Assembly: GCF_055900595.2 (NCBI RefSeq) | Contig: NZ_CM148325.1 | DNA: 64,000 bases | Direction: 5' to 3' (one strand) | Part shown: piece after piece, positions 1 to 64,000 of the stretch | Position numbering within the stretch: position 1 is the stretch's first letter | How the letters are laid out: each line of letters starts with the position of its first letter | Made by a program: the position numbers and the translations under genes | The notes under the pieces: model-generated | Told to the model about the DNA's origin: nothing | Seen by the model: only the letters and a program-made list of their open reading frames with translations | Databases searched by the model: none

Positions 1-10
1 AGGATTTATC

Positions 11-565
11 ATGACCGCGTATTGGCTGGCCCAGGGCGTGGGTGTCATCGCCTTTCTGATTGGTATCACAACATTTTTCAATCGTGACGAACGTCGCTTC
101 AAAAAGCAGCTTTCGGTCTATAGCGCCGTTATTGGCGTACATTTTTTTCTTCTGGGCACCTATCCCGCTGGTGCCAGTGCCATCCTTAATGCCATTCGTA
201 CATTGATTACCTTACGCACGCGCAGCTTATGGGTAATGGCGATTTTTATTGTGCTGACTGGCGGAATTGGCCTCGCGAAGTTCCATCATCCTGTCGAACT
301 ATTGCCGGTTATCGGCACGATTGTCAGTACCTGGGCGCTATTCCGCTGTAAAGGGCTGACCATGCGCTGCGTAATGTGGTTTTCAACGTGTTGCTGGGTG
401 ATTCACAACTTCTGGGCGGGGTCGATAGGCGGCACGATGATTGAGGGGAGTTTTCTGCTGATGAATGGCCTGAATATCATTCGTTTTTGGCGTATGCAGA
501 GAAGGGGAATTGATCCGTTTAAAGTAGAGAAAACAACCCCTTCCGCCGTAGACGAAAGGGGCTAA
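11..565 (+). CDS. ygjV: inner membrane protein YgjV
   Basis: 184 aa hydrophobic ORF from ATG; convergent with sstT as in K-12 synteny. Confidence 0.8.
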   Translation: MTAYWLAQGVGVIAFLIGITTFFNRDERRFKKQLSVYSAVIGVHFFLLGTYPAGASAILNAIRTLITLRTRSLWVMAIFIVLTGGIGLAKFHHPVELLPVIGTIVSTWALFRCKGLTMRCVMWFSTCCWVIHNFWAGSIGGTMIEGSFLLMNGLNIIRFWRMQRRGIDPFKVEKTTPSAVDERG

Positions 566-568
566 GTA

Positions 569-1813
569 TTAGTTACGCAGGGCGCTATTTGCCAGACGAT
601 CGTCTTCCGCCTGGCAAGCTGCTGCAGTGAACAGCACGTCAGTTGAAGAGTTCAGCGCGGTTTCGCAAGAGTCCTGCAATACGCCGATGATAAAGCCGAC
701 GGCAACCACCTGCATGGCGATATCGTTCGAAATACCGAACATATTACAGGCCAGCGGGATCAGCAGCAGAGAACCACCTGCCACGCCGGACGCACCACAG
801 GCGCACAGAGAAGCAACTACGCTCAACAGCAGCGCCGTTGGTAGATCCACCGGAATACCCAGCGTATTAACCGCAGCCAGCGTCAACACGGTAATGGTGA
901 TTGCTGCGCCCGCCATATTGATCGTTGCACCTAGCGGAATAGAAACGGAATAGGTATCACGATCCAGATTCAGCTTTTCACACAGCGCCATATTCACCGG
1001 AATGTTCGCCGCAGAGCTGCGGGTGAAGAAGGCGTACACGCCGCTTTCGCGCAGGCACAGCAGCACCAGCGGGAACGGGTTACGACGAATTTTCCACCAT
1101 ACCAGCAGCGGGTTAACCACCAACGCCACCAGCAACATACAGCCAACCAGCACCACCAGCAGTTGCGCGTAGCCCCACAGGGTGGAGAAACCGGTGGTTG
1201 CCAGCGTTGAAGCTACCAGACCAAAAATACCGATTGGTGCGAAACGAATGACCAGTTTCACCATAAAGGTGACGGCATTCGACATATCATTGACCAGGTT
1301 TTTAGTGGTTTCGTTACCGTGACGCAGTGCAAAACCGAGGCCAATTGCCCACACCAGAATCCCGATGTAGTTACCTTTCAGCAACGCGTCGATGGGGTTG
1401 GAAACCATGCTCATTACCAGCCCACGCATCACTTCTACAATGCCTGACGGTGGCGAAATATCACTCGCGCTACTGGACAAGTGCAGGGTAGAAGGGAAGG
1501 CAAAGCTGAAGACTACCGCGGCCAGAGCAGCAGAGAAGGTGCCCAGCAGATAGAGGAACAGAATAGGGCGAATGTTGGTTTTCTGCCCGTGCTGGTGGTT
1601 AGCAATAGATGCCATTACCAGCATCAGCACCAGAATCGGCGCTACAGCTTTCAGGGCACCAACGAACAAAGTACCTAACAGACCGACAGCTTCAGCCGCC
1701 GGTTTTGAGATCCATGCCAGAAGAATCCCCAGAACAAGGCCGACCAGGATTTGTTTTACCAGGCTGCCATGAGCCAGACGCCGGAATAGCCCCGGTGAAC
1801 GTTGCGTAGTCAT
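569..1813 (-). CDS. sstT: serine/threonine:Na+ symporter SstT
   Basis: 414 aa multi-TM ORF, ATG start, length and N-terminus [10 protein letters not shown] fit SstT. Confidence 0.92.
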
Positions 1814-2135
1814 TTTTCGATCCTTTCATTGTGTTGTCGCACATCCCTGGTGCGTTCTGTCGACGCATCTTTCAGGATGTAACAAAGTGTTTGCAAGGTC
1901 GAGTATAAGGAAAGTTACAGCTTCGGGAAGCGAAAAATGCTGGATTTTAAAGAGAGGTCATATTTTGCAACTTAATGGTTACATTTGTTTGACATAAAAA
2001 TAAAGCCCAACGTGCGGCTTCCAGACTGATGACAACGTCAAAAAAGTACTCGGTCAGTCCCCTCTCCCTGGAAGAGAGAGGGAGAAAACGGTGCTCATGT
2101 TGATGACAAGGTACACGGCTTAGGCAGATTAAAAA

Positions 2136-3101
2136 TCATCCCACCCGCTGCTTATCATGCCGATAATTCACCCAGGCGTTGATAATAAACGTCATCACCA
2201 GAATGCCAAACACCACACCCAGCGAAACGGCGATCGGAATATGGTAGAAGTCGACAATCAGCATCTTGATACCGATAAACACCAGAATCACTGCCAGACC
2301 ATATTTGAGCATCGAGAAACGTTCTGCTACGCCCGCCAGCAGGAAATACATCGCACGCAGGCCGAGGATCGCAAACAGGTTTGAGGTCAGCACAATAAAC
2401 GGATCGGTGGTAACAGCGAAGATAGCCGGAATGCTATCCACGGCGAAAATCACGTCGCTCAACTCCACCAGAATCAGTACCAGCATCAGCGGCGTGGCAT
2501 ACAACAAACCATTCTTACGCACAAAGAAATGCTCGTTGTCGATGGTGTCGGTCATGCGCAAATGACCGCGCAGCCAGCGCACCAGCGGCTTGTCACCAAT
2601 ACCTGATTCATCTTCATGAGCCAGCGCCATCTTCACGCCAGTAAACAGCAGGAAGGCACCGAAGATATACAGGATCCAGTCGAACTGCGAAATCAGCCAG
2701 CTGCCAGTGAAGATCATGATGGTACGCAGAACAATCGCCCCGAGTACGCCATACACGAGCACGCGGCGTTGTAATGCCGCCGGAACAGAGAAATAGCTGA
2801 ACAACATCAGCCAGACGAAGACGTTATCGACCGCCAGTGATTTCTCAATCAGATAACCCGTGAGGAAGGCCAATGCCTGAGGGTCCGCGACTTCGCGCCC
2901 CTGTGTCTGCGCCAGATACCACCAGAAAGCGGCATTAAACAATAACGACAGTGTCACCCAGACCAGCGACCAGGCCGCAGCCTGTTTCATGGTCATGGCA
3001 TGTGCCCCGCGACGCCCCTGCAACAACAGGTCGATAGCCAGCATAATGACGACAACAACAGCGAATCCGCCCCATAGCAACGGCGTGCCGACAGTATTCA
3101 T
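2136..3101 (-). CDS. alx: TerC-family membrane protein Alx
   Basis: 321 aa TerC-like ORF preceded by a long structured leader. Confidence 0.9.
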
Positions 3102-3300
3102 AGAAGTTCCTTACACATAAAAAAACGGCCAACGTCGGAAGACGTCAGCCGCTGCTTTTTATGCATAGACCTCGCCTTCCGGCAAGGTCTCACTTACAAC
3201 AAAAAAGGAATACGTCTGCGTATTCCTTTCGGGTTGCCCGGTGACCGGATGTGGTTTTTCACACATCGTAATGACGATCGACCGGCAATGAAGTTACTCC
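3102..3300 (-). promoter_or_regulatory. sraF: alx 5' leader, yybP-ykoY (Mn/pH-responsive) riboswitch-like element with terminator hairpins
   Basis: minus-strand leader contains AAAGGGGAGUA core, a perfect hairpin AGGAAUACG-CAGA-CGUAUUCCU followed by U6, and a second hairpin plus U7 abutting the alx start. Confidence 0.5.
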
Positions 3301-3383
3301 CCTTTGCAGGTAACAAAGTATGACAGACCATTCGGTCAGTCAATGGTCTGTTACATCCCTTTTACACTGTTTTACTTTGGCTA

Positions 3384-4370
3384 TTATAGTTTTACGCTAT
3401 CTGCCGGAAAAATCACCCCGGTCTGGCGGCGGATCTCGGTCAGCAGCCTGGCGGTGATACGACTGACCGCCAGCCCTGGATGATCTACCAGATGTTCATC
3501 CACCAGGGTAGCGAACAGCTCTGCTTCGTACAGCATGGTATTAATATGCTGCGGTTGGGTAAGATCCTGCATCTGGCTGCCGCGCGGCACATAGCAAACT
3601 TTCTGGCATTCAGACAGTTTTTCAATCACCAGCGATCCCGCTTCGCCCTGAATCTCACTTGCCAGCACAGAATCACTGACCTTTGAGTGCTGCAAGGTAA
3701 CGCTGAAATCACCGTAATCCATCACCACCACGCCGTGGGCATCCACACCACTTGCCAGCAAACTGGCGGTTGCCTGCACGCTTTTCGGTTCACCAAATAA
3801 CGCCACCGCCGACGCCAGACAGTAAAAGCCGATATCCATAATTGAACCGTTGGAGAATGCCGGATTGAAGGTGTTGGGATTCTCGCCGTCCAGATAACGT
3901 TGATATCGCGAGGAATATTGGCAATAGTTGAAAAAGACTTTACGCAATTTGCCAACTTTCGGCAGTACCTGGCGTAACAAATGGAAATTCGGCAGGCTGG
4001 CGGTTTTAAATGCCTCAAACAGCACCACCTGATTTTCCCGCGCACAGGCAATGGCGGCATCCACTTCCGCCAGATTCGACGCCAGCGGTTTCTCGCAAAT
4101 CACATGAATTTTATGGCTAAGGAAAAGTTGTGTCTGGGAAAAGTGCAGGGCATTCGGGCTGGCAATATACACCGCGTCAATAGCATCACTTTCTGCCATC
4201 GCTTCCAGCGACGTAAACAGATGCTCGACAGAAAAATCATTGGCGAAGTGCTGGGCCTTTTCAAGGCTGCGGGAATAGACAGCGGTTAACTTGTATTTAC
4301 CGCTCTCATGGGCGGCCTCGACGAACTGGCGGGTGATCCAGTTCGTGCCAATCACAGCGAAACGTATCAT
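3384..4370 (-). CDS. ygjR: Gfo/Idh/MocA-family oxidoreductase YgjR
   Basis: ORF 3384..4388; start placed at internal ATG (MIRFAVIGTNWI, Rossmann N-terminus), 328 aa. Confidence 0.85.
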   Translation of the reverse strand: MIRFAVIGTNWITRQFVEAAHESGKYKLTAVYSRSLEKAQHFANDFSVEHLFTSLEAMAESDAIDAVYIASPNALHFSQTQLFLSHKIHVICEKPLASNLAEVDAAIACARENQVVLFEAFKTASLPNFHLLRQVLPKVGKLRKVFFNYCQYSSRYQRYLDGENPNTFNPAFSNGSIMDIGFYCLASAVALFGEPKSVQATASLLASGVDAHGVVVMDYGDFSVTLQHSKVSDSVLASEIQGEAGSLVIEKLSECQKVCYVPRGSQMQDLTQPQHINTMLYEAELFATLVDEHLVDHPGLAVSRITARLLTEIRRQTGVIFPADSVKL

Positions 4371-4448
4371 AACGCGTGGATACTCCATAAAGGGATTCTG
4401 CCGTCAATGTAGCACGCCTTTTTCATCTTCGACGTGCGCAGATACGCA

Positions 4449-5141
4449 TTATTCTTTCGCCGGACAGCCATGCTCGCTAAACGGCCCAATCATGACCGAC
4501 GGCCCGAGATATTTCGGCTGTCGATGGAGGATTTTCGCGTCAATCACTGCGCTGACGCGAGCGAGTTTCTCCCGCAGCTGAGTATAAAAACCATGTTTCA
4601 TATTCAGGTCTGGTGCGTTAAACCCGATGGCATCGATGCCGTACTGTTTTGCCAGCCAGATGGCGCGTTGGTTATGAAATTCTTGCGAAATAATAGTGAT
4701 ATGGCTTTCACCAAACACCTTTTTGGCACGCACCACCGAATCAAGCGTTGAGAATCCGGCATAGTCGCAGAAGATGACTTTTGCGGGTACGCCTTTAGCG
4801 ATCAAAGCCTGCTGCATGCCTGAGGCTTCATCGTAATTTTTACGTCCGTTATCGCCGCTCACTAGTAGCCATTTCACTTTTCCGGCGTGGTACAACTCTG
4901 CGGCGGTATCAATGCGTCGGGTAAAGTAGCGATTACCCGGCCTCGCCCCCAACAATAAACCCACGTTGCGTGTTGGAACGGCGTTAACATCGTTCCAGGT
5001 CAGCTGTTTGCTGGCGTTGACCATTGCGCGATCGGCGATAAAAATTGTCGCTCCTGCCACAAGTAACAGTAAGCAGGCAATCTTTAGAGTCCGGCGAGAA
5101 AAACAAACGCGGCGAAAAAGGCGGGCAAATGCGCGCAGCAT
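4449..5141 (-). CDS. ygjQ: DUF218 (ElyC/SanA-like) membrane-anchored protein YgjQ
   Basis: 230 aa ORF, ATG start, N-terminal TM segment. Confidence 0.85.
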
Positions 5142-5218
5142 GGTCGTTATCCTTAACGAAAGGGGGGGAGGTCGATTTTAGGCGCTAAAGGAGGAAAAGA
5201 TAACGCCTGACATCATTT

Positions 5219-5722
5219 TCAGATTTTGTCCTGCCCAAGCGACAACTGCGTTAGCCACAGCCGGGTGTCGAACTCAAGCTGGTGGTACTGCGGTTCCATA
5301 TGACAGCACAACTGGTAAAACGCTTTGTTGTGCTCTTTCTCCTTCAGGTGCGCCAACTCGTGCACCACGATCATGCGCAAAAACGGTTCCGGCGCGTTGC
5401 GAAACACGGTAGCGACGCGGATCTCTGCTTTTGCTTTCAGCTTGCCGCCCTGCACACGCGAAACAGCGGTATGTAACCCGAGCGCGTTTTTCAGCACATG
5501 GATCTTGTTGTCATACATCACTTTATTGATCGGTGGAGCATTACGCAGAAACTGATTTTTCAGATCCTGAGTATATTGCCAAAGGGCTTTATCGGTGGCG
5601 TAGTCGTGTGTTCCCGGATAGCGTTTTGCCAGCACATCGCCCAGACGCTGTTCATTAATCAGCGTGCGCACCTGGGAAAGCAACTGTTCGGGATAACCCT
5701 GAAGATAAGTAAGATTGCTCAT
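5219..5722 (-). CDS. ygjP: HExxH metal-dependent hydrolase YgjP (WLM/SprT-like)
   Basis: [11 protein letters not shown] motif; start set to ATG at codon 13 of the ORF (167 aa); ORF track start is GTG. Confidence 0.8.
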
Positions 5723-5806
5723 AACCGCCCACGAAAAAGAGAAAAAGGGTATACTCACGCACCCTTTTCAGGGGCAACGTCGAAATTTTATCATTCAGGA
5801 GGGCCG

Positions 5807-6943
5807 ATGAGCCACTTAGACAACGGTTTCCGTTCACTGACACTACAACGTTTTCCGGCGACGGATGACGTTAACCCGCTACAGGCGTGGGAAGCGGCAG
5901 ATGAATATTTGCTGCAACAGTTGGACGACACAGAAATCCGCGGCCCGGTGTTAATCCTGAATGATGCCTTTGGGGCGTTAAGTTGTGCGCTGGCGGAACA
6001 TAAGCCGTACAGCATTGGCGACTCATACATCAGCGAACTGGCGACGCGCGAGAATTTACGCCTCAACGGGATTGATGAATCGAGCGTGAAGTTTCTCGAC
6101 AGCACCGCTGACTACCCGCAGCAGCCGGGCGTGGTACTGATCAAAGTGCCGAAAACACTGGCATTGCTGGAACAGCAACTGCGCGCATTGCGCAAAGTAG
6201 TCACGCCGGATACACGTATTATTGCCGGTGCTAAAGCCCGTGACATTCACACCTCCACGCTGGAACTGTTCGAAAAAGTGCTCGGCCCGACCACCACCAC
6301 GCTGGCATGGAAGAAAGCGCGCCTGATTAACTGCACTTTCAACGAGCCGCCGCTGGTTGATGCACCGCAAACCGTTAGCTGGAAGCTGGAGGGTACTGAC
6401 TGGACTATCCACAACCATGCGAATGTCTTCTCACGCACCGGGCTTGATATTGGCGCGCGCTTCTTTATGCAGCATCTGCCAGAGAATCTCGAGGGTGAGG
6501 TTGTCGATCTCGGTTGTGGTAACGGCGTTATTGGCCTGACGCTGCTTGATAAAAACCCGCAGGCGAAAGTGGTGTTTGTCGATGAATCACCGATGGCGGT
6601 TGCTTCCAGCCGTTTGAATGTTGAAACCAACATGCCAGAGGCGTTGGATCGCTGCGAGTTTATGATCAACAACGCGCTCTCCGGCGTGGAGCCGTTCCGC
6701 TTTAATGCTGTGCTCTGCAACCCGCCGTTTCACCAGCAACATGCACTGACCGATAACGTTGCCTGGGAAATGTTCCACCACGCGCGCCGCTGCCTGAAAA
6801 TCAACGGCGAGCTGTATATCGTTGCCAACCGTCACCTGGATTACTTCCATAAACTGAAGAAAATTTTTGGCAACTGCACCACCATTGCCACAAATAATAA
6901 ATTTGTGGTGCTGAAAGCGGTGAAGCTGGGGCGTCGTCGGTAA
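5807..6943 (+). CDS. rlmG: 23S rRNA m2G1835 methyltransferase RlmG
   Basis: ATG at 5807 after AGGAGGG RBS; 378 aa; NPPFH methyltransferase motif; the upstream ORF extension overlaps ygjP. Confidence 0.9.
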
Positions 6944-6954
6944 GATTGACAGCT

Positions 6955-7050
6955 ACCTGCCGGATGCGGCGTAAACGCCTTATCCGGCATACGTTCAGCA
7001 CATTACCCCCAGGTCGGATAAGACGCGGCAAGCGTCGCATCCGGCAATGT
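6955..7050. repeat. REP/BIME palindromic units
   Basis: GCCGGATGCGGCGTAAACGCCTTATCCGGC and a second inverted REP copy. Confidence 0.7.
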
Positions 7051-7198
7051 CTGCCCAGTTCTGGAATCGCGCTTCCATAAAACAAAAAATCCCTGTCACC
7101 ATCCTCTACATTCTCTTGTTTAGCGTTTTTCTACGTTTATTCTTCCGTCACACAGATAAATTCATCCGTTGCCAATTTGTCAACGGACGTGATGAAGA

Positions 7199-7513
7199 AT
7201 GCACCTGATAACTCAAAAAGAATTGAAAGATGCTGCGGAAAAATACCCGCAACATAAAACGGAGTTGGGGGCTCTGGGGAACACGATTGCTAAGGGATAT
7301 TTCAAAAAACCTGAGTCATTAAAAGCAGTATTCCCTTCTCTGGATAACTTCAAATATCTGGATAAGCATTATGTTTTCAATGTCGGGGGCAATGAATTAC
7401 GTGTTGTAGCAATGGTCTTTTTTGAATCGCAAAAGTGCTACATACGTGAAGTTATGACGCATAAAGAATACGATTTCTTTACCGCCGTTCATCGTACTAA
7501 GGGGAAAAAATGA
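7199..7513 (+). CDS. higB: type II toxin HigB (mRNA interferase)
   Basis: 104 aa ORF, 4 bp ATGA overlap with downstream antitoxin gene. Confidence 0.9.
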   Translation: MHLITQKELKDAAEKYPQHKTELGALGNTIAKGYFKKPESLKAVFPSLDNFKYLDKHYVFNVGGNELRVVAMVFFESQKCYIREVMTHKEYDFFTAVHRTKGKK

Positions 7514-7926
7514 TTGCGATTGCCGACATCTTGCAAGCAGGAGAAAAGCTAACTGCTGTGGCACCTTTTCTGGCGGGTATTCAGAACGAGGAACAATACA
7601 CCCAGGCGCTGGAACTGGTAGATCATCTGCTGCTCAACGATCCTGAAAACCCCTTGCTGGATCTGGTGTGTGCCAAAATAACCGCGTGGGAAGAATCAGC
7701 GCCCGAATTTGCTGAATTTAATGCCATGGCTCAAGCCATGCCTGGCGGTATAGCTGTGATTCGTACCCTTATGGATCAATATGGTTTAACCCTTTCCGAT
7801 CTGCCGGAAATTGGCAGTAAATCGATGGTGTCACGCGTTTTGAGCGGGAAGAGGAAATTAACGCTGGAACACGCTAAAAAACTGGCAACGCGATTCGGCA
7901 TTTCTCCCGCCTTGTTTATTGATTAA
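7510..7926 (+). CDS. higA: type II antitoxin HigA (HTH-XRE)
   Basis: 138 aa ORF translationally coupled to higB. Confidence 0.9.
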   Translation: MIAIADILQAGEKLTAVAPFLAGIQNEEQYTQALELVDHLLLNDPENPLLDLVCAKITAWEESAPEFAEFNAMAQAMPGGIAVIRTLMDQYGLTLSDLPEIGSKSMVSRVLSGKRKLTLEHAKKLATRFGISPALFID

Positions 7927-7933
7927 CGCGACG

Positions 7934-7957
7934 TGCCGGATGCGTCACATCCGGCAC
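7934..7957. repeat. single REP-like hairpin (possible bidirectional terminator)
   Basis: GTGCCGGATGCGTCACATCCGGCAC between convergent higA and fadH. Confidence 0.6.
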
Positions 7958-7970
7958 TTCAAATAACGAT

Positions 7971-10016
<2,046 letters not shown>

Positions 10017-10116
10017 TTATGTGGTCGGATGAGTTCTAATTTAGCCGTCGCTGGAGAAAAGGGAAAAGGGGAGTGCGGGGTTTGTGATGGGAATCAAAAA
10101 GAATACGCTGGTGGTA

Positions 10117-10204
<88 letters not shown>

Positions 10205-10213
10205 CGTTGCAAA

Positions 10214-15265
<5,052 letters not shown>

Positions 15266-15277
15266 ATGCCGCCGTAA

Positions 15278-20537
<5,260 letters not shown>

Positions 20538-20578
20538 AACAATCGGATGGCGACGTCGTATCGCCATCCGATTTGATA

Positions 20579-22069
<1,491 letters not shown>

Positions 22070-22298
22070 TTACGCAATATTTAATGCTATTTGTTAACAT
22101 TTGCTGTTATTTTGCACGGTCTATATTGGGTATGGATGTGGTGATCGCTGCGCAAATGCACGCTTTCAGGGCAATAATTGCCTGATTTTTGGGCAACATA
22201 ATTAACGTTTTCGTATAGTAACAGAGTGAAAGTATTTTAAATCAAGGAATTAGATTTGTGCTTTAATCGCAAATTGCGATCTAAATCAAATTAATCGG

Positions 22299-22328
22299 TT
22301 AAAGATAACCGCAGCGGGGCCGACATAA
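22299..22328 (+). promoter_or_regulatory. candidate sigma28 (FliA) promoter for aer
   Basis: TAAAGATA-N11-GCCGACATAA resembles the TAAAGTTT-N11-GCCGATAA consensus, about 50 bp upstream of the aer ATG. Confidence 0.5.
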
Positions 22329-22375
22329 ACTCTGACAAGAAGTTAACAACCATATAACCTGCACAGGACGCGAAC

Positions 22376-23896
22376 ATGTCTTCTCATCCGTATGTCACCC
22401 AGCAAAATACCCCGCTGGCGGACGATACCACTCTGATGTCCACTACCGATCTGCAAAGCTATATCACTCATGCTAATGACACTTTTGTGCAGGTGAGCGG
22501 CTATACCTTGCAGGAGTTACAGGGGCAGCCGCACAATATGGTGCGTCATCCCGATATGCCAAAAGCGGCGTTTGCGGATATGTGGTTCACCCTGAAAAAA
22601 GGGGAGCCCTGGAGCGGCATCGTGAAAAATCGCCGCAAAAATGGCGACCATTATTGGGTGCGGGCCAATGCGGTACCGATGGTGCGCGAGGGAAAAATCA
22701 GTGGCTATATGTCGATTCGTACCCGGGCGACGGATGAAGAGATTGCGGCGGTGGAGCCACTGTACAAAGCGTTGAACGCCGGACGTACCAGTAAGCGTAT
22801 TCATAAAGGCCTGGTGGTGCGTAAAGGCTGGCTGGGAAAACTGCCTTCATTGCCGCTTCGCTGGCGGGCGCGTGGAGTGATGACGCTGATGTTTATCTTG
22901 TTGGCGGCTATGCTTTGGTTTGTTGCTGCCCCGGTGGTGTCATATTTCCTCTGTGCGTTAGTGGTATTGTTAGTAATCGCCTGTTTTGAATGGCAGATTG
23001 TGCGCCCGATAGAAAATGTCGCCCGTCAGGCACTGAAGGTGGCGACCGGAGAACGTAATAGTGTTGAGCATCTGAATCGCAGCGATGAGCTGGGGCTGAC
23101 ATTACGCGCGGTAGGGCAGCTTGGCCTGATGTGCCGTTGGCTAATTAACGATGTCTCGAGCCAGGTGTCCAGTGTCAGAAACGGCAGCGAGACGCTGGCG
23201 AAAGGCACTGATGAACTGAACGAACATACCCAACAGACGGTTGATAATGTTCAGCAAACGGTGGCGACCATGAACCAGATGGCGGCGTCGGTGAAACAGA
23301 ACTCTGCCACGGCGTCGGCTGCCGATAAACTTTCGATCACCGCCAGTAATGCGGCCGTGCAGGGCGGGGAGGCGATGTCCACGGTGATCAAAACGATGGA
23401 CGATATTGCTGACAGTACCCAGCGCATTGGCACCATTACTTCGCTGATTAACGATATTGCGTTTCAGACCAATATTCTGGCCCTGAATGCGGCGGTGGAA
23501 GCGGCGCGTGCCGGAGAACAAGGCAAAGGTTTTGCAGTGGTGGCAGGGGAAGTGCGTCATTTAGCCAGCCGCAGTGCTAATGCCGCCAACGATATTCGCA
23601 AGCTGATTGATGCCAGTGCTGATAAGGTGCAATCCGGTTCGCAGCAGGTACACGCCGCCGGACGGACGATGGAAGATATTGTGGCGCAGGTAAAAAACGT
23701 CACCCAGTTGATAGCTCAGATTAGCCATTCAACGTTGGAACAGTCCGATGGGCTTTCCAGCCTGACCCGTGCAGTGGATGAGCTTAACCTGATCACCCAG
23801 AAAAACGCCGAGTTAGTGGAAGAGAGTGCGCAGGTGTCGGCGATGGTGAAACACCGCGCCAGCCGACTGGAAGACGCGGTGACGGTGCTGCATTAA
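22376..23896 (+). CDS. aer: aerotaxis receptor Aer (PAS-FAD plus MCP signalling domain)
   Basis: 506 aa; N-terminal PAS, central TM hairpin, C-terminal methyl-accepting domain. Confidence 0.93.
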   Translation: MSSHPYVTQQNTPLADDTTLMSTTDLQSYITHANDTFVQVSGYTLQELQGQPHNMVRHPDMPKAAFADMWFTLKKGEPWSGIVKNRRKNGDHYWVRANAVPMVREGKISGYMSIRTRATDEEIAAVEPLYKALNAGRTSKRIHKGLVVRKGWLGKLPSLPLRWRARGVMTLMFILLAAMLWFVAAPVVSYFLCALVVLLVIACFEWQIVRPIENVARQALKVATGERNSVEHLNRSDELGLTLRAVGQLGLMCRWLINDVSSQVSSVRNGSETLAKGTDELNEHTQQTVDNVQQTVATMNQMAASVKQNSATASAADKLSITASNAAVQGGEAMSTVIKTMDDIADSTQRIGTITSLINDIAFQTNILALNAAVEAARAGEQGKGFAVVAGEVRHLASRSANAANDIRKLIDASADKVQSGSQQVHAAGRTMEDIVAQVKNVTQLIAQISHSTLEQSDGLSSLTRAVDELNLITQKNAELVEESAQVSAMVKHRASRLEDAVTVLH

Positions 23897-23900
23897 TCGG

Positions 23901-23999
23901 TATGCCGGATATAGCCGTTTGTACACAATGCCTGATGCGATGCTGGCGCATCTTATCAGGCCTACGGGGTGTGTAGGGTACGCCGCATCCGGCAATCGG
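23901..23999. repeat. REP/BIME palindromic units
   Basis: GCCTGATGCGATGCTGGCGCATCTTATCAGGCCTAC and GCCGCATCCGGCA copies. Confidence 0.6.
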
Positions 24000-24002
24000 T
24001 GA

Positions 24003-24626
24003 TTAATCCAGTTGGGTAATATCAAAAGCGGCGCGGTCGATCACCGCAATGATCTTTTTTATTTGTGCATCAGTGATATCGCTCTGGTTGACGCGTAAAT
24101 CCAGCACCGCTTTAAAATTATCCAGTGCCCGCTTCATTTGCGGGTTCTGACGGAGTGCAGCACCAACGCAACGCGCTTTGATGCGTTCTTCGATCATCTC
24201 CACCTGTTCGCGGTTTTCTTCCAGCCACTGCGCGCCCTGTTCGGTCAGCGCAATCTGCTTCTTACCACCTTCCTCTTCGCGGATGGTAATTAGCGACTGC
24301 TCCTGAAGAAAATCCAGCGTCGGGTAGATGACGCCCGGGCTTGGGGTGTAATTTCCCTGGGTCAGATTTTCAATCGCTTTAATCAATTCGTAACCGTGGC
24401 TGTCATCGCGCGAGAGAATATCCAGAATCACCAGACGCAATTCGCCGTGACCAAAGAAACGTTGCCGACGACCGCCGCCGCGACCGTGGCGACCACCGCA
24501 GCATTGACCGTGTTCATGCTGGTGACCGTGTCCACAGTGTTCATGTTCTGATTTCTCACCTTTGCAGCAGCCTTCATGGCGTGGCTGGCCTTCATGTTTA
24601 CAACACCCTTCGTGATGATGGCTCAT
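24003..24626 (-). CDS. yqjI: PadR-family repressor YqjI with His/Cys-rich N-terminus
   Basis: 207 aa; N-terminus MSHHHEGCCKHEGQPRHEGCC... then PadR-like winged helix. Confidence 0.9.
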   Translation of the reverse strand: MSHHHEGCCKHEGQPRHEGCCKGEKSEHEHCGHGHQHEHGQCCGGRHGRGGGRRQRFFGHGELRLVILDILSRDDSHGYELIKAIENLTQGNYTPSPGVIYPTLDFLQEQSLITIREEEGGKKQIALTEQGAQWLEENREQVEMIEERIKARCVGAALRQNPQMKRALDNFKAVLDLRVNQSDITDAQIKKIIAVIDRAAFDITQLD

Positions 24627-24644
24627 ATCAGCCTCCTTTTGCTT

Positions 24645-24662
24645 AATTAGATATATCTAATT
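24645..24662. promoter_or_regulatory. perfect 18 bp palindrome AATTAGATATATCTAATT (candidate YqjI operator)
   Basis: exact inverted repeat 19 bp upstream of the yqjI start; related copy TTAGATATATCTGA at 24877-24890 ahead of yqjH. Confidence 0.5.
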
Positions 24663-24726
24663 TATATCTGATGTAAGCATTAGTGCAAGTGTAAAAATGA
24701 TTTTTAAACGTGGACTCATCTCACAC

Positions 24727-24805
24727 GTAGGCCGGATAAGGCGTTCACGCCGCATCCGGTGTTGAGTAATGATGCCTGAGAAGAGGCGGTTCGTCTTATC
24801 AGACT
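24727..24805. repeat. REP elements in the yqjI-yqjH intergenic region
   Basis: GTAGGCCGGATAAGGCGTTCACGCCGCATCCGG plus a second partial copy. Confidence 0.6.
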
Positions 24806-24845
24806 ATAGACATATCAGTTCTACAAATCGCTTGCATTTATCACG

Positions 24846-24866
24846 ATTAACAATCATTATCATTTA
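24846..24866. promoter_or_regulatory. candidate Fur box upstream of yqjH
   Basis: AATCATTATC matches a Fur consensus half-site; yqjH is a ferric reductase gene. Confidence 0.4.
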
Positions 24867-24913
24867 ATAATTTTATTTAGATATATCTGATTATCATCAC
24901 GAAGGCGATAACA

Positions 24914-25678
24914 ATGAATAATTCCCCCAGCTACCCACAGCGCGTTCGCAATGATCTGCGCTTCCGTGAACTGACTGTGTTACGCGTTGAGCGTATCAGT
25001 GCCGGTTTTCAGCGCATTGTCCTCAGCGGCGAGGCGCTGGACGGTTTTACATCGCGCGGCTTTGACGATCACAGCAAACTCTTCTTTCCTCAATCTGACG
25101 TTCACTTTGTGCCGCCAACGGTAACGGAAGAGGGGATCGTCTGGCCGGAAGGACCACGCCCACCGTCGCGTGACTATACGCCACTGTATGACGAACAACG
25201 TCATGAACTGGCGATCGATTTCTTTATTCACGACGGCGGAGTCGCCAGCAGCTGGGCGATGCAGGCGCAACCGGGCGATAAACTCACGGTGGCAGGGCCG
25301 CGCGGTTCGCTGGTGGTGCCGGAAGATTACGCGTATCAGGTGTATGTTTGCGATGAGTCCGGAATGCCGGCACTGCGCCGCCGCCTGGAAACGTTGAGTA
25401 AACTTGCCGTTAAACCGCAAGTTACCGCGCTGGTCAGTGTACAGGATAACGCCTGTCAGGATTATCTCGCGCACCTTGATGGTTTTAATATCGAATGGTT
25501 GGCGCATGATGAGGAGGCGGTAGACGCACGCCTGGCGCAGCTGCAAATCCCTGCCGATGATTACTTCATCTGGATAACCGGCGAAGGCAAAGTAGTTAAG
25601 AATTTAAGCAGCCGCTTTGAAGCGGAACAGTATGACCCACAGCGGGTACGCGCAGCGGCTTACTGGCACGAAAAGTAA
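24914..25678 (+). CDS. yqjH: NADPH-dependent ferric-chelate (siderophore) reductase YqjH
   Basis: 254 aa, FAD-binding siderophore-interacting fold. Confidence 0.9.
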   Translation: MNNSPSYPQRVRNDLRFRELTVLRVERISAGFQRIVLSGEALDGFTSRGFDDHSKLFFPQSDVHFVPPTVTEEGIVWPEGPRPPSRDYTPLYDEQRHELAIDFFIHDGGVASSWAMQAQPGDKLTVAGPRGSLVVPEDYAYQVYVCDESGMPALRRRLETLSKLAVKPQVTALVSVQDNACQDYLAHLDGFNIEWLAHDEEAVDARLAQLQIPADDYFIWITGEGKVVKNLSSRFEAEQYDPQRVRAAAYWHEK

Positions 25679-25697
25679 CTGATATATAAAAAGAAAA

Positions 25698-25724
25698 AGG
25701 CTGACGATTTCTCGTCAGCCTTTG
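25698..25724. terminator. bidirectional intrinsic terminator (yqjH on plus, ileX on minus)
   Basis: AGGCTGACGA-TTTC-TCGTCAGCCT perfect 10 bp stem; minus strand followed by TTTTTCTTTTT. Confidence 0.65.
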
Positions 25725-25731
25725 CTATGTC

Positions 25732-25807
25732 TGGTGGCCCCTGCTGGACTTGAACCAGCGACCAAGCGATTATGAGTCGCCTGCTCTAACCACTGAGCTA
25801 AGGGGCC
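25732..25807 (-). tRNA. ileX: tRNA-Ile2 (anticodon CAU, lysidine-modified), 76 nt with encoded CCA
   Basis: reverse complement reads GGCCCCTTAGCTCAGTGGTTAGAGCAGGCGACTCATAATCGC...GGTTCAAGTCC...GGGGCCACCA. Confidence 0.88.
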
Positions 25808-25931
25808 ATGGTAGCGGATTATAAAGTAACTCCGTGTCGCAATCCAGCCATTACCGCTCGCCTGCTGTTTTTATAAACAATGTATTTTCAATCCGTTATA
25901 CTTTTCCTGGTGATGTTAGAAAGGAGTAAAT

Positions 25932-26438
25932 ATGGTTGAGGATATTTTGGCTCCAGGGTTACGGGTTGTGTTTTGCGGTATCAATCCTGGTCTTTCATCC
26001 GCCGGAACTGGTTTTCCCTTTGCTCATCCGGCAAATCGCTTCTGGAAGGTGATATATCAGGCTGGGTTTACCGACCGTCAGTTGAAGCCGCAGGAGGCAC
26101 AGCATCTGCTGGATTATCGTTGTGGTGTCACCAAACTGGTAGACCGTCCAACGGTGCAAGCCAATGAAGTTTCAAAGCAGGAGCTGCACGCAGGCGGGCG
26201 TAAGCTGATTGAAAAAATTGAGGATTATCAACCACAAGCGTTGGCAATTCTGGGCAAACAGGCGTTTGAGCAAGGATTCAGCCAACGCGGTGCACAGTGG
26301 GGGAAGCAAACGCTCACTATTGGTTCGACGCAGATTTGGGTACTGCCAAATCCCAGCGGTTTAAGTCGCGTTTCACTGGAGAAACTGGTTGAGGCGTATC
26401 GGGAACTGGACCAGGCGCTGGTAGTGCGTGGGCGATAA
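25932..26438 (+). CDS. mug: G/U mismatch-specific DNA glycosylase Mug
   Basis: 168 aa, UDG-family fold. Confidence 0.92.
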
Positions 26439-26441
26439 AAA

Positions 26442-26465
26442 ACGCCACCGAAAAGGTGGCGTTTG
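26442..26465. terminator. bidirectional intrinsic terminator (mug / rpoD)
   Basis: ACGCCACC-GAAAA-GGTGGCGT flanked by A-run and T-run. Confidence 0.65.
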
Positions 26466-26479
26466 TGCAAAGGGAAAAG

Positions 26480-26513
26480 TGCCGGATGTGGCGTAACGCC
26501 TGATCCGGCCTAC
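26480..26513. repeat. REP element
   Basis: GTGCCGGATGTGGCGTAACGCCTGATCCGGCCTAC. Confidence 0.6.
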
Positions 26514-26516
26514 CGA

Positions 26517-28358
26517 TTAATCGTCCAGGAAGCTACGCAGTACTTCAGAACGGCTCGGGTGACGCAGTTTACGCAGCGCCTTTGCTTCGATCTGACGGAT
26601 ACGTTCACGGGTAACGTCGAACTGTTTACCCACTTCTTCCAGCGTGTGGTCGGTGTTCATATCGATACCGAAGCGCATACGCAGAACTTTCGCTTCACGC
26701 GCGGTCAGGCCAGCCAGCACGTCGTGCGTTGCCGCACGCAGGCTTTCGGTGGTCGCAGAATCCAGCGGCAGCTCGAGGGTGGTATCCTCGATGAAATCCC
26801 CCAGATGCGAATCTTCATCATCACCGATCGGCGTTTCCATGGAGATTGGCTCTTTGGCGATCTTCAGCACTTTGCGGATCTTGTCTTCCGGCATCAGCAT
26901 ACGTTCAGCCAGTTCTTCCGGCGTCGGCTCGCGGCCCATCTCTTGCAGCATCTGGCGAGAAATACGGTTGAGCTTGTTGATAGTCTCAATCATATGCACT
27001 GGAATACGGATGGTGCGCGCCTGATCCGCGATAGAACGAGTAATCGCCTGACGGATCCACCAGGTTGCGTAGGTGGAGAACTTGTAACCACGGCGATATT
27101 CGAACTTATCTACCGCTTTCATCAGGCCGATGTTACCTTCCTGAATCAGGTCAAGGAACTGCAAGCCACGGTTGGTGTATTTCTTAGCGATAGAAATAAC
27201 CAGACGTAGGTTCGCTTCAACCATCTCTTTCTTCGCACGGCGGGCTTTCGCTTCACCGATGGACATACGACGGTTGATATCTTTAACCTGCTCGATGGTC
27301 AGGCCGGTTTCTTCTTCAATCTGCTGCAGTTTCTGCAGGGCGCGATGCACTTCTTCAGAGACATCGTGCAGTTTTTCCGACCACGGCTTGTTCATCGCAA
27401 TTGCCGCGTTGAACCAGGTATCGCTGGTTTCGTTGCCGGTAAACAGGGTAATGAAGTTTTTCTTCGGCATTTTGCACTGCTCAACGCAGAGCTTCATGAT
27501 CAGACGTTCTTGCGTACGAACGCGGTCCATCATGACGCGCATGCTGTTGACCAGGTAGTCAAACTGCTTCGGCACCAGGCGGAACTGTTTGAATACTTCA
27601 GACAGTTTCAGGATCTCTTCCTGAGCGGCTGCGTGACTGCGACCTTTCGCTTTGATGGTGTCACGCGTTACAACGTACTGAGCGCGCAGTTCCGCAAATT
27701 TTTCGCGAGCCAGTTCCGGGTCGATGCTGTTGTCATCATCGGCGCTATCGTCATCGCCATCTTCTTCGTCTTCATCTTCGTCATCGTCCAGATCTTCCTG
27801 GGAAAGCTCAGAACCGACGTGAGTGGCGGTAGGTGCCAGATCTTCTTCTGCGTTCGGGTCAACAAAGCCGGTGATCAGATCGGACAGACGCGCTTCTTCT
27901 GCTTCAACACGATCGTACTGTTCCAGCAGATAGGTGATCGCTTCCGGATATTCAGCAACGGAGCATTGAACCTGGTTGATCCCGTCTTCAATACGCTTAG
28001 CGATGTCAATTTCGCCTTCGCGGGTCAACAGTTCAACGGTGCCCATTTCACGCATGTACATGCGTACCGGGTCAGTCGTGCGCCCGATTTCAGATTCCAC
28101 GCTGGAAAGCACCTGCGCGGCGGCTTCGGCAGCATCTTCGTCCGCGGTGTTTTCAGCCAGCATCAGATCATCGGCATCCGGTGCTTCTTCCATCACCTGA
28201 ATGCCCATGTCGTTGATCATTTGGATGATGTCTTCGATCTGATCTGAATCGACGATATCTTCCGGCAGATGGTCATTGACCTCGGCATAGGTCAGATAGC
28301 CTTGCTCCTTACCACGGGTGACAAGAAGTTTCAGCTGTGACTGCGGGTTTTGCTCCAT
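26517..28358 (-). CDS. rpoD: RNA polymerase sigma-70 RpoD
   Basis: 613 aa, acidic region 1.1/non-conserved region, conserved regions 2-4. Confidence 0.96.
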
Positions 28359-28552
28359 AAGACGGTATCCACACTTATTTCATGAGGTTGGTGTTGGGCG
28401 ATTGACCCGCTGTCCTTCAGCCGTTAACGCTGAAATCCAACGGTTATTTACCGCCAACGATAATTACGAGGGCGTACTTATATATTTGCCGCTGCCTCTC
28501 AGTGCGGCTGTCGGGGGCTTCCCGATCGCTCTTCGGCACTTAAGCCGTTAAA

Positions 28553-30298
28553 TTACTTTTTCGCCAGCTCCTGGTTTAATGTCCAGAGCTCCAGGCGTTC
28601 TTCGTTGCTTAAACCATGCGTGCGCTCACGAGCGATTAACTCTTCCTGGCGCAGTTCAAGCAGCGAATCAAACATATGGTTGAGTGAGTCGGTGAAGGTT
28701 TGCTCAGCAATATTCCTATCTGCTATATCGTCCCACATCGACAGTTTTTCAAGGGTGGCAGCATTATTTGTACCACGATAGTGCTCTAAAAGTTGCCCGG
28801 TGGTCAGACCCGGCTGAGAGAGACAAGTGTTGACCAGTTCTCTGAATAAGCCAAGTCCAGGGAGCTTATTTTCATCCAGATTCTCAAGCGGCGGGACCAA
28901 TGTCGCTAATTCTGGATTTTGCACCAGCAACCCTATAAGTATACGCATGGTCGTGCGTTTTAGCTGTGGAACAGGGCGAGAAACGCTGCTCTCCGCCGCT
29001 TTTGGCATTAATCGTTCAAGCTGGCTGTCATCAAGTATGCCTAATTTGTTGCCTAATTCCTGACGAAGATATATTCGCAGCGTTTCGCCCGGCACCTGCG
29101 ATATCAATGGCAGTGCCAGCGTACTCAAACGTGCGCGCCCGTCAGGGGTACTCAGATCAACTTGCGGCATCAGACTGTTAAACAGAAAAGCGGAGAGCGG
29201 CATCGCCTGCTCCATCCGCGCTTCAAACGCTTCTTTACCTTCTTTGCGCACCAGCGTGTCAGGGTCTTCGCCATCAGGCAAAAACATAAAACGTAGCTGC
29301 CGTCCGTCTGTCATGTAAGGCAACGCCGTTTCCAACGCTCGCCAGGCAGCATCGCGACCGGCACGGTCGCCGTCATAACAGCAAATGACATTGTTGGTCG
29401 CGCGGAACAACAACTGAATGTGATCGGCAGTGGTTGACGTGCCTAACGACGCGACAGCGTAATTAATGCCGTATTGCGCCAACGCCACCACGTCCATATA
29501 GCCTTCGACCACAAGCAGACGATTGGGTTCAGCGTTATCCTGCTGCGCCTCATAAAGACCGTATAGCTGGCGGCCTTTATGGAAAATATCGGTTTCCGGC
29601 GAGTTCAGGTATTTGGGGGTATCGTTGCCCAACACGCGCCCGCCAAAACCAATCACCCGACCGCGTTTATCGCGAATGGGGAACATCACCCGCTCGCGGA
29701 AACGATCGTAACTGCGACCCTGATCGTTGGTGACCAACATGCCCGCATCAATCAATGACTGACGATTTTCTGGATTACCGCCAAACCGTTTCAGGACGTT
29801 GTCCCAGCCGGGGGGCGCAAAACCAATCGCAAAGCGGGCGATAACCTCGTGGCTTAATCCGCGTTTTTCCAGATACTGGCGCGCAGACGTGGCAACAGGT
29901 TGCTGTAAAGATTGTTGGTAAAACGTATTCAGACCGTCCATCAACTGATAAAGCGTTTGCCGTTGATGGCGCTCGATCTGACTGGGGCCGCTGCCTGCTT
30001 CAAATGGCACTTCAAGATTGTGCATTGCCGCCAGCTCTTCGACCGTTTCGACGAACTCGAGCTTGTCGTAGTTCATCAGGAAGTCGATCGCGTTGCCGTG
30101 CGCGCCACATCCAAAGCAGTGGTAAAACTGTTTCTCACCGTTAACGGTGAATGACGGGGTTTTCTCGTTGTGGAATGGACAACACGCGTGAAAATTCTTG
30201 CCCTGCTTTTTCAGCTTTACACGGGCATCGATCAGATCGACGATGTCAGTGCGTGCCAGCAGATCATTAATGAATACGCGTGGGATTCGTCCAGCCAT
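28553..30298 (-). CDS. dnaG: DNA primase DnaG
   Basis: 581 aa, N-terminal zinc ribbon (CPFHNEKTPSF), TOPRIM core. Confidence 0.96.
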   Translation of the reverse strand: MAGRIPRVFINDLLARTDIVDLIDARVKLKKQGKNFHACCPFHNEKTPSFTVNGEKQFYHCFGCGAHGNAIDFLMNYDKLEFVETVEELAAMHNLEVPFEAGSGPSQIERHQRQTLYQLMDGLNTFYQQSLQQPVATSARQYLEKRGLSHEVIARFAIGFAPPGWDNVLKRFGGNPENRQSLIDAGMLVTNDQGRSYDRFRERVMFPIRDKRGRVIGFGGRVLGNDTPKYLNSPETDIFHKGRQLYGLYEAQQDNAEPNRLLVVEGYMDVVALAQYGINYAVASLGTSTTADHIQLLFRATNNVICCYDGDRAGRDAAWRALETALPYMTDGRQLRFMFLPDGEDPDTLVRKEGKEAFEARMEQAMPLSAFLFNSLMPQVDLSTPDGRARLSTLALPLISQVPGETLRIYLRQELGNKLGILDDSQLERLMPKAAESSVSRPVPQLKRTTMRILIGLLVQNPELATLVPPLENLDENKLPGLGLFRELVNTCLSQPGLTTGQLLEHYRGTNNAATLEKLSMWDDIADRNIAEQTFTDSLNHMFDSLLELRQEELIARERTHGLSNEERLELWTLNQELAKK

Positions 30299-30408
30299 AG
30301 GCCCCGATTTTTAGCAATTCATAAACGAAAATAAGCCGCGCATTCCTTTCGGAAGCACGGCCTTACAACTACAACTCGGTCTGATCGGAGAGCAACGCTC
30401 TCGGGGAA

Positions 30409-30663
<255 letters not shown>

Positions 30664-30861
30664 TCAACGCCAGCTTATTTCAAAATGGTGCGGAATTTTA
30701 CTGCAATTGCTGCTGCTTTGTAAAGCACCGCGGCCTTTTTTGAAAGGGACTTTTATAAGGGTGAGGAGTATACACGAGGCTTTCTCCAGGGGCGAACAAA
30801 GTTTTACATCAACCCGCATTGGTCCTACACTGCGCGGTAATAAAGCGAGGTAAAACAAGTC

Positions 30862-31875
30862 ATGCGTGTACTGGGTATTGAAACTTCCTGCGATGAAACC
30901 GGCATCGCCATTTACGACGATGAAAAAGGTTTGTTAGCCAACCAATTGTATAGTCAGGTGAAATTGCACGCTGACTACGGCGGCGTCGTGCCTGAACTGG
31001 CCTCCCGCGATCACGTGCGTAAAACCGTACCGTTGATCCAGGAGGCGCTGAAAGAGTCCGGTTTAACGGCAAAAGACATTGACGCCGTGGCCTATACTGC
31101 AGGCCCTGGATTAGTCGGTGCGCTGTTGGTTGGCGCAACGGTCGGGCGTTCGCTGGCGTTTGCCTGGGGCGTTCCGGCGATCCCGGTACACCATATGGAA
31201 GGGCATCTGTTAGCGCCGATGCTTGAAGATAATCCGCCAGAATTCCCGTTTGTCGCGTTGCTGGTTTCCGGCGGTCATACGCAGTTAATCAGCGTGACTG
31301 GCATTGGTCAGTACGAGCTGCTCGGAGAGTCTATCGATGATGCCGCCGGGGAAGCGTTTGATAAAACCGCGAAGCTGCTGGGGCTGGATTATCCTGGCGG
31401 GCCATTACTGTCGAAAATGGCGGCTCAGGGTACTGCCGGGCGCTTTGTCTTCCCGCGTCCGATGACCGACCGTCCGGGGCTGGATTTCAGCTTTTCTGGT
31501 CTGAAAACCTTTGCGGCGAACACGATTCGTGACAACGGCACCGACGACCAGACGCGTGCTGATATCGCCCGCGCCTTTGAAGATGCGGTGGTCGATACGT
31601 TGATGATTAAGTGTAAGCGAGCGCTGGATCAGACGGGCTTTAAGCGACTGGTAATGGCAGGCGGCGTGAGTGCTAACCGCACGTTACGGGCGAAGCTGGC
31701 TGAAATGATGAAAAAACGCCGTGGCGAAGTGTTCTACGCGCGTCCGGAATTTTGTACTGATAACGGCGCGATGATCGCCTATGCCGGAATGGTGCGGTTT
31801 AAAGCAGGCGCGACGGCGGATCTCGGCGTTAGCGTGCGTCCGCGCTGGCCGCTGGCAGAGTTACCGGCCGCGTAA
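30862..31875 (+). CDS. tsaD: tRNA t6A37 threonylcarbamoyltransferase TsaD
   Basis: 337 aa, Kae1/TsaD family, divergent from rpsU. Confidence 0.93.
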
Positions 31876-31917
31876 AACTATTAGGTGCCGGAGAGTCACT
31901 TCCGGCACCGTCCTCAC

Positions 31918-33381
31918 TTAAAGCAACACCACGGGCATCCACAGTAAGCCGGTAATCACCAGCAACACGAGGAATATCAGCCCAAAAATTGCACCCAGTC
32001 GCCAGTAATCCACCGTTGGCAGATAACCACTACCGTAGTAAATCGGACTGGGTCCGGTGGCGTATGGTGTAAGAATGCTCCCCAGACCAATGGCCGCGCC
32101 AACCATCAGGCAGAACACGGGAAGCGGGATTTCCGGCATCGCCAGCGCGGCGGCAATCATCATCGGCGCGAGAGCGGAGGTATACGCCGTGGCGCTGGCA
32201 AAGAAGTAGCGTAGCAGATAAAACACCACAATCAACGCCACCATCACCATCGTTGGCGAATAACCGCTTAAGCTGCCTGCTAACAGTTTGCCAAACCAGC
32301 TAATAAAACCGGTGTTGTTGAGTCCGGTAGCGAGGGTGATAAGCGAGGCCAGCCAGAAGAAAACGTTCCACGCCGCTTTATTACTGACAATATCGTCCCA
32401 GCAGATAATGCGCAGAAGCAGCATCAGTGCCACCACGCTGTAACCGACCATCGCGGCATCGATATAATCACCGCCGAAAATCCACAGCACCAGTGCGCCT
32501 ACCATCAGCCCCAGCATCCGTTTTTCACGAGAACAGAGCGGGCCCATTGCCTGCAGTTCCGTCTCTGCCCAGCGCGGCACCTGATCGCCAGACTTCAGTA
32601 CCGGCGGGTACAGCACGTAAGCCAGCCAGGGAACCAGCAGAACCAGTAAAATGCTGAGCGGCAACATCCCGAGGAACCAGTCGCCCCAGCTCAGCGTGGC
32701 GTGAGATGCGCTTTTCATCAGGCCAATTAACAGCAAATTTGGAGCCATCGCCGTCAGGAAAATGGCGCTGGTCACGCAGTCGGCAATAATCCCCATCCAC
32801 ATGATGTACGAGCCAATGCTGCGCGAACTGCTGTCGTTTGGTTGTGATTGATAGAGTGGTGGCAGGTTACGGATGATGGGATAGATAATCCCCGCACCGC
32901 GCGCCGAGTTGGACGGTGTTACAGGTGCCAGGATCAGCTCGGAGAACATTACCGCATAGCCGAGAAACAGCGTACGATGCCCCATCTTTTTCACCAGAAT
33001 CAGCGCGATACGTCGCCCCAGCCCGGTTTTTTCATAGCCTGTGCCAAACATAAAGGCGGCGAAAATCAGCCAGATAACCGAATTAGAAAAACCAGAAACC
33101 GCCCAGGAGAGGGATTTGGCGGTGAACTTAAAACCTGGCTGGGCGAGCTGCTCCGGGCTAAACAGCAGCCACGGCGAGAGAATGGCGATAATGGAGATAC
33201 CCACCATCGCCACCACGGCACCCGGCACGGGTTCGAGGATCAGTCCAACGATCACGCCAGTAAAAACGGCAAAGTAGAGCCAGGTATGACTCTCCAGCCC
33301 TGCGGGAACCGGAATTAGAGCAATAATGGCGATGACCGCCAGCGGCGCAAGGTATCGCCACCATTCAGTGGAAGGTTTCAT
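31918..33381 (-). CDS. ttdT: L-tartrate/succinate antiporter TtdT
   Basis: 487 aa DASS-family transporter downstream of ttdAB. Confidence 0.9.
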   Translation of the reverse strand: MKPSTEWWRYLAPLAVIAIIALIPVPAGLESHTWLYFAVFTGVIVGLILEPVPGAVVAMVGISIIAILSPWLLFSPEQLAQPGFKFTAKSLSWAVSGFSNSVIWLIFAAFMFGTGYEKTGLGRRIALILVKKMGHRTLFLGYAVMFSELILAPVTPSNSARGAGIIYPIIRNLPPLYQSQPNDSSSRSIGSYIMWMGIIADCVTSAIFLTAMAPNLLLIGLMKSASHATLSWGDWFLGMLPLSILLVLLVPWLAYVLYPPVLKSGDQVPRWAETELQAMGPLCSREKRMLGLMVGALVLWIFGGDYIDAAMVGYSVVALMLLLRIICWDDIVSNKAAWNVFFWLASLITLATGLNNTGFISWFGKLLAGSLSGYSPTMVMVALIVVFYLLRYFFASATAYTSALAPMMIAAALAMPEIPLPVFCLMVGAAIGLGSILTPYATGPSPIYYGSGYLPTVDYWRLGAIFGLIFLVLLVITGLLWMPVVLL

Positions 33382-33430
33382 CGTGTTATGCCTGCGAAAA
33401 AGGAGAGGGGGGTGAGCCTCTCCGGGAGGG

Positions 33431-34036
33431 TTATTTGATGTAGTGGACGTGCTCGCAAATCTCTTCCACGATGGGATCGCGGCGTTCGGCGAACAGCTTT
33501 TTGTTTTCGGCTATCAGGTTGTTGCCGTGGGTATCAATAGAGACAATCAGCGGACCGAACTCTTTGACCCGGCAGACCCACAGCGACTCCGGCATCCCGA
33601 GTTCTGTCCAGTGCACCTCTTCAATCTCTTCCACCTGGGTTGCCGCCAGTACTGCGCAGCCTGCCGGGAAAATCACATGCAGCGCCTTGAATTTCTGGCA
33701 GCCTTCTTCGGTCAGCGGCCCCATTCCGCCTTTGCCGACCACCAGTTTCACGCCGGTCTGTTCGATAAATTCACGTTCAAAACTTTCCATACGCATACTG
33801 GTTGTCGGGCCGACGGATACCATCTCCCATTTGTCGCCGTTTTTGCGCACGATGGGGCCAGCGTGGAAAATCGCTTTGCCGTTGAGATCGTAAGGGATCG
33901 GACGTTTGAGTTCGATCAAGCGACGGTGACAAACGTCACGGCAGGTTACCAGCGTACCGGTCAGGTAGATCACATCGCCGACGCGAATATCTTGCAGATC
34001 TTCAGCTTTGATCGGGGTTGTCAGGATCTTTTTCAT
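33431..34036 (-). CDS. ttdB: L(+)-tartrate dehydratase beta subunit
   Basis: 201 aa, fumarase class I C-terminal-like; overlaps ttdA by 4 bp. Confidence 0.92.
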
Positions 34037-34944
34037 AACGCGCTCCGGGTGTGAGACAGATTTTCAAAGGTGAGATCGGCATGAACCAGCAGTGTGCCGC
34101 GACGATGCGCCCAGCAGCCGGTAGAAACAGCAACGCCGATGGTTGACGGATGGCGGGCGGCAGATTCGATATGTACGCCCATCACTGAACTGTTGCCAGT
34201 CAGCCCCTGTGGACCAATCCCCAGACGGTTGAGTCCTTCTTCCAGGCGTAGTTCCAGCTCTGCCGCTTTTGGATTGGGATGGCGGCTGCCAATTGGGCGC
34301 AAAATGGCTTTACGTGAGAGCACAGCGGCGGTTTCCACCGAGGTGGCGATGCCCACGCCTACCAGTACCGGTGGACAGGCGTTTACGGCGAGGGTGGAGA
34401 TATTTTCGAAGACGAATTTCACTACGCCTTCGTAGCCTTCCGACGGCATTAACACTTTCGAACGACCAGGCAACGTGCAGCCGCCGCCTGCCATGTAAAC
34501 TTCGATTTCCGCATCGTCACCGTCGGGGACGATATCCCAGGTGACCCACGGTACGCCGCTGCCGGTATTTTTGCCGGTGTTCACTTCGTCAAAAATTTCT
34601 ACCGCATTGTGACGCAGTGGCGCTTTGACGGTTGCCTCTTCCACGGCTTGCTTAAGAATGCTTTGCAGCTCGCCAAGCAGTGGGAAACGGGAACCGACCT
34701 TAACAAAAAACATGATTTCGCCGGTGTCCTGACAGGCAGGACGATTCAGGTCGATTGCTTTTTGCATGTTGTCGAACATCGTGTGGTAGATGATTTTCCC
34801 CATCGACGACGTTTCGGCATCCTTTAGCTGTTTTAGTTTGTCCACCACGTCATCGGGCATTCGGGTAGAAATCATGGCGGTAAAGTTAGCGACAATCTCC
34901 GTCAACTTATTCACTGCCTGTTGCTTATTACTTTCGCTCATCAT
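34033..34944 (-). CDS. ttdA: L(+)-tartrate dehydratase alpha subunit
   Basis: 303 aa, Fe-S hydro-lyase N-terminal-like domain. Confidence 0.92.
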
Positions 34945-35150
34945 GGCAACTCCAGTTTATGTATTTGTCTGGAAAAATTCACCGCCACAAACTACCACTA
35001 AAAATGTGGTTTTATATTTTTTGCCGCCGTGAATATGTAATTCACAGTTCGTGAATCAACGCGAAAATAAGAATGAATATTGCGCCAGAGCAGGGAATGG
35101 CAATGTTTTGCGAAATACACTGCGCTTATCATAACTGCGGATAATTAACG

Positions 35151-36083
35151 ATGCTGAATAGCTGGCCTTTAGCCAAAGATTTGCAGGTACTGGTAGAAAT
35201 CGTCCACAGCGGGAGTTTTAGCGCCGCAGCGGCGACGCTTGGGCAGACGCCTGCATTTGTCACCAAGCGGATCCAAATCCTTGAAAATACGCTGGCAACA
35301 ACGCTGCTGAACCGCTCCGCTCGCGGCGTGGCGCTGACTGAAAGTGGCCAACGTTGTTACGAGCATGCGCTGGAAATCCTCACCCAATATCAGAGACTGG
35401 TCGATGACGTCACGCAAATCAAAACGCGCCCGGAGGGGATGATTCGTATTGGCTGTAGTTTTGGTTTTGGGCGCAGCCATATTGCGCCAGCTATTACCGA
35501 ACTGATGCGCAATTATCCTGAGTTACAGGTGCATTTTGAATTGTTCGATCGGCAAATTGATTTAGTGCAGGATAATATTGATCTGGATATTCGTATTAAT
35601 GACGAAATTCCTGATTATTATATTGCGCATCTTTTGACAAAAAATAAACGAATATTATGTGCAGCACCTGAGTATCTGCAAAAATATCCGCAGCCACAAT
35701 CCTTGCAGGAATTAAGTCGTCATGACTGTCTGGTGACCAAAGAGCGCGATATGACCCACGGAATATGGGAGTTGGGGAACGGTCAGGAGAAAAAATCGGT
35801 GAAGGTAAGCGGGCACCTTTCCTCCAATAGCGGCGAGATTGTGCTGCAATGGGCGCTGGAAGGAAAAGGAATTATGCTGCGTTCTGAGTGGGATGTTTTA
35901 CCGTTTCTGGAGAGTGGCAAACTGGTGCGAGTATTGCCGGAGTATGCACAAAGCGCCAATATCTGGGCTGTTTACCGGGAGCCGCTCTATCGCAGCATGA
36001 AATTACGTGTCTGCGTGGAATTTCTGGCAGCATGGTGCCAGCAGCGGCTGGGCAAGCCCGACGAAGGCTATCAGGTTATGTAG
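35151..36083 (+). CDS. ttdR: LysR-family activator TtdR
   Basis: 310 aa with N-terminal HTH, divergent from ttdA. Confidence 0.9.
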
Positions 36084-36095
36084 ACTCGCGAAAAA

Positions 36096-36713
36096 TCACT
36101 CAGGATCCTTTTCGCGCTTTCTTTTGAATTTCGTCCAGATTTTTGTCTCCTGACGACGCCACAGACGCTGGATGTTGTCATGATGGCGCAGCAGGATCAG
36201 GCATGAGAGCATCGAAACCGGGAAGGTGAATTGTGGCTTAAACCACCAGACGTAAAATGGAGCAATCAGTGCGCTGACAATCGCTCCCAGCGACGAGTAT
36301 CCGCTCAATAGCACGGTCAGTAACCAGGTTCCCGCCATTACTCCGGTGAGATCCCAGCCAATTGGTGCGATGGCACCAAAAGCGGTAGCAACGCCTTTTC
36401 CTCCTTTAAAACCGAAGAAAACGGGCCAGATGTGTCCAAGGCAGGCGGCGATGGCAATTAAGCCTAGCCAGAAGGGGCTGACACCTAATTCATACGCGCC
36501 CCAGACGGGCAACATTCCTTTCAGAACGTCGAAAATCAGTACTGCTACGGCTGCTCCCTTGCCACCGATACGTAACACATTGGTTGCGCCAGGATTACCG
36601 GAGCCGCTGGTTCGCGGATCGGGCAGCCCACACAAGCGGCAAACCAGAATGGCACTGGAAATGGAGCCGCAGAGGTACGCGATGAGGATCATTCCAGGCG
36701 CGATTGCACTCAT
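36096..36713 (-). CDS. plsY: glycerol-3-phosphate acyltransferase PlsY
   Basis: 205 aa polytopic membrane protein. Confidence 0.92.
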
Positions 36714-36817
36714 AAGCTGTTCCGTTTTGAAAATTCGTGTTCAACGATGAATCTGTGGATAATACGCACATTTCGCCGGAAGTGGTATCCGGTTAGCCAA
36801 AAAGCAGGCAGGACGTG

Positions 36818-37186
36818 ATGGATATTGTATTTATAGAGCAACTTTCGGTAATCACCACTATTGGTGTTTACGACTGGGAACAGACCATCGAACAGAAGTT
36901 AGTGTTTGATATCGAAATGGCGTGGGATAACCGTAAAGCGGCGAAAAGTGATGATGTGGCGGATTGCCTCAGTTACGCTGACATTGCAGAAACGGTAGTC
37001 AGCCACGTCGAGGGCGCGCGTTTTGCGCTGGTGGAACGTGTGGCGGAAGAGGTGGCGGAGCTGCTGTTAGCACGCTTCAACTCGCCGTGGGTGCGTATCA
37101 AACTCAGCAAGCCAGGCGCAGTGGCGCGGGCGGCGAATGTTGGCGTCATCATTGAGCGTGGCAATAATCTGAAAGAAAATAATTAA
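36818..37186 (+). CDS. folB: dihydroneopterin aldolase FolB
   Basis: ATG at 36818 (122 aa); ORF track begins one codon earlier at GTG. Confidence 0.92.
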   Translation: MDIVFIEQLSVITTIGVYDWEQTIEQKLVFDIEMAWDNRKAAKSDDVADCLSYADIAETVVSHVEGARFALVERVAEEVAELLLARFNSPWVRIKLSKPGAVARAANVGVIIERGNNLKENN

Positions 37187-37276
37187 TTTTACAGCTGTTA
37201 AACCAAACGGTTATAACCTGGTCATACTGCAATAGTTTGGACAAGCGTTACATTTTTATAATTTAGGGGTTTATTG

Positions 37277-38098
37277 ATGAGCGATATGCACTCGCTGCTG
37301 ATAGCGGCAATATTGGGTGTGGTCGAAGGATTGACAGAATTTCTGCCGGTATCCAGCACGGGCCATATGATTATTGTCGGTCACTTGTTGGGATTTGAGG
37401 GCGACACGGCGAAAACCTTTGAAGTCGTGATCCAGTTAGGATCAATTCTGGCGGTAGTAGTGATGTTCTGGCGACGTCTGTTTGGCCTTATTGGTATTCA
37501 CTTTGGTCGTCCGCTGCAACACGAAGGAGAAAGCAAAGGCCGTTTAACGCTGATCCACATTCTGCTTGGCATGATCCCAGCGGTAGTACTGGGGCTGTTG
37601 TTCCACGACACGATTAAGTCGTTGTTTAATCCAATAAATGTGATGTATGCGCTGGTCGTTGGCGGTCTGTTGCTGATTGCCGCCGAATGCCTGAAACCAA
37701 AAGAACCGCGTGCGCCGGGTCTCGATGATATGACCTATCGTCAGGCGTTTATGATTGGCTGCTTCCAGTGTCTGGCGCTGTGGCCAGGTTTCTCCCGTTC
37801 CGGGGCGACCATTTCAGGTGGGATGCTGATGGGCGTGAGCCGTTATGCGGCTTCTGAGTTCTCGTTCCTGCTGGCGGTGCCGATGATGATGGGCGCAACG
37901 GCGCTCGATCTCTACAAAAGCTGGGGCTTCCTGACAACTGGCGATATCCCGATGTTTGCCGTTGGGTTTATCACTGCCTTCGTAGTGGCGCTGATAGCGA
38001 TTAAAACCTTCCTGCAATTGATTAAGCGCATTTCGTTTATCCCTTTCGCCATTTATCGCTTTATTGTGGCGGCTGCGGTGTATGTCGTGTTCTTTTGA
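37277..38098 (+). CDS. uppP: undecaprenyl-diphosphate phosphatase UppP (BacA)
   Basis: ATG at 37277 (273 aa), polytopic membrane protein; ORF track begins at TTG one codon earlier. Confidence 0.92.
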
Positions 38099-38110
38099 TT
38101 GAGGAATAGT

Positions 38111-38150
38111 GTCGGATATGACGCTTGTGCGTCTTATCCGACCTGGCCGG
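38111..38150. repeat. REP element
   Basis: GTCGGATATGACGCTTGTGCGTCTTATCCGAC. Confidence 0.6.
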
Positions 38151-38178
38151 TGTTTGCAATAAATTGAAATTCAAGTGC

Positions 38179-39417
38179 TTAATCAGGCTTTGGACAACGT
38201 TGTTCCTTCCAGCTGGCTACCGCCGCAATCCGCCGTCGGGTCAGCTCTTCGCGAATCTCCACACCTTTAAATCCCGCTTCAACGACGGCTTTTGTCGGCA
38301 CTGACTGTGCCACTTCCCAGGCTTCGCGCAACCAGCGGCCTTGCGGGTAGTCCGCTGATTCAAAACCGGTTCTGCCGCGCACATCAGCCTCGCTGGTCAG
38401 CGCCAGTTGCTCGACACGCTGCGGTTTACGCCAGGCGTCGATGGAATCAAATAGTTTGACGATGGTTTTTGGGTTCAGCATTGGGAAGGTGTGGATGAGA
38501 TCGTGAAACTCAGCCACCAGTCTGGCTAAATCGCGAATTTCATTTGGCACGCGCAGACGCTGGCATAGTTGTTCCACTAACTTCACACCCACCGGGCCAT
38601 GACCATGATGACGCGGCCAAAGTTCTGGCGGCGTCAGTCCTTTACCGAGATCGTGGCATAGCGTTGCGAAACGGACATCGACCTGCGGACTTAGCATCGC
38701 CGCCATTGAGAGCGTCATTAAGGTGTGAATACCGGTGTCGATTTCCGGATGCCACTTGGCAGGGGCCGGAACGCCAAACAGGGCGTCAATTTCCGGGAAT
38801 AAAACGCGCAGTGCGCCGCAATCGCGCAGTACCTGGAAGAACACCTGGGGATTGCGGGTAGTGAGGGCGCTTTCCGTCTCTTTCCACACCCGTTCAGGCG
38901 TCAGGTGTTCCAGTTCACCCGCGTGGGTCATCTCGCGCATCAGCGCCAGAGTTTCATCGGCAATACGAAAACCGAGGTGGGCATAACGCGCAGCAAAACG
39001 CGCCACGCGCAGTACGCGTAACGGATCTTCGCCAAAAGCGGGGGAAACATGGCGCAACAGACGATTTTGCAGATCGCCCAGACCGTTGTACGGGTCGATA
39101 ATCTCGCCGTTATCGTCCTGGGCCAGCGCATTAATGGTCAGATCGCGCCGCTTAAGATCATCTTCCAGCGTGACATCCGGTGCGGCATAGCAGGTAAAAC
39201 CGGTGTAACCGGAACCGGATTTCCGTTCGGTACGTGCCAGCGCATACTCTTCATGCGTTTGCGGATGCAGAAAAACAGGAAAATCGCGGCCTACCTGCTG
39301 GTAGCCCGCGTCGAGCATCTCCTGTGGCGTACTACCGACTACCACCCAATCTCTGTCTTTGACCGGTAGCCCTAACAATGCATCCCGAACAGCACCACCG
39401 ACCAGATAAATCTTCAC
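38179..39417 (-). CDS. cca: tRNA nucleotidyltransferase (CCA-adding enzyme) with HD domain
   Basis: 412 aa, GTG start (plus CAC at 39415-39417), [17 protein letters not shown]-terminus. Confidence 0.93.
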
Positions 39418-39480
39418 GCCATCATCCCTTCGTCAAATACACAATTCCTAATAATAAGACAGTGCAACGAAGAAGGCGAT

Positions 39481-40101
39481 TTAGTTCATCCAGCGATCTT
39501 TACGTTTGCGCGTTGGGATCAGGTGCGGCAGTACCAGACCGAGCAGCAAGCCAAGCCCCAGCACGCCGCCACCATACATAAACCACTGCATGATGATGGT
39601 GCGCTGTTTGTCATCCAGCTGCACGCTGGCGGCATCGACCTTTTTCTGCGCGACAATCAGCTCGTTTTTCAGTTTCTGATTTTCTTCTTTTAACCCGTTG
39701 ATCACGCTGTCGCTCTGCGCCACTTTTTGCTGCATTTCTGCGGTGCGCTGATTCCAGGTGTTATCGATATTGGTGAGCTTATCGGTCAGGGTTTTGACCT
39801 GATTTTCCAGATCTGGCACACGGGAGCGCAGGCTTGGCTCTGTGCTAAGTTGTTTCAACGGGATCCAGGCAGTACGGCCAGAGCTGTCTTTCACCTGGGC
39901 ATAATTGGTGTTGGCGTCAGTTTGTAATAAGGTCACTTCCTCGCCGGCGTTAACCGTGCCCACGAGGCGATAATGGTCTCCCGGACCGCTACGGACCCAG
40001 GTATTCAGTTCGTCAGAAACATAGCGCGTTTCTTCAGCGTGTGAGACGGCAGTGGCGCTAAGCGCGAGTAAAGTTAATCCGATCAGGCGTAATTTTGGCA
40101 T
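39481..40101 (-). CDS. ygiM: membrane-anchored SH3-domain protein YgiM
   Basis: 206 aa with signal/anchor, coiled-coil segment and C-terminal TM helix. Confidence 0.88.
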   Translation of the reverse strand: MPKLRLIGLTLLALSATAVSHAEETRYVSDELNTWVRSGPGDHYRLVGTVNAGEEVTLLQTDANTNYAQVKDSSGRTAWIPLKQLSTEPSLRSRVPDLENQVKTLTDKLTNIDNTWNQRTAEMQQKVAQSDSVINGLKEENQKLKNELIVAQKKVDAASVQLDDKQRTIIMQWFMYGGGVLGLGLLLGLVLPHLIPTRKRKDRWMN

Positions 40102-40443
40102 CAGGCTGTCGTTATTGTCATGGAAAGTGGAACGATAGTAGTGGCATCAGTGTCGCTACGCAAAGCATTCGACATCAATCGGAATCCTCTGTGTCAGGTC
40201 TTGCCACTGCTTCAAACTTTTACGCCCGTCAAATTGCCCGTTGCATGGCAATTTGGCGCAAAATACTATCTACTGACAAAAAAGATCGCATTAAGTTCGC
40301 CGTTCATCGTCACTTATGTGACATAACCGATAAGTAAAGGCCTTGACATCCTCCCCCACCTTCGCGCAAAGCGACTCAGGAGGGGGATTCCCTTGTCAGG
40401 GTAGCAATACGTTGCCGCATTGCCCGGTTCCTCGCTCGACGGC

Positions 40444-41649
40444 TTACGCCGCCTTACGGGCGCGTCCTTTACGGACTGACGGCAATATTTGTCCTGCCGC
40501 CATGACTTCAAAACCTGCTGTTAATATATTGCGAGCGCCGTTTACATCGGCGTTTGCCGTATAGCCGCACGCGGTACAGATAAAGCTCGCCTGCGTCCTG
40601 CGGTTATTTTTCGATGTATGCCCACAACATGCGCATTTCTGACTGGTGTACGCCGGATTAATCGCCAGCACATCACCGCCGCGCCATGCCTGCTTATATT
40701 CGAGCTGGCGGCGCATTTCTGCCCAGCCCTGATCCAGTATCGCCCGGTTAAGACCTGATTTTGCCGCGACGTTGCGCCCCGGCTGGTCTACCGTACCCGC
40801 TGCTGATTTTGACATGTTCGAAACCTTTAAATCCTCAATGACTATCATCGCGTGGTTTTTGCTGATCGTCGTCGTGGTTTTATGAAGGTAATCGCGGCGG
40901 ATGTTTGCGATATGAGAGTGGAAACGGGAAATCTTCGCTTTCTGCTTTTTCCAGTTGGCGGAGAATTTAACCATCCGGGCCAGACGGCGCTGTAAGCGAG
41001 CCAGCTTATCCTGATTTTTTTTAAAGCTGTTTACCGGTTCAAAGACCGTGCCGTCTGAAAGTGTTGCCAGCTTTGTTATACCTGCATCCAGGCCTATTGC
41101 GCTGGTCGATGCGTGAATCGGATCGGTAACAGCTAATTCGACCTGAAAAGACACATACCAGTGTCCGGCATGCTGGCTGATGGTGCAATTTTTAATGACG
41201 CCTTCAATCTTCCGGGACTGACGAAATTTAACCCAGCCCAGTCCTGACGAGAGTTTCACACGGCCATAATCCAGCCCACAATATTTGCTGAAATTGACGA
41301 ACCGGATAGAGTCGCAGCCTTTGGTTTTCTTTTTGAAAACGGGCTTTTCAGCCGTCAGGGATTTATCAAAACAGCGATCCCATGCGCTCCGCAGGTCTTT
41401 CAGTTTCTGCTGGAGGTTGTCAGTGTAACCCTCAGCAAGAAAGGCCAGCTCAGGGAGTTTTTTCCAGCCCGTAAGTCGTTTATTCAGGTCGAAAGCTGAC
41501 GGAATTTTTCCGCCCGCGTCATGAATGCTCAGTGTTTCATTCAGTGCATAGTTCCAGACAAAGCGAGCGCAACCGCACAACTGACGCAACCTTTGCGCCT
41601 GCTGGTCAGTGGGGTAGAGCCTGTATTTATATGCTTTCTGGATTAACAT
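40444..41649 (-). CDS. tnpB: TnpB (OrfB) RuvC-like nuclease, IS605 family
   Basis: 401 aa; N-terminus MLIQKAYKYRLYPT; RuvC D (IGLDAG), E (IVIEDL), D (NADVNGA) residues and CxxC...CxxC zinc finger all present. Confidence 0.9.
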   Translation of the reverse strand: MLIQKAYKYRLYPTDQQAQRLRQLCGCARFVWNYALNETLSIHDAGGKIPSAFDLNKRLTGWKKLPELAFLAEGYTDNLQQKLKDLRSAWDRCFDKSLTAEKPVFKKKTKGCDSIRFVNFSKYCGLDYGRVKLSSGLGWVKFRQSRKIEGVIKNCTISQHAGHWYVSFQVELAVTDPIHASTSAIGLDAGITKLATLSDGTVFEPVNSFKKNQDKLARLQRRLARMVKFSANWKKQKAKISRFHSHIANIRRDYLHKTTTTISKNHAMIVIEDLKVSNMSKSAAGTVDQPGRNVAAKSGLNRAILDQGWAEMRRQLEYKQAWRGGDVLAINPAYTSQKCACCGHTSKNNRRTQASFICTACGYTANADVNGARNILTAGFEVMAAGQILPSVRKGRARKAA

Positions 41650-41715
41650 TTTGCATTCAGTATGTGGTTATTTAGAATGTACAATATATCCACATTTTTT
41701 TGGGAGGATCAATAC

Positions 41716-42114
41716 GTGTGCGAAATCAATCGTTCACGCTATTCAGCTTACCTGTTGCATGTTCACGTTGTTTTTATGACAAAATACCGCCGTCCAGTTT
41801 TTGGTGAATTGCATCATGCAAACATGCGTCAGTATGTAGCGGAGGTATGCGCGGACTTTGGCGCCGAGTTAAAGGAATGTGACGGCGAGGCAGATCATGT
41901 TCACATGCTGATTGAATACCCACCGTTGGTGCAACTCACAAAGCTGGTAAACAGCCTTAAGTCCGTTACCAGTAGGCGGCTGCGGAATGATTTTATTGAT
42001 TTGCGCGCCGCGTATTCAAAGCCCGTACTCTGGTCACGCTCTTATTTCATCGGTTCATGTGGTGGAGCACCGCTGGAAGTTGTGAAAAAGTATATTCAGA
42101 ATCAGCGTGGCTGA
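41716..42114 (+). CDS. tnpA: TnpA Y1 (HuH) transposase, IS200/IS605 family
   Basis: HVHMLIEYPP HuH motif and catalytic Tyr in WSRSYFIGSCGG; start placed at GTG 41716 after GGGAGGA RBS (132 aa); first in-frame ATG is at 41662. Confidence 0.82.
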   Translation: MCEINRSRYSAYLLHVHVVFMTKYRRPVFGELHHANMRQYVAEVCADFGAELKECDGEADHVHMLIEYPPLVQLTKLVNSLKSVTSRRLRNDFIDLRAAYSKPVLWSRSYFIGSCGGAPLEVVKKYIQNQRG

Positions 42115-42184
42115 TAAACTGCGGGCTTAACAGCCCAAATTCCCCTCCCGCCTACGTTGGGGGGGAGTACCCAGTGGAGGAAGG

Positions 42185-43486
42185 ATGGCTCAGGAAATCG
42201 AATTAAAGTTTATTGTTAATCACAGTGCCGTTGAGGCGTTGCGTGACCATCTCAATACGCTGGGCGGCGAGCACCATGACCCCGTGCAGTTGCTGAATAT
42301 TTACTACGAAACGCTGGATAACTGGCTGCGTGGGCACGACATGGGCTTACGTATCCGTGGCGAAAACGGTCGCTATGAGATGACCATGAAAGTTGCAGGA
42401 AGAGTGACAGGCGGCTTACACCAGCGCCCGGAATATAACGTGGCTTTGAGCGAACCGACGCTCGACCTGGCGCAGTTACCGACGGAAGTCTGGCCGAACG
42501 GCGAATTGCCTGCCGATCTCGCTTCCCGCGTACAACCGCTGTTCAGCACCGATTTTTATCGCGAAAAGTGGCTGGTAGAGGTCGATGGTAGCCAAATTGA
42601 AATCGCTCTCGACCAGGGGGAAGTGAAAGCGGGGGAATTTGCTGAGCCTATCTGCGAGCTTGAACTGGAACTGCTTAGCGGCGACACGCGCGCCGTGCTG
42701 AAACTGGCGAACCAACTGGTATCGCAAACCGGATTACGTCAGGGCAGCCTGAGCAAAGCCGCGCGCGGCTATCATCTGGCGCAGGGCAATCCCGCGCGTG
42801 AAATCAAACCGACCACCATTTTGCATGTTGCGGCAAAAGCCGATGTGGAACAGGGGCTGGAAGCGGCGCTCGAGCTGGCGTTAGCGCAATGGCAGTATCA
42901 TGAAGAACTGTGGGTCCGCGGCAACGATGCGGCGAAAGAGCAAGTGCTGGCTGCCATTGGCCTGGTCCGTCATACGCTGATGCTGTTCGGTGGCATTGTG
43001 CCGCGTAAAGCGAGCACTCACTTACGTGACCTGCTGACTCAATGCGAAGCGACCATCGCATCTGCGGTGTCTGCCGTAACGGCGGTCTACTCTACCGAAA
43101 CGGCGATGGCGAAGCTGGCGTTGACCGAATGGCTGGTAAGCAAAGCCTGGCAGCCGTTTTTAGATGCCAAAGCGCAGGGCAAAATCAGCGATTCTTTCAA
43201 ACGCTTTGCCGATATCCATCTTTCCCGCCATGCCGCTGAACTGAAAAGCGTTTTCTGCCAGCCATTAGGCGATCGCTACCGTGACCAATTGCCGCGCCTG
43301 ACGCGTGACATTGACTCAATATTGTTGCTGGCGGGTTACTACGATCCTCTCGTCGCGCAAGCCTGGCTGGAGAACTGGCAGGGACTGCGTCATGCCATTG
43401 CGACCGGGCAACGCATTGAAATTGAACATTTCCGTAATGAGGCAAACAATCAGGAACCGTTCTGGTTGCACAGCGGAAAACGTTAA
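42185..43486 (+). CDS. ygiF: inorganic triphosphatase YgiF (CYTH plus CHAD)
   Basis: 433 aa, N-terminal CYTH EIELKF motif; GGAGG RBS. Confidence 0.9.
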
Positions 43487-43508
43487 TCAGGCAAGGATAA
43501 AATCGCTT

Positions 43509-46349
43509 ATGAAGCCGCTCTCTTCACCGTTACAGCAGTACTGGCAGACCGTTGTTGAGCGGCTGCCAGCGCCTTTAGCCGAGGAATCACTTAGCGCACA
43601 GGCGAAGTCAGTACTTACCTTCAGTGATTTTGTGCAGGACAGCGTAATTGCGCATCCAGAGTGGCTGACGGAACTGGAAAGCCAGCCGCCGCAGGCCGAC
43701 GAATGGCAGCATTACGGTGCATGGTTGCAGAAGGCGCTCAGTGATGTAAGCGACGAAGCAGGGTTAATGCGTGAGCTGCGTCTGTTCCGGCGGCGCATTA
43801 TGGTGCGCATTGCCTGGGCGCAAACGCTGGCACTGGTTACTGAAGAGAGCATATTGCAGCAGCTCAGCCATCTGGCGGAGACATTGATTGTCGCCGCGCG
43901 TGACTGGCTGTATGAGGCCTGCTGCCGCGAGTGGGGTACGCCCTGCAATGCGCAGGGTGAAGCGCAACCGCTGCTGATTTTAGGCATGGGTAAACTGGGC
44001 GGCGGGGAGCTGAATTTTTCCTCAGATATCGATCTGATTTTTGTCTGGCCGGAACATGGTTGCACGCAGGGCGGACGCAGGGAACTGGATAACGCTCAGT
44101 TCTTTACCCGCATGGGTCAGCGGCTGATTAAAGTGCTGGATCAACCAACGCAGGATGGTTTTGTTTATCGCGTGGATATGCGACTGCGTCCGTTTGGCGA
44201 AAGTGGCCCGCTGGTGCTGAGCTTTGCGGCACTGGAAGACTATTACCAGGAGCAGGGGCGCGACTGGGAGCGTTACGCGATGGTCAAGGCGCGGATTATG
44301 GGGGATAGCGAAGGCGTCTATGCTAACGAGTTGCGTGCGATGCTGCGCCCGTTTGTTTTCCGCCGTTACATCGATTTCAGCGTCATCCAGTCGCTGCGCA
44401 ACATGAAAGGGATGATTGCCCGTGAAGTACGTCGTCGTGGTTTGACCGATAACATCAAACTTGGCGCGGGTGGCATTCGCGAAATTGAATTTATCGTCCA
44501 GGTATTCCAGCTCATTCGCGGCGGGCGCGAACCGTCGCTGCAATCGCGCTCTTTACTGCCAACGCTCAGCGCCATTGCCGCGCTGCATCTGCTTTCTGAA
44601 AACGATGCCGAACAATTGCGAGTGGCGTATCTCTTCCTGCGGCGTCTGGAAAACCTGCTGCAAAGCATTAACGACGAACAAACTCAGACGCTTCCTTCGG
44701 ATGAGCTTAACCGTGCGCGGCTGGCATGGGCAATGGATTTCGCGGACTGGCCGCAACTAACCGGGGCGCTGACCGGACATATGACCAATGTGCGCCGGGT
44801 GTTTAACGAATTGATTGGCGATGACGAAAGCGAAACACAGGAAGAGTCGCTATCGGAACAGTGGCGTGAGTTGTGGCAGGATGCGTTGCAGGAAGATGAC
44901 ACTACGCCAGTACTGGCGCATCTTAGCGAAGATGATCGCAAACAGGTGCTAACACTGATTGCCGATTTCCGCAAAGAGCTGGATAAGCGCACAATCGGGC
45001 CGCGAGGACGTCAGGTGCTCGACCATCTGATGCCGCATCTGCTAAGTGATGTCTGTGCGCGTGAAGACGCTGCTGTCACGCTGTCGCGCATTACGGCTTT
45101 GCTGGTGGGGATTGTTACCCGCACTACCTATCTTGAGCTGCTTAGTGAATTCCCCGCAGCGCTTAAGCATTTGATTTCGCTGTGCGCCGCATCGCCGATG
45201 ATTGCCAGCCAACTGGCGCGTTATCCATTATTGCTGGACGAACTGCTCGATCCGAACACTCTTTACCAGCCGACGGCGACGGATGCCTACCGTGATGAAC
45301 TGCGCCAGTATTTGCTGCGCGTGCCGGAAGATGACGAAGAACAACAGCTTGAGGCGCTGCGTCAGTTCAAACAGGCGCAACTGTTACGTATTGCGGCAGC
45401 GGATATCGCCGGTACGCTACCGGTAATGAAAGTGAGCGATCACTTAACCTGGCTGGCGGAAGCTATGATAGATGCCGTCGTTCAGCAGGCGTGGGTTCAA
45501 ATGGTTGCCCGCTACGGTAAACCGAATCACCTGAACGAACGCGAAGGGCGTGGTTTTGCGGTGGTCGGCTACGGCAAGCTGGGCGGCTGGGAGTTAGGCT
45601 ACAGTTCCGATCTTGACCTGATCTTCCTCCATGATTGCCCAATGGATGCGATGACTGACGGCGAGCGGGAAATCGACGGGCGACAGTTTTATCTGCGTCT
45701 GGCGCAACGCATTATGCACCTGTTCAGCACGCGAACTTCTTCCGGTATTTTGTACGAAGTGGATGCACGGCTGCGTCCGTCCGGGGCGGCGGGAATGCTG
45801 GTTACCTCTGCAGAAGCGTTTGCCGATTATCAGAAAAACGAGGCCTGGACGTGGGAGCATCAGGCGCTGGTGCGTGCGCGTGTAGTGTACGGCGATCCGC
45901 AGCTCACCGCGCACTTTGACGCGGTGCGTCGCGAGATTATGACGCTGCCGCGTGAAGGTAAAACTCTGCAAACGGAAGTGCGGGAAATGCGCGAGAAAAT
46001 GCGCGCGCATCTCGGCAATAAACATCGCGATCGCTTTGATATCAAAGCCGATGAAGGCGGAATTACCGATATCGAATTTATTACCCAATATCTGGTGTTG
46101 CGCTACGCTCATGAAAAACCGAAGTTAACGCGCTGGTCAGACAACGTGCGTATTCTGGAGCTGCTGGCGCAAAACGACATTATGGAAGAGCAGGAAGCGA
46201 TGGCGCTGACCCGTGCTTACACGACGCTGCGCGATGAACTTCATCATCTGGCATTACAGGAATTGCCGGGTCATGTGCCGGAAGATTGCTTTACCGCAGA
46301 GCGTGAACTGGTGCGGGCAAGCTGGCAGAAGTGGCTGGTGGAAGAATGA
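43509..46349 (+). CDS. glnE: glutamine synthetase adenylyltransferase/adenylyl-removing enzyme GlnE
   Basis: start at ATG for [12 protein letters not shown] (946 aa); two nucleotidyltransferase domains; ORF track extension upstream overlaps ygiF. Confidence 0.93.
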
Positions 46350-46396
46350 AGTATGGTATTATCGCGCGCAAATTTTGAATCTCTCAGGAGACAGGA

Positions 46397-47830
46397 ATGA
46401 AAGTAACGCTGCCAGAGTTTGAACGTGCAGGAGTGATGGTGGTTGGTGATGTGATGCTGGATCGTTACTGGTACGGTCCCACCAGCCGTATCTCGCCGGA
46501 AGCGCCGGTGCCCGTGGTTAAAGTGAATACCATCGAAGAACGTCCGGGCGGCGCGGCTAACGTGGCGATGAATATCGCTTCTCTCGGTGCTAATGCACGC
46601 CTGGTCGGGTTGACGGGCATTGACGATGCGGCGCGCGCGCTGAGTAAATCTCTGGCCGACGTCAACGTCAAATGCGACTTCGTTTCTGTACCGACGCATC
46701 CGACCATCACCAAATTACGGGTACTTTCCCGCAACCAACAGCTGATCCGTCTGGATTTTGAAGAAGGTTTCGAAGGGGTTGATCCGCAGCCGCTGCACGA
46801 GCGGATTAATCAGGCGCTGAGTTCGATTGGCGCGCTGGTGCTCTCTGACTACGCGAAAGGTGCGCTGGCAAGCGTGCAGCAGATGATCCAACTGGCGCGT
46901 AAAGCGGGCGTTCCGGTGCTGATTGATCCAAAAGGCACCGATTTTGAGCGCTACCGCGGCGCTACGCTGTTAACGCCGAATCTCTCGGAATTTGAAGCTG
47001 TTGTCGGTAAATGTAAGACCGAAGAAGAGATTGTTGAGCGCGGCATGAAACTGATTGCCGATTACGAACTCTCGGCTCTGTTGGTGACCCGTTCCGAACA
47101 AGGGATGTCGCTGCTGCAACCGGGTAAAGAGCCGCTGCATATGCCAACCCAGGCGCAAGAAGTGTATGACGTCACCGGTGCGGGCGATACGGTGATTGGT
47201 GTGCTGGCAGCAACGCTGGCGGCGGGTAATTCGCTGGAAGAAGCCTGCTTCTTTGCCAACGCGGCGGCCGGTGTGGTGGTTGGCAAACTGGGAACATCCA
47301 CGGTTTCGCCGATCGAGCTGGAAAATGCAGTACGTGGACGTGCAGATACCGGCTTTGGTGTGATGACCGAAGAGGAACTGAAGCTTGCTGTAGCGGCGGC
47401 GCGTAAACGCGGTGAAAAAGTGGTGATGACCAATGGCGTCTTCGACATCCTGCACGCCGGGCACGTCTCCTATCTGGCAAATGCCCGCAAACTGGGTGAC
47501 CGCCTGATTGTCGCTGTGAACAGCGATGCCTCCACCAAACGGCTGAAAGGGGATTCCCGCCCCGTTAACCCTCTCGAACAGCGTATGATTGTGCTGGGGG
47601 CACTGGAAGCGGTCGACTGGGTGGTGTCGTTTGAAGAAGACACGCCGCAGCGCTTGATCGCCGGGATCTTGCCAGACCTGCTGGTGAAAGGCGGCGACTA
47701 TAAACCAGAAGAGATTGCCGGGAGTAAAGAAGTCTGGGCCAACGGTGGCGAAGTGTTGGTGCTCAACTTTGAAGACGGTTGCTCAACGACCAACATCATC
47801 AAGAAGATCCAACAGGATAAAAAAGGCTAA
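46397..47830 (+). CDS. hldE: bifunctional heptose 7-phosphate kinase / heptose 1-phosphate adenylyltransferase HldE
   Basis: 477 aa, N-terminal ribokinase-like and C-terminal cytidylyltransferase domains. Confidence 0.93.
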
Positions 47831-47909
47831 CCGGAAAGCGGTTCACAGATCTCGCTTCGAACCAGGCAGGCCTATTGACGCTGTTGTTTTTTCAACCTAA
47901 AGTAAAGGA

Positions 47910-48060
47910 ACAAGGGTAAGGGAGGATTTCTCCCCCCTCTGAATTGGTTGTTAATAAGCCTGGAAACTTACTAGTAACAACACAATCAGTATGATGACGA
48001 ACTTCATCATAACCCTTTCCTTCTATAAGGCCCCTTCTTCGGGAGGGGCTTTCCCGTTTC
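47910..48060 (+). ncRNA. sibE: Sib antisense sRNA, copy proximal to hldE (likely sibE)
   Basis: plus-strand TTGACG-N17-TAAAGT promoter at 47875-47903; plus-strand terminator CCCCUUC-UUCG-GGAGGGG at 48031-48048 then U-rich tract; fully antisense to the ibs ORF; ends inferred. Confidence 0.6.
47951..48010 (-). CDS. ibsE: Ibs-family hydrophobic toxin peptide (19 aa, MMKFVIILIVLLLVSFQAY)
   Basis: minus-strand ATGATG start preceded by GGAAAGGG RBS, TAA stop; sequence fits the Ibs pattern. Confidence 0.75.
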   Translation of the reverse strand: MMKFVIILIVLLLVSFQAY

Positions 48061-48202
48061 AGCCCCTTGCTGACTCCCCGATTGTTGATGAGCGCCAGAC
48101 CCCGCGCAATGCTTTCCCAGAGGCAGTTTTGCCTTCCCCGAGCAGTCACGCAAAACGCTGCAACAGCCTGATCATTTGCAGTTTTTTGTGGAACACAGAT
48201 AT

Positions 48203-48231
48203 AAAAAATCCCCGGTTTTTTGGGCCAGGGA
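48203..48231 (-). terminator. intrinsic terminator copy within repeat 1 (minus strand)
   Basis: minus-strand UCCCUGG-CCCAAAAAA-CCGGGGA followed by UUUUUUAU; the G-U pair makes the stem complete only on the minus strand. Confidence 0.55.
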
Positions 48232-48286
48232 TATGTGTTAATGAAACCTTCTTGACGCTGATTTTTTTTCAACCTAAAGTAAAGGA

Positions 48287-48436
48287 ACAAGGGTAAGGGA
48301 GGATTTCTCCCCCCTCTGAATGGCCGTTAATAAGCGTGGAAACTTATCAGTAACAGCACAATCAGTATGATGACGAACTTCATCATAACCCTTTCCTTAT
48401 GTAAGGCCCCTTCCTCGGGAGGGGCTTTCCCGTTTC
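48287..48436 (+). ncRNA. sibD: Sib antisense sRNA, copy proximal to yqiK (likely sibD)
   Basis: TTGACG-N17-TAAAGT at 48252-48280; terminator hairpin at 48405-48426; antisense to second ibs ORF. Confidence 0.6.
48327..48386 (-). CDS. ibsD: Ibs-family hydrophobic toxin peptide (19 aa, MMKFVIILIVLLLISFHAY)
   Basis: second copy of the 19-codon ORF with the same RBS context. Confidence 0.75.
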   Translation of the reverse strand: MMKFVIILIVLLLISFHAY

Positions 48437-48576
48437 AGCCCCTTGCTGACTCCCCGATTGTTGATGAGCGCCAGACCCCGCGCAATGCTTTCTCTTATGC
48501 AGTTTTCTCTTCCCCGAGTTGGCTCGCAAAACGCTGTAACAACCTGATCATTTGTACTTTTTAGCGGAACGCAGAT

Positions 48577-48607
48577 ATAAAAAATCCCCGGCTTTTTGGG
48601 CCAGGGA
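48577..48607 (-). terminator. intrinsic terminator downstream of yqiK
   Basis: minus-strand UCCCUGG-CCCAAAAAG-CCGGGGA followed by U6, about 20 bp after the yqiK stop. Confidence 0.6.
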
Positions 48608-48624
48608 TGTTCATAGTTGAAAAT

Positions 48625-50301
48625 TTATTCTATGTTTTCTGCGACGGGAGTTGTTGAGGTTAAGGGTGAAGTCAATGCCGCCAGTGAGCCGCCTGAAACG
48701 CCAATTTCATTGAGCAAGGAGTCAATCAGCGGTGCCTGTGTGCGGTAAGAAAGGGCGGCAGACAATGCCTGTTCTGCCAGGTTTCCGCCACTAACGCTGC
48801 CTGATGCCGCATCCCCCGCAGCACCACCTCGGTTTAATCCATCGACCTGAATAATCTTGATGCCGTCAATGGACTTCATCGGCTCAACGGATTTCTCTAT
48901 TACTGCAGGTAACGACTGTAATAGCGCCAGTTTGAATTTAAGGCTGGTTTGCTCGTCAGAAAGTACGTTGATAGCGTCGTTCAGCGCACGTTGCGCTTCT
49001 GCTTCCGCCAGGCCTTTTTTGCGTGTTGCTTCGGCTAACTCAACGATCGCCGCCGCCTGCATCTCTGCGGCTTCTTTCTCTGCGGCTTCTTTCTCTGCTT
49101 TCGCCCGCACGGTCAGTTCAACCGCTTTGGTTTCTGCATCCTGCGCGGCAGCGATTAGGGCAACTTGTTTAGCACGATCGGCTTCTGCGGTCTGGCGAGT
49201 GGTTTCTACGTTTTGCTGGGCGCTTACCGCTTCTGCAAGTGCAAGGTTGGCACGCGCTTCCGCTTGTGACTGCTGTTCCGATTTGGCGGCAATAGCGATC
49301 GATTTCGTCTGGTTGGCGATTTCGGTGACCTGCTGCTGTTCGATCTCTTTAATGCGAACTTCACGTTCAGCTTCAACTTTTCTGGAACGGACGACCTGTT
49401 CGCGGTCGATTTCCGTTTCCTGAATCTGTCGTTCAGCCAGAATTCGCGTCTGCTCTGCTTCCCGACGACGCTCGGCCTCAAAAGCCGCAATTTTCGCATT
49501 CTGCTCAGCGGTACGGGTTTTAACCTGCTGCTCCTGCTCAAGCGTCATAAACGCTTCTTGCTGTTCAATCTCCAGCTTCCGCGAAAGCGCATCACGGTTT
49601 TTCTCACGCACCGCAACTTCTACATCCTGTTCAACTTCGTTACGTTCGCGACGACGGCGCTCCGTCTCCTGCGTCAGCTTGGTTAAACCTTCGGCGTCAA
49701 AGGCGTTGTTAGGATTGAAATGTTCCTTCGACGTCTGGTTAAAGTTGGTAAGTGAAACGCTTTCCAGTTCCAGGCCGTTTTTCGACAGATCTTCAGCAAC
49801 GGTATTTTGTACGCCCTGCACGAAGTTCTCGCGGGTATCCTGTAACTCATGCATGGTCATTTGTGCAGCTGTTGCACGGAGGGCATCGACAAATTTATCT
49901 TCAACCAACATACGTAAGTCTTCAGGCGACAGGGTGCGTTGCCCCAGCGTCTGGGCGGCGGTGGCAATACCTTCCACTGACGGTTTTACCCGCACAAAGA
50001 AAGCGACAACGACATCGACGCGCATACGATCTTTCGTAATCAGGCTATCAATGGTTGAGCGGCTGACTTCCAGCTTCAGAGTATTCATATTGATGGGGAT
50101 TATTTCATGAAAGATCGGCATCACGATTGCGCCACCGCTCATTACCACTTTTTGCCCACCTAAACCAGTACGAACAAAAGCTTGCTCTGCCGAAGCGCGA
50201 CGATAGAGCCTGGCGAAAATAATTCCAATAATAAACAGAATGCATACGGCAATAATTGCGGTAAACATCCAGGAGGGCACAGAATTAACAATATCATCCA
50301 T
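48625..50301 (-). CDS. yqiK: SPFH/band-7 (flotillin-like) inner membrane protein YqiK
   Basis: 558 aa, N-terminal TM, SPFH domain, long E/A/R/Q-rich coiled coil. Confidence 0.9.
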   Translation of the reverse strand: MDDIVNSVPSWMFTAIIAVCILFIIGIIFARLYRRASAEQAFVRTGLGGQKVVMSGGAIVMPIFHEIIPINMNTLKLEVSRSTIDSLITKDRMRVDVVVAFFVRVKPSVEGIATAAQTLGQRTLSPEDLRMLVEDKFVDALRATAAQMTMHELQDTRENFVQGVQNTVAEDLSKNGLELESVSLTNFNQTSKEHFNPNNAFDAEGLTKLTQETERRRRERNEVEQDVEVAVREKNRDALSRKLEIEQQEAFMTLEQEQQVKTRTAEQNAKIAAFEAERRREAEQTRILAERQIQETEIDREQVVRSRKVEAEREVRIKEIEQQQVTEIANQTKSIAIAAKSEQQSQAEARANLALAEAVSAQQNVETTRQTAEADRAKQVALIAAAQDAETKAVELTVRAKAEKEAAEKEAAEMQAAAIVELAEATRKKGLAEAEAQRALNDAINVLSDEQTSLKFKLALLQSLPAVIEKSVEPMKSIDGIKIIQVDGLNRGGAAGDAASGSVSGGNLAEQALSAALSYRTQAPLIDSLLNEIGVSGGSLAALTSPLTSTTPVAENIE

Positions 50302-50327
50302 TATTAAATTTCCTTTTGATTAATAAA

Positions 50328-50957
50328 TTACAGTATTTGGGGCCAGGGTTTTTTTTTCGCCAAATATCGCGTTGCAGAAAGTCGGCAAATAATTAATACT
50401 TTGTCTCCTTTAGTGAAAGTTTTTTCTTCTTCAGGTTCCAGTAGTAAATAATGTATTTGGCCAAATTGATCGGTGAGTTTTCCTTCACAGGGGTTACCTG
50501 AAGTGGCCTGATGTCCGGTAATTAATGCCATGCAGCCAATATATTCTTCTTCTGTAATAGCTGAACTATGGTCGCGTGGAATCCAGGGCGCAACTATTTT
50601 ACCGGTATAATGCACCGCAATAATCGTTAGCAGTAAACTGACAGGAACCACAAACAGATTTGTGAGTGGTGATTGCCAGACCATGATGCAGACCTGCTGT
50701 AGCAGGATGCCAATAAGGCCAAAAAAACCAGCATGTAAGCAGAGAACGACGAGAGCTGGCAATCTTCCAAAATTGAGATAATGAAGTGCCTGGCTAATAT
50801 GACCTGTGGTTATGGAATCATAATGGTCAAGATGTGCATCAAGAGCACCGGAAAGCATGTGACCGCAGATAAGTGCAAAAATTTCTAAAAGGCCGATCAA
50901 AAGTACAAAAGAAATAGCGAAAAGATAAGGGGTGTTATAGTCAGCGAATAAAATCAT
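50328..50957 (-). CDS. yqiJ: NfeD-like membrane protein YqiJ
   Basis: 209 aa multi-TM ORF immediately upstream of yqiK (NfeD-SPFH operon arrangement). Confidence 0.88.
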
Positions 50958-51226
50958 ATGTCACTCCAATGTCCATTTAGTGACGCAATATTTATTTTGC
51001 GATAATTTCCTTGCTTACATTTATCTTTGTTAATAATAACACATGTTAGCGATGTTCTGAAAGAGAAAGTCTTTTAATGTTGTTTTTTTATTTTTCACTA
51101 AAAAGTGTGATCGGGAACAATATATTTACGCACGTTATGTTTAAAGGCACTACACTGATTGGGGAATACTGAAATCAGAAAAAGCATATGGCCTTAAAAG
51201 GTATGCGATAACCGGAGGATGTGCTT

Positions 51227-51427
51227 ATGGATCATAGTCTTAATTCTTTAAATAACTTCGATTTCCTGGCGCGTAGTTTTGCCAGAATGCACGCAGAAGG
51301 TCGCCCGGTCGATATTCTGGCCGTTACTGGTAACATGGATGAAGAACATAGAACCTGGTTTTGCGCACGTTATGCCTGGTATTGCCAACAGATGATGCAA
51401 ACCAGAGAACTGGAATTAGAACATTGA
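51227..51427 (+). CDS. glgS: surface composition / glycogen synthesis regulator GlgS
   Basis: ATG at 51227 after GGAGG RBS, 66 aa [18 protein letters not shown]...; ORF track starts two codons earlier at GTG. Confidence 0.9.
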
Positions 51428-51431
51428 TATT

Positions 51432-51453
51432 ACGGGCCGTCTGGCCCGTTTTT
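51432..51453. terminator. hairpin terminator between convergent glgS and ubiK
   Basis: ACGGGCC-GTCT-GGCCCGT followed by TTTT on plus. Confidence 0.55.
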
Positions 51454-51461
51454 GTGGTGCT

Positions 51462-51761
51462 TTATTCTGCTTTATCAACCGGCGGGATAGCTGGAGGAGA
51501 TTGAAGTTCTGCTACCGGATTATTGCGCGCTTCCAGTTCGCTGATGCGTTGTTCCAGTAACGCCAGTTTTTCACGAGTCCGTAACAGGACTTGCGTCTGA
51601 ACGTCGAATTCTTCGCGGCTTACCAGATCGAGACGCGTCAACTGCGCTTGTAGGGTTTGGCGGATTTTTTTCTCCACATCTTCCCCGAACTCCCTGATTC
51701 CTTTAGGCATTGATTCGTGAACCTGGCGAGCGATTTGCTCAATTTTTTTCGGGTCAATCAT
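51462..51761 (-). CDS. ubiK: ubiquinone biosynthesis accessory factor UbiK (YqiC)
   Basis: start at ATG for [19 protein letters not shown] (99 aa) after AGGGA RBS; coiled-coil BMFP-like. Confidence 0.85.
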
Positions 51762-51882
51762 TGTAGTTTCCCTGTACTGATAGGTGTTGAGTGCCATTGT
51801 AGTGCGATAAGGGTAAGTCATAAACCAGAATTATGTGAAGCTATGCGTTGCTGCCGCTAATCATTAGCGTTATAGTGAATCC

Positions 51883-52134
51883 GCTTATTCTCAGGGCGGG
51901 GCGAAATTCCCCACCGGCGGTAAATCAACTCAGTTGAAAGCCCGCGAGCGCTTTGGGTGCGAACTCAAAGGACAGCAGATCCGGTGTAATTCCGGGGCCG
52001 ACGGTTAGAGTCCGGATGGGAGAGAGTAACGATTCTGTCGGGCATGGACCCGCTCACGTTATTTTGGCTATATGCCGCCACTCCTAAGACTGCCCTGATT
52101 CTGGTAACCATAATTTTAGTGAGGTTTTTTTACC
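51883..52134 (+). promoter_or_regulatory. sroG: FMN riboswitch (RFN element) and expression platform in the ribB leader
   Basis: CAGGGCGGGGCGAAATTCCCCACCGGCGGTAAA...CCGACGGTTAGAGTCCGGATGGGAGAGAGTAACG matches conserved RFN aptamer blocks directly upstream of ribB. Confidence 0.85.
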
Positions 52135-52788
52135 ATGAATCAGACGCTACTTTCCTCTTTTGGTACGCCTTTCGAACGTGTTGAAAATGCACTGGCTGCG
52201 CTGCGTGAAGGACGCGGTGTAATGGTGCTTGATGATGAAGACCGTGAAAACGAAGGCGATATGATCTTCCCGGCAGAAACCATGACCGTTGAGCAGATGG
52301 CGCTGACCATTCGCCACGGTAGCGGTATTGTTTGCCTGTGCATTACTGAAGATCGCCGTAAACAACTCGATCTGCCAATGATGGTAGAAAATAACACCAG
52401 CGCCTATGGCACCGGTTTTACCGTGACCATTGAAGCGGCTGAAGGTGTGACTACCGGTGTTTCTGCCGCTGACCGTATTACTACCGTTCGCGCAGCGATT
52501 GCCGATGGCGCAAAACCTTCTGATCTGAATCGTCCTGGCCACGTTTTCCCACTGCGCGCGCAGGCGGGTGGTGTGCTGACGCGTGGCGGCCATACTGAAG
52601 CGACTATTGATCTGATGACGCTGGCAGGCTTTAAACCGGCTGGTGTGCTGTGTGAGCTGACTAATGACGATGGCACGATGGCGCGTGCACCAGAGTGCAT
52701 TGAGTTTGCCAATAAACACAATATGGCGCTCGTGACTATTGAAGACCTGGTGGCATACCGTCAGGCACATGAGCGTAAAGCTAGCTGA
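52135..52788 (+). CDS. ribB: 3,4-dihydroxy-2-butanone 4-phosphate synthase RibB
   Basis: 217 aa, DRENEGD motif. Confidence 0.95.
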
Positions 52789-52826
52789 AAACCGCTGCTT
52801 AATTTACCGCGTTAATCAATAAATAT

Positions 52827-52850
52827 CCTCCGGCATAGCCGGAGGTTTTT
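52827..52850 (+). terminator. ribB intrinsic terminator
   Basis: CCTCCGGC-ATA-GCCGGAGG followed by TTTTT. Confidence 0.7.
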
Positions 52851-52868
52851 CAAATGCGCCTGTAAGGC

Positions 52869-53575
52869 TCTGTTACCAGCCGCGCCCTAACAGGCGCATA
52901 CGATCTGACATTTGCATTCAACTTCGTTACTTACGGCCCGTAAACGGGCTGCCCGGATATGGAATCGATAACTGCTCCCCCATTTTATCCTCTTCAAGCT
53001 GGTGCTTTATGTAGTCCTGTATCTTCGCCGTGTTCTTACCCACCGTATCGACATAGTACCCTCGGCACCAGAACTCCCTGTTTCTGTATTTGAATTTCAA
53101 ATCCCCAAACTGCTCGTAAAGCATCAGACTGCTTTTCCCTTTCAGATATCCCATAAAGCCGGATACGCTCATTTTGGGTGGGATTTCCACAAGCATATGG
53201 ATATGATCTGCGCAGCACTCTGCTTCCAGAATCCGTACGCTTTTCCACTCACACAGCTTTCTCAAAATACTGCCTATCGCCCTACGCTTCTCTCCGTAAA
53301 ACGCCAGTCTTCGGTATTTCGGCGCAAAAACTATGTGATATTTACAGTTCCAGCGGGTGTGCGCTAAGCTCTTTTCGTCCCCCATTGGGACCCCCTTTTG
53401 ATTTCTTGTTTGACACTTGCAGTTGCCAGACCGCAAGGTGTTTTAACAAATCAAAAGGGGTTTTAATAACTGGCTCAAAGCTGAAAGCTTTCCGGAACCC
53501 CCAGCCTAGCTGGGGGTTTTCTGTGCACAAGAAACCGAAGCTATTACTGGCTTCGGTTTTTATTTTGCTCTTGTT
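52869..53575. mobile_element. IS200 copy (about 0.7 kb)
   Basis: 152 aa IS200-type TnpA plus characteristic structured left end: terminator hairpin AAACCGAAGC...GCTTCGGTTT (53532-53559), hairpin AACCCCCAGC...GCTGGGGGTT, and a long stem pairing with the RBS; boundaries estimated from the expected ~707 bp size. Confidence 0.75.
52927..53385 (-). CDS. tnpA: IS200 transposase TnpA (Y1 HuH)
   Basis: start at ATG for MGDEKSLAHTRWNCKYHIVFAPKYRR; HIHMLVEIPP HuH motif; 152 aa. Confidence 0.9.
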   Translation of the reverse strand: MGDEKSLAHTRWNCKYHIVFAPKYRRLAFYGEKRRAIGSILRKLCEWKSVRILEAECCADHIHMLVEIPPKMSVSGFMGYLKGKSSLMLYEQFGDLKFKYRNREFWCRGYYVDTVGKNTAKIQDYIKHQLEEDKMGEQLSIPYPGSPFTGRK

Positions 53576-53761
53576 ATGCAAGATGTTAATTCCTCTTCTC
53601 TTTCTATGAGAAAATTTCATTAATATCAGGCATTCTTTTCCATTATGATCAAAATCATATAATTGTTCCGTTATTATGCGACCATATGAATATATCCGAA
53701 AAAGGATATGTGAATTTTATGCGCTAAATGTTTAGTATTGTTAAATATTAAGGGTAAAAGG

Positions 53762-53932
53762 ATGTTTATCGCCTGGTACTGGATTGTATTGATTGCTCTG
53801 GTTGTGGTGGGTTATTTACTGCATTTGAAACGTTATTGTCGGGCGTTTCGTCAGGACAGAGACGCACTGCTTGAAGCGCGGAATAAATACTTAAACAGTA
53901 CGAGAGAAGAGACAGCCGAGAAGGTAGAATAG
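53762..53932 (+). CDS. small (56 aa) single-TM protein, unassigned
   Basis: ATG at 53762 after AAGGG RBS; MFIAWYWIVLIALVVVGYLLHL TM helix then charged tail; terminator hairpin downstream. Confidence 0.5.
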   Translation: MFIAWYWIVLIALVVVGYLLHLKRYCRAFRQDRDALLEARNKYLNSTREETAEKVE

Positions 53933-53949
53933 GGCTTTAGTGAAGCTGG

Positions 53950-53980
53950 CAGAAGTTGTCCATGCGCTGGACAACTTCTG
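53950..53980. terminator. bidirectional hairpin terminator (small ORF / zupT)
   Basis: CAGAAGTTGTCC-ATGCGCTG-GGACAACTTCTG perfect 12 bp stem. Confidence 0.6.
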
Positions 53981-53989
53981 ATGTTGCTT

Positions 53990-54763
53990 TTAACCAATTC
54001 CCGCCGTTTGTAGTAGCACTAAACTGAATCCCATCACTGACATTCCACATAGCACGCCATAGCTGGGGTTATTATTGGGGTCAATCTCTTTAGCTAGCGG
54101 CATTAATTCATCAACCGAGAGCGCCACCATAATTCCTGCAACCGCCGCCATGATTGCCGCCATGACCACCGGAGAAATCATGCTACCGAGGATTAACCAC
54201 GCCAGAACACCACCAAGAATTTCTGCCAGCCCAGAAATGCCCGCCCACAAAATTGCGGTGCGTTTTGACCCCGTTGCCGCGTAAACCGGCCCCGCAACTG
54301 CCAGACCTTCAGGAATATTATGCAATGCAACAGCCAGCGCGATGCCAAAGCCCAGCTCCAGGTTACTGCTCGCCGTGACAAAGGTGGCAATGCCTTCCGG
54401 GAAGTTATGCAGACTGATGCCGAGAGTGAGCAGAATGGCTGTGCGCTTGATCGATTTTGGCAACGGCTGCACCGATTTTTGCATTAAATCCTGCGGATGC
54501 GCATGTGGCAACATGCGGTCCAGACCAAAATAGCCAAGCAGACCGAAGATAAACATTCCATAACCCAGCACAGGCGACATTCCTTCGGCGGCTAATGCGG
54601 CAGGAAGCATTTCCATTAATGAGATGAGCAACATAATCCCCGCCGCAAATCCTAGCGAAAACGCCAGTAAGCGGTTCGAGGGTTTTTGTCCGAGAACGCC
54701 GAGAAACGCGCCAATAAACGTGGCTGCCCCCGCCAGTATGGTCAGAATGAGAGGTACTGACAT
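53990..54763 (-). CDS. zupT: ZIP-family zinc transporter ZupT
   Basis: start at ATG for [20 protein letters not shown] (257 aa) after GGAG RBS. Confidence 0.92.
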
Positions 54764-54905
54764 CGACAACTCCTTATAAATCTTTACCTTCAGGCAGATC
54801 GTCAAAATAACTGATGATCATCATCATTGTTATCCGGGTTCTTACTCCGCCGAACAAGCGTATTGTGAGGATATCAAAATGACACCTTTAGTTAAGGATA
54901 TCATC

Positions 54906-55694
54906 ATGTCTTCAACACGTATGCCAGCATTGTTTTTAGGTCACGGTAGTCCGATGAACGTGCTGGAAGATAATTTGTATACCCGCAGCTGGCAGAAGTT
55001 GGGGATGACATTGCCACGCCCGCAAGCGATTGTTGTGGTTTCGGCTCACTGGTTTACCCGTGGAACTGGAGTGACCGCGATGGAGACGCCGCCCACGATT
55101 CATGATTTTGGCGGTTTTCCGCAGGCGCTGTACGACACCCATTATCCTGCTCCGGGTTCGCCTGCGCTGGCACAGCGTCTGGTTGAGCTGTTAGCGCCGG
55201 TCCCTGTGACGCTGGATAAAGAAGCCTGGGGCTTTGACCACGGTTCCTGGGGCGTGCTGATTAAGATGTATCCTGACGCCGATATCCCGATGGTGCAGTT
55301 GAGTATCGACAGTACCAAACCTGCCGCCTGGCACTTTGAGATGGGGCGTAAACTGGCGGCTCTGCGAGACGAAGGAATAATGTTGGTCGCCAGCGGTAAC
55401 GTGGTGCATAACCTGCGTACGGTGAAGTGGCACGGTGATAGTTCACCGTATCCTTGGGCGATGTCGTTTAATGAGTATGTGAAAGCGAATCTGACGTGGC
55501 AAGGACCGGTAGAACAGCATCCTCTGGTGAATTATCTCGACCATGAAGGTGGCGCGTTATCGAACCCAACGCCAGAGCACTATCTGCCGTTGTTGTATGT
55601 CTTAGGTGCGTGGGATGGGCAGGAGCCAATTACCATTCCGGTCGATGGTATAGAAATGGGCAGTTTAAGTATGTTGTCGGTGCAGATAGGCTAA
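54906..55694 (+). CDS. ygiD: extradiol ring-cleavage dioxygenase class III (4,5-DOPA dioxygenase-like) YgiD
   Basis: ATG at 54906 after AAGGA RBS (262 aa); an in-frame ATG at 54879 would give 271 aa. Confidence 0.85.
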   Translation: MSSTRMPALFLGHGSPMNVLEDNLYTRSWQKLGMTLPRPQAIVVVSAHWFTRGTGVTAMETPPTIHDFGGFPQALYDTHYPAPGSPALAQRLVELLAPVPVTLDKEAWGFDHGSWGVLIKMYPDADIPMVQLSIDSTKPAAWHFEMGRKLAALRDEGIMLVASGNVVHNLRTVKWHGDSSPYPWAMSFNEYVKANLTWQGPVEQHPLVNYLDHEGGALSNPTPEHYLPLLYVLGAWDGQEPITIPVDGIEMGSLSMLSVQIG

Positions 55695-55698
55695 TAAT

Positions 55699-55724
55699 TA
55701 CCGGATGGCGAGTGCCATCCGGTA
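55699..55724. terminator. bidirectional hairpin terminator (ygiD / ygiC)
   Basis: ACCGGATGGC-GAGT-GCCATCCGGT perfect 10 bp stem. Confidence 0.6.
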
Positions 55725-55731
55725 TCATGGC

Positions 55732-56892
55732 TTATTCAACAAAAATATGTGGATAAAACCGAGACATATCCTGGGTGATCAATGCACGGTCTTCACGAAT
55801 GCCAATTCCGGCAGGTTGATCGTTCACCAGCCAGCTACCAATCAGCATATAGCTATCGCCGAATTTTGGTAACGGGTGGAATTGCTGAACAATCATCCCT
55901 TCTTCGCCATACGGACCTTCTGCTGCTTCAATGGTTTTGCCGTTCTCAATGATCGACACGTTTGCGCCTTCACGGGAGAAGATCGGTTTAACCACATATT
56001 TTTCCATTTGCGGATGATCATCTTCCGCAAAATAAGCGGGCAGCAGGTTCGGGTGATTCGGGAACATCTCCCACAGTAGCGGCAGAAGCGCTTTGTTGGA
56101 GATAATGCTCTTCCACGCCGGTTCCAGCCAGCGTACGCCTGCATCCTCCAGCTTGGTGGAGAACATCTCACGCAGCATAAATTCCCACGGATACAGCTTG
56201 AACAGGTTAGAAATCACCTGATCCTGTAAATCCGTGAACTGACCTTTTTCGCCTAAACCGATATCGTCGATGTAGAGGAATTCAGTAGCGATTTCAGCTT
56301 CTGTCGCGCAGTCCTGCAAATACTGAATGGTTCCGCGATCTTCCACCGTGTCGCGACAGCAGGTGAGATGCAGCAACTGGAAGCCATACTGTTCACGCAG
56401 CTGGACAAAGCGATCGATCAGCTTCTCTTGCAGACTGTTAAACTGGTCGCTGCCTTCCGGCAGGTTACCGGCGTTAAGCTGATCTTCCAGCCAGATCCAC
56501 TGAAAGAATGCGGCTTCATACAGTGACGTTGGCGTATCGGCGTTATTTTCCAGAAGTTTAGGTTCGCCAGTACCATCCCACGCCAGATCAAGACGCGAAT
56601 AAAGCGATGGCTGGTGAGTCAGCCATGACTGGCGCACAAAACTCCAGGTGTGTTTTGGAATGCGGAATTTGGTCATCAGCTCATCGCTGGCGATCACTTT
56701 TTCAACCACTTTCAGGCACATCTGGTGCAGTTCGGCGGTGACTTCTTCCAGCTTTTCAACCTGGGAGAGGGTCAACTTGTAGTAAGCATCTTCACACCAG
56801 TATGGCTCTCCGTACATGGTGTGAAAATTGAAACCGTATTCGTGGGCTTTTTCGCGCCAGTCCGGACGCTCGGTAATACTGACTCTTTCCAT
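55732..56892 (-). CDS. ygiC: glutathionylspermidine synthase-like ATP-grasp protein YgiC
   Basis: 386 aa. Confidence 0.9.
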
Positions 56893-56897
56893 CGGTA

Positions 56898-57569
56898 TCA
56901 GCCACCCATTGAACGAGAAGAGGTGCCAGTTGCGCTACGCTGCATGGTGCTTTGTTTGGCAACAGATTCACCAAAGCCACCGCGGGTAACGGTAGTGGTG
57001 GTCGCCGGTTTCGGTGCCATGGCTGTCTTCGGTACGGTCATGGTGCGGCCTGGCTGCGCTGCGCCATAGTTTTTACCGGTGGCATCAGTATATTTACCGT
57101 AAGCCGGGCTGGCTGGGTTTTTCGAGGAGAACAGCGGCTGTTGTGCAAAGCCCGCGCCGCCGCCCATCAGACGCCCCATCATGTAACCGGCCATCAGCGG
57201 CATCCAGAAACTCCCGCTGGATTGCTGGGCCTGCGCCTGGTTTTCTGGTGCCATACCAGCCTGGGCTGGTGCCTGCTGGCACTGGCCTTCGCCAAATTCA
57301 GCAATACAGTCTTCACGAGTGGCGTATTTCGGCGCAGTACGTTCGGCTTCTTTCAGCGCATTGTTGTACGCAGTGGTACATTCTGCGCTTTTGCCTGGGT
57401 TTGCGGCTGAGCAGTCATCAGCATTTTGATACAGAGACACTGTCTCATCACTCTTTTCACAGCCTGCCAGCATAAAAACAGTGGCAACAGCAAGAGCGAC
57501 AGGTGTCAGATGGCGTGCGCTCCAGTTTTTGCGGAACGATGCGTGGCGTATGGATTTTGTCCGTTTCAT
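56898..57569 (-). CDS. ygiB: DUF1190 lipoprotein YgiB
   Basis: start at ATG for [12 protein letters not shown] (223 aa); lipobox LAGC. Confidence 0.86.
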
Positions 57570-57716
57570 TTTTGTCTTCCGGGACCAGTGGTAAATACCC
57601 ATCAGAATAGAGGATGGCTGGTCGAAATTGAAGCGGGAAGGGGGAAGAATGCGGCAGATAACCCGTATCTTTACGTTGCCTTACGTTCAGACGGGGCCGA
57701 AGCCCCGTCGTCAGCA

Positions 57717-59198
57717 TCAGTTACGGAAAGGGTTATGACCGTTACTGGTAGTCGTGCGTGCGGATGCTTGCTGAACGGCTGGGGCCGGGCTATCTGGTGC
57801 ATAACCATCAGCAATAGCATTTTGTTCTGGCGTTTGCGGCGCAACGTTTTCTGGATTAGTGGAAACCGGTTTGCTCAGCGCATTGTTCAGTGCCAGCAGA
57901 TCCTGCTCGTTCAACGTACCCAGAGCTGATTTAATATTCAACTGGTTAATCAGGTAGTTATAACGCGCATTCGCCAGCTCTTGCTTGGCGTTGTACAGCG
58001 TGGTGGTGGCATCCAGCACATCAACAATGGTACGCGTACCGACCGAGTAGCCCGCTTCCATCGCGTCTAATGAGCTTTGAGCGGAAACTACGGCTTGTTT
58101 GTAGGCGTTAATGCTACTGATAGAAGCATTAATATTGTTGAAGGAGGAACGTACGGTTTGCACGACGCTACGATGGGCGCTTTCCAGTTGCTCACTGGCA
58201 CCAACAAAGTTGTACTGGGCCTGTTTCACCTGCGAGTTAACCATTCCGCCCTGATAAATCGGCAGCGAGAAGCTCAGACCAACTTTGTTCTGGCCCATAT
58301 TGCTATCGTCATACTGGGTACCAGCGGCACCACGGGTTTTCGAACCGCTATATGAGGTGTCAGAAATCCCGGTAGAAGCCGTTAAATCCAGAGTCGGTAA
58401 GTGACCATCCTGCGCCTGGCGAATTTGCTCGCGCGCCAGGTCCTGGCTCAAACGTGCCTGTAACAGCGACAGGTTGCGTTTTTCGGCTTCTTTCAGCAGC
58501 GCGTTAACCGGCTGTGGTTTGTCGGTTTTAAAGTTATCGACATTCAGTGCCGCCAGTTCCGGATAGTAATTACCGGTGATCTGACGCAGTTGCTCTACAG
58601 CGTTATCGAGGTTATTACGTGCGGTCACTTCATTCGCCAGCACGGTATCGTACTGTGCACGGGCGTTCTGCACGTCGGTGATCGCCACCAGGCCCACGTT
58701 AAAACGTTGAGTGGTTTGATCTAACTGACGGTAGATCGCTTCTTTTTGCGCCTGCGTATAGGAAAGAACATCAATGGCATTCAACACGTTGAAATAAGCA
58801 GTCGCGGTGTTGAGGATCAAGGTTTGTTGATCGGTCTGATACGTGACGTCCTGAATACCCGCTGCTTTTTCCTGTAGCGTTAACGCACGCCATTTCGACA
58901 TATCAAAAATGGATTGAGTTAACTGCAGGGACGCACTGGTCGCGTTAGAGTTGATGCCGTTCGCGTCGCGGTAGCCGTTGCTATAGGTGTAATCTGCACC
59001 TAAACCTAGCTGTGGCAGTAATGGACTGCGCGCTTCATTAATTTTTTCAAAGGCAGCATCACGATCGGCGGCAGACTTACGCAATTCCGGGTTACTAAGG
59101 CGTGCTTGCTGATAAACTTGCATCAGGTTCTCGGCCTGGCTCAACGTACTGAACCCAGAAAGGCTCAGGCCGATAAGAATGGGGAGCAATTTCTTCAT
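57717..59198 (-). CDS. tolC: outer membrane efflux channel TolC
   Basis: start at ATG for MKKLLPILIGLSLSGFSTLSQA signal peptide (493 aa). Confidence 0.95.
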   Translation of the reverse strand: MKKLLPILIGLSLSGFSTLSQAENLMQVYQQARLSNPELRKSAADRDAAFEKINEARSPLLPQLGLGADYTYSNGYRDANGINSNATSASLQLTQSIFDMSKWRALTLQEKAAGIQDVTYQTDQQTLILNTATAYFNVLNAIDVLSYTQAQKEAIYRQLDQTTQRFNVGLVAITDVQNARAQYDTVLANEVTARNNLDNAVEQLRQITGNYYPELAALNVDNFKTDKPQPVNALLKEAEKRNLSLLQARLSQDLAREQIRQAQDGHLPTLDLTASTGISDTSYSGSKTRGAAGTQYDDSNMGQNKVGLSFSLPIYQGGMVNSQVKQAQYNFVGASEQLESAHRSVVQTVRSSFNNINASISSINAYKQAVVSAQSSLDAMEAGYSVGTRTIVDVLDATTTLYNAKQELANARYNYLINQLNIKSALGTLNEQDLLALNNALSKPVSTNPENVAPQTPEQNAIADGYAPDSPAPAVQQASARTTTSNGHNPFRN

Positions 59199-59402
59199 TT
59201 GCATTCCTTGTGGTGAAGCAGTATTTAGCGCGATCAAACTGTAAAATTATTGCGGATTCTAGCAGAAGCCGCTACCGCAAAAGGTTGGCGTTACGTGCCA
59301 TAGGGCGTTAATGTGCCTCAATTTAACACATGACTGCTCAAACGGCAGTCAAACGTCGCTGAAATTCACATTTAATTCACTATTAGTGCCAGGACATTAA
59401 CA

Positions 59403-60032
59403 ATGCTTAAGCCAGACAACCTGCCCGTTACTTTTGGCAAAAACGATGTTGAAATTATTGCACGAGAAACACTTTATCGCGGCTTTTTTTCATTAGATCT
59501 TTATAGATTTCGTCATCGTCTATTCAACGGGCAAATGAGTCGTGAGGTACGGCGGGAAATTTTTGAGCGCGGTCACGCCGCAGTCTTGCTACCCTTTGAC
59601 CCAGTGCGCGATGAAGTTGTGCTGATTGAGCAGATTCGGATTGCCGCGTATGACACCAGCGAAACCCCCTGGCTACTGGAGATGGTGGCCGGGATGATTG
59701 AAGAGGGTGAAAGTGTGGAAGATGTCGCCCGTCGCGAAGCGATTGAAGAGGCGGGACTGATAGTCAAACGGACCAAACCGGTGTTAAGTTTCCTGGCAAG
59801 CCCTGGGGGCACCAGTGAGCGTTCGTCAATTATGGTGGGCGAAGTGGACGCCACGACCGCAAGCGGTATTCACGGTCTGGCTGATGAAAACGAAGATATT
59901 CGCGTTCATGTGGTAAGCCGGGAACAGGCATACCAATGGGTAGAAGAGGGGAAAATCGACAACGCAGCGTCGGTCATCGCTTTGCAATGGCTGCAGCTGC
60001 ATCATCAAGCGTTAAAAAATGAGTGGGCATAA
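59403..60032 (+). CDS. nudF: ADP-ribose pyrophosphatase NudF (Nudix)
   Basis: 209 aa, Nudix box. Confidence 0.93.
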
Positions 60033-60455
60033 ATGAAGCGTTACACACCTGACTTTCCTGAAATGATGCGCCTGTGCGAGATGAACTTTTCACAATTGCG
60101 GCGTTTGTTACCGCGCAATGACGCACCCGGCGAAACTGTAAGCTATCAGGTGGCAAACGCACAATATCGGCTAACGATTGTGGAATCGACCCGATACACT
60201 ACCCTGGTGACAATCGAACAGACTGCGCCCGCGATCAGTTACTGGAGCCTTCCGTCAATGACGGTGCGTCTGTATCATGACGCGATGGTGGCTGAAGTGT
60301 GTTCAAGTCAGCAGATTTTTCGCTTCAAAGCGCGGTATGATTATCCTAATAAAAAGTTGCATCAACGCGACGAAAAGCATCAAATTAACCAGTTTTTAGC
60401 GGACTGGTTGCGATACTGTTTAGCACATGGAGCGATGGCGATTCCGGTTTATTAG
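60033..60455 (+). CDS. yqiB: DUF1249 protein YqiB
   Basis: 140 aa, start abuts nudF stop. Confidence 0.88.
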
Positions 60456-60479
60456 CGTCGTGAAACCTAAGGACACCAT

Positions 60480-61307
60480 TTGGAAAGCCTGTTAACCCTT
60501 CCTCTGGCTGGTGAGGCCAGAGTCAGGATTTTACAAATTACCGACACTCACCTGTTTGCGCAAAAGCACGAAGCCCTGTTGGGGGTAAATACCTGGGAAA
60601 GCTACCAGGCGGTGCTGGAGGCGATTCGTCCACACCAGCACGAATTCGACCTGATTGTCGCGACCGGTGATTTAGCGCAGGATCAATCCTCTGCGGCCTA
60701 TCAGCATTTCGCTGAAGGCATCGCAAGTTTTCGTGCGCCCTGCGTCTGGCTGCCGGGCAACCACGATTTTCAGCCTGCGATGTACAGCGCGCTACAGGAT
60801 GCGGGGATCTCCCCGGCGAAGCGGGTGTTTATTGGTGAGCAATGGCAAATCCTGTTGCTGGATAGCCAGGTGTTTGGCGTGCCGCACGGTGAGCTGAGCG
60901 AGTTTCAGCTTGAGTGGCTGGAACGTAAACTGGCTGATGCGCCAGAACGCCATACGTTGCTGCTGCTGCACCATCATCCGTTGCCTGCGGGCTGTAGCTG
61001 GCTTGACCAACACAGTCTGCGTAACGCGGGCGAACTGGATAACGTGCTGGCGAAGTTTCCGAACGTTAAATACTTGCTGTGTGGACATATCCATCAGGAG
61101 CTGGATCTCGACTGGAATGGTCGCCGCCTGCTGGCAACGCCATCGACCTGTGTACAGTTTAAGCCGCATTGTTCCAACTTTACGCTGGACACCATCGCGC
61201 CTGGCTGGCGTACGCTCGAGTTACATGCTGATGGTACGCTGACCACCGAGGTGCACCGCCTGGCGGACACACGTTTCCAACCTGATACCGCTTCAGAAGG
61301 CTACTGA
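60480..61307 (+). CDS. cpdA: 3',5'-cAMP phosphodiesterase CpdA (calcineurin-like metallophosphoesterase)
   Basis: 275 aa; start codon is TTG at 60480 after AAGGA RBS; D-x-H...GD...GNHD motifs. Confidence 0.9.
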
Positions 61308-61888
61308 TGTCTACGCTTCTTTATTTACACGGTTTCAACAGTTCGCCGCGCTCTGCAAAAGCGAGTTTGTTGAAAAACTGGCTGGCGGAACATCACCCTG
61401 ACGTTGAGATGATCATTCCGCAGTTACCACCGTACCCTTCCGATGCGGCAGAACTGCTGGAATCCATTGTCCTGGAACATGGCGGCGATTCGCTGGGGAT
61501 CGTCGGTTCATCACTGGGGGGATATTACGCCACCTGGTTGTCGCAATGTTTTATGCTGCCCGCCGTGGTGGTAAACCCAGCGGTGCGCCCGTTTGAACTG
61601 CTGACGGACTATCTCGGTCAGAACGAGAACCCCTACACCGGGCAGCAATATGTGCTAGAGTCACGCCATATTTACGATCTCAAAGTCATGCAGATTGACC
61701 CGCTGGAAGCGCCGGATTTGATTTGGCTGCTGCAACAGACGGGAGATGAAGTGCTGGATTACCGCCAGGCGGTGGCGTACTACGCTTCCTGCCGCCAGAC
61801 TGTTATAGAAGGCGGCAACCATGCATTCACAGGCTTCGAAGATTATTTCAACCCGATCGTCGATTTTCTTGGTCTGCACCATCTCTGA
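61307..61888 (+). CDS. yqiA: alpha/beta-hydrolase esterase YqiA
   Basis: 193 aa; ATG overlaps cpdA TGA by 1 nt. Confidence 0.9.
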
Positions 61889-61913
61889 CGATCAACTCGA
61901 ATTGCTAACTTAA

Positions 61914-63809
<1,896 letters not shown>

Positions 63810-63820
63810 AGGAAAGAACA

Positions 63821-63845
63821 TTGCCCGGTCAGGATGGCCGGGCAA
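63821..63845. terminator. bidirectional hairpin terminator (parE / ygiN)
   Basis: TTGCCCGG-TCAGGATGG-CCGGGCAA. Confidence 0.6.
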
Positions 63846-63856
63846 ACAAGGCAGGA

Positions 63857-64000
63857 TTAAATCCCTGGCTGCAGAATACGAATATTCATCTCCAGCACGT
63901 CGCCTTTTACGGCTTCGCTGTACGCCTTCATGTGCGGGGTTTGCAGATGCGCTTCAAGGTGCGCGATGCTTTCCCACTGCTCAATCATCACGATAGAATC
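63857..64000 (-). CDS. ygiN: quinol monooxygenase YgiN, C-terminal 47 codons only (gene runs off the window)
   Basis: minus-strand frame reads ...IVMIEQWESIAHLEAHLQTPHMKAYSEAVKGDVLEMNIRILQPGI-stop. Confidence 0.85.
   Translation of the reverse strand, partial: DSIVMIEQWESIAHLEAHLQTPHMKAYSEAVKGDVLEMNIRILQPGI

Follow-up and report, generated by a model that had tools for sequence, protein, structure and literature searches.

An apparent BoxC deletion remnant downstream of alx and a single-copy look-alike hairpin downstream of ygjI in Escherichia coli

Two similar CT-rich/GA-rich hairpins, each following a minus-strand gene, lie about 12 kb apart in a 64-kb stretch of E. coli DNA (the window). 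Judged by its sequence and position, the hairpin downstream of alx (site 1) is what a deletion left of a known pair of BoxC elements, not a new repeat class. We consider it probable that this identification holds together with two further propositions, namely that the hairpin downstream of ygjI (site 2) is a separate, single-copy structure, and that both behave in RNA as 3'-end stem-loops and not as intrinsic terminators. The biology of the two sites is thus already known and ordinary: a known BoxC relic and a single-copy look-alike.

The two hairpins and their resemblance

The window is inverted with respect to K-12 MG1655 (3.22-3.24 Mb), and the names of the flanking genes were taken from the RefSeq annotation of near-identical E. 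coli genomes. Site 1 occupies the spacer between its upstream gene alx (2136-3101, minus strand) and sstT (569-1813, minus strand); site 2 that between its upstream gene ygjI (13785-15218, minus strand) and ygjJ (12581-13651, minus strand). The site 1 stretch (2057-2088, GTCCCCTCTCCCTGGAAGAGAGAGGGAGAAAA) has 47 nt between position 2088 and the alx stop codon (2136-2138), and the site 2 stretch (13727-13758, TTTTCCCTCTCCCCATCCAGGAAGAGGGAAAA) has 26 nt between position 13758 and the ygjI stop codon (13785-13787). The initial annotation was therefore right in placing two hairpins, each just downstream of a minus-strand gene; its coordinates were correct for both, and the sequence that it quoted for site 2 lacked two leading T's. 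YgjI itself shares 87-88% identity with proteins of Vibrio, Photobacterium, Aeromonas and Plesiomonas and is barely closer (90%) to that of Enterobacter, and these near-equal identities suggest that the ygjI permease may have been acquired by horizontal transfer.

The site 1 hairpin proper (2060..2082, minus strand) reads CCCTCTCTC-TTCCA-GGGAGAGGG, which corresponds to blocks 1 and 2 of BoxC paired as a Watson-Crick hairpin. Its minus-strand RNA is predicted to form a 10-bp stem with a 3-nt loop (-18.9 kcal/mol), which is no more stable than dinucleotide shuffles of the same sequence (z = -1.4), because CT/GA-rich sequence pairs easily. The site 2 hairpin (13727..13758, minus strand), TTTT-CCCTCTTCC-TGGATG-GGGAGAGGG-AAAA, has a predicted 14-bp stem at -24.3 kcal/mol (z = -3.95), and none of 200 shuffles was as stable. 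The structure may extend further (13715..13763, minus strand): in the fold of 13652-13784 (-38 kcal/mol, z = -3.67), a predicted outer 5-bp helix, AGGCA/UGCCU, pairing 13763-13759 with 13719-13715, encloses the hairpin together with a 7-nt bulge, and the U-rich sequence UUAUAUUUUUAU comes after it.

The pattern CCCTCT-N4-20-AGAGGG occurs exactly twice in the 64 kb, at sites 1 and 2, where 0.02 occurrences would be expected. The sequence GGGAGAGGG occurs three times against 0.16 expected; its third occurrence, at 56763, lies within a coding region, without a hairpin partner, and was set aside as chance. When the BoxC hairpin core was searched with at most one mismatch per block, sites 1 and 2 were again the only matching loci in the window, for which shuffles gave 0.05 strand-hits by chance; scaled to a 4.6-Mb genome, the same shuffle null yields 1-2 chance loci. 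The sharing of sequence as well as structure first remarked upon thus stands out at the scale of the window (0.02-0.05 expected), and the resemblance, as measured on sequence, is significant for the window and not overwhelming for the genome. The search for the hairpin core used a fuzzy regular expression and shuffles; a covariance model was dropped because MAFFT, given the 23 published TMECO elements, put their differences in length at the 5' end, with the left arm out of register. Rfam gave no match at gathering score in 1-16000, and around the two sites it returned chance-level matches only (E 0.2-0.75), far below gathering scores.

Site 1 and the alleles of the alx-sstT spacer

The elements named BoxC in the 1990s were later called PIT (potential intrastrand triplex) elements and are the same as TMECO (Holder et al. 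2015, NAR, PMC4666352). Their consensus is CCCTCNCCC-N3-6-GGGNGAGGG-N3-GGGNGAGGG, and K-12 carries 23 copies, five of which stand as inverted pairs (Holder et al. 2015, PMC4666352). By blastn, the 36-nt consensus is present in 5,413 of 5,426 complete E. coli genomes, at a median of 18 places per genome (range 1-32).

At the very position of site 1, the K-12 alx-sstT spacer contains two inverted BoxC elements, TMECO #12 (3239599-3239634, plus strand) and TMECO #13 (3239698-3239662, minus strand) (Table 1 of Holder et al. 2015, PMC4666352). The K-12 spacer reads CCCTCTCCCTTCCAGGGAGAGGGTCGGGGTGAGGGT, then an intervening spacer, then CCCCTCACCCTAACCCTCTCCCCAAACGGGGCGAGGG, and is 76 bp longer than that of the window. 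In the alignment, site 1 equals the K-12 sequence minus 77 nt and otherwise follows base for base TMECO #12 and the flank of TMECO #13, apart from a single C>T substitution in block 1 relative to TMECO #12. The missing 77 nt run from just past GGGAGAGGG of #12 through the end of GGGGCGAGGG of #13, and the junction, between 2060 and 2059, falls at a GAGGG direct repeat shared by the two ends (microhomology). Both outer flanks are recognizable. The 5' flank GTTTTCT (2083..2089, minus strand) also precedes the K-12 type-B copies TMECO #12 and #20, and on the other side GACTGACCGAGTAC (2046..2059, minus strand) is the outer flank of the lost partner, TMECO #13; similar GACNG flanks follow TMECO #2, #7 and #17.

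Blocks 1 and 2 of BoxC (CCCTCNCCC, a loop of 3-6 nt, GGGNGAGGG) are found at both sites, each with one mismatch in block 1. The third block (N3 followed by GGGNGAGGG) is missing from both, site 1 continuing as GAC-TGACCGAGT and site 2 as AAA-ATAGTTTCT. The sequence GGGTGAGGG occurs nowhere in the 64 kb, and the window has no full BoxC copy. Positional homology to a member of the BoxC family was found for site 1 only. The assignment of site 1 to BoxC/PIT/TMECO, through its homology to K-12 TMECO #12/#13, supplies the named repeat class that the initial annotation could not give and removes a candidate unnamed one. The small repeat family proposed there survives for site 1, the family being the known one; site 2 is single-copy, and a separate family made up of the two sites falls away.

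In the ancestral state, the alx-sstT spacer would have held two inverted BoxC copies, as in K-12. A 77-bp deletion between the GAGGG repeats would then have taken out the third G-block in one copy, together with the spacer and almost all of the partner, leaving just a CT/GA hairpin between the two outer BoxC flanks. Stimulation of deletions by palindromes is an established process, from which we infer that the deletion likely arose by replication slippage helped by the long palindrome of the pair. As RNA, the BoxC pair folds into a long hairpin of -63 kcal/mol, which fits slippage between nearby direct repeats. That the change was probably a deletion rather than an insertion is argued from parsimony and the rarity of the allele, not from a strain phylogeny.

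A census of 5,426 E. coli genomes revealed at least four structural alleles at this spacer. The paired BoxC allele (K-12, O157, O55) accounts for about 47-51%. An unrelated segment of about 430 bp, without BoxC, is found in about 31% (1,660 genomes, among them D10), and another collapsed form, CCCTCTCCCCAAAAGGGGCGAGGG, in about 21% (ST131, 536); the allele of the window is carried by 10 of the 5,426, among them NZ_CP098223.1 and NZ_CP043414.1. The other collapsed form keeps the TMECO #13 hairpin and has lost 76 nt between 9-nt direct repeats, CCCTCTCCC. Since the two stumps keep different ends of the pair, the pair would be the parent and the stumps its deletion products. The collapse of site 1, with a bare hairpin as its outcome, agrees with the published "palindrome effect", in which palindromic TMECO sites have either lost both elements or lost parts of both with a stable stem-loop left behind (Holder et al., PMC4666352). 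In the same study, TMECO loci were far more rearranged than control spacers (Holder et al., PMC4666352). Site 1 can be read as a clean natural case of palindrome-associated deletion between short direct repeats in a hypervariable spacer.

Two further observations concern this spacer. In a derivative of E. coli O127:H6 (L006, 1-339), the transposase gene of an IS4-like element, ISEc13, adjoins a BoxC remnant of which the right half of the hairpin only is left; this insertion was seen in one genome. The segment of about 430 bp in E. coli D10 (L007, 266-700) holds a repeat of about 285 bp with a median of 3 places per genome, and positions 369-534 of L007 give a weak, sub-threshold Rfam match to TwoAYGGAY RNA (29.9 bits; gathering score 43).

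The variability of the spacer, with its structural alleles and its IS insertion, could be taken to mean that such elements act at the level of DNA, as triplex/H-DNA, cruciform or recombination hot-spot, rather than through RNA, the more so as oligonucleotides with TMECO sequences fold into intrastrand triplexes in vitro and as the loci themselves are hypervariable (Holder et al. 2015, PMC4666352). We regard this as unlikely. Having lost the third G-block, site 1 can no longer adopt the intrastrand triplex of three blocks by which the BoxC family is defined, and the block required for it is missing from site 2 as well; in vivo footprinting detected no triplex even with full elements (PMC4666352). 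Nor is site 2 unstable, as it shows no length variation in 5,373 genomes.

Distribution and ancestry of site 2

Site 2 is nearly fixed in E. coli. It was found at one place per genome in 5,377 genomes, as two alleles that differ by one SNP in the loop, and blastn with site 2 (E<=10) returned neither a paralogue nor a BoxC copy across the E. coli genomes. The recurrence of the motif, offered initially as a way to recognize a repeat, is therefore observed for the BoxC consensus and not for the sequence of site 2.

Outside E. coli the hairpin is missing from syntenic relatives, which makes site 2 a feature of the E. coli lineage. The ebgA-ebgC-ygjI-ygjJ-ygjK cluster of Enterobacter hormaechei has a ygjI-ygjJ spacer of 38 nt without a hairpin, and those of two further relatives, of 42-46 nt, lack it too; the outgroup spacers of these three relatives, looked at for signs of BoxC descent, thus contain no hairpin at all. 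Site 2 would accordingly be a product of the E. coli lineage, arisen within the ygjI-ygjJ spacer, either as an old, fixed BoxC collapse or as an independent hairpin. In a contig whose YgjI is 94% identical (L008, 3935-4052), the gene is followed by a different sequence, AAGTGAGTGAATTCCCAGGAGCATAGATAACTATGTGACTGGG, in place of the hairpin, which looks like an ERIC/IRU repeat. A junction between CATTTTCCCT and AAAATA in the metagenomic sequence L012 was considered as the site of hairpin insertion and dropped, the alignment being unreliable and L010 and L011 disagreeing with it.

That site 2 evolved independently of BoxC, as a CT/GA hairpin in its own right, and resembles site 1 through convergence or chance is a reading to which we give slightly less than equal weight. 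Besides lacking the third block, site 2 has no GACNG outer flank, and what it has in common with BoxC is limited to the 9-mer stem and the TTTT flank. The absence of BoxC copies and paralogues among its blastn matches points the same way, as does the shuffle null, which allows 1-2 loci of this kind per genome. Hairpins of the site 2 type also seem to arise repeatedly: the pattern TTTTCCCTCT-N6-14-AGAGGGAAAA, that is, TTTT-CCCTCT...AGAGGG-AAAA, was found at 72 loci in unrelated members of many phyla among about 100,000 species genomes, with at most two per genome. That scan contains no Escherichia locus, though the window fits the pattern; the genomes scanned seem not to include this E. coli sequence, and the scan does not date site 2 within Escherichia. 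Among the 72 matches, one in Enterobacter sp. EA-1 shares 17 nt with site 2, including part of the loop, but lies at a different locus, hemL/fhuB; among 72 matches, a similarity of this extent may be due to chance.

Against independence stands the low expectation for a matching pair within the window, only about 0.02-0.05, and the fact that, at a distance of 12 kb within the window, a BoxC pair has collapsed to a bare hairpin. Site 2 also has the TTTT flank that type-B BoxC copies carry on their 5' side. Moreover, a paired, inverted BoxC-like locus of Enterobacter cloacae M-7 (L083, 6760-6900) has a forward copy in which a hairpin clamped by TTTT/AAAA, as at site 2, is followed by GGGTGCGGGGTGAGGGG with a third G-block, which makes a BoxC origin of site 2 plausible. 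On these sequence comparisons, the chances that site 2 is of BoxC ancestry are about even.

Termination, RNA 3' ends and relation to known systems

The initial annotation proposed that the hairpins double as terminators, which is not supported for intrinsic termination. A terminator consensus scan of 1-16000 passed neither site. At both sites, and on both strands, a T-run lies 5' and an A-run 3' of the stem, so that no U-tract follows either hairpin: none is found within 0-2 nt of the stem, and the tails past the maximal stems read GACUGACC at site 1 and AGUUUCUG at site 2. An earlier experimental study reportedly found PIT elements to be without promoter or terminator activity (cited in Holder et al. 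2015, PMC4666352). What the scan did pass is a terminator-like hairpin (1992..2021, minus strand; match at 2021-2002), GAAGCCGCACGTTGGGCTTT then ATTTTTATGT, with a T-run, 38 nt beyond site 1. This hairpin is kept in the paired and in both collapsed alleles and, from its sequence, is a better candidate than site 1 for the intrinsic terminator of alx.

RNA 3' ends were taken from a single data set, the K-12 Term-seq table of Adams et al. (2021, PMC7815308, Supplementary file 1), which covers three growth conditions and lists 3,110 ends in all; its sequence column runs from -50 to +10 relative to each 3' end, as confirmed on sgrS. All 23 TMECO positions were checked against this table by coordinate prefix. 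Ends were found at four BoxC loci: at 164636 (plus strand, TMECO #2), 5 nt past the last paired G; at 3781065 (plus strand, TMECO #17), 4 nt past it, this being the "primary" lldD 3' end; at 3959467 (minus strand, TMECO #20), likewise 4 nt past; and at 624567 (minus strand, TMECO #7), 12 nt past. By chance, at most 0.2 coincidences would be expected under a uniform distribution, or about 0.7 when the enrichment of 3' ends in intergenic regions is allowed for, both figures being rough estimates of our own. We found no earlier mention in the literature consulted of the ends lying 4-5 nt past BoxC hairpins at three K-12 loci. A very abundant 3' end (about 100,000-240,000 reads) at K-12 624680 (minus strand) is located 4 nt before TMECO #8, in the fepB 5' UTR.

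The mapping of 3' ends, which the initial annotation had recommended for the two sites, thus gave its positive result at other members of the family. In K-12, under the three conditions, the table lists 3' ends neither in the BoxC region between alx and sstT nor in the ygjI-ygjJ spacer; alx and ygjI are both poorly expressed under the conditions used. Transcription of alx mostly stops in the leader, at 3238482, so the lack of an end between alx and sstT is uninformative rather than negative. The leader end, 98 nt before the start codon, corresponds to the first of two strong terminator-like hairpins that the window has upstream of alx, 3203-3230 and 3124-3153 (both minus strand), for which Rfam gave no family at gathering score. 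At ygjI, the best coordinate of a K-12 Rho-termination region, 3227723 (plus strand), coincides with the 3' edge of the site 2 hairpin (PMC7815308, Supplementary file 2), which is no more than suggestive of Rho-dependent termination there. The reads upstream and downstream number 39 and 59 without BCM and 83 and 365 with BCM, low counts in 800-nt windows, and without BCM coverage does not drop across the hairpin.

These data bear on the proposal that the two hairpins, as members of a small repeat family, are themselves the Rho-independent terminators of alx and ygjI. It could appeal to their position 26-47 nt past the stop codon on the transcribed strand, to the coincidence of K-12 BoxC members with Term-seq 3' ends, the "primary" lldD end included, and to the U-rich sequence next to the AGGCA/UGCCU helix that closes the extended predicted fold of site 2. 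We nevertheless judge it highly improbable. It has against it the lack of a U-tract at either hairpin, the scan that passes 2021-2002 instead, the reported inactivity of PIT elements as terminators in direct tests and the single-copy status of site 2. In addition, 3' ends situated 4-5 nt past a stem that has no U-tract fit trimming by exonucleases better than they fit termination; ends a few bases past a stable stem of this kind are what trimming produces. Adams et al. (2021, PMC7815308) likewise point out that post-transcriptional processing obscures the true sites of Rho termination.

The reading that we prefer for the RNA is that of stem-loops at the 3' end. Both hairpins would lie within the 3' UTR of the upstream gene (alx or ygjI), where they could halt 3'-to-5' exonucleases a few bases downstream and so set and protect the mRNA 3' end, termination itself taking place further on, by the putative intrinsic terminator at 2021-2002 for alx and possibly through Rho for ygjI. 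By analogy with the other K-12 BoxC loci, protection of 3' ends is plausible as the RNA role of sites 1 and 2, if they have any. The broader proposition, that BoxC hairpins, bare relics included, are functional, REP-like stem-loops that define 3' ends against exonucleases, we put forward tentatively, as possible but doubtful. The Term-seq ends 4-5 nt past several BoxC hairpins, a by-product of this work, are a lead in that direction; such an RNA role, if true, would give a function to the BoxC/PIT family, known since the 1990s, and would explain why collapsed hairpins are retained.

Compared with known systems, sites 1 and 2 resemble intrinsic terminators in being stable stem-loops shortly past a stop codon, but differ from them in having no U-tract and in failing the consensus scan, and a separate, canonical-looking terminator stands 38 nt past site 1. 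With BoxC, site 1 shares block 1, the loop, block 2, the outer flanks and an intergenic location, and it is the positional homologue of TMECO #12/#13; it differs in the absence of the third G-block and of the partner copy, so that it departs from the full consensus and no triplex is possible. Site 2 has blocks 1 and 2 only and is single-copy, its BoxC ancestry being possible but unproven.

REP/BIME elements are extragenic palindromes, intergenic and transcribed, whose GC-rich hairpins past genes block 3' exonucleases and stabilize mRNA. Like the REP-like hairpins in the same Term-seq table, BoxC hairpins of K-12 have 3' ends just past them; their stems, however, are CT/GA and do not follow the REP consensus, and a stabilizing role of BoxC is putative.

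What the first reader, a model, noticed from the sequence alone, without database searches (positions are those of the whole stretch)
3102..3300. Structured alx leader with yybP-ykoY-like core and tandem terminator hairpins
The minus-strand leader contains the GGGGAGUA core of the yybP-ykoY (Mn-sensing) motif, and two strong hairpins each followed by a U-run, the second abutting the alx start. This fits riboswitch or pause-dependent control of a TerC-family exporter.
Basis: partly seen in the sequence, partly recalled or inferred. Interest (0 to 1): 0.3.

Follow-up and report, generated by a model that had tools for sequence, protein, structure and literature searches.

The report
E. coli alx manganese/pH riboswitch leader
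This is the well-studied 207-nt leader of the E. coli alx gene, a manganese- and alkaline-pH-responsive riboswitch with two built-in terminators that controls a TerC-family Mn exporter; it is real but already known, and the standard Rfam model simply fails to detect it.

Summary
Observation confirmed. On the minus strand, GGGGAGUA (3302..3295) and two hairpin+U-run terminators (3230..3203 and 3153..3124) lie upstream of the alx ATG (3101).

Interpretation supported. The leader differs by 1 transcribed base from the K-12 alx leader (PRE/SraF). Published work shows that leader to be a yybP-ykoY-family Mn2+ riboswitch with a three-way-junction aptamer (crystal structure PDB 9JGM), alkaline-pH sensitisation, mapped pauses, and termination at ~108 and ~190 nt.

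It is a false negative. The same model puts crystallised mntP below its own cut-off (41.6 vs 45 bits) and misses 20 orthologous alx leaders.

In 72 Enterobacterales leaders, both L1 strands, A37, P1.1 and P1.2 are invariant. P3.1, P3.2, the P4 base and the ON-state C/D helix carry compensatory changes (98.2% paired; 17 covarying pairs). P2 is absent in all.

Possibly new, all minor: the P4 terminator is terminator-like in only 8/72 species; P4 tolerates REP/ERIC insertions; C19 is not universal.

Novelty: already known. Interest: low.

The parts
3315..3343 (-). Inferred sigma-70 promoter: -35 TTGACT (3343..3338), 17-nt spacer, -10 TACTTT (3320..3315); +1 lies 7 nt downstream
   Evidence: Read directly from the sequence. 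Position is consistent with +1 = 3308. The -10 region and spacing are retained in orthologues. The consensus scan did not call it because the -10 matches only 3 of 6. Inferred, not shown.
3102..3308 (-). alx 5' UTR (PRE / SraF / alx riboswitch), 207 nt; nt n = window 3309-n
   Evidence: 17 of 17 published residue identities match only at +1 = 3308. One-base difference from K-12. MFE -100.4 kcal/mol, z -8.5.
3182..3307 (-). Mn2+ aptamer, three-way junction (nt 2-127): P1.1, L1, P1.2, L2 cap, P3.1-L3-P3.2, P4
   Evidence: The isolated nt 1-127 folds into P1.1 + P3 + P4. 98.2% of cells are paired and 17 pairs are compensatory across 72 species. Matches the published 3WJ (PMC12153347, PMC12934788).
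3295..3302 (-). GGGGAGUA: the last 2 bp of the P1.1 5' strand plus the L1 5' strand (G9-A14; includes A11)
   Evidence: Invariant in 72 of 72 aligned leaders. Identical to the mntP L1.
3286..3290 (-). L2 capping loop region (C19-G23) that replaces helix P2
   Evidence: The junction is 4-6 nt in 72 of 72 species, leaving no room for P2. C19 is present in 58 of 72 and G23 is invariant. Its role in pH sensing is from PMC12934788.
3238..3285 (-). P3 arm: P3.1 (5+5 bp with a 1-nt bulge), 7-nt L3 (UCAUUAC, 3274..3268; Mn-coordinating A37 = 3272), P3.2 (6 bp) and its cap
   Evidence: P3.1 has 6 of 10 and P3.2 has 5 of 6 pairs with compensatory changes. A37 is invariant. The 10 bp / 7 nt / 5-6 bp layout equals the RF00080 consensus structure line.
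3254..3254 (-). The only transcribed difference from K-12 (nt 55: C here, A in K-12), in the P3.2 capping loop
   Evidence: Pairwise alignment. The loop is hypervariable across species. No functional role is reported for it.
3197..3236 (-). P4 arm: base helix CAAC/GUUG plus hairpin B (3230..3203) with U-tract 3206..3201 = intrinsic terminator B inside the aptamer
   Evidence: Terminator scan. dG -14.4, z -5.6. The base helix has 3 of 4 compensatory pairs. Published in vitro termination at ~108 nt, ~43-46% (PMC9472077). Terminator-like in only 8 of 72 species.
3182..3195 (-). [quoted passage not shown]
   Evidence: Invariant in 72 of 72. GAGACC is identical to mntP. The same bases form the 5' strand of hairpin C in the OFF state.
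3167..3190 (-). Hairpin C (P5), OFF-state structure that captures the L1/P1.1 3' strands
   Evidence: Present in the MFE fold. 91.3% paired across species. Described in PMC3874183 and PMC12153347.
3136..3181 (-). ON-state alternative C/D (P5/P6) helix: nt 128-136 (3181..3173) pair with nt 165-173 (3144..3136)
   Evidence: 99.4% paired, with 3 pairs carrying compensatory changes, e.g. GGAAGG/CUUCC vs GAAAGG/CUUUC vs GAAUGG/CAUUC. Mutually exclusive with hairpins C and D.
3119..3153 (-). Hairpin D (P6) with U-tract 3125..3119 = intrinsic terminator D
   Evidence: Terminator scan. dG -20.4, z -4.9. 95.5% paired with 3 compensatory pairs. U-rich tail (8-9 U in 10 nt) in 72 of 72. Published termination at ~190 nt, ~10-13% (PMC9472077).
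3099..3112 (-). Shine-Dalgarno AAGGA (3112..3108) and AUG (3101..3099); in the OFF fold they pair with the L1/P1.2 5' strands
   Evidence: The MFE fold pairs nt 8-13 and 16-18 with nt 202-207 and 197-199. Only the CUU:AAG (SD) part is conserved, in 57-59 of 72.
2136..3101 (-). alx CDS, 321 aa, TerC-family membrane protein (Mn2+ exporter)
   Evidence: ORF list. Pfam TerC 1.3e-53. RefSeq annotation.

Best explanation
The region is the 5' untranslated leader of E. coli alx. It is a translational ON-riboswitch of the yybP-ykoY (Mn2+) class with an unusual three-way-junction aptamer.

Transcription starts at 3308.

OFF state:
- The P1.1/L1 3' strand (GAGACCUUGCC) is captured in hairpin C.
- Hairpin D forms.
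- The freed GGGGAGUAACUU 5' strand pairs with the Shine-Dalgarno region, so alx is not translated.

ON state:
- Mn2+ is bound between L1 (GGGGAGUA/GAGA) and L3 (UCAUUAC, through A37), and this locks the P1.1 switch helix.
- Nt 128-136 are then free to pair with nt 165-173, forming the C/D helix.
- That dismantles hairpins C and D and exposes the ribosome-binding site.

Alkaline pH raises cytoplasmic Mn2+ and sensitises the aptamer to it (published). Folding is kinetic: RNA polymerase pauses at ~142-144 and ~177-184 influence which fold wins.

Two intrinsic terminators, B inside P4 (~nt 108) and D (~nt 190), abort a fraction of transcripts. Those products were historically detected as the sRNA SraF.

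Shown here: the anatomy, near-identity to K-12, structure significance, and covariation of P3, P4, C/D and D. Taken from the literature: Mn2+ binding, the pH response, termination efficiencies and pauses. Inferred: the promoter hexamers, and that formation of C/D also lowers termination at D.
For: - Identity: the locus is alx in 5419 of 5426 E. coli genomes. The leader differs from K-12 at 1 transcribed base. 17 of 17 published residue numbers fit +1 = 3308.
- Structure: z = -8.5. Both terminators are significant. The isolated aptamer folds as P1.1 + P3 + P4.
- Comparative, ON model: 72 Enterobacterales leaders give 98.2% paired against 30-44% for the slid controls, with 17 compensatory pairs and 0 of 500 shuffles as good.
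- Comparative, invariants: both L1 strands, A37, A114, P1.1 and P1.2 are invariant.
- Strand: conserved G.U pairs (U32.G64 in 69 of 72; G134.U167 in 70 of 72) fix the RNA strand as minus.
- Family core: L1 is identical to mntP on both strands.
- Downstream gene: TerC.
- Literature: PMC10197570 (Mn and pH reporters), PMC12153347 (3WJ, terminator in P4, P5/P6 switching, A37), PMC12934788 (crystal structure 9JGM, smFRET), PMC9472077 (termination at ~108 and ~190 nt, pause mapping), PMC3874183 (active and inactive structures).
Against: - The Rfam 15 RF00080 covariance model gives no hit on this leader, even at E<=10 with relaxed filters.
- RefSeq/PGAP annotates no riboswitch here.
- The canonical P2 helix is absent.
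- L3 differs from the family consensus: UCAUUAC against ACAUACU.
- P1.1 and P1.2 are invariant, so they give no covariation evidence either way.
- Anti-SD pairing beyond CUU:AAG is poorly conserved, 71-76% paired.
- Published probing finds only a modest Mn-dependent shift of the expression platform in vitro (PMC12153347).
Confidence: 0.95

Rival explanations
1. A ligand-free pH-responsive riboregulator (the original PRE model). Alkaline pH prolongs RNA polymerase pausing at two sites, and this alone redirects folding to the translatable form. The yybP-ykoY resemblance would be incidental.
For: The two alternative folds, with hairpin C/D switching, are real and conserved. Pause-site mutations change expression (PMC3874183).
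Against: Re-measurement found that the pauses are shortened or unaffected by alkaline pH, not prolonged (PMC9472077). A37U abolishes pH activation, and Mn binding is a prerequisite for it (PMC12153347, PMC12934788). L1 and A37 are invariant in 72 species, which a pure pausing device would not require.
Confidence: 0.04
2. The primary product is a free-standing small RNA (SraF, ~108 and ~190 nt terminated transcripts) that acts in trans. Control of alx would be secondary.
For: Two genuine intrinsic terminators lie upstream of the ATG. Up to ~46% of transcripts terminate at site B in vitro (PMC9472077). SraF was first found in an sRNA screen (PMC9472077).
Against: Terminator B is terminator-like in only 8 of 72 species while the aptamer is conserved. 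No trans target is reported in the papers read. The conserved switching logic ends at the alx RBS. This reading does not exclude the riboswitch.
Confidence: 0.05
3. Leader-peptide attenuation: a short ORF in the leader (e.g. ATG at 3266, 35 aa) couples translation to the two terminators.
For: Mechanical ORFs exist in the leader.
Against: The AUG at nt 43-45 is present in only 45 of 72 species; it sits in a covarying P3.2 stem. The frame runs through hypervariable, indel-rich P4. No SD precedes it.
Confidence: 0.01
4. Chance motif: no riboswitch, only a structured UTR that happens to carry GGGGAGUA, as the negative covariance-model scan might suggest.
For: No RF00080 hit. The octamer alone is not significant.
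Against: The positive control shows that the model is insensitive: mntP scores 41.6 bits against a cut-off of 45. The composite L1 motif occurs once against 0.01 expected. The aptamer shows deep conservation and covariation. There is a crystal structure and genetics in the literature (PMC12934788).
Confidence: 0.01

Closest known systems
E. coli K-12 alx riboswitch (pH-responsive element PRE; sRNA SraF)
   Same: The same element. It has identical sequence over the 207-nt leader except nt 55, the same flanking genes ygjR-alx-sstT, and the same numbered residues, terminators B and D, hairpins C and D, and SD.
   Different: One base in the P3.2 capping loop (C instead of A at 3254) and two bases in the promoter spacer. 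No known functional consequence.
E. coli mntP riboswitch (canonical four-way-junction yybP-ykoY; apo crystal structure 4Y1M cited in PMC12153347)
   Same: Identical L1 on both strands (GGGGAGUA ... GAGACC). The same P3 layout of ~10 bp, a 7-nt 5' internal loop and 5-6 bp. Both are translational ON switches for an Mn2+ exporter (PMC10197570).
   Different: mntP has P2 (4WJ); alx has a 3-5 nt cap instead. L3 is ACAUACU in mntP and UCAUUAC in alx. mntP has no terminator in P4 and no pH response (PMC12153347, PMC10197570). mntP scores 41.6 bits on RF00080, while alx scores nothing.
Rfam RF00080 Manganese (yybP-ykoY) family as modelled in Rfam 15
   Same: The L1 consensus, the P3/L3 architecture, a variable-length P4, and a position upstream of a TerC-family gene.
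   Different: There is no hit at E<=10 for this leader, for K-12, or at E<=1 for 20 orthologues. P2, a scored element of the model, is missing.
Intrinsic (Rho-independent) terminators used as attenuators in leaders
   Same: A GC-rich hairpin followed by a U-tract, twice. Partial termination is measured in vitro (PMC9472077).
   Different: Terminator B lies inside the aptamer's P4, before the ligand pocket is complete, so the ligand cannot gate it in the classical way. The main regulated step is translation, not termination (PMC12153347).

Membership tests
yybP-ykoY / Mn2+ riboswitch (RF00080) | Covariance-model score at or above the Rfam gathering threshold (45 bits) | tested here: not met
   There was no hit at gathering threshold on the window, at E<=10 on 3000-3500, on K-12 alx, or at E<=1 on 20 orthologues. 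The criterion is unreliable here: the crystallised mntP aptamer scores 41.6 bits, also below the cut-off.
yybP-ykoY / Mn2+ riboswitch (RF00080) | L1 internal loop with the conserved 5' GGGGAGUA and 3' (A/G)AGACC strands, closed by the P1.1 switch helix | tested here: met
   GGGGAGUA lies at 3302..3295 and GAGACC at 3191..3186. Both are identical to mntP and invariant in 72 of 72 species. P1.1 is pairable in 100% of cells. The composite motif occurs once against 0.01 expected.
yybP-ykoY / Mn2+ riboswitch (RF00080) | P3 arm with an asymmetric 7-nt L3 internal loop carrying the metal-coordinating adenosine | tested here: met
   The 5+5 bp / 7 nt / 6 bp layout equals the model's structure line. 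11 of 16 P3 pairs are compensatory. A37 is invariant. The loop sequence differs from the consensus (UCAUUAC against ACAUACU).
yybP-ykoY / Mn2+ riboswitch (RF00080) | Four-way junction with helix P2 (typical of the solved canonical members) | tested here: not met
   Only 4-6 nt lie between P1.2 and P3.1 in 72 of 72 leaders. The literature treats this as a 3WJ variant that keeps the metal-binding core (PMC12153347; PDB 9JGM via PMC12934788). I therefore regard P2 as typical rather than defining.
yybP-ykoY / Mn2+ riboswitch (RF00080) | P4 hairpin completing the junction | tested here: met
   The base helix CAAC/GUUG has 3 of 4 compensatory pairs and is 99.3% paired. The distal part varies from 4 to ~55 nt but forms a hairpin wherever it is long.
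yybP-ykoY / Mn2+ riboswitch (RF00080) | Selective Mn2+ binding and Mn2+-dependent gene activation | not testable with these tools
   Literature only. Mn-bound crystal structure and smFRET docking (PMC12934788). A 21-fold Mn induction that is lost without the leader (PMC10197570). A37U abolishes the response (PMC12153347).
yybP-ykoY / Mn2+ riboswitch (RF00080) | Location in the 5' UTR of a metal-homeostasis membrane protein gene (TerC, MntP/YebN, P-type ATPase, etc.) | tested here: met
   The downstream ORF matches Pfam TerC at 1.3e-53 and is annotated as Mn(2+) exporter Alx.
Intrinsic terminator | Stable GC-containing hairpin immediately followed by a U-tract on the transcribed strand | tested here: met
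   Two sites against 0.6 expected. dG -14.4 and -20.4 kcal/mol, z -5.6 and -4.9.
Intrinsic terminator | Actual transcript release at the U-tract | not testable with these tools
   Literature: ~43-46% at site B (~nt 108 = ~3201) and ~10-13% at site D (~nt 190 = ~3119) in vitro, persisting after chase (PMC9472077).

The most novel reading that the evidence does not exclude
The Mn-sensing core (L1, L3/A37, the P1.1 switch, the C/D-versus-C+D platform and terminator D) is the ancestral, universally conserved device in Enterobacterales alx leaders. The features that make the E. coli element famous are lineage-specific add-ons. The terminator embedded in P4 is terminator-like in only 8 of 72 species. 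C19, proposed as a pH-sensing partner, is replaced by G or U in 14 of 72. On this reading, attenuation inside the aptamer and possibly alkaline sensitisation would be recent Escherichia-type innovations. In addition, the whole 3WJ subclass is invisible to the current Rfam model and so goes unannotated in genomes.
Probability: 0.4. Interest if true: 0.3.

Novelty: already known. Interest (0 to 1): 0.12.

Why it matters
For biology it adds little. The alx riboswitch is one of the most thoroughly dissected E. coli leaders, covering genetics, pausing kinetics, co-transcriptional probing, smFRET and a crystal structure.

The practical lesson is methodological. A negative Rfam scan is not a safe refutation for divergent subclasses. 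RF00080 in Rfam 15 misses the entire three-way-junction alx class and places even the crystallised mntP aptamer below threshold, which is consistent with RefSeq showing no riboswitch feature at either locus.

The comparative by-products could guide follow-up on how pH sensing and attenuation were layered onto a Mn sensor. These are the lineage-restricted P4 terminator, the use of P4 as an insertion-tolerant arm, and the variable C19.

Tried and rejected
1. Rfam gathering scan of the whole window: no RF00080 hit.
2. Permissive E<=10 scan of 3000-3500: only noise hits such as STnc370, SNORD2 and mir-192, all far below gathering. These were rejected as chance.
3. Bridging through orthologues: I hoped some alx leaders in other genera would score on RF00080. 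None of 20 did at E<=1.
4. Dambach et al. 2015 (Mol Cell) could not be fetched by DOI. Its claims are cited only as relayed by the papers I could read.
5. Leader-peptide idea: rejected because the AUG is not conserved and the frame crosses the indel-rich P4.
6. Plus-strand reading: there are only mechanical ORFs and one promoter-like match at 3361-3390 inside the ygjR 3' end. Conserved G.U pairs would be A.C mismatches on the plus strand. Rejected.
7. The extended anti-SD pairing (nt 8-13 with 202-207) seen in the E. coli MFE fold is not conserved. Only CUU:AAG is.
8. I did not build a dedicated covariance model.

Full report
**What is there**

On the minus strand, upstream of a 321-aa ORF (2136..3101), lies a highly structured leader. 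The ORF matches Pfam TerC at 1.3e-53 and RefSeq annotates it as alx.

- GGGGAGTA at 3302..3295.
- A 12-bp hairpin at 3230..3203 followed by U6.
- A 13-bp hairpin at 3153..3124 followed by U7. This U-run ends 17 nt before the ATG, with the Shine-Dalgarno AAGGA in between.

The terminator scan finds 2 sites against 0.6 expected. The hairpins fold at -14.4 and -20.4 kcal/mol, with z -5.6 and -4.9. The whole leader folds at -100.4 kcal/mol, z -8.5.

The octamer alone is not beyond chance: 2 matches against 0.85 expected. The two-strand L1 signature GGGGAGTA-N(90-120)-GAGACC occurs once against 0.01 expected.

**Identity**

The 371-nt region matches 5419 of 5426 complete E. coli genomes, always between ygjR and alx.

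Against K-12 MG1655 the transcribed leader differs at one base: nt 55, window 3254, in the cap of P3.2. Two further differences lie in the promoter spacer.

I took residues that the literature names by number: A11, C36, A37, C58, C73, A74, A132, G134, C135, A137, A149-153, C155 and A156. All 17 match only if +1 is window 3308. The leader is therefore 3308..3102, 207 nt, and any nt n sits at window 3309-n.

The published termination products of ~108 and ~190 nt (PMC9472077) fall at ~3201 and ~3119, exactly on the two U-tracts.

**The covariance-model test and why it fails**

Rfam 15 gives:
- no RF00080 hit on the window at gathering threshold;
- none at E<=10 with relaxed filters on 3000-3500;
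- none on the K-12 alx locus.

RefSeq shows no riboswitch feature at alx or at mntP.

As a positive control I scanned the K-12 mntP leader. PMC12153347 cites an apo crystal structure of its aptamer (4Y1M). It is found at E 8e-9 but with 41.6 bits, below the family's own 45-bit cut-off.

I then fetched 80 alx orthologue loci from different species and scanned 20 diverse ones. None gives an RF00080 hit at E<=1.

The model is therefore blind to this whole class. A negative result here is a false negative, not a refutation.

**Feature-by-feature test**

From the numbered sequence and the canonical architecture I wrote an explicit model:

| Element | Residues |
|---|---|
| P1.1 | G2-C127, C3-G126, A5-U125 to G8-C122 |
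| L1 | G9-A14 / G118-A121 |
| P1.2 | A15-U117 to U18-A114 |
| Short cap | nt 19-23 |
| P3.1 | 5+5 bp |
| L3 | U35-C41 |
| P3.2 | 6 bp |
| P4 | base helix C73-G112 to C76-G109, plus hairpin B |

The isolated nt 1-127 folds this way on its own.

On an alignment of 72 distinct Enterobacterales leaders, this model plus the ON-state C/D helix is 98.2% paired. Controls with the 3' partners slid by 1-3 columns give 30-44%. Seventeen pairs carry compensatory changes, and no shuffle out of 500 reaches any measure.

Compensation per helix:
- P3.1: 6 of 10 pairs.
- P3.2: 5 of 6 pairs.
- P4 base: 3 of 4 pairs.
- C/D: 3 of 9 pairs.

P1.1, P1.2, both L1 strands, A37 and A114 are invariant. That fits strands which must satisfy two alternative pairings and a metal site, but it gives no covariation evidence.

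L1 is identical to mntP on both strands. The P3 layout equals the RF00080 consensus structure line. L3 reads UCAUUAC rather than ACAUACU.

The junction where P2 would sit is 4-6 nt in all 72 leaders, so P2 is absent from the class as a whole.

Conserved G.U pairs (U32.G64 in 69 of 72; G134.U167 in 70 of 72) identify the minus strand as the RNA strand.

**Expression platform**

Hairpin C (nt 119-142) uses the L1/P1.1 3' strand and is 91% paired across species. Hairpin D (nt 156-185) is 95.5% paired with 3 compensatory pairs. Its U-rich tail is present in 72 of 72.

The alternative helix between nt 128-136 and nt 165-173 is mutually exclusive with both hairpins. It shows clean double compensations: GGAAGG/CUUCC in E. 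coli, GAAAGG/CUUUC in Pluralibacter-type leaders, and GAAUGG/CAUUC in Citrobacter.

In the E. coli MFE fold, the freed GGGGAGUAACUU pairs with the SD-to-AUG segment. Across species only CUU:AAG(SD) is conserved.

**Mechanism**

Combining this anatomy with published experiments:
[quoted passage not shown] Nt 128-136 then pair with nt 165-173 instead of forming hairpins C and D, and the RBS opens.
- Without Mn2+, hairpins C and D form and the L1 5' strand sequesters the SD (PMC12153347, PMC3874183).
- Alkaline pH acts through Mn: it raises cytoplasmic Mn2+ and sensitises the 3WJ aptamer through the L2 cap and L3 (PMC10197570, PMC12934788).
- Pauses at ~142-144 and ~177-184 shape co-transcriptional folding, but alkali does not lengthen them (PMC9472077).
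- Terminators B and D release ~43-46% and ~10-13% of transcripts in vitro (PMC9472077). These products explain the old sRNA name SraF.

That C/D formation should also reduce termination at D is my inference.

**Comparative observations that may be new, all minor**

1. By a simple criterion (inner hairpin at or below -8 kcal/mol and ending in at least 5 U), P4 is terminator-like in only 8 of 72 species: Escherichia, Pseudocitrobacter, and some Lelliottia/Enterobacter-type leaders. In many others P4 is a 13-18-nt stem-loop.
2. P4 tolerates large insertions. E. albertii has a ~190-nt REP-containing insertion with a partial duplication of hairpin B. Siccibacter and Franconibacter have ERIC-like repeats there.
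3. Atlantibacter sp. RC6 has lost the aptamer interior. Rouxiella retains only hairpin D.
4. C19, proposed to form a pH-dependent C19.A114+ wobble (PMC12934788), is C in 58, G in 12 and U in 2 of the 72 species. A114 is invariant.

**Verdict**

The element is the already-known alx Mn2+/pH riboswitch, a 3WJ yybP-ykoY variant. The suggested covariance-model refutation is invalid because the model is insensitive to this subclass. Interest is low.

Noticed in passing
L002:962-1058 (K-12 mntP leader): The crystallised mntP Mn riboswitch scores 41.6 bits on Rfam 15 RF00080, below the 45-bit gathering cut-off. A default annotation pipeline would therefore miss both E. coli Mn riboswitches. NC_000913.3 lists no riboswitch feature at either locus.
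   Followed up: partly
L005:~420-585 (Escherichia albertii alx leader): A ~190-nt insertion containing REP/BIME-like palindromes, with a partial duplication of hairpin B, sits inside the aptamer's P4 arm. L1, L3 and the platform are intact.
   Followed up: partly
L014:~420-595; L035:~300-595; L034:~570-690; L036:~500-680: ERIC/IRU-like repeats (weak CssrA / V_AS5 Rfam hits) are inserted in P4 in Siccibacter and in tandem in Franconibacter. In Phytobacter diazotrophicus one lies between terminator D and the RBS. In Erwinia persicina one lies within the hairpin D region.
   Followed up: partly
L029:590-703 and L078:600-703: Atlantibacter sp. RC6 has an internal deletion that fuses the L1 5' side to hairpin C, apparently between CCTTGCCGG direct repeats. 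Rouxiella aceris lacks the aptamer and keeps only the hairpin D terminator upstream of alx.
   Followed up: no
window 3197-3236 versus alignment A2 columns 133-197: The P4-embedded terminator B is terminator-like in only 8 of 72 species, whereas terminator D's U-rich tail is universal. The 'tandem terminator' layout is lineage-restricted.
   Followed up: yes
window 3290 (C19) / alignment A2 column 19: C19, the proposed partner of the pH-dependent C19.A114+ wobble, is G in 12 and U in 2 of 72 species (Pantoea, Mixta, Pluralibacter-type leaders). A114 is invariant.
   Followed up: partly
window 47875-48025 and 48252-48401 (+): Two tandem SIB RNA antitoxin genes (RF00113, 143-147 bits), i.e. a Sib/Ibs type I toxin-antitoxin pair.
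   Followed up: no
window 51883-52031 (+): FMN riboswitch aptamer (RF00050, 120.9 bits).
   Followed up: no
window 53395-53518 (-) and 25735-25807 (-): STnc490 Hfq-binding sRNA (RF01405, 146 bits) and one tRNA gene.
   Followed up: no
window ~2040-2135 (-), between alx and sstT: A long GC-rich inverted repeat (CCCTCTCTCTTCCAGGGAGAGGGG) followed by a T-run lies downstream of the alx stop. The corresponding K-12 region attracts several spurious miRNA-family matches, which suggests a strong palindrome, probably the alx terminator or a REP-like element.
   Followed up: no
window 42162-42169 (+): A second exact GGGGAGTA octamer. This is consistent with chance (0.85 expected) and has no associated GAGACC partner.
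   Followed up: yes

Follow-up and report, generated by a model that had tools for sequence, protein, structure and literature searches.

The imperfect palindrome that precedes the toxin gene of the higBA operon in the window, i.e., the whole 64,000-nt stretch of DNA analysed here, appears to be the one surviving operator for the antitoxin HigA, left by a 29-bp deletion that fused two operator sites and removed the -10 box; higBA is probably silenced. We put the probability of this reading at about 80%. The deletion is a derived and rare state that took with it the only strong promoter match, and it has probably occurred more than once. Autoregulation of higBA by HigA in E. coli has already been published, and what the present analysis adds is comparative.

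The pair consists of two open reading frames on the plus strand. The first, higB (positions 7199-7513), encodes a RelE-like, ribosome-dependent mRNA interferase toxin of 104 residues, which was assigned to the Pfam family HigB_toxin (PF09907; score 78.6 bits, cut-off 27) and matched chain A of PDB entry 5IFG over residues 1-104 (E = 2.9e-66). The second, higA (7510-7926), encodes a 138-residue antitoxin and repressor with a C-terminal helix-turn-helix of the XRE type (HTH_3 at residues 84-135). This protein is identical to K-12 HigA (WP_000560266.1) and matched chain B of 5IFG over its full length (E = 1.2e-86). The toxin gene comes first, on the same strand as the antitoxin gene, and the two overlap by 4 bp (ATGA); the toxin-first HigB/HigA pair with a 4-bp overlap that a first-pass annotation had described is thus borne out by the coordinates and by Pfam. 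In E. coli Z0117EC0005 an identical stretch is annotated as higB/higA in RefSeq, where the HigA accession is that of the K-12-type protein. The locus is the chromosomal higBA locus of E. coli (ygjNM), with rlmG upstream and fadH convergent downstream.

Both reading frames are intact, with no visible pseudogenisation as yet. HigB carries two lineage-specific substitutions, A8E and V24G (window positions 7221 and 7269), which are specific to the clone of the window. These are the only higB changes relative to strain 2020CK-00188, and both are non-synonymous. Position 8 is alanine or proline in 27 of 28 homologues and never glutamate, and position 24 is variable among homologues but never glycine. 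The two substitutions would fit a relaxed or altered selection on HigB; this pattern of residues is suggestive but not decisive.

The REP elements that the first-pass annotation had placed on both sides of higBA are also present, with head motifs at 6959 (+), 7033 (-), 7935 (+) and 7943 (-). An inverted pair (BIME) begins just past the rlmG stop codon (6943); its first element is an inverted repeat at 6958-6989 on the plus strand, with the head motif at 6959, and its second, at 7015-7046 on the minus strand, consists of inverted repeats with the head motif at 7033-7045. On the other side, between the convergent higA and fadH genes, an inverted repeat at 7930-7960 forms a REP-derived hairpin made of two opposed REP heads (7935 and 7943). 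As is usual for REP and BIME sequences, these are imperfect palindromes, roughly 35 nt long, that share the head motif GCCGGATGCG and recur many times per genome: we counted 12 copies of the head motif GCCGGATGCGNCG in the window, where 0.64 would be expected, and a query with the REP region matched at a median of 12 places in each genome.

The palindrome itself, CCGTTGCCAATTTGTCAACGG, occupies positions 7166-7186, with 10-nt arms around a central T at 7176 and a single non-complementary pair (C7172/T7180); a repeat finder gave it arms of 11 nt (7165-7175 and 7177-7187) that are 91% complementary. It lies just upstream of the higB ATG (7199), as had been reported from the first pass, with a gap of 12 nt. 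Its 15-bp core, TTGCCAATTTGTCAA (7169-7183), matches O2, the promoter-proximal site of K-12, at every base, which agrees, at the level of sequence, with the earlier suggestion that it is a HigA operator. The predicted operator is composite: the outer CCG derives from the left flank of O1, and the core and the CGG of the right flank derive from O2. When the window was searched for further copies of TTGCCAATTTGTCAA with up to three mismatches, we obtained 3 matches against 3.2 expected, i.e., no other HigA sites.

A palindrome of this kind is not rare by itself. The chance of finding one in a given 60-nt stretch is about 1%, and the 64-kb window contains 32 palindromes of such quality, compared with 8.9 ± 3.1 in random sequences (first-order Markov sequences of 64 kb with window-matched composition; arms of 10 nt, no more than one mismatch and a loop of 0-3 nt). 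Elsewhere in the window, a perfect palindrome, TTTAGTAAAATTTTTACTAAA, lies at 18887-18907 between ebgA and ebgR, and a related one, TTTAGTAAAATTTTACTCAA, at 20173-20192 between ebgR and ygjH; these are probably operators for EbgR. Another, TATGATGACGAACTTCATCATA, is found inside each of two tandem SIB RNA genes (RF00113, type I antitoxin RNAs; 47875-48025 and 48252-48401; 143 and 147 bits), at 47990 and 48366. The window also contains an FMN riboswitch on the plus strand (51883-52031; 121 bits), the Hfq-binding small RNA STnc490 on the minus strand (53395-53518; 146 bits) and a tRNA gene on the minus strand (25732-25807), which ARAGORN called as tRNA-Met (anticodon CAT), whereas the identical RefSeq genome has it as tRNA-Ile of the lysidine-modified ileX type.

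The K-12 control region differs from that of the window. Alignment gave the order ...CATCCG TTGCCAAT CTGGCAACGG ATGTTATCATA TTGCCAAT TTGTCAACGG ACGTGATGAAGA ATG, in which O1 would be CCGTTGCCAATCTGGCAACGG, followed by ATGTTATCATA and then by O2, TTGCCAATTTGTCAACGG. This assignment draws on sequence conservation and on a paper that names "E. coli O1-O2 sites" (PMC12266136); a search of papers for the operator sequences themselves returned no match. In a consensus scan, the K-12-type locus gave TTGCCA-16-TATCAT with a TG extension, matching at 10 of 12 positions. The left half of O1 supplies the -35 hexamer TTGCCA, with the extended -10 box, TGtTATCAT, situated between the two operators. With a position weight matrix the K-12 spacer scored 12.65 bits, which is within the top 1.3% of random 272-nt window pieces.

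The start of the operon b3083|b3082 was mapped by SMRT-Cappable-seq to position 3234480 of MG1655, on the reverse strand (PMC6131387 supplementary file 4). Within the TTGCCAA of O2, this base is the A directly following CC, 7 nt past TATCAT and 25 nt before the ATG, so that the mapped start is placed exactly as the TTGCCA/TATCAT promoter predicts, and inside the left half of O2. Among the entries listed in the same file, higBA has one start site, and the rlmG start gives rise to rlmG alone, with no read-through variant into higB. We found no higB entries in the supplements of a Cappable-seq study (PMC4782308) and a Rend-seq study (PMC11092163). A single promoter before higB, with putative -35 and -10 boxes and inverted repeats, repressed by HigA and induced through Lon, was described by Christensen-Dalsgaard et al. 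(PMC2814082), and reviews that cite Jadhav 2020 give HigA and HigBA a similar, nanomolar affinity for the operator (PMC8138530).

Compared with K-12, and also with 2020CK-00188, the window lacks exactly 29 bp between the direct repeats TTGCCAAT. Its sequence is the expected product of removing the inter-repeat stretch together with one copy of TTGCCAAT, and the remaining copy of this 8-bp repeat, at 7169-7176 on the plus strand, forms the deletion junction in the alignments with both genomes. The deletion deprives O1 of its right half and the promoter of its -10 box, TGtTATCAT, and the left flank of O1 is now joined to O2; it is because of this fusion that the palindrome has its outer CCG...CGG extension. 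The base equivalent to the K-12 start is at 7174 (+), still 25 nt before the ATG, but it lacks the -10 box expected 7 nt upstream. The comparison with K-12 that the first-pass annotation had proposed therefore gave a divided answer: the core of the palindrome is indeed K-12 O2, but K-12 has two operators with a -10 box between them, whereas the window has one. In place of the K-12 arrangement, with O1 over the -35 hexamer and O2 over the start about 28-29 bp away, the window has a single site at -30.

Neither did we find in the window a promoter of its own of the K-12 type, i.e., a sigma-70 promoter with a -35 TTGCCA, an extended -10 box and a start 25 nt before the ATG. The consensus scan returned no plus-strand promoter between 6900 and 8000. 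The best remaining sigma-70-like match, TTGTTT-16-TATTCT at 7116-7143 (+), is weak; its score of 6.95 bits, the best in the window, was reached by 43% of random 272-nt window pieces, and the same match occurs in K-12, where it is not listed as a start. We also considered whether the junction had made a new promoter, and rejected this candidate: at 16-18 nt past either TTGCCA or TTGTCA there is no usable -10 box. The statement that the palindrome overlaps the higBA promoter thus fails for the strain of the window, because the palindrome is a remnant left after deletion of the -10 box, and no recognisable promoter is found there.

These results bear on the reading from which the first-pass annotation had started, in which higBA retains an intact, autoregulated promoter overlapped by a single HigA operator. 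The palindrome does lie where the antitoxin operator of a type II system usually lies, its core is that of O2, the TTGCCA that serves as -35 hexamer in K-12 is kept at 7169-7174, and one review calls E. coli higBA a single-operator system (PMC10135005). However, the hexamers 16-18 nt past TTGCCA are GATGAA, ATGAAG or TGAAGA, which match at 2-3 of 6 positions and have no final T, and a transcript from TTGCCA would begin at or past the ATG. With no match to a plus-strand promoter, a matrix score at background and the K-12 -10 box inside the missing 29 bp, we regard an intact promoter as decidedly unlikely.

Alternatively, some low-level expression of higBA might persist, either from a weak promoter further upstream, such as that at 7116-7143, or by read-through from rlmG, with HigA on the fused operator acting as a roadblock past the start, so that autoregulation would continue in altered form. 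Weak sigma-70-like matches are present upstream, the reading frames, leader and operator are intact, and HigA has been constrained enough to equal the K-12 protein. K-12 has the same weak matches, yet only one start is found among the operon entries listed, and the rlmG transcript is a single-gene operon in K-12 among those entries; in addition, two REP hairpins stand between rlmG and higB. Residual expression of this kind therefore seems to us unlikely, and the loss of most transcription from the operon's own promoter is the reading that we prefer.

The ancestral state was examined in homologous loci, found by scanning one genome per species with HigA (37 loci). An O1 site, a hexamer like TATCAT or TATGAT and an O2 site occur in this order in 2020CK-00188, Escherichia sp. 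E1V33, E. whittamii, Kluyvera georgiana and two Pseudocitrobacter species, where the two sites are spaced by about 29 bp, and O1 is accompanied by a degenerate O2 in a Citrobacter sp. and two further Enterobacteriaceae. The layout is kept in gammaproteobacterial homologues (marine and others) in which HigA is 42-52% identical; the distant homologues read GTTGACnnnTTGGCAAC, about 8-10 nt containing TATA, GTTGCCAATAnGTCAAC, GGAG and ATG. When operators were scored as TTGNC-N5-GNCAA with no more than one mismatch, the distal site was present in all 30 loci without the deletion, homologues with 42-52% HigA identity among them, and both sites were present in 25 of these 30, spaced 26-30 bp apart. 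The proximal site alone was seen only in the window and in strain L1PEag1 among the loci scored. Because every undeleted locus keeps the distal site and 25 of 30 keep both, the short allele is a derived deletion, and an origin of the long allele by insertion is contradicted by the two sites carried by close outgroups.

The same survey bears on whether the palindrome arose by chance or has a role apart from HigA, as an RNA hairpin or terminator. About nine such palindromes are expected per random 64 kb, and REP hairpins lie nearby. Against this, homologous loci with HigA identities as low as 42% have TTGNC-N5-GNCAA at an unchanged distance from the higB ATG, and conservation, on which the first-pass annotation had made its operator reading depend, is what these loci display. 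The position of the palindrome, and the occurrence of this motif before higB at every homologous locus examined, indicate that it is non-random, and a chance origin was rejected on the conservation of the motif. A hairpin or terminator was rejected as well: the palindrome is followed by ACGTGATGAAGA, which has no T-run, no terminator-like site was called at 7166-7186, the loop is only 1-3 nt and there is no REP head motif. We consider such origins very improbable, and the palindrome is best read as the surviving operator.

A query specific for the junction found the short allele, as a full-length match, in 9 of the 2835 complete E. coli genomes that have the region. In the remaining 2826 it matched on the O2 side only, and these have the K-12-type two-site promoter. 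Eight of the nine carriers are approximately 100% identical to the window over 20 kb and thus represent one clone, whose next relatives are 98.2% identical. The nearest relative, 2020CK-00188, has the two-operator allele and only 6 differences from the window in about 1 kb. Short repeats may collapse in poor assemblies, and the 29-bp gap could in principle be an artefact of assembly or sequencing; however, nine complete genomes, each assembled independently and together representing different hosts and countries, share this junction, and we rejected this explanation, whose probability we consider negligible. The source of the window is an unusually divergent lineage labelled E. coli: positions 1-20000 have at least 99% identity in only 8 of 5426 complete E. 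coli genomes, a handful are at about 98% and the bulk at about 95.4%.

The ninth carrier, L1PEag1, encodes a HigB of the K-12 type, and over about 1 kb there are 18 differences between this strain and the window, including one that lies 3 bp from the junction. Because its haplotype is different, two separate origins of the deletion are probable. A second, independent event at the 8-bp repeats is the simplest reading of L1PEag1; acquisition of the deletion by transfer of a very short recombination tract is possible.

Other states of the locus are more frequent. A second junction-specific query showed that 1493 of 5426 complete genomes have lost about 300 bp here. In strain 104 (locus L003, 1690-1780, corresponding approximately to window 7137-7436), this deletion extends over both operators and the promoter, reaches to about codon 80 of higB, and leaves an orphan higA whose protein is identical. 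Like the allele in the window, it is a natural loss of the control region of higBA with an unchanged HigA protein. It is common, however, and removes both operators and part of higB, whereas the allele in the window retains both reading frames and one operator and is found in 9 genomes. In about 1130 genomes neither the promoter-proximal region of higB nor its 3' end was detected, and in KY 1497 the whole locus is absent, with rlmG directly adjoining fadH. In Escherichia sp. MOD1-EC7003 and E. albertii (loci L006 and L007), an unrelated reading frame, not higB, ends just before the ATG of a higA that is 94-96% identical.

The higBA cassette (window 7051-7926) is 98.4-99.3% identical to that of K-12 MG1655, whereas the flanking core genes ygjQ/ygjP, rlmG and fadH (4449-6943 and 7971-9989) are only 92-95% identical. 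This contrast, together with the polymorphism in presence and absence, suggests that the history of the cassette differs from that of its flanks and is more recent, with horizontal exchange between lineages.

The allele in the window resembles K-12 higBA (ygjN-ygjM, b3083-b3082) in its rlmG-higB-higA-fadH position, in an identical HigA and a HigB that agrees at 102 of 104 residues, and in the toxin-first order, 4-bp overlap, 25-nt leader and O2 core. It differs in having one operator rather than two and no strong promoter match, and in the A8E and V24G substitutions. Derepression of higBA in K-12 follows treatment with chloramphenicol or serine hydroxamate. In K-12, HigA represses higBA, and HigB is toxic and is neutralised by HigA (PMC2814082; Jadhav 2020, as cited in PMC8138530). 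Since HigA is identical to that of K-12 and the core identical to O2, HigA would be expected still to bind the fused site and to repress from it, and HigB of the window allele may likewise be toxic.

The higBA system of Proteus vulgaris Rts1 is also toxin-first, with two inverted-repeat operators, O1 at about -30/-24 and O2 at about -8/-2 from the start site, and with the antitoxin as the main repressor (PMC12266136). Its HigA, however, has an N-terminal helix-turn-helix in another fold arrangement (PMC6987408), its operator sequence is unrelated, and its complex did not bind E. coli hig operator DNA (PMC12266136). E. coli mqsRA, characterised in PMC2814082, is a further type II pair in which the toxin gene comes first and the promoter contains palindromic sites for the antitoxin, but it has an unrelated antitoxin fold and palindrome, and lies at another locus.

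Taken as a sequence of events, the usual state would be a HigA dimer on two GTTGNC-N5-GNCAAC sites, with O1 over the -35 hexamer, O2 over the start and the -10 box in the gap. Replication slippage or short-homology recombination between the TTGCCAAT left half-sites would then have deleted 29 bp and joined the left flank of O1 to O2. With no -10 box and no right half of O1, toxin and antitoxin would have been silenced together. In the lineage of the window higBA has thus probably lost most of its own transcription, and may be viewed as a silenced, decaying toxin-antitoxin pair that has followed one of several routes of decay. A further idea, which we regard as rather unlikely, is that the tandem operators act as a deletion hot-spot, because the half-site repeats bracket the -10 box, and that the occurrence of one 29-bp deletion on two unrelated haplotypes would reflect a recurrent, possibly selected and safe route of silencing, in which a single slippage event spares a HigA-binding site. 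If this were true, the operator and intact reading frames that are kept might permit reactivation, or a residual role for HigA.

The layout of O1, -10 box and O2 is conserved from E. coli to homologues with approximately 45% HigA identity, with the operator consensus GTTGNC-N5-GNCAAC. The E. coli higBA locus occurs in three natural states of decay, i.e., the 29-bp loss of the -10 box, the loss of about 300 bp, and genomes in which higB was not detected. The case also cautions against reading regulation from a single strain, since here the "best" palindrome is an artefact of fusion at the site of a former promoter.

Follow-up and report, generated by a model that had tools for sequence, protein, structure and literature searches.

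The segment at 22261–22332 is very probably the aer regulatory region already known from E. coli K-12, in which a perfect palindrome consists of one CRP half-site and adjoining linker DNA and does not form a functional unit. It lies in the window, the whole stretch of 64,000 nucleotides analysed here. The mechanism is the one described for K-12, in which RNA polymerase carrying FliA (σ28) reads the elements TAAAGATA and GCCGACAT and starts transcription at 22332. The promoter is weak alone and needs CRP-cAMP bound to TGCGA-N6-TCAAA centred at −49.5. CRP in turn recruits polymerase via activating region 1 and two α-CTDs placed at approximately −68 and −31.

The window is E. coli chromosome. Of 5426 complete E. 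coli genomes, 5421 have a match to the 601 bases around the site, and the annotation there shows ygjG (patA), for putrescine aminotransferase, next to aer, for the aerotaxis receptor. The two genes diverge from a 417 bp intergenic region bounded by the patA start at 21958 on the minus strand and the aer ATG at 22376 on the plus strand. Over 21900–22500 the window and K-12 share 97% identity, and in alignment with K-12 MG1655 the sequence from 22265 to the aer ATG is the same, the only nearby substitutions being at 22261 and 22264. Since the promoter sequence is shared, experiments performed in K-12 carry over directly. The identity to K-12 over the whole promoter comes from the present analysis, as do the coordinates and the conservation profile described below. 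The features of the locus are as follows.

20579–21958, minus strand: patA (ygjG) coding sequence, from the ORF list and RefSeq with the start set by alignment to K-12 b3073; given as context only.

22261–22267, plus strand: upstream α-CTD contact, approximate (~6 bp), centred at −68 (22264), with AT-rich TTTAA within GGTTTA; the other α-CTD lies at about −31.

22266–22280, no strand assigned: perfect 7-1-7 palindrome ATCGCAA-A-TTGCGAT (ATCGCAAATTGCGAT), −66 to −52, with its axis at 22273.

22272–22293, no strand assigned: CRP-cAMP site, the 22-mer AATTGCGATCTAAATCAAATTA, with core TGCGA at 22275–22279, N6 and TCAAA at 22286–22290, centred at 22282.5 (−49.5).

22300–22307, plus strand: σ28 −35 octamer TAAAGATA, −32 to −25.

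22319–22326, plus strand: σ28 −10 octamer GCCGACAT, −13 to −6, extending with AA to 22328.

22332, plus strand: aer +1, from published primer extension, its coordinate derived from T−32 = 22300 and CGA (−11 to −9) = 22321–22323.

22332–22375, plus strand: 5' leader of aer, 44 nt long, in which GTTAAC (22342–22347) is conserved and AGGA is the ribosome-binding element.

22376–23896, plus strand: aer coding sequence, a 506-aa aerotaxis receptor, from the ORF list and the RefSeq annotation of matching E. coli genomes.

In the leader, the TTA and C of GTTAAC (+11 to +16) are invariant or nearly so in 19 enterobacterial sequences, and the rest is less conserved.

The initial annotation had called a σ28-type promoter upstream of aer, and re-reading the window returned exactly the sequences and positions it gave for the palindrome and the σ28 elements. 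The call itself was right, being borne out on the same sequence by published mutagenesis, primer extension, in vitro transcription and FliA ChIP-seq. The σ28 promoter at aer is established knowledge and not a new inference; it had been predicted by Park et al. 2001. The two octamers are separated by an 11-nt spacer and the whole element (22300–22326) ends 50 bp 5' of aer. It has the properties of a class 3 flagellar (FliA) promoter, with agreement at 12 of 16 consensus positions, the 11-nt spacing, and both the TAAA and CGA cores. Hollands 2010 (PMC2859248) described the aer promoter as TAAAGATA-n11-GCCGACAT with a single start by primer extension. The annotation had expected the start about 7 bp downstream of the −10 element, and the published +1, at a distance of 6 bp from the −10 octamer, agrees with this.

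Functional data from the same study (Hollands 2010, PMC2859248) assign this activity to σ28. The substitutions T−32C, A−30T, and G−28A each lower activity 4- to 10-fold, and exchange of CGA for GCT at −11 to −9 brings it to the level of a fliA-minus strain. In vitro, the promoter is transcribed and melted by E-σ28 but not by E-σ70, with KMnO4 reactivity from −10 to +4, and CRP stimulates transcription when polymerase is limiting. Fitzgerald 2014 (PMC4183435) reported a FliA ChIP-seq site at aer with the 28-mer motif TAAAGATAACCGCAGCGGGGCCGACATA, along with a fall in aer RNA from 225 to 12 on deletion of fliA. The position of this motif converts to ~22312, and it is the sole listed FliA ChIP site within the span of the window. 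Separately, an inverted repeat, CGGTTA-AAGA-TAACCG (22296–22311), flanks the −35 element; it is found in E. coli, not in Citrobacter or Enterobacter, and is probably fortuitous.

On sequence alone, neither the σ28 motif nor the palindrome is statistically significant. The aer promoter has four mismatches at the 16 specified positions of the FliA consensus TAAAGTTT-N11-GCCGATAA, and at this threshold (≤4 mismatches) the window holds six sites against 5.45 ± 2.2 in dinucleotide shuffles, so there is no enrichment. For the core TAAAG-N14-GCCGA, 0.1 occurrences are expected in the window and two are seen. The window has 28 perfect palindromes with arms ≥7 and a loop of 0–3, where shuffles give 18.7 ± 3.9, and at least one such 7+7 palindrome arises in 13–15% of shuffles of the patA-aer intergenic region. 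The aer promoter is therefore accepted as real because of the published experiments and its conservation, not because of motif statistics.

These scans also returned sites elsewhere in the window. The best match to the FliA consensus, and the only one at ≤3 mismatches, is TAAACTTCTGGAAAATAACGCCGATAC at 56534–56560 on the minus strand (3 mismatches), which lies within the ygiC coding sequence on its sense strand and is not a reported FliA site. The second exact TAAAG-N14-GCCGA is TAAAGATCCAGGTAGTAACGCCGAGGA at 14600–14626 on the plus strand, antisense inside a 477-aa ORF (13785–15218) that is presumably ygjI by the K-12 gene order. This site is absent from the FliA ChIP-seq sites of Fitzgerald 2014 (PMC4183435).

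The second component of the region is the CRP site. The sequence TGCGA-TCTAAA-TCAAA (22275–22290) agrees with TGTGA-N6-TCACA at eight of ten core positions, is flanked by AAT and TTA, and is the sole CRP-like match at ≤2 mismatches found by motif scan in the intergenic region. Hollands 2010 (PMC2859248) found that aer requires direct activation by CRP from a single site centred 49.5 bp 5' of +1. The same centre, 22282.5, follows from a second distance in that study, in which TAAAGA stands 32 bp away from the CRP site's centre after a 12-bp insertion. EMSA detected one CRP site in the aer200 fragment, which maps to 22241–22399 and has the whole palindrome inside it, and a strain deleted for crp showed no activation even when FliA was provided. 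No paper containing the sequence of the CRP site came up in a full-text literature search. The left arm of the palindrome was also considered as part of a second CRP site (TGTGC-N5-TCGCA, 22257–22271), which was rejected, since its spacing is 5 instead of 6 and it fails a scan at ≤3 mismatches.

Activation depends on the position of CRP. In Hollands 2010 (PMC2859248), shifting the CRP site by ±5, −8 or +12 bp abolished σ28-dependent activation; CRP at −41.5 was inactive, and at −61.5 only σ28-independent activity was left. FeBABE footprinting placed α-CTD cleavage at −72/−64 and −38/−30, with the upstream α-CTD site 18.5 bp 5' of the CRP centre. Published work on this very sequence has thus demonstrated the σ28 elements, the start, direct activation by CRP, its position requirement, and the α-CTD contacts. 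In the left arm, the five outermost bases, ATCGC (−66 to −62), sit between the upstream α-CTD contact and the CRP site.

It has to be considered whether the CRP site is shared with a second regulator. The segment 22276–22289 could serve both CRP and its paralogue FNR, whose anaerobic binding to GCGAT-N4-ATCAA would repress patA, aer or both. Nothing else in the intergenic region resembles an FNR site as closely as the corresponding sequence, GCGATCTAAATCAA (8/10 core positions), which has the same centre as the CRP site. Myers 2013 reported an FNR ChIP-seq peak between patA and aer, with ygjG among the operons whose expression changes in an FNR-dependent manner, and placed the top FNR site at −96.5 from the ygjG start. 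However, the centre of that peak maps to ~22215, ~67 bp from 22276–22289, and a weak FNR-like match at 22232–22245 (7/10) lies nearer to it. FNR may use either of these matches. Dual use of the CRP site by FNR is given a low probability, and it would concern that site but not the palindrome.

For the conservation of the palindrome and its surroundings, three sets of sequences were compared. The first comprises 17 enterobacterial aer loci retrieved via the Aer protein, without Salmonella, which were aligned with the window and K-12 to give 19 sequences. The second added named species, including E. fergusonii, C. amalonaticus, and C. sedlakii. The third came from a metagenome scan with a pattern of the CRP core, the spacing, TAAAG, and GCCGA, which yielded 80 loci with 46 distinct variants. 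All 80 lie 53–56 nt 5' of an aer orthologue whose protein identity is 74–100%. Positions fixed by the pattern are conserved by construction in the resulting profile of 76 variants, so that for them only the Aer-retrieved set counts.

In the 19 Aer-retrieved sequences both CRP half-sites and their distance to the promoter are kept, with no insertions or deletions between the CRP site and the −35 element. T−57, G−56, G−54, A−53, C−51, A−47, T−46, and C−45 are invariant in all 19, as are TAAAG and GCCGA and likewise TG.GA and ATC. The two arms of the palindrome differ markedly, the left carrying 0.4–0.8 bits in these sequences and the right 1.5–2 bits. Across the 76 distinct promoter variants the profile is as follows.

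−72 to −67, GGTTTA: 1.0–1.7 bits, with 1.5–1.7 bits at −72 and −70 to −68.

−66 to −62, outer left arm: 0.23–0.54 bits, the lowest conservation between −72 and −33.

−61, left arm: 1.07 bits.

−60, left arm and CRP flank A−60: 1.76 bits.

CRP core, TGCGA...TCAAA: high, but partly fixed by the search pattern, so that only the Aer-retrieved set counts.

This profile is that of two conserved elements, the α-CTD contact and the CRP site, with a free linker between them, and does not resemble that of a symmetric operator.

The distribution of the palindrome among lineages is also uneven. All seven pairs are present in only 17 of the 76 distinct variants. By lineage, E. coli has them all, as do five species of Citrobacter and, from the metagenomes, two lineages that are more distant; the species that retain the palindrome include C. 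amalonaticus and C. sedlakii. Six of the seven pairs are found in Pluralibacter and Pluralibacter-like lineages, isolate RIT691, and one E. coli lineage. Only one to five pairs are left in Enterobacter, Pseudescherichia, Phytobacter, Cedecea, and Pseudocitrobacter, which keep the CRP and σ28 elements. In E. fergusonii, a close relative within the genus, CTGCGATCTCTATCAAA and the σ28 elements are kept, the palindrome is absent, and the sequence upstream of −58 is unrelated. Within E. coli itself, at least 28 of the 30 bases of 22265–22294 are exact in 5252 of 5426 complete genomes, a figure that is little informative at that divergence.

The E. fergusonii sequences were informative in other respects. 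In L082/L083 (1051–1203) there is no relation to the E. coli aer region from −59 upstream. The segment from −38 to −14 is closer to Citrobacter and Enterobacter than to E. coli, and from this likeness the E. coli promoter spacer (ACCGCAGCGGG) and AATCGG appear to be derived.

The initial annotation had proposed the palindrome as a candidate transcription-factor site. A factor does bind there, but it is CRP, centred at 22282.5 and not at the palindrome axis of 22273. The right arm is used, together with TCAAA at 22286–22290, but the left arm is not conserved along with it. The right arm, TTGCGAT (22274–22280), is the upstream CRP half-site plus one flanking T, and the A/T flank of the CRP 22-mer takes in the A at the centre of the palindrome and the final A of its left arm. 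The left arm would have no operator role of its own. As part of the composite explanation favoured here, its outer portion is in all probability a weakly constrained linker that mirrors the half-site by chance in E. coli and Citrobacter.

The alternative is that the palindrome is a true operator of a dimeric regulator, for example of LysR type, centred at −59 in E. coli and Citrobacter. This is very unlikely, as is the reading as a whole in which such a regulator, its site overlapping the upstream half of the CRP site and the upstream α-CTD contact, could compete or cooperate with CRP and the upstream α-CTD and so tune aer or patA. The palindrome is the longest perfect inverted repeat of the intergenic region, and a centre at −59 is typical of an upstream activator or repressor. 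It is also kept at 7/7 pairs in E. coli, the five Citrobacter species, and the two further lineages, in spite of divergence in the spacer next to it; in the non-E. coli genomes that keep the left arm, the −35/−10 spacer is fully diverged. Such retention would fit a degree of constraint acting on −66 to −61 in these lineages, possible sources of which are CRP-induced bending, α-CTD positioning or a lineage-restricted regulator.

Against an operator stands the low conservation of the left arm, whose five outer bases vary more than any others of the whole promoter. The palindrome is moreover missing in E. fergusonii and in the five genera with one to five pairs, all with the CRP and σ28 elements intact. 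An independent operator would be expected to have both arms conserved or covarying, whereas here the left arm is variable and the right arm invariant, which leaves no room for covariation. Nor is the palindrome more frequent than chance predicts, since a 7+7 palindrome is expected in ~15% of such regions (P(≥1) 0.13–0.15), or recurrent, with no added copies in the window. A scan of the window for further copies of the 15-mer at ≤3 mismatches gave four matches against 3.7 expected, none beyond chance. The trg promoter, which has the same CRP/σ28 architecture, is without an upstream inverted half-site in the printed trg100. Taken as a symmetric operator, the 15-mer is not supported by these comparisons.

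The generic LysR box has the form ATC-N9-GAT / T-N11-A, and the 15-mer fits the ATC-N9-GAT version near −59. It resembles LysR-type boxes in this pattern but lacks conservation, and chance alone would give ~16 occurrences of ATC-N9-GAT in 64 kb. That the 15-bp dyad at −66 to −52 is a putative operator, possibly of LysR type, giving a second and lineage-restricted input to aer or patA, is similarly improbable. In the literature searched, no regulator has been reported at the position of the palindrome. Besides the FNR peak and a predicted NagC site described below, that literature gave only H-NS and RpoD SELEX signals and an NtrC ChIP peak near the patA start, none of them on the palindrome. 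A hairpin, terminator or attenuator in a transcript crossing the intergenic region can practically be dismissed despite the perfectly complementary arms, as the single aer start is downstream of the palindrome and, towards patA, the σ54-like promoter is far downstream of it as well, its 1-nt loop is sterically impossible and leaves a stem of 6 bp at best, and it has no T-run after it and is not called by a terminator scan. An Rfam search gave no match at E up to 1.

Several further sites were observed on the patA side of the intergenic region. At 22005–22020 on the minus strand, ~47–62 bp 5' of the patA ATG, TGGCGC-AATCC-CTGCA is a σ54-type match with two mismatches to TGGCAC-N5-TTGCA. It lies inside the ygjG NtrC ChIP-seq interval of Brown et al. 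2014 (K-12 v2 3217421–3217501, equivalent to 21973–22053 in the window). A paper citing RegulonDB places ygjG among the σ54-dependent promoters. Two adjoining NtrC-like dyads, TGCACGCTTTCAGGGCA and TGCCTGATTTTTGGGCA, are found at 22157–22195, with five mismatches each to the consensus. Together they make a second palindrome, GGCAAT-A-ATTGCC (22170–22182), which is conserved in K-12 and which the terminator scan calls only because a T-run comes after it. A weak NagC site, gttaattatcttgcccaaaaatc at 22184–22206, is a published bioinformatic prediction (FITBAR, 2010) and lies off the palindrome.

Perfect or related palindromes also occur in other intergenic regions of the window. Three related ones, AGTAAAATTTTTACT, AGTAAATGCATTTACT, and AGTAAAATTTTACT, are located at 18889–18931 and 20176–20189, between ebgR and ebgA and 5' of ebgR, and look like putative EbgR operators, one of which may serve autoregulation. 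Two perfect palindromes, ATTAGATATATCTAAT and TAAAAATGATTTTTA at 24646–24661 and 24692–24706, lie in the divergent intergenic region of nfeR (yqjI) and nfeF (yqjH), where they may be sites for NfeR or Fur.

The aer promoter is a textbook-level case, being the first σ28 promoter shown to be directly activated by CRP, and from the unusual position of −49.5. The arrangement of CRP at −49.5 with σ28, together with GGTTTA, is conserved 5' of aer across the Enterobacteriaceae, which supports the published model with two α-CTDs. The striking palindrome, made of one real half-site and an unconserved neighbour, is a caution against taking symmetry alone as evidence of an operator.

The window shares with the aer promoter of K-12 all elements and spacings as well as the genes on either side, and there is no difference within 22266–22328. 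The other directly CRP-activated σ28 promoter, that of E. coli trg, has the same spacing between CRP and the σ28 elements, and the same mechanism has been suggested for it (Hollands 2010, PMC2859248). It serves a different gene at another locus, and as the printed trg100 is without the upstream inverted CRP half-site, the palindrome is not part of the shared CRP/σ28 architecture. Class I (−61.5) and Class II (−41.5) σ70 promoters likewise depend on activating region 1 and α-CTD contacts. The downstream juxtaposition of α-CTD and CRP at aer is as in Class I promoters and the upstream one as in Class II. At aer, in contrast, CRP is at −49.5 and the polymerase carries σ28.

Follow-up and report, generated by a model that had tools for sequence, protein, structure and literature searches.

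Two characterised insertion sequences provide points of reference for the locus reported here. IS608 of Helicobacter pylori encodes a Y1 HuH transposase, TnpA (PDB 2A6M and 2VJV), has subterminal hairpins and a right end that finishes in TCAA, inserts 3' of a tetranucleotide (TTAC) without target duplication, and carries tnpA and tnpB in the same direction. In ISDra2 of Deinococcus radiodurans the RNA-guided nuclease TnpB (PDB 8H1J and 8EXA) works with a structured RNA that overlaps both the 3' part of tnpB and the right end, and its TAM, TTGAT, is the transposon's own target motif. Within Escherichia coli K-12 there is IS609 (insQ/ydcM, with the tnpA pseudogene yncK), which was mentioned in one TnpB paper that contained no relevant data. 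Full-length relatives are also found on plasmids of Citrobacter (pCf.1-4) and Klebsiella (IncFIB/IncHI1B); these are distinct IS species, plasmid-borne and often multi-copy or nested. ISEc41, the subject of this report, is among the IS matches of E. coli genome surveys (PMC10383658, PMC9756432), and in our literature search it came up solely in the lists of three genome surveys.

The element located between ygiM and ygiF in the window (the whole 64,000-nucleotide stretch of DNA that was analysed) is, by the RefSeq name of its TnpA, very probably ISEc41, a known and catalogued E. coli insertion sequence of the ordinary kind that belongs to the IS605 group of the IS200/IS605 family. The name used here is the RefSeq/PGAP label of the identical TnpA (WP_000266197.1 / WP_000266196.1), 'IS200/IS605-like element ISEc41 family transposase', a label found in 148 complete genomes, those of Nissle 1917, CFT073 and ATCC 25922 among them. 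The copies in these genomes occupy the same ygiM-ygiF site, are 99.4-100% identical to the window copy at the nucleotide level and differ from it in nothing material; the Nissle copy is separated from that of the window by nine substitutions and by a homopolymer run that differs in length by one base, with changes to three TnpB residues and one residue in the N-terminal extension of TnpA. As an object ISEc41 adds nothing new; its family is well understood, and the element itself is catalogued and annotated in RefSeq. Part of its modest value is that, for a TnpB native to the well-studied strains Nissle 1917, CFT073 and ATCC 25922, the ends are cleanly defined, together with the CCAT target (also the predicted TAM) and a predicted guide. 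The reading that we favour, an intact, autonomous ISEc41 with a peel-and-paste TnpA and an omega-RNA-guided TnpB directed against the empty ygiM-ygiF site, is very probably correct. The features on which it draws are collected in Table 1.

Table 1. Features of the ISEc41 locus (LE, left end; RE, right end; positions are those of the window).
Feature	Position	Strand	Basis or remark
Whole ISEc41 element	40343-42184 (1,842 bp)	-	K-12 empty-site comparison, carrier junctions, ends common to relatives elsewhere
Predicted guide 5'-GGCCUUUACUUAUCGGUUAU	40323-40342	-	Flank directly 3' of RE; inferred from ISDra2/Geobacillus TnpB model
Predicted omega-RNA scaffold, tnpB 3' end through RE	40343-40575	-	Covariation consensus structure
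Subterminal RE hairpin	40352-40387	-	TCCCCC...GGGGGA plus inner CGC/GCG stem, then terminus GGAGGATGTCAA; covarying among relatives; z = -3.5
tnpB, 401 aa, predicted RNA-guided RuvC nuclease	40444-41649	-	ORF, profile matches, structure-homologue alignment
Divergent tnpB-tnpA control region	41650-41715	.	Promoter-like hexamers both ways: + 41650-41678; - 41712-41683
tnpA, Y1 HuH transposase, 150 aa as ORF	41662-42114	+	ORF, profile match, IS608 alignment
Subterminal LE hairpin	42142-42167	-	CTCCC...GGGAG arms; stem covariation in relatives
LE outer tip GGAGGAAGG	42176-42184	+	Shine-Dalgarno region directly before ygiF ATG
Target motif / predicted TAM 5'-CCAT-3'	42185-42188	-	Flank, outside element; ATGG of ygiF start on plus strand

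The initial annotation had proposed an IS605-family element, with a divergent tnpA/tnpB pair, inserted between ygiM and ygiF and missing from K-12. The ORFs, the profile matches of both genes and the 241-bp ygiM-ygiF intergenic region of K-12 MG1655, which lacks the element, are all in accord with that proposal, so that the presence of the element stood while the ends it had been given, 40335 and 42180, had to be moved by 8 bp on the left and 4 bp on the right. Base-by-base comparison with MG1655 revealed a 1,842-bp insert with two unambiguous junctions, ...TAAAGGCC/TTGACATCC on the left and ...GGAGGAAGG/ATGGCTCAG on the right, the latter with the ATG of ygiF at 42185. The K-12 sequence GGCC/ATGG is split in the window into GGCC/element/ATGG with no base repeated, and a target duplication is thus absent. 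The junctions are identical in the eight carriers compared, and the RE and LE boundaries are the same as those of relatives at unrelated sites. The top strand of ISEc41, which is the tnpB-sense strand, is the minus strand of the window, with RE at 40343 and LE at 42184.

The RE terminus GGAGGATGTCAA (40343-40354), which tnpB points towards and from which the 3' end of the gene is 101 bp distant, is kept in about 37 distinct relatives, some with TnpB identity as low as 47%, and the sequence beyond it is unrelated in each of them. The two subterminal hairpins have the same orientation, and the termini, CCTTCCTCC... and ...GGATGTCAA, are not inverted repeats. In the LE hairpin the window copy has a C.C mismatch where relatives show G-C, A-T or T-A, and the C/G run in its loop varies in length among E. 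coli lineages. At the outer tip of LE the relatives have GGAGTAAAG or GAGACAAAAG instead of GGAGGAAGG. The target motif at the left end, for which the initial annotation had given no sequence, could be read as CCAT, which precedes LE in all six independent insertions available (that of the window and five of close relatives), with position -5 varying; the empty K-12 site contains the motif a single time. In IS608 the cleavage tetranucleotide is paired with the bases on the 5' side of the hairpin foot. The LE hairpin of ISEc41 is preceded by GGTA, which would pair position by position with CCAT. ISEc41 resembles IS608 in its subterminal hairpins, in insertion 3' of a tetranucleotide without duplication and in a right end that finishes in TCAA, and differs from it in the target (CCAT versus TTAC) and in the divergent orientation of its genes. 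The plasmid relatives from Citrobacter and Klebsiella share the ends and the CCAT target at 74-77% nucleotide identity over the full length. IS609 has the same divergent layout as ISEc41 and a right end that likewise finishes in AGGATGTCAA. It is, however, a different element at a different locus, in which tnpA has decayed in K-12, the left end is unrelated and the insertion as annotated follows ...TTTAT rather than CCAT; its InsQ, the K-12 protein to which the initial annotation had pointed, is a cousin only (59% identical to TnpB over 389 aa).

TnpA matched the NCBIfam model transpos_IS200 with 139.5 bits (cut-off 55). In an alignment with IS608 TnpA (E = 2e-20), H79-V-H81, Y144 and Q148, numbered as in the 150-aa ORF, fall on H64/H66, Y127 and Q131, consistent with the Y1 HuH transposase originally proposed. 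As H79 and H81 coincide with the IS608 histidines the real HuH motif is DHVHML and not the N-terminal HVHVVF. The true start of tnpA is probably the GTG at 41716, which follows GGGAGGA, because the family model matches only from residue 23 and the promoter-like -10 box ends at 41678; it should be emphasized that the promoter-like hexamers of the control region are consensus matches only.

The features of TnpB point to a predicted RNA-guided nuclease in which all of the catalytic residues are kept. The protein matched the NCBIfam model guided_TnpB over its full length (356 bits against a cut-off of 100; model positions 1-388 of 389) and contains the Pfam domains HTH_OrfB_IS605, OrfB_IS605 and Cas12f1-like_TNB. 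D188, E272 and D368 align to the catalytic D191, E278 and D361 of ISDra2 TnpB (E = 7e-47), and C339, C342, C358 and C361 to its zinc-finger cysteines, such that the RuvC triad and the CxxC...CxxC finger noted in the initial annotation are both complete. Indeed, careful alignment revealed neither a frameshift nor a substitution in the RuvC or HuH residues of the window copy. A nuclease-dead, regulator-type TnpB (TldR-like) was considered and rejected, as the protein retains its whole D-E-D triad and tnpB lies inside a complete IS with tnpA. The likeness to ISDra2 extends over the fold-defining domains, the triad and the zinc finger. In addition, ISEc41 has a predicted structured RNA reaching from the 3' part of tnpB into RE, and its predicted TAM corresponds to the transposon's own target motif. 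The two systems differ in the TAM itself, TTGAT in ISDra2 and, by prediction, CCAT in ISEc41, and in tnpA, which is divergent in ISEc41, unlike ISDra2. A literature search found no TnpB with a CCAT TAM.

The tnpB 3' end together with RE appears to carry a conserved omega-RNA-like structure, predicted at the level of the family. Its consensus comprises 31 pairs, 13 of them with compensatory changes, values that none of 500 shuffles reached, and 94.5% of cells are paired, compared with 45-54% in slid controls. On re-alignment 30 of the 39 consensus pairs can form in the window copy, and the minimum free energy of its scaffold has a z-score of -5.2. A lineage-specific insertion of ~22 nt, at ~40491-40512, lies in both the scaffold and the C-terminal tail of TnpB. 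As a search of 39400-43000 against Rfam at E <= 1 returned no family match, it is on the covariation analysis that the omega-RNA claim rests. Part of the RNA signal, that contributed by the RE hairpin, could equally be a DNA hairpin used by TnpA. Under the guide model described for ISDra2 and Geobacillus TnpB (PMC8612924; 10.1101/2023.03.14.532601), the guide would be taken from the flank directly 3' of RE. Junction comparison shows that this predicted guide and CCAT together rebuild the empty ygiM-ygiF site of K-12 exactly, and the predicted substrate of TnpB would thus be CCAT followed by GGCCTTTACTTATCGG..., that is, the empty site itself.

These features suggest a life cycle modelled on IS608, ISDra2 and the Geobacillus IS605-family elements (PMC8612924; bioRxiv 10.1101/2023.03.14.532601). 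TnpA would act by 'peel and paste', excising and inserting the top strand in single-stranded form, and the donor would be closed to a seamless joint, CCAT/GGCC. An omega/reRNA from the tnpB 3' end and RE would read into the ygiM-side flank and so carry the guide GGCCUUUACUUAUCGG, with which TnpB may cut any empty ygiM-ygiF site that presents the CCAT TAM and the matching target, and repair from an occupied copy would then restore the element. Counting against this scheme are the C.C mismatch in the LE hairpin, the 9 of 39 RNA pairs lost, the 22-nt scaffold insertion, the lack of an Rfam match, a tnpB that is frameshifted in at least one carrier and the single chromosomal copy per carrier genome described below.

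The wider comparison suggested at the outset was made with 5,426 complete E. coli genomes. The element is present in 148 genomes, in all of them at this site, a 63-bp relic remains in 10 (8 were detected by a 45-bp match and 10 by a 180-bp query; the latter count is used here), and the rest are empty. No second chromosomal copy occurs in any of the 5,426 genomes, so that recent transposition within E. coli has left no direct mark. Of the copies examined, all but one have both ORFs and every catalytic residue intact; at least one carrier, MS1494, has a frameshifted tnpB. Between carriers the element differs by 0-0.8%, while the 3 kb on its left differ by up to 3.6% and the 3 kb on its right by up to 5.2%, and its divergence between lineages is 4-10-fold lower than that of the flanks. 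Compared with Nissle 1917 it is, at 0.5%, the least-diverged 1.84-kb stretch of the 64-kb window, in which the median for such stretches is 4.0% and the next-lowest value 1.1%. Because the element diverges by no more than 0.8% while flanks differ by up to 5%, it has moved between lineages of E. coli and into one and the same site. This same-site spread in distant strains is a small curiosity.

It could be argued that this pattern reflects independent TnpA insertions into the same CCAT, which would be either a hot spot or the sole insertion that selection tolerates or favours. Donor flank was apparently not co-transferred, and divergence falls over just the element and the 241-bp intergenic region, which is invariant species-wide, as this explanation would predict. 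A 4-nt target is, however, expected tens of thousands of times per genome (an estimate from simple frequency), no other site is occupied in the 5,426 genomes and nothing obvious sets this CCAT apart, making such insertions unlikely.

We consider it possible, although on balance doubtful, that spread is driven by TnpB through homing, whereby TnpB and omega-RNA expressed from incoming carrier DNA would lead to cutting of the recipient's empty site and repair would copy the incoming element, a gene-drive-like process. ISEc41 would then be a site-specific homing element of natural E. coli populations, its TnpB and omega-RNA hard-wired to the empty ygiM-ygiF site, a view to which we give only tentative credence. 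Homing would explain why a single position is occupied despite a 4-nt target, on at least five haplotypes that are 1.5-5% apart, by an element that varies by no more than 0.8%. In its favour are the junctions, identical across at least five flank haplotypes, the contrast in divergence between element and flanks, including the minimum against Nissle 1917, and the match of the predicted guide and TAM to the empty site. Against it, flank mismatches start 55-130 bp from the LE boundary. No Chi site in the correct orientation lies within 3 kb, the nearest being 3-4 kb away (37027 on the plus and 46479 on the minus strand), and this weakens the case, as RecBCD-dependent repair of a break should convert kilobases of flank along with the element, contrary to what is observed. 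Sharp boundaries could also arise where ordinary recombination is halted by the 1.8-kb heterology, and in the window-like carrier group the left flank and the element are similarly diverged (0.3-0.7%), as expected for vertical descent. If homing does occur, the natural alleles (empty, full and 63-bp relic) offer a ready test of the 'selfish inheritance' model of TnpB; the relic is predicted to resist cutting because GTCAA, not CCAT, precedes the target. More generally, the contrast between element and flanks shows exchange between distant lineages into one site and could be used to test for natural TnpB homing.

A further explanation, which we regard as decidedly improbable, is that the element is ancestral at the locus and that K-12-like genomes have lost it through seamless excision by TnpA. 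Excision of IS200/IS605 elements is precise, as established for IS608 and ISDra2, and an empty site would thus be free of scars; moreover, close B2 strains differ in occupancy, with Nissle full and NC101 empty although their right flanks are only 0.37% apart. Loss would, however, have to account for the about 97% of genomes that are empty, and the copies of the element are of much more recent origin than the lineages in which they occur, so that the element cannot have descended vertically from the species ancestor. The related proposal that the insert is ancestral DNA deleted in K-12 was rejected as a general explanation, since its boundaries are the conserved ends of the family together with the target motif, and the element is much more recent than the sequence on either side.

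The insertion directly abuts the start codon of ygiF. In the favoured reading, that of an intact ISEc41, this has consequences for the gene. Because ygiF is parted from its native upstream region by 1.8 kb, it is most likely transcribed by read-through from tnpA, upstream of which there is a promoter-like site; no terminator-like site was found between the tnpA stop codon and the ygiF ATG. Translation of ygiF would start from the GGAGG supplied by LE. glnE is probably also cut off from its native upstream region, and the insertion, in replacing the region upstream of ygiF, has probably rewired ygiF-glnE expression. A rival explanation is that ISEc41 is effectively immobile in E. coli, fixed and kept for the promoter and ribosome-binding site it gives to ygiF(-glnE), with tnpA and tnpB merely undecayed. 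The single site in all 148 carriers with no further chromosomal copy, the mismatch in the LE hairpin and the copy with a frameshifted tnpB are consistent with immobility, as are the LE tip, which is a better Shine-Dalgarno sequence than GGAGTAAAG or GAGACAAAAG of the relatives, and the 63-bp relic, which keeps exactly that tip, GGAGGAAGG. This explanation is nevertheless rather unlikely, as the ORFs and catalytic residues are intact in all but one of the copies examined, and the low divergence of the element relative to its flanks argues that it moved between genomes relatively recently.

The divergent gene pair located between ygiM and ygiF, evident in both the ORF listing and the raw sequence, belongs to ISEc41, an already catalogued insertion sequence of a well-understood family; both the kind of element and this particular member are thus already known. 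The initial annotation had proposed an IS605-family tnpA/tnpB element at this position that is absent from the K-12 layout, and protein matches together with the K-12 comparison show that both its observation and its interpretation were right. RefSeq names the TnpA an 'IS200/IS605-like element ISEc41 family transposase' and the tnpB product an 'RNA-guided endonuclease InsQ/TnpB family protein', surveys of E. coli genomes list ISEc41 as an IS hit, and every defining feature of the IS200/IS605 family that is testable here is present.

Genes of ISEc41 and its flanks (window positions)
Feature	Position	Strand	Length
ygiM	39481-40101	minus	
tnpB ORF	40444-41649	minus	401 aa
tnpA ORF	41662-42114	plus	150 aa
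ygiF	42185-43486	plus	

TnpB covers the entire NCBIfam model guided_TnpB at 356 bits (cut-off 100), with Pfam matches to HTH_OrfB_IS605, OrfB_IS605 and Cas12f1-like_TNB, and TnpA matches transpos_IS200 at 139.5 bits (cut-off 55). The RuvC D-E-D triad and zinc finger that TnpB was thought to retain were confirmed by alignment with ISDra2 TnpB (PDB 8H1J/8EXA, E = 7e-47) and then re-read: D188/E272/D368 align with the catalytic D191/E278/D361, and C339/C342/C358/C361 are the zinc-finger cysteines. A frameshifted tnpB occurs in one carrier, E. coli MS1494 (locus L048, 3102-4306). In TnpA, H79-V-H81, Y144 and Q148 align with H64/H66, Y127 and Q131 of IS608 TnpA (PDB 2A6M/2VJV, E = 2e-20), which identifies DHVHML as the true HuH motif. 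Translation of tnpA probably starts downstream of the annotated position: residue 23 is the first that the transpos_IS200 model covers, the end of a promoter-like -10 box falls at 41678, and the GTG at 41716 has GGGAGGA in front of it. The comparison with K-12 IS609 InsQ that had been suggested at the outset gives 59% identity to TnpB. IS609 (L044, 2662-4409) and ISEc41 have the right-end terminus AGGATGTCAA in common, but their left ends are unrelated and, as annotated, IS609 follows ...TTTAT whereas ISEc41 follows CCAT, which suggests that the two elements differ in target motif.

In K-12 MG1655, ygiM and ygiF are separated by 241 bp without tnpA or tnpB genes, and base-by-base comparison with the window reveals a single clean 1,842-bp insertion with no duplicated bases at its junctions. 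The K-12 sequence ...TAAAGGCC runs directly into ATGGCTCAG, while in the window ...TAAAGGCC is followed by TTGACATCC and, at the far side, GGAGGAAGG is followed by ATGGCTCAG. Thus the insert occupies 40343-42184, directly adjoining the ygiF start codon; the location originally assigned, 40335-42180, was correct, although its ends were 8 bp and 4 bp off. The relatives compared came from plasmids (loci L004-L007) and from a set with one genome for each species (36 loci). In some 37 distinct relatives, with TnpB identities as low as 47%, ...GGAGGATGTCAA is the terminus on the tnpB-sense strand and the sequence beyond it is unrelated in every one, which places the right end at 40343 and makes the tnpB-sense (window minus) strand the top strand of the element. 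The target motif at the left end, whose identification the initial annotation had called for, is 5'-CCAT-3'. It stands in front of the element in the window and in front of close relatives inserted independently at five other sites (a Citrobacter plasmid, two different Klebsiella-type plasmid sites, Aeromonas/Rhodocyclaceae and Xenorhabdus), with no fixed base preceding it. As the empty K-12 site has CCAT once, the motif belongs to the target and not to the element; in the window it is the reverse complement of ATGG at the ygiF start. Each end carries a subterminal hairpin whose stem covaries among relatives, with a C.C mismatch in the left-end hairpin of the window copy. The G/C run in the loop of this hairpin (42159-42165) is one base longer in the window group, with 7 G, than in the Nissle group (L002), with 6. 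Plasmid relatives are truncated, nested or multi-copy, on E. coli plasmid pA123_1 (L005, 2602-3388 and 4062-4754) and on Klebsiella-type plasmids (L004 and L007), and a type IV system, with a CRISPR array and a csf2 gene, is situated some 0.7 kb from one truncated plasmid-borne relative.

In the established TnpB model the guide is the flank just past the right end and the TAM is the target motif (PMC8612924; bioRxiv 10.1101/2023.03.14.532601). By this model the window TnpB would carry the guide 5'-GGCCUUUACUUAUCGG... and recognize CCAT as TAM. The empty ygiM-ygiF site reads exactly CCAT and then GGCCTTTACTTATCGG. In another carrier, strain WL297 (L047, position 3000), the flank base adjoining the right end, predicted guide position 1, has changed from C to T. 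The predicted omega-RNA region has no match in Rfam. An alignment of the last 190 nt upstream of the right end in 24 relatives gave an RNAalifold consensus of 31 pairs, 13 with compensatory changes; paired cells reached 94.5% in the named structure versus 45-54% with partners slid, and none of 500 shuffles attained the observed values on any measure. Helices 5' of the right-end hairpin fall within the tnpB coding region, as would be expected for an omega/reRNA. Compared with its closest plasmid relatives, the window copy carries about 22 extra nt, a lineage-specific insertion near the tnpB 3' end (~40491-40512, minus strand AACAGCAGGTTTTGAAGTCATG), which alters the C-terminal tail of TnpB (...TAGFEVMAAGQILPSVRKGRARKAA) as well as the predicted omega-RNA in its 5' part. 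The insertion shifts the alignment; after re-alignment the window copy keeps 30 of 39 consensus pairs, and by itself it folds with unusual stability (z = -5.2). In the MFE fold the insertion pairs with the right-end terminus and the first 6 nt of the guide, a pairing that may be due to chance.

ISEc41 separates ygiF from its former upstream region by 1.8 kb. The genes tnpA, ygiF and glnE are co-directional, a promoter-like site lies upstream of tnpA, and no terminator-like site was found in the stretch from the tnpA stop to the ygiF ATG. The left-end tip (42176-42187 region), GGAGGAAGG, stands directly before this ATG as a strong Shine-Dalgarno sequence; related elements have the weaker GGAGTAAAG or GAGACAAAAG there, a hint that the tip came under selection once the element had inserted. 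Judged from this arrangement, it is a reasonable inference that ygiF would be expressed by read-through from tnpA, using the Shine-Dalgarno sequence supplied by the transposon.

By megablast, the same element is present at 99.4-100% identity in 148 of 5,426 complete E. coli genomes, among them Nissle 1917, CFT073 and ATCC 25922. A 180-bp query across the site was split into two places in exactly 148 genomes; thus all full copies reside at the ygiM-ygiF locus, and no other chromosomal site with the element was found among the 5,426 genomes. Ten complete genomes contain a 63-bp relic at the same site (for example RM14723, L003 1501-1563), and the remaining genomes with a match, roughly 5,270, all have the empty site. 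In the relic, the element's first 45 bp (right-end side) and last 18 bp (left-end side) meet at a GGGGGA common to both, and the relic is therefore an internal deletion between the two similar hairpin arms. It keeps GGAGGAAGG before the ygiF ATG and, with GTCAA in place of CCAT ahead of the target, should escape the predicted TnpB guide. Over 40 kb the window shares 96.0% identity with Nissle 1917 (about 4% divergence; L051, L002 and L052), and its ygiF-glnE allele is found at 99% identity or more in only 8 of the 5,426 genomes, which places the source strain in a rare, deep lineage of E. coli. All eight allele sharers carry the element at 99.9-100% identity.

In eight carriers compared, the junctions are identical and the element differs by 0-0.8%, while the 3-kb left and right flanks differ by up to 3.6% and 5.2%, respectively, and the first mismatches in the flank appear 55-130 bp away from the left-end boundary. 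In the comparison with Nissle 1917, no 1.84-kb stretch of the 64-kb window is as little diverged as the element, at 0.5% (median 4.0%; next-lowest stretch 1.1%). It follows that the carrier lineages are much older than the element itself, and that copies have been exchanged among them, entering at the same site. It could be argued that this exchange reflects natural, site-locked homing driven by TnpB, which fits the site fidelity. RecBCD repair, however, should co-convert the flank to the nearest Chi sites 3-4 kb away, and such co-conversion is not seen. Overall, homing seems less likely than not. The window has 13 Chi sites (GCTGGTGG; for example 37027 +, 45101 + and 46479 -) versus 2.2 expected by shuffling, the normal enrichment of E. 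coli. Independent TnpA insertions into the same CCAT would carry no flank along, but leave the sole use of one CCAT unexplained. Ordinary recombination, stalled at the 1.8-kb heterology, can sharpen boundaries. Within the window's own strain group the left flank and the element are similarly diverged, as expected from vertical descent.

Follow-up and report, generated by a model that had tools for sequence, protein, structure and literature searches.

The window, 64,000 nt of an Escherichia coli chromosome, carries an IS200/IS605 element of 1842 bp at 40343-42184, flanked by ygiM and ygiF. The element's top strand corresponds to the window's minus strand. Its length, protein sizes and end motifs identify it as a complete copy of ISEc41. 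The catalogued element measures 1845-1846 bp including CCAT, encodes a Y1 protein of 150 aa and a TnpB of 401 aa, and has CCAT as left-end (LE) and TCAA as right-end (RE) cleavage motif (PMC9956272, Table S1). Counting the 4 bp of CCAT on top of its 1842 bp, the window element agrees with these published descriptors, as do its proteins of 150 and 401 aa, and RefSeq annotates the tnpA product as 'ISEc41 family transposase'. The genes, the left end and the target are as follows.

40444-41649, minus strand: tnpB, a 401-aa RNA-guided endonuclease (predicted activity), from Pfam, NCBIfam and alignment to ISDra2 TnpB.
41662-42114, plus strand: tnpA, a 150-aa Y1 HUH transposase, divergent from tnpB.
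42120-42184, minus strand: left end, bounded by comparison with the empty site; subterminal hairpin at 42141-42167, with the tetranucleotide GGUA 5' of it.
42185-42188, minus strand: CCAT, target of TnpA and predicted TAM of TnpB; its plus-strand reading, ATGG, is the ygiF start codon plus one base.

In K-12, the unoccupied site reads AAAGGCC/ATGGCTC (the slash marks the insertion point), and comparison of empty and filled sites places the insert at 40343-42184 without duplication or ambiguity. The empty site is found in 5,278 of 5,426 complete E. coli genomes, so that both ends are set to single-base precision. As is characteristic of IS200/IS605 elements, the clean 1842-bp insert lies 3' of CCAT and has neither target duplication nor terminal inverted repeats. 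Instead, imperfect subterminal hairpins are found at both ends on the same strand (LE, 42141-42167; RE, 40352-40387), with a C-rich 5' arm and a G-rich 3' arm on the minus strand; the left-end arms, UCCCC../..GGGGA, are those of the right-end hairpin. Left ends of relatives align at window positions 42120-42184. CCAT terminates all four independent left-end flanks that extend past the element (the window and loci L004, L007 and L008), and a collapsed repeat contig (L006) starts with CCAT. Among the 5,426 genomes, 148 contain the element, 146 of them with both flanks at the ygiM/ygiF site. ISEc41 is single-copy at one fixed site across E. coli carriers, which is a caveat on its recent activity; the copies are at least 99.4% identical. 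A 63-bp deletion remnant occupies the same site in 10 genomes.

The insertion point falls exactly between position -1 of ygiF and its start codon, and the left end of the element supplies GGAGGAAGG as a candidate new ribosome-binding site for this gene. tnpA reads into ygiF. The predicted tnpB/omega RNA transcript, which has no terminator, reads toward ygiM. A left-end ribosome-binding site is not a general feature of these elements, since the relatives' other CCAT insertions are not beside annotated start codons; it is a local observation.

TnpB is intact, as judged from its sequence. It contains the Pfam domains HTH_OrfB_IS605, OrfB_IS605 and Cas12f1-like_TNB, scores 356 bits against NCBIfam guided_TnpB (cutoff 100) and aligns with ISDra2 TnpB (8H1J/8BF8) over residues 2-379 (E 7e-47). 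In this alignment, the D, E and D of the RuvC triad and the CxxC..CxxC zinc finger are conserved (GLDAG, IEDL, NADVNG and CACCG..CTACG), and the WED/REC/RuvC/TNB architecture is kept. TnpA scores 139.5 bits against NCBIfam transpos_IS200 (cutoff 55). The only promoter-like site is tnpB-proximal, at 41712-41683. A search of the minus strand within the 3' end of tnpB for a sigma-70-like promoter found none, and no separate omega RNA terminator was found after the guide. Two small ORFs, 40314-40511 (minus) and 40343-40564 (plus), straddle the element boundary or run antisense to tnpB and were discarded as unsupported.

The initial annotation of this DNA had proposed a TnpB omega RNA locus at 40300-40470, with the tnpB stop at 40444, hairpins in a GC-rich region beyond it and the guide in the first nucleotides past the right end. 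The reading is supported, with the limits of the box corrected. TAA (TTA on the plus strand) is indeed at 40444-40446, and the empty-site comparison puts the right end inside the box, at 40343. Positions 40300-40326 are native ygiM-ygiF intergenic DNA outside the element, and the scaffold runs past 40470 into tnpB, about 60 nt beyond the box; it most likely reaches about 40501, possibly 40530. The 101 nt from the stop to the right end (40343-40443) contain 61% G+C, compared to 52% in the window. The 159 nt at 40343-40501 fold on the minus strand with -77.2 kcal/mol, against -57.2 +/- 4.0 for shuffled sequences (z = -5.0, 0/200 as good); a 218-nt version gives z = -4.0. The guide and scaffold features, all on the minus strand, are listed from the right end inwards.

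40327-40342, minus strand: guide, predicted 16 nt, GGCCUUUACUUAUCGG; the first bases past the right end, set by the empty site.
40343-40351, minus strand: scaffold 3' tail and right-end terminus, GGAUGUCAA; TCAA is the TnpA right-end cleavage motif.
40352-40387, minus strand: hairpin S6, UCCCCC-U-CCU...AGG-U-GGGGGA; folding and compensatory changes.
40390-40401, minus strand: hairpin S5, CCCU-GACA-AGGG; 2 of 4 pairs changed on both sides (AU 5, UA 4, GU 1; CG 11, UA 1).
40403-40424, minus strand: hairpin S4, a variable 9-bp GNRA-capped stem, GGCAAUGCG-GCAA-CGUAUUGCU; folding and covariation.
40426-40438, minus strand: conserved single-stranded motif CGAGCGAGGAACC; family consensus UGAAGCAGGAACC.
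40430-40501, minus strand: scaffold 5' half, overlapping the tnpB C-terminal tail and stop codon; predicted fold.
40430-40460, 40464-40476 and 40478-40501, minus strand: S3, with the stop codon inside its GUAA loop, S2 and S1.
40490-40493, minus strand: GACA of the S1 loop, candidate pseudoknot partner of UGUC at 40345-40348.

The hairpins between the stop and the right end are real, with corrections to their register. For the first, CCTCCCCC at 40350-40357 and GGAGGGGG at 40379-40386 are present but not exactly complementary: on the minus strand the stem is made of UCCCCC/GGGGGA (6 bp), CCU/AGG and an inner 3-4 bp, and spans 40352-40387. This is S6, which is both the right-end subterminal hairpin (the TnpA site on top-strand ssDNA) and the final stem of the predicted omega RNA. 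The second had been drawn as GCAA-TACG-TTGC. The sequence GCAATACGTTGC is found at 40404-40415, but the actual hairpin is the 9-bp stem of S4, whose GCAA tetraloop appears as TTGC on the plus strand. S5 is a third, short hairpin that was missing from the earlier list.

Related loci (n = 34, from about 20 genera including Aeromonas, Xenorhabdus, Yersinia, Morganella, Serratia, Buttiauxella, Edwardsiella, Acidithiobacillus and Granulosicoccus) end in GGATGTCAA, that is GG(A/G)TGTCAA. Homologous elements, whose right ends might have lain elsewhere, end at the identical TCAA and then diverge: the flank 3' of it is unrelated among loci and differs at each independent insertion. In BLAST comparisons, matches to plasmid copies end without exception at the right-end base 40343, and unrelated flank follows. 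The conserved block ends at the empty-site boundary; it lies on the tnpB strand and overlaps the 3' end of the gene. In empty-site genomes, the guide sequence is immediately 3' of CCAT (K-12 minus strand, CCAT/GGCCTTTACTTATCGGTTAT), so that the predicted TAM adjoins a match to the guide: a substrate is present, of which cleavage is predicted. The proposal that the first nucleotides past the right end are the guide agrees with both observations. The guide length of 16 nt is borrowed from ISDra2 (PMC10097598); a 20-nt version would extend to 40323.

Since MAFFT misaligns the variable stem between clades and RNAalifold consequently lost it, a single alignment of all clades was abandoned and the clades were analyzed one by one. 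In 13 close relatives, 95.6% of the cells of the 3' module are paired, compared to 41-54% with slid partners, and 11 pairs have both partners changed; the covariation score of 0.382, compared to 0.165 after shuffling, was reached by 0/500 shuffles. For the whole length, 23 relatives that do not belong to the window's subclade give 96.8% paired cells, 11 doubly changed pairs and a score of 0.263 versus 0.173 (0/500). The shuffle test is inflated by sequence relatedness, and the weight rests on the slid controls and the double-change counts. In relatives, identity at synonymous codons is about 0.45-0.55 and climbs to 0.65-0.83 across the last ~50 codons of tnpB.

A covariance-model search, the check suggested at the outset, gave two results. 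Rfam 15 models had no match to the 40343-40530 region (39400-42600 searched), even at E <= 1. A model made without the window's subclade, from other relatives only (R1), found 40343-40530 of the minus strand at 42.4 bits (E 3.8e-9), its only real match in the 64 kb; weak matches at 4006-4076 (E 0.9) and 3900-3919 (E 2.2) were put down to chance.

Conservation differs along the scaffold. The tail at 40343-40351 is the same in 23/23 aligned relatives, a single A>G change apart, and GGAACC of the single-stranded motif does not vary in any aligned relative. The S6 helix is 95.7% paired in the 13 close relatives and one of its pairs shows compensatory changes between clades (GC 12, CG 6, UG 1). S4 is found in every clade with differing sequences; 8 of its 9 pairs are doubly changed, and the paired fraction of cells is 95.5%. 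In S1, compensatory changes affect 4 of 6 pairs in relatives, partly at synonymous sites (GCA..CAU versus GCG..CAC). S2 and S3 are confined to the window's subclade, in which the relatives' CCUG...CAGG helix is missing, a partial duplication of ~24 nt lies beside S1 and the family motif GCAGG has become CGAGG. This remodelled 5' scaffold is known from 5 similar sequences, so the 5' boundary of the scaffold is approximate. Plasmids of Klebsiella and E. coli carry the same arrangement at three or more further insertion sites. The S1 loop GGRCA is invariant in the window and the 23 relatives aligned in A3, and its GRCA can pair with UGUC (-6 to -3) of the tail in all of them; the motif is kept in the window although the encoded residue differs. 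As both partners are invariant, covariation is impossible and the pseudoknot is a candidate from pairing potential. RNAalifold proposed another partner for the tail, AAUAUUU 5' of S1.

Altogether, the right end of this element very probably encodes a TnpB guide RNA, with a scaffold running from about 40501 down to 40343 and a guide at 40342-40327. The omega RNA interpretation, with its hairpin registers and scaffold length corrected, is supported at the level of sequence. Two other explanations have to be weighed against it. The locus could be the descendant of an omega RNA gene in an inactive ISEc41 copy, fixed and vertically inherited, whose RNA is not made, bound or cleavage-competent. The single fixed site, the near-identity of the copies, the deletion remnant, which shows ongoing decay, and the remodelling of the subclade's 5' scaffold with its partial duplication are in line with such a history. 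Nevertheless, tnpA and tnpB frames are intact with their catalytic residues, both ends of the element are intact and the 3' module fits the family structure from S4 to S6 without a broken pair. Moreover, the presence of the remodelled scaffold at the other plasmid sites means that elements of this variant have moved. We therefore regard an inactive descendant as unlikely.

The hairpins could also reflect TnpA recognition of ssDNA at the right end, together with coding constraint on the TnpB tail and no functional RNA. An IS608 right end is made of a hairpin, a guide tetranucleotide and a cleavage site. S6, the GAAU 5' of it and TCAA match this layout and are the most invariant positions, and the left end carries a similar hairpin. 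As TnpA needs these elements on DNA too, their conservation is not specific to RNA function. This explanation is very improbable in view of S4, S5, S1 and S2, which are outside the known needs of TnpA and yet hold most of the compensatory changes. Coding does not explain the S1 covariation at synonymous sites either, and the structured region of the window is mostly non-coding, with the stop 101 nt from the end rather than 43-51 nt as in most relatives. Finally, the homologous ISDra2 TnpB uses exactly this region as RNA (PMC10097598).

If the right end encodes a guide RNA, the element may work as follows. tnpB would be transcribed from its own promoter and the 3' part of the transcript would be bound, and probably trimmed, by TnpB; we infer this from the lack of a separate omega RNA promoter. 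The transcript would run past the right end, its last ~16 nt (40342-40327) becoming the guide, and the scaffold would fold into S1 to S6, with the UGUC tail possibly pseudoknotted with GACA of the S1 loop. Excision by TnpA would rejoin the flanks into CCAT/GGCCTTTACTTATCGG, identical to the empty-site E. coli sequence. TnpB with its omega RNA would then recognize CCAT as TAM and the 16 nt as target and cut the DNA, and recombination with an occupied sister copy would bring the element back. At the occupied locus, GTCAA and not CCAT precedes the DNA matching the guide, which would therefore not be cut. Identity of the TnpA and TnpB motifs, the TAM being the TnpA target, was shown by Meers et al. 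(PMC10055086), and CCAT is the TAM predicted here from this identity. Precedents for the mechanism are given in PMC10097598 and PMC10055086, and for the isogenic-locus method in PMC10705468. Transcription, processing, guide length, cleavage and the homing outcome are carried over from ISDra2 and Geobacillus work and would apply to a locus where the boundaries, a conserved covarying structure, an intact protein and a TAM adjacent to its target in empty sites are observed.

The ISEc41 RNA is an ordinary example of a well-understood system and matters little for biology at large. To our knowledge, an omega RNA is expected at every intact IS605 tnpB. The element was already catalogued and its end motifs published. 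In the literature, the names ISEc41 and ISAs26 were found mentioned in resistance and genomics papers only, with no description of the RNA. The practical gain is modest. Scaffold, guide and TAM are now annotated to the base in an element that the widely used strains CFT073, Nissle 1917 and ATCC 25922 carry. To this are added a structural alignment with covariation for an omega RNA family of enterobacteria outside Rfam, and a candidate CCAT-TAM TnpB that may interest genome editing if active. A wider significance is doubtful: that this copy is part of host gene control, which would account for its long persistence at one site, or, separately, that the TnpB of this subclade works with a non-T-rich CCAT TAM and a swapped mid-scaffold. 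If true, the swap would point to a modular middle part of the omega RNA.

Known TnpB-associated Rfam families, RF03065 and RF02998, represent just a small part of the omega RNAs (PMC10055086); they are the same class of RNA as that of ISEc41, yet have no match at its locus. The closest comparison is with ISDra2 of Deinococcus radiodurans (PDB 8H1J, 8BF8/8EXA), whose homologous TnpB shares the D-E-D triad and the zinc finger. In both elements, the RNA, predicted in the case of ISEc41, lies on the tnpB strand, where it covers the right end and the dispensable C-terminal tail; the guide is directly past the end, and the tail of the scaffold finishes in UCAA, a likeness of layout. Both have a terminal hairpin a few nucleotides from the end, S6 corresponding to ISDra2 stem 4; a sister clade of ISEc41 has a UUUA loop ~19-22 nt from the end, compared to -20 to -17 for the loop of stem 4. 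Both also have a variable middle stem, S4 being the probable counterpart of stem 3, and a 5' stem whose loop can pair with the tail. In ISDra2 a pseudoknot joins the stem-1 loop to positions -5 to -3 (PMC10097598), whereas in ISEc41 it is a candidate only. ISEc41 further differs by its divergent tnpA, its predicted TAM (CCAT versus TTGAT), its predicted scaffold length (about 159 nt versus 116 nt) and the middle of the scaffold, which differs again between subclades.

With IS608 of Helicobacter pylori, ISEc41 shares the right-end TCAA, GAAU just 5' of the subterminal hairpin and the absence of target duplication. Its sister clades, like IS608, insert 3' of TTAC or TTAT and have AAAG 5' of the left-end hairpin. 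Unlike IS608, ISEc41 and its close relatives target CCAT, with GGUA, GGGA or GAUA at that position. In IS608 these tetranucleotides pair position by position (TTAC:AAAG), and the GGNA found in three of the four left ends would fit this rule transposed to CCAT. The gene orders differ, divergent in ISEc41 and co-directional in IS608.

The ISGst elements of Geobacillus stearothermophilus (PMC10055086) have AT-rich TAMs, are multi-copy and experimentally active, and many tnpB-only copies depend on TnpA in trans. Unlike them, ISEc41 is autonomous, single-copy and known here from sequence. The proposed biology is nevertheless the same: the guide would record the right flank, the TAM would be identical to the TnpA target, and the joint left by excision at the donor site would be the substrate.

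The 3' end of tnpB is predicted from sequence to carry an omega RNA of ordinary type, hitherto unannotated, in an IS605-family element that is already catalogued. The window DNA comes from the Escherichia coli chromosome, where the genes run cca, ygiM, insertion, ygiF, glnE. When region 39900-42500 was compared by megablast with 5,426 complete E. coli genomes, 5,425 matched, 146 over the whole stretch and the remainder by the flanks only. When K-12 is aligned with the window, the empty site can be read without ambiguity as ...GATAAGTAAAGGCC|ATGGCTCAGG. This sets the insert at 40343-42184 (1842 bp), without target duplication. It contains two genes:

41649-40444, minus strand: tnpB, 401 aa
41662-42114, plus strand, divergent from tnpB: tnpA, 150 aa

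RefSeq labels the transposase 'ISEc41 family'. ISEc41 is described in a published survey as an element of 1845-1846 bp, single copy per genome, with a Y1 transposase of 150 aa, a TnpB of 401 aa and cleavage sites CCAT (left end) and TCAA (right end) (PMC9956272 Table S1). This entry matches all features derived independently from the window. Carriers include CFT073, Nissle 1917 and ATCC 25922. The element has inserted precisely at the ygiF start codon, separating the ATG from position -1 (window 42176-42188). On the plus strand, the left end gives GGAGGAAGG directly ahead of the ygiF start codon, tnpA and ygiF being co-directional, and ygiF probably stays translatable via this IS-provided ribosome-binding site. 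The other CCAT insertions, in relatives, do not coincide with annotated start codons. At the same ygiM|ygiF site, 10 complete E. coli genomes have a 63-bp remnant (for example RM14723, L003 1483-1545) to which the left end contributes its first 24 nt and the right end its last 39 nt. It retains CCAT and TCAA, resembles a miniature PATE-like derivative and apparently arose by deletion between the C-runs of both hairpins.

The right end was also compared with that of relatives. A blastn search of plasmids with the tnpB 3' region gave 731 records, whose alignments stop at query position 278/279, corresponding to 40343; the plasmid copies share an end at TCAA, followed by unrelated flank. A protein-guided scan, taking one genome per species, identified 36 loci with TnpB of 46-80% identity in Aeromonas, Xenorhabdus, Yersinia, Morganella, Serratia, Buttiauxella, Edwardsiella, Regiella, Acidithiobacillus, Granulosicoccus and other genera. 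In 34 of them, tnpB has GG(A/G)TGTCAA downstream, and the sequence beyond differs and is unrelated between loci. Thus, the whole family has its right terminus at TCAA (40343-40346 in the window), and the DNA that follows it is flank, which is what a guide would be. Just past the predicted guide, a perfect 5-bp palindrome, GTCAC-TTAT-GTGAC (40308-40321), lies in native ygiM-ygiF intergenic DNA; its presence in empty-site K-12 too shows that it does not belong to the element. Solo right-end/omega RNA 3' fragments of 50-100 nt without tnpB were also observed (locus L049 2150-2250; plasmid BLAST matches H136-H148), on many plasmids of the IncI, IncK and IncF groups in E. coli, Salmonella and Shigella. 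In Klebsiella, two related IncHI1B plasmids (L045 2325 and L048 2263) have an identical right flank, GTAGCTGAACATTTCC, with different right-end/scaffold variants, which suggests that IS variants recombined or that one site underwent replacement.

At the left end, CCAT closes all four flanks extending past the element (the window and related loci L004, L007 and L008), and the collapsed repeat contig L006 starts with CCAT. TTAC or TTAT is used in more distant clades. The four nucleotides preceding the left-end hairpin on its 5' side vary in step with this motif, GGUA/GGGA (GAUA in L008) versus AAAG in the TTAC clades; GGNA at this position presumably agrees with the IS608 cleavage-site code. On the minus strand of empty-site genomes, GGCCTTTACTTATCGGTTAT comes immediately after CCAT. 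Such an arrangement is the putative TAM-plus-target substrate that the model of Meers et al. (PMC10055086) predicts, with TAM and target derived by isogenic-locus comparison, as by Wiegand et al. (PMC10705468). The predicted TAM is CCAT at 42188-42185, minus strand. On E. coli plasmid pA123_1 (L004 1-2500), a truncated window-type element adjoins a type IV CRISPR locus with a Csf2 gene and a 693-bp array.

The initial annotation predicted an omega RNA at 40300-40470 on the minus strand; the tnpB stop codon and both motifs that it listed are at the positions it gave. This reading is supported with sharper coordinates for scaffold, guide and TAM, the predicted scaffold being about 40501-40343, minus strand, and the predicted guide 40342-40327. 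G+C content of the 101 nt at 40343-40443 is 61%. Folding is far more stable than that of shuffles, with z = -5.0 over 40343-40501 and z = -4.0 over a 218-nt stretch. The arms rich in C and in G do pair, but in another register, as UCCCCC/GGGGGA and CCU/AGG with an inner stem (stem S6, 40352-40387). Likewise, the proposed GCAA-TACG-TTGC hairpin is a 9-bp stem capped by a GCAA tetraloop (S4, 40403-40424).

Covariation was evaluated on the 96-nt 3' module (40343-40438) in 13 distinct close relatives, with the predicted structure of the window imposed. Standard pairs occupy 95.6% of cells, versus 41-54% with partners slid by 1-3 columns; both sides change in 11 of 25 pairs, and the covariation score is 0.382 versus 0.165 +/- 0.017 for shuffles. 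GNRA-capped S4 shows compensatory changes in 8 of its 9 pairs. The S6 terminal hairpin is almost invariant inside the close clade and compensated between clades. Over the full length, 23 relatives, all outside the subclade of the window, give 96.8% pairing and 11 doubly changed pairs. These include S1 (40478-40501), in the coding region, where covariation occurs at synonymous positions (GCA...CAU vs GCG...CAC). Synonymous-codon identity of relatives climbs from about 0.5 to 0.65-0.83 across the last ~50 codons of tnpB, indicating that RNA constraint starts ~150-190 nt from the end. A second peak (0.62-0.82 vs a baseline of 0.45-0.55, relatives L005-L026), unrelated to the 3' omega RNA region, is located mid-tnpB (TnpB alignment columns ~265-300, RDYLHK...IVIEDL; window about 40830-40930). 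A covariance-model search, as the initial annotation had suggested, used the 23 relatives and left out the window and its four nearest kin; it gave one significant match in the 64 kb, 40343-40530, minus strand (42.4 bits, E 3.8e-9). Rfam has no match at the locus, in agreement with the few omega RNAs covered by its TnpB-associated models (Meers et al., PMC10055086).

Together with four plasmid copies, the window falls into a subclade that has a replaced segment from S1 to the GGAACC motif; S2 and S3 (40464-40476 and 40430-40460) differ, and the stop codon sits in a GUAA loop. This variant has been mobile, since several insertion sites that are unrelated to one another carry it. Next to S1, the window further shows a partial duplication of ~24 nt, and a degenerate additional copy, AACAGCAGGUUUUGAAGUCAUG, immediately precedes S1 on the 5' side (40502-40530); in a Klebsiella sp. 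plasmid copy (L042 2300-2335), S1 is repeated in tandem (18 nt). The S1 region seems prone to duplication. The 3' boundary of the scaffold is better established than the 5' boundary, which is put at about 40501.

Could the conserved pairing reflect DNA-level features only, that is, TnpA hairpins plus coding constraint? This is very improbable, as it leaves the covariation in S1, S4 and S5 (40390-40401) unaccounted for. That this ISEc41 copy is an inactive fossil is somewhat less remote, though still unlikely: the element is single-copy and fixed in position in E. coli, and 10 genomes already carry the 63-bp remnant. For the omega RNA that we favor, no internal promoter was found; we therefore infer that it would be processed out of the tnpB transcript, as in ISDra2.

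Pfam and NCBIfam assign the protein to the TnpB family. It aligns with ISDra2 TnpB across residues 2-379 (E 7e-47), with the RuvC aspartate, glutamate and aspartate and both CxxC pairs kept. Residues 380-401 are the counterpart of the disordered, dispensable C-terminal tail of ISDra2 TnpB that overlaps the omega RNA. This correspondence fits with the tail being wholly different between the window and most relatives. The 116-nt ISDra2 scaffold, of solved structure, comprises stem 1, a pseudoknot joining the stem-1 loop and positions -5 to -3, a short stem 2 around stem 3, which is long and variable, and stem 4, whose UUUA loop lies at -20 to -17 (PMC10097598). In ISEc41 and its relatives, the invariant S1 loop GGRCA complements the tail UGUC at -6 to -3 and is pairable in every sequence, the window keeping GGACA despite a different encoded amino acid. 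Because neither side ever varies, an S1-loop/tail pseudoknot is only a plausible analogy; RNAalifold proposed another partner for the tail, immediately 5' of S1. The predicted ISEc41 layout has 5' stem S1, variable hairpin S4 and terminal hairpin S6; in the sister clade S6 has a UUUA loop ~19-22 nt from the end, compared with -20 to -17 in ISDra2 stem 4.

Follow-up and report, generated by a model that had tools for sequence, protein, structure and literature searches.

The window, a stretch of 64,000 nucleotides of E. coli DNA, carries between hldE and yqiK two tandem type I toxin-antitoxin modules that by sequence are almost certainly (probability about 0.96) the orthologues of E. coli K-12 sibE/ibsE and sibD/ibsD. 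We establish here the anatomy, family membership, orthology and strand signals of these modules. The locus is already known, the window matching the sibD/sibE-ibsD/ibsE pair at its usual site between hldE and yqiK; in K-12 the pair was characterised from 2008-2010 onwards. The original prediction stands both as an observation and in its interpretation, with the minor corrections given below. The features described below are those of the Sib/Ibs family (SibA-E, RF00113, formerly QUAD repeats), in which, as here, an antisense RNA of ~140 nt extends over the toxin ORF in full, ribosome-binding site included, the peptide is hydrophobic with 18-19 residues, and the variable regions are TRD1 and TRD2, the two target-recognition domains (PMC2943612).

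Tandem units between hldE and yqiK

The interval 47875-48620 is bounded by the stop codons of a 477-aa ORF (plus strand, 46397-47830) and a 558-aa ORF (minus strand, 48625-50301), which are hldE and yqiK by the annotation of an E. coli genome that is 100% identical. In K-12 MG1655 the yqiK-hldE interval holds sibD/ibsD and sibE/ibsE. The original prediction had pointed to these K-12 genes as the sequences to align with the window, and the alignment is collinear, with a mean column identity of 96%. On the collinear order hldE-sibE/ibsE-sibD/ibsD-yqiK, we assign the unit near hldE by sequence as the sibE/ibsE orthologue and the unit near yqiK as the sibD/ibsD orthologue. Flanking genes, order and orientation are as for K-12 sibE/ibsE (b4611/b4666) and sibD/ibsD (b4447/b4664), and the tandem spacing of about 375-377 bp and the positions of promoters, terminators and ORFs also agree. 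Identity to the K-12 orthologue is 92.8% for the E unit of the window and 90.9% for the D unit. Differences include the -10 element of sibE (TAAAGT in the window, TAGAGT in K-12), the loop of the SibD terminator (CUCG in the window, UUCG in K-12) and substitutions in the TRD1 and TRD2 regions of the window copies.

The two direct repeats of ~377 bp that had been predicted were recovered as a 70-nt repeat (47875-47944 and 48252-48321, 97% identical, start-to-start spacing 377 bp) followed by a 300-nt repeat (47945-48244 and 48321-48620, 89% identical, spacing 376 bp); over the whole unit the copies are 88.6% identical (334/377). The predicted interval, 47887-48615, thus captured the repeats but began too late, as position 47887 falls inside the spacer of the first promoter; the units occupy 47875-48251 and 48252 to ~48620. 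Their features are collected in Table 1.

Table 1. Features of the two sib/ibs units, in window coordinates
Feature	Position	Strand	Basis and details
sibE promoter	47875-47903	+	consensus scan; TTGACG 47875-47880, 17-nt spacer, TAAAGT 47898-47903
SIB_RNA match 1	47875-48025	+	142.9 bits, E 1.4e-29
SibE antitoxin RNA, 145 nt	47910-48054	+	Rfam; ends by alignment to K-12 annotation
ibsE-position toxin ORF, MMKFVIILIVLLLVSFQAY + stop	47951-48010	-	translation; WP_072148302.1
SibE TRD1 equivalent, over C-terminal ibsE codons	47957-47979	+	alignment to SibC +46-68
SibE TRD2 equivalent	48010-48029	+	alignment to SibC +99-115
SibE terminator hairpin, loop UUCG	48027-48052	+	folding
Putative ibsE promoter	48072-48109	-	-35 TTGCGC 48109-48104, 17-nt spacer, -10 AACAAT 48086-48081, start near 48072
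Terminator hairpin and T-run, duplicate of yqiK terminator	48208-48232	-	folds; repeat partner of 48584-48608
sibD promoter	48252-48280	+	consensus scan; TTGACG 48252-48257, 17-nt spacer, TAAAGT 48275-48280
SIB_RNA match 2	48252-48401	+	147.4 bits, E 1.1e-30
SibD antitoxin RNA, 144 nt	48287-48430	+	Rfam; ends by alignment to K-12 annotation
ibsD-position toxin ORF, MMKFVIILIVLLLISFHAY + stop	48327-48386	-	translation; WP_100733770.1
SibD TRD1 equivalent	48333-48355	+	alignment to SibC
SibD TRD2 equivalent	48386-48405	+	alignment to SibC
SibD terminator hairpin, loop CUCG	48403-48428	+	folding
Putative ibsD promoter	48448-48485	-	-35 TTGCGC 48485-48480, 17-nt spacer, -10 AACAAT 48462-48457, start near 48448
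yqiK intrinsic terminator, distal end of second repeat unit	48584-48608	-	scan; 9 pairs, then TTTTTATATC

Sib antitoxin RNAs and their transcription signals

An Rfam scan of the whole window returned two full-length SIB_RNA (RF00113) matches, both on the plus strand and both spanning model positions 1-147 without truncation; the gathering score of this model is 56, and the E-values obtained (Table 1) place the sib observation far beyond chance. Both units carry the sequence signals of a Sib gene, namely a plus-strand promoter of their own, an intrinsic terminator and an RNA of ~140 nt, and they occupy positions orthologous to the named K-12 genes sibE and sibD. The RNA had been predicted as fully antisense and ~150 nt long. 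Its plus-strand, antisense placement is borne out by the Rfam matches, the promoter and the terminator, while the length comes to 145 nt for SibE and 144 nt for SibD. The SibE 5′ end at 47910 was transferred from that of K-12 sibE through the alignment, and the -10 element of the sib promoter ends 6 nt upstream of the transferred end.

The Rfam model itself opens at the promoter -35 box (UUGACA) and closes before the terminator. Set against the K-12 annotation, the SIB_RNA matches begin ~35 nt ahead of the true RNA start and leave out the last ~29 nt of the RNA. Since the model includes the promoter and excludes the terminator, the match coordinates should not be read as RNA ends.

The consensus scan found the plus-strand promoter, anticipated as TTGACG-N17-TAAAGT, in both units, each with 9 of 12 consensus matches; it gave 3 promoter-like sites, against 0.8 expected in shuffles. 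Compared with shuffles, both RNAs are also strongly folded, with minimum free energies of -53.5 kcal/mol for SibE (z -4.95) and -53.7 kcal/mol for SibD (z -4.82). Folding of the complementary strands is just as strong, in line with a structured sense/antisense pair.

Each RNA is closed by a hairpin that favours the plus strand. The SibE terminator, AAGGCCCCUUC-UUCG-GGAGGGGCUUU, folds with -18.1 kcal/mol on the plus strand and -11.1 on the minus strand (37-nt stretch), and the corresponding values for SibD are -19.3 and -12.9, a preference of about 6-7 kcal/mol. Two G.U pairs in the plus-strand stem become C.A mismatches on the other strand. The UUCG tetraloop named in the original prediction is present in the first copy but not in the second, whose loop is CUCG.

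A second hairpin, AUCCCUGGCC...GGGGAU followed by UUUUUUAUA, lies on the minus strand at 48232-48208 and 48608-48584. Strand specificity had been predicted for both kinds of hairpin. This holds for the Sib terminator, whereas the energy asymmetry of the second hairpin, which has one U.G pair on the minus strand, is small: taken alone, it folds with -11.1 on the minus strand versus -10.0 on the plus strand at 48232-48208, and with -14.8 versus -12.5 at 48608-48584. We assign it to the minus strand mainly because of the T-run that follows it there (TTTTTTATA). The yqiK terminator at 48584-48608 folds with -15.4 on the minus strand and -13.6 on the plus strand, and the 48608-48584 copy is the only one that the terminator scan reports. 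The duplicate at 48208-48232 would be well placed to stop read-through from ibsD.

Ibs toxin ORFs and the putative ibs transcripts

Translation confirmed the predicted 19-residue peptides on the minus strand, one 19-codon ORF lying in each SIB_RNA match, and RefSeq names the identical ORFs Ibs family toxins (accessions in Table 1). We assessed Ibs membership by alignment and by RefSeq naming, as profile libraries need at least 20 aa. The original prediction depended on a match to the Ibs family, and both peptides do align to K-12 IbsA-E, gapless apart from the 18-residue IbsB and with the common pattern MM(K/R)x(V/L)II...SFxxY. The E-position peptide is identical to IbsD at 17/19 residues (differing at 4 and 17) and to IbsE at 14/19 (differing at 4, 9, 14, 17 and 18), and the D-position peptide is identical to IbsD at 16/19 (differing at 4, 14 and 17). 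K-12 IbsE reads MMKLVIILVVLLLLSFPTY and IbsD MMKLVIILIVLLLVSFAAY, compared with MMKFVIILIVLLLVSFQAY and MMKFVIILIVLLLISFHAY at the corresponding positions of the window. Between themselves, the two window peptides differ as predicted at two positions, 14 (V/I) and 17 (Q/H).

The window alleles, with F4 in both peptides and Q17 or H17, are absent from the five K-12 Ibs sequences. Position 4 is H or L in the K-12 peptides, of which IbsA, IbsC and IbsE are named 'toxic peptide' by RefSeq. Because this position already varies in K-12, F is probably tolerated there; the toxicity of the window alleles is assumed from K-12. Overexpressed K-12 Ibs peptides are toxic and harm the cell envelope or membrane (as summarised in PMC2943612), and a preprint describes inhibition of the Fo sector of the F-type ATP synthase by Salmonella IbsA (10.1101/2025.05.26.656083).

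Closely upstream of the ibsE ORF, at about 48015-48022, lies the Shine-Dalgarno sequence GGAAAGGG, which like the ATGATG start is identical in both copies. Each ORF with its Shine-Dalgarno sequence is contained wholly within, and antisense to, the corresponding Sib RNA. Han et al. mapped the starts of ibsC and ibsD in K-12 and found mRNAs of ~160 nt whose 5′ ends lie 18 nt past the Sib 3′ end (PMC2943612). Applying this 18-nt overhang to the window places the ibs starts near 48072 and 48448. Directly upstream of both, copies E and D carry the identical sequence TTGCGC-N17-AACAAT, a putative ibs promoter with 8 of 12 consensus matches that is under the threshold of the scan and is not reported by it. 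The 3′ end of the ibs mRNA is undefined even in K-12 (PMC2943612).

When the Sib complements (47910-48054 and 48287-48430, minus strand) are folded, the AUGAUGA start pairs with a downstream UCAUCAU, and AGGGUU, which closes the Shine-Dalgarno region GGAAAGGGUU on its 3′ side, is base-paired with an ACCCUU close to the 3′ end. The coordinates for such self-pairing of the ibs mRNAs are 47912-48072 and 48289-48448 on the minus strand. As modelled, the ibs mRNA may also conceal its own ribosome-binding site, like other type I toxin mRNAs.

Age and extent of the duplication

The original prediction regarded the copies as diverging. They do differ, at 11 positions in Sib, and they are better described as long-separated paralogues. 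To date the duplication, we compared informative sites in a four-way alignment of the E and D units of the window with those of K-12. The orthologous pattern, with E grouping with E and D with D, occurs at 14 sites, the concerted pattern, with both copies of one genome alike, at 2, and the crossed pattern at 1. The 14 orthologous against 2 concerted sites argue from sequence that the duplication is older than the split of the window lineage from K-12 and that the copies are old paralogues. We rejected a recent duplication, or homogenisation by gene conversion, on the same counts; conversion has been minor at most. The two concerted sites are the codon for F4 or L4 and one site in TRD1.

The homology that the five K-12 sib loci all share starts at the Sib -35 box and ends ~25 nt beyond the Sib terminator. 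The other ~190 bp of a unit, with the minus-strand terminator among them, are confined to the D/E pair, and SibA and SibB share an extension of their own that is distinct from it. By sequence, the D/E layout fits a tandem duplication of a segment spanning the sib promoter to the yqiK terminator. A function for the ~190-bp extension was considered and set aside: among the four units, ~16% of its columns are variable compared with ~14% in the Sib part, and it shows no sign of separate constraint.

A more speculative thought, to which we give a small chance, is that the window alleles form new Sib/ibs specificity classes, with F4 in the two peptides, Q17 in one and H17 in the other, and TRD1 and TRD2 unlike those of K-12; the two sites that changed together, the codon for F4 and a position in TRD1, could be traces of gene conversion from one tandem copy to the other. 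The locus would in that case offer a natural series for how evolving cis-antisense pairs stay insulated.

Recognition domains and probable insulation of the two modules

K-12 Sib RNAs are constitutively expressed and repress the cognate ibs mRNA in vivo; pairing begins at TRD1 (SibC +46-68, ibs C-terminal codons) or TRD2 (+99-115, translation initiation region) and spreads outward into a duplex that is a substrate of RNase III, and both domains, which determine cognate specificity, sit where the Sib family varies most (PMC2943612). By analogy, we infer that the window alleles behave as the K-12 ones in repression, cognate specificity, toxicity and membrane damage. A Sib RNA of ~145 nt would be made on the plus strand from a sigma-70-type promoter and stop at its own hairpin terminator, and a minus-strand promoter ~18 nt past the Sib 3′ end would give an ibs mRNA of ~160 nt, translated into the 19-residue hydrophobic membrane peptide. 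The two transcripts would be complementary across nearly their full length. Sib would pair with its own ibs mRNA from TRD1 (C-terminal codons) and TRD2 (ribosome-binding region), and the pairing would both block translation and open the duplex to RNase III, so that no toxin would be made during Sib expression.

In hok/Sok, ldr/Rdl and symE/SymR, as in Sib/ibs, a small antisense RNA represses translation of the toxin; the hok and ldr toxins are small membrane peptides, and some such systems are multi-copy paralogues with cognate specificity (PMC2943612). Sib stands apart in that the antisense RNA extends along all of the functional mRNA and not just a 5′ or 3′ segment of it (PMC2943612). No sequence relationship between these systems and Sib/ibs was found or expected.

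The 11 positions (of ~145) at which SibE and SibD differ fall for the most part where Sib RNAs are variable and are distributed as follows: 3 in TRD1, 2 in TRD2, 4 directly 5′ of TRD1, 1 directly 3′ of TRD1 and 1 in the terminator loop. Between the two domains the copies share an identical core of 42 nt; the K-12 D/E pair has the same layout with a core of 36 nt. Peptide differences 14 and 17 fall within codons that overlap TRD1. Counted by alignment column, differences occupy 5 of ~43 columns inside TRD1 and TRD2 (three gap columns in TRD2 included) and 6 of ~104 outside, an enrichment that is suggestive and, with so few sites, not significant.

By analogy with K-12, the SibE and SibD modules are probably insulated from each other. 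The main alternative is residual cross-repression, in which the Sib RNAs are not strictly cognate-specific and each represses both ibs mRNAs, the pair then acting as one redundant module. The 42 nt of uninterrupted identity, which take in the Shine-Dalgarno sequence of ibs, its start codon and the codons of the N-terminus, would suit such promiscuity, as would the differing Sib positions being just 11 of about 145, and K-12 ibsA is indeed repressed by non-cognate Sib RNAs (PMC2943612). By contrast, K-12 SibD fails to bind ibsC mRNA unless there is denaturation, and changing both TRD1 and TRD2 in K-12 abolishes repression even though ~100 nt of complementarity are left (PMC2943612). Given that the window copies differ in both domains, with the layout of the K-12 D/E pair, we consider a single redundant module unlikely.

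Two unlikely readings: decay of the modules, and long ORFs across the repeats as genes

Two insulated, functional modules would also be a wrong description if one or both copies were decaying remnants, neither expressed nor toxic any longer. In the laboratory, cells can do without chromosomal type I modules, and the window peptides are unlike every K-12 one at position 4 (F) and position 17. However, both ORFs are intact with the Shine-Dalgarno sequence and ATGATG start unchanged, both promoters and both terminators are intact, and the SIB_RNA scores cover the full model, 1-147, without truncation. Position 4 is in any case variable (H/L) among the K-12 peptides, the 'toxic peptide' entries IbsA, IbsC and IbsE being among them, and the tandem pair is retained in 5404/5426 genomes. 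Taken together, these observations make decay highly improbable.

Long ORFs do exist across the repeats (101 aa and 65 aa, plus strand; 132 aa, minus strand), and one RefSeq record has a 'hypothetical protein' beneath the match. That any of these ORFs specifies a conventional protein is scarcely credible, and we rejected them as genes: no Pfam match comes near the curated cut-off (best E 0.032, 13.9 bits against a cut-off of 27), the plus-strand ORFs are unequal (101 versus 65 aa) despite the repeated DNA, and 1-nt indels in K-12 at alignment columns 243 and 577 break their frames; neither frame nor length is conserved between the copies or with K-12.

Distribution of the locus

We used megablast with window positions 47840-48640 as the query against 5426 complete E. 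coli genomes, counting a genome when at least 80% of the query was covered. The locus is present in 5404 of the 5426. Eight genomes are 100% identical at the locus, the majority of the others are 90-95% identical, and at least 99% identity is reached in those 8 genomes only. Beneath the genome matches lie two CDSs annotated as "type I toxin-antitoxin system Ibs family toxin" and yqiK. The adjacent hldE (46397-47830) behaves in the same way: of 5425 complete E. coli genomes, just 11 reach at least 99% identity and 5414 lie at 95-99%. Because hldE shows the same pattern, the rarity is a property of the lineage and not of the locus: by sequence, the window belongs to an E. coli lineage that has seldom been sampled, and the locus shows no unusual divergence of its own. 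Unusually fast evolution of the locus was rejected on this comparison, hldE being equally rare at 99% or more (11 genomes versus 8).

With the pair nearly universal in complete E. coli genomes, the significance of the window locus is slight apart from its correct annotation. NZ_CP098223.1 is 100% identical over 1501-2301 to window positions 47840-48640, and RefSeq lists both Ibs toxin CDSs there, without an ncRNA feature for either Sib antitoxin; in the K-12 record, unlike in NZ_CP098223.1, both Sib ncRNAs are annotated. Automated annotation of the identical locus thus misses the Sib antitoxin RNAs, and the RNA ends given in Table 1 are the useful ones.

Other elements in the window

An IS200-type element lies at ~52803-53535, between ribB and yqiD. 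Within the query 52790-53995, positions 14-747 are 95-99.5% identical to IS200/IS605 tnpA copies found at other places in E. coli, and an Rfam STnc490 match (53395-53518, minus strand, 146.4 bits) falls inside the element. Among the 5426 complete E. coli genomes, not one reaches 80% coverage of 52790-53995, the insertion site being absent from this collection; by coordinate mapping, NZ_CP098223.1, with its 100% identical sib locus, is without the IS200-type insertion there. At 40444-42114, between ygiF and ygiM, a 401-aa ORF (minus strand) and a 150-aa ORF (plus strand) correspond by coordinate mapping to a TnpB-family RNA-guided endonuclease and an ISEc41 IS200/IS605 tnpA of NZ_CP098223.1. 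An ordinary FMN riboswitch (51883-52031, plus strand, 120.9 bits) precedes ribB. A tRNA with anticodon CAT (25732-25807, minus strand), likewise ordinary, is called tRNA-Met by ARAGORN; from the K-12 gene order, we take it to be probably ileX.
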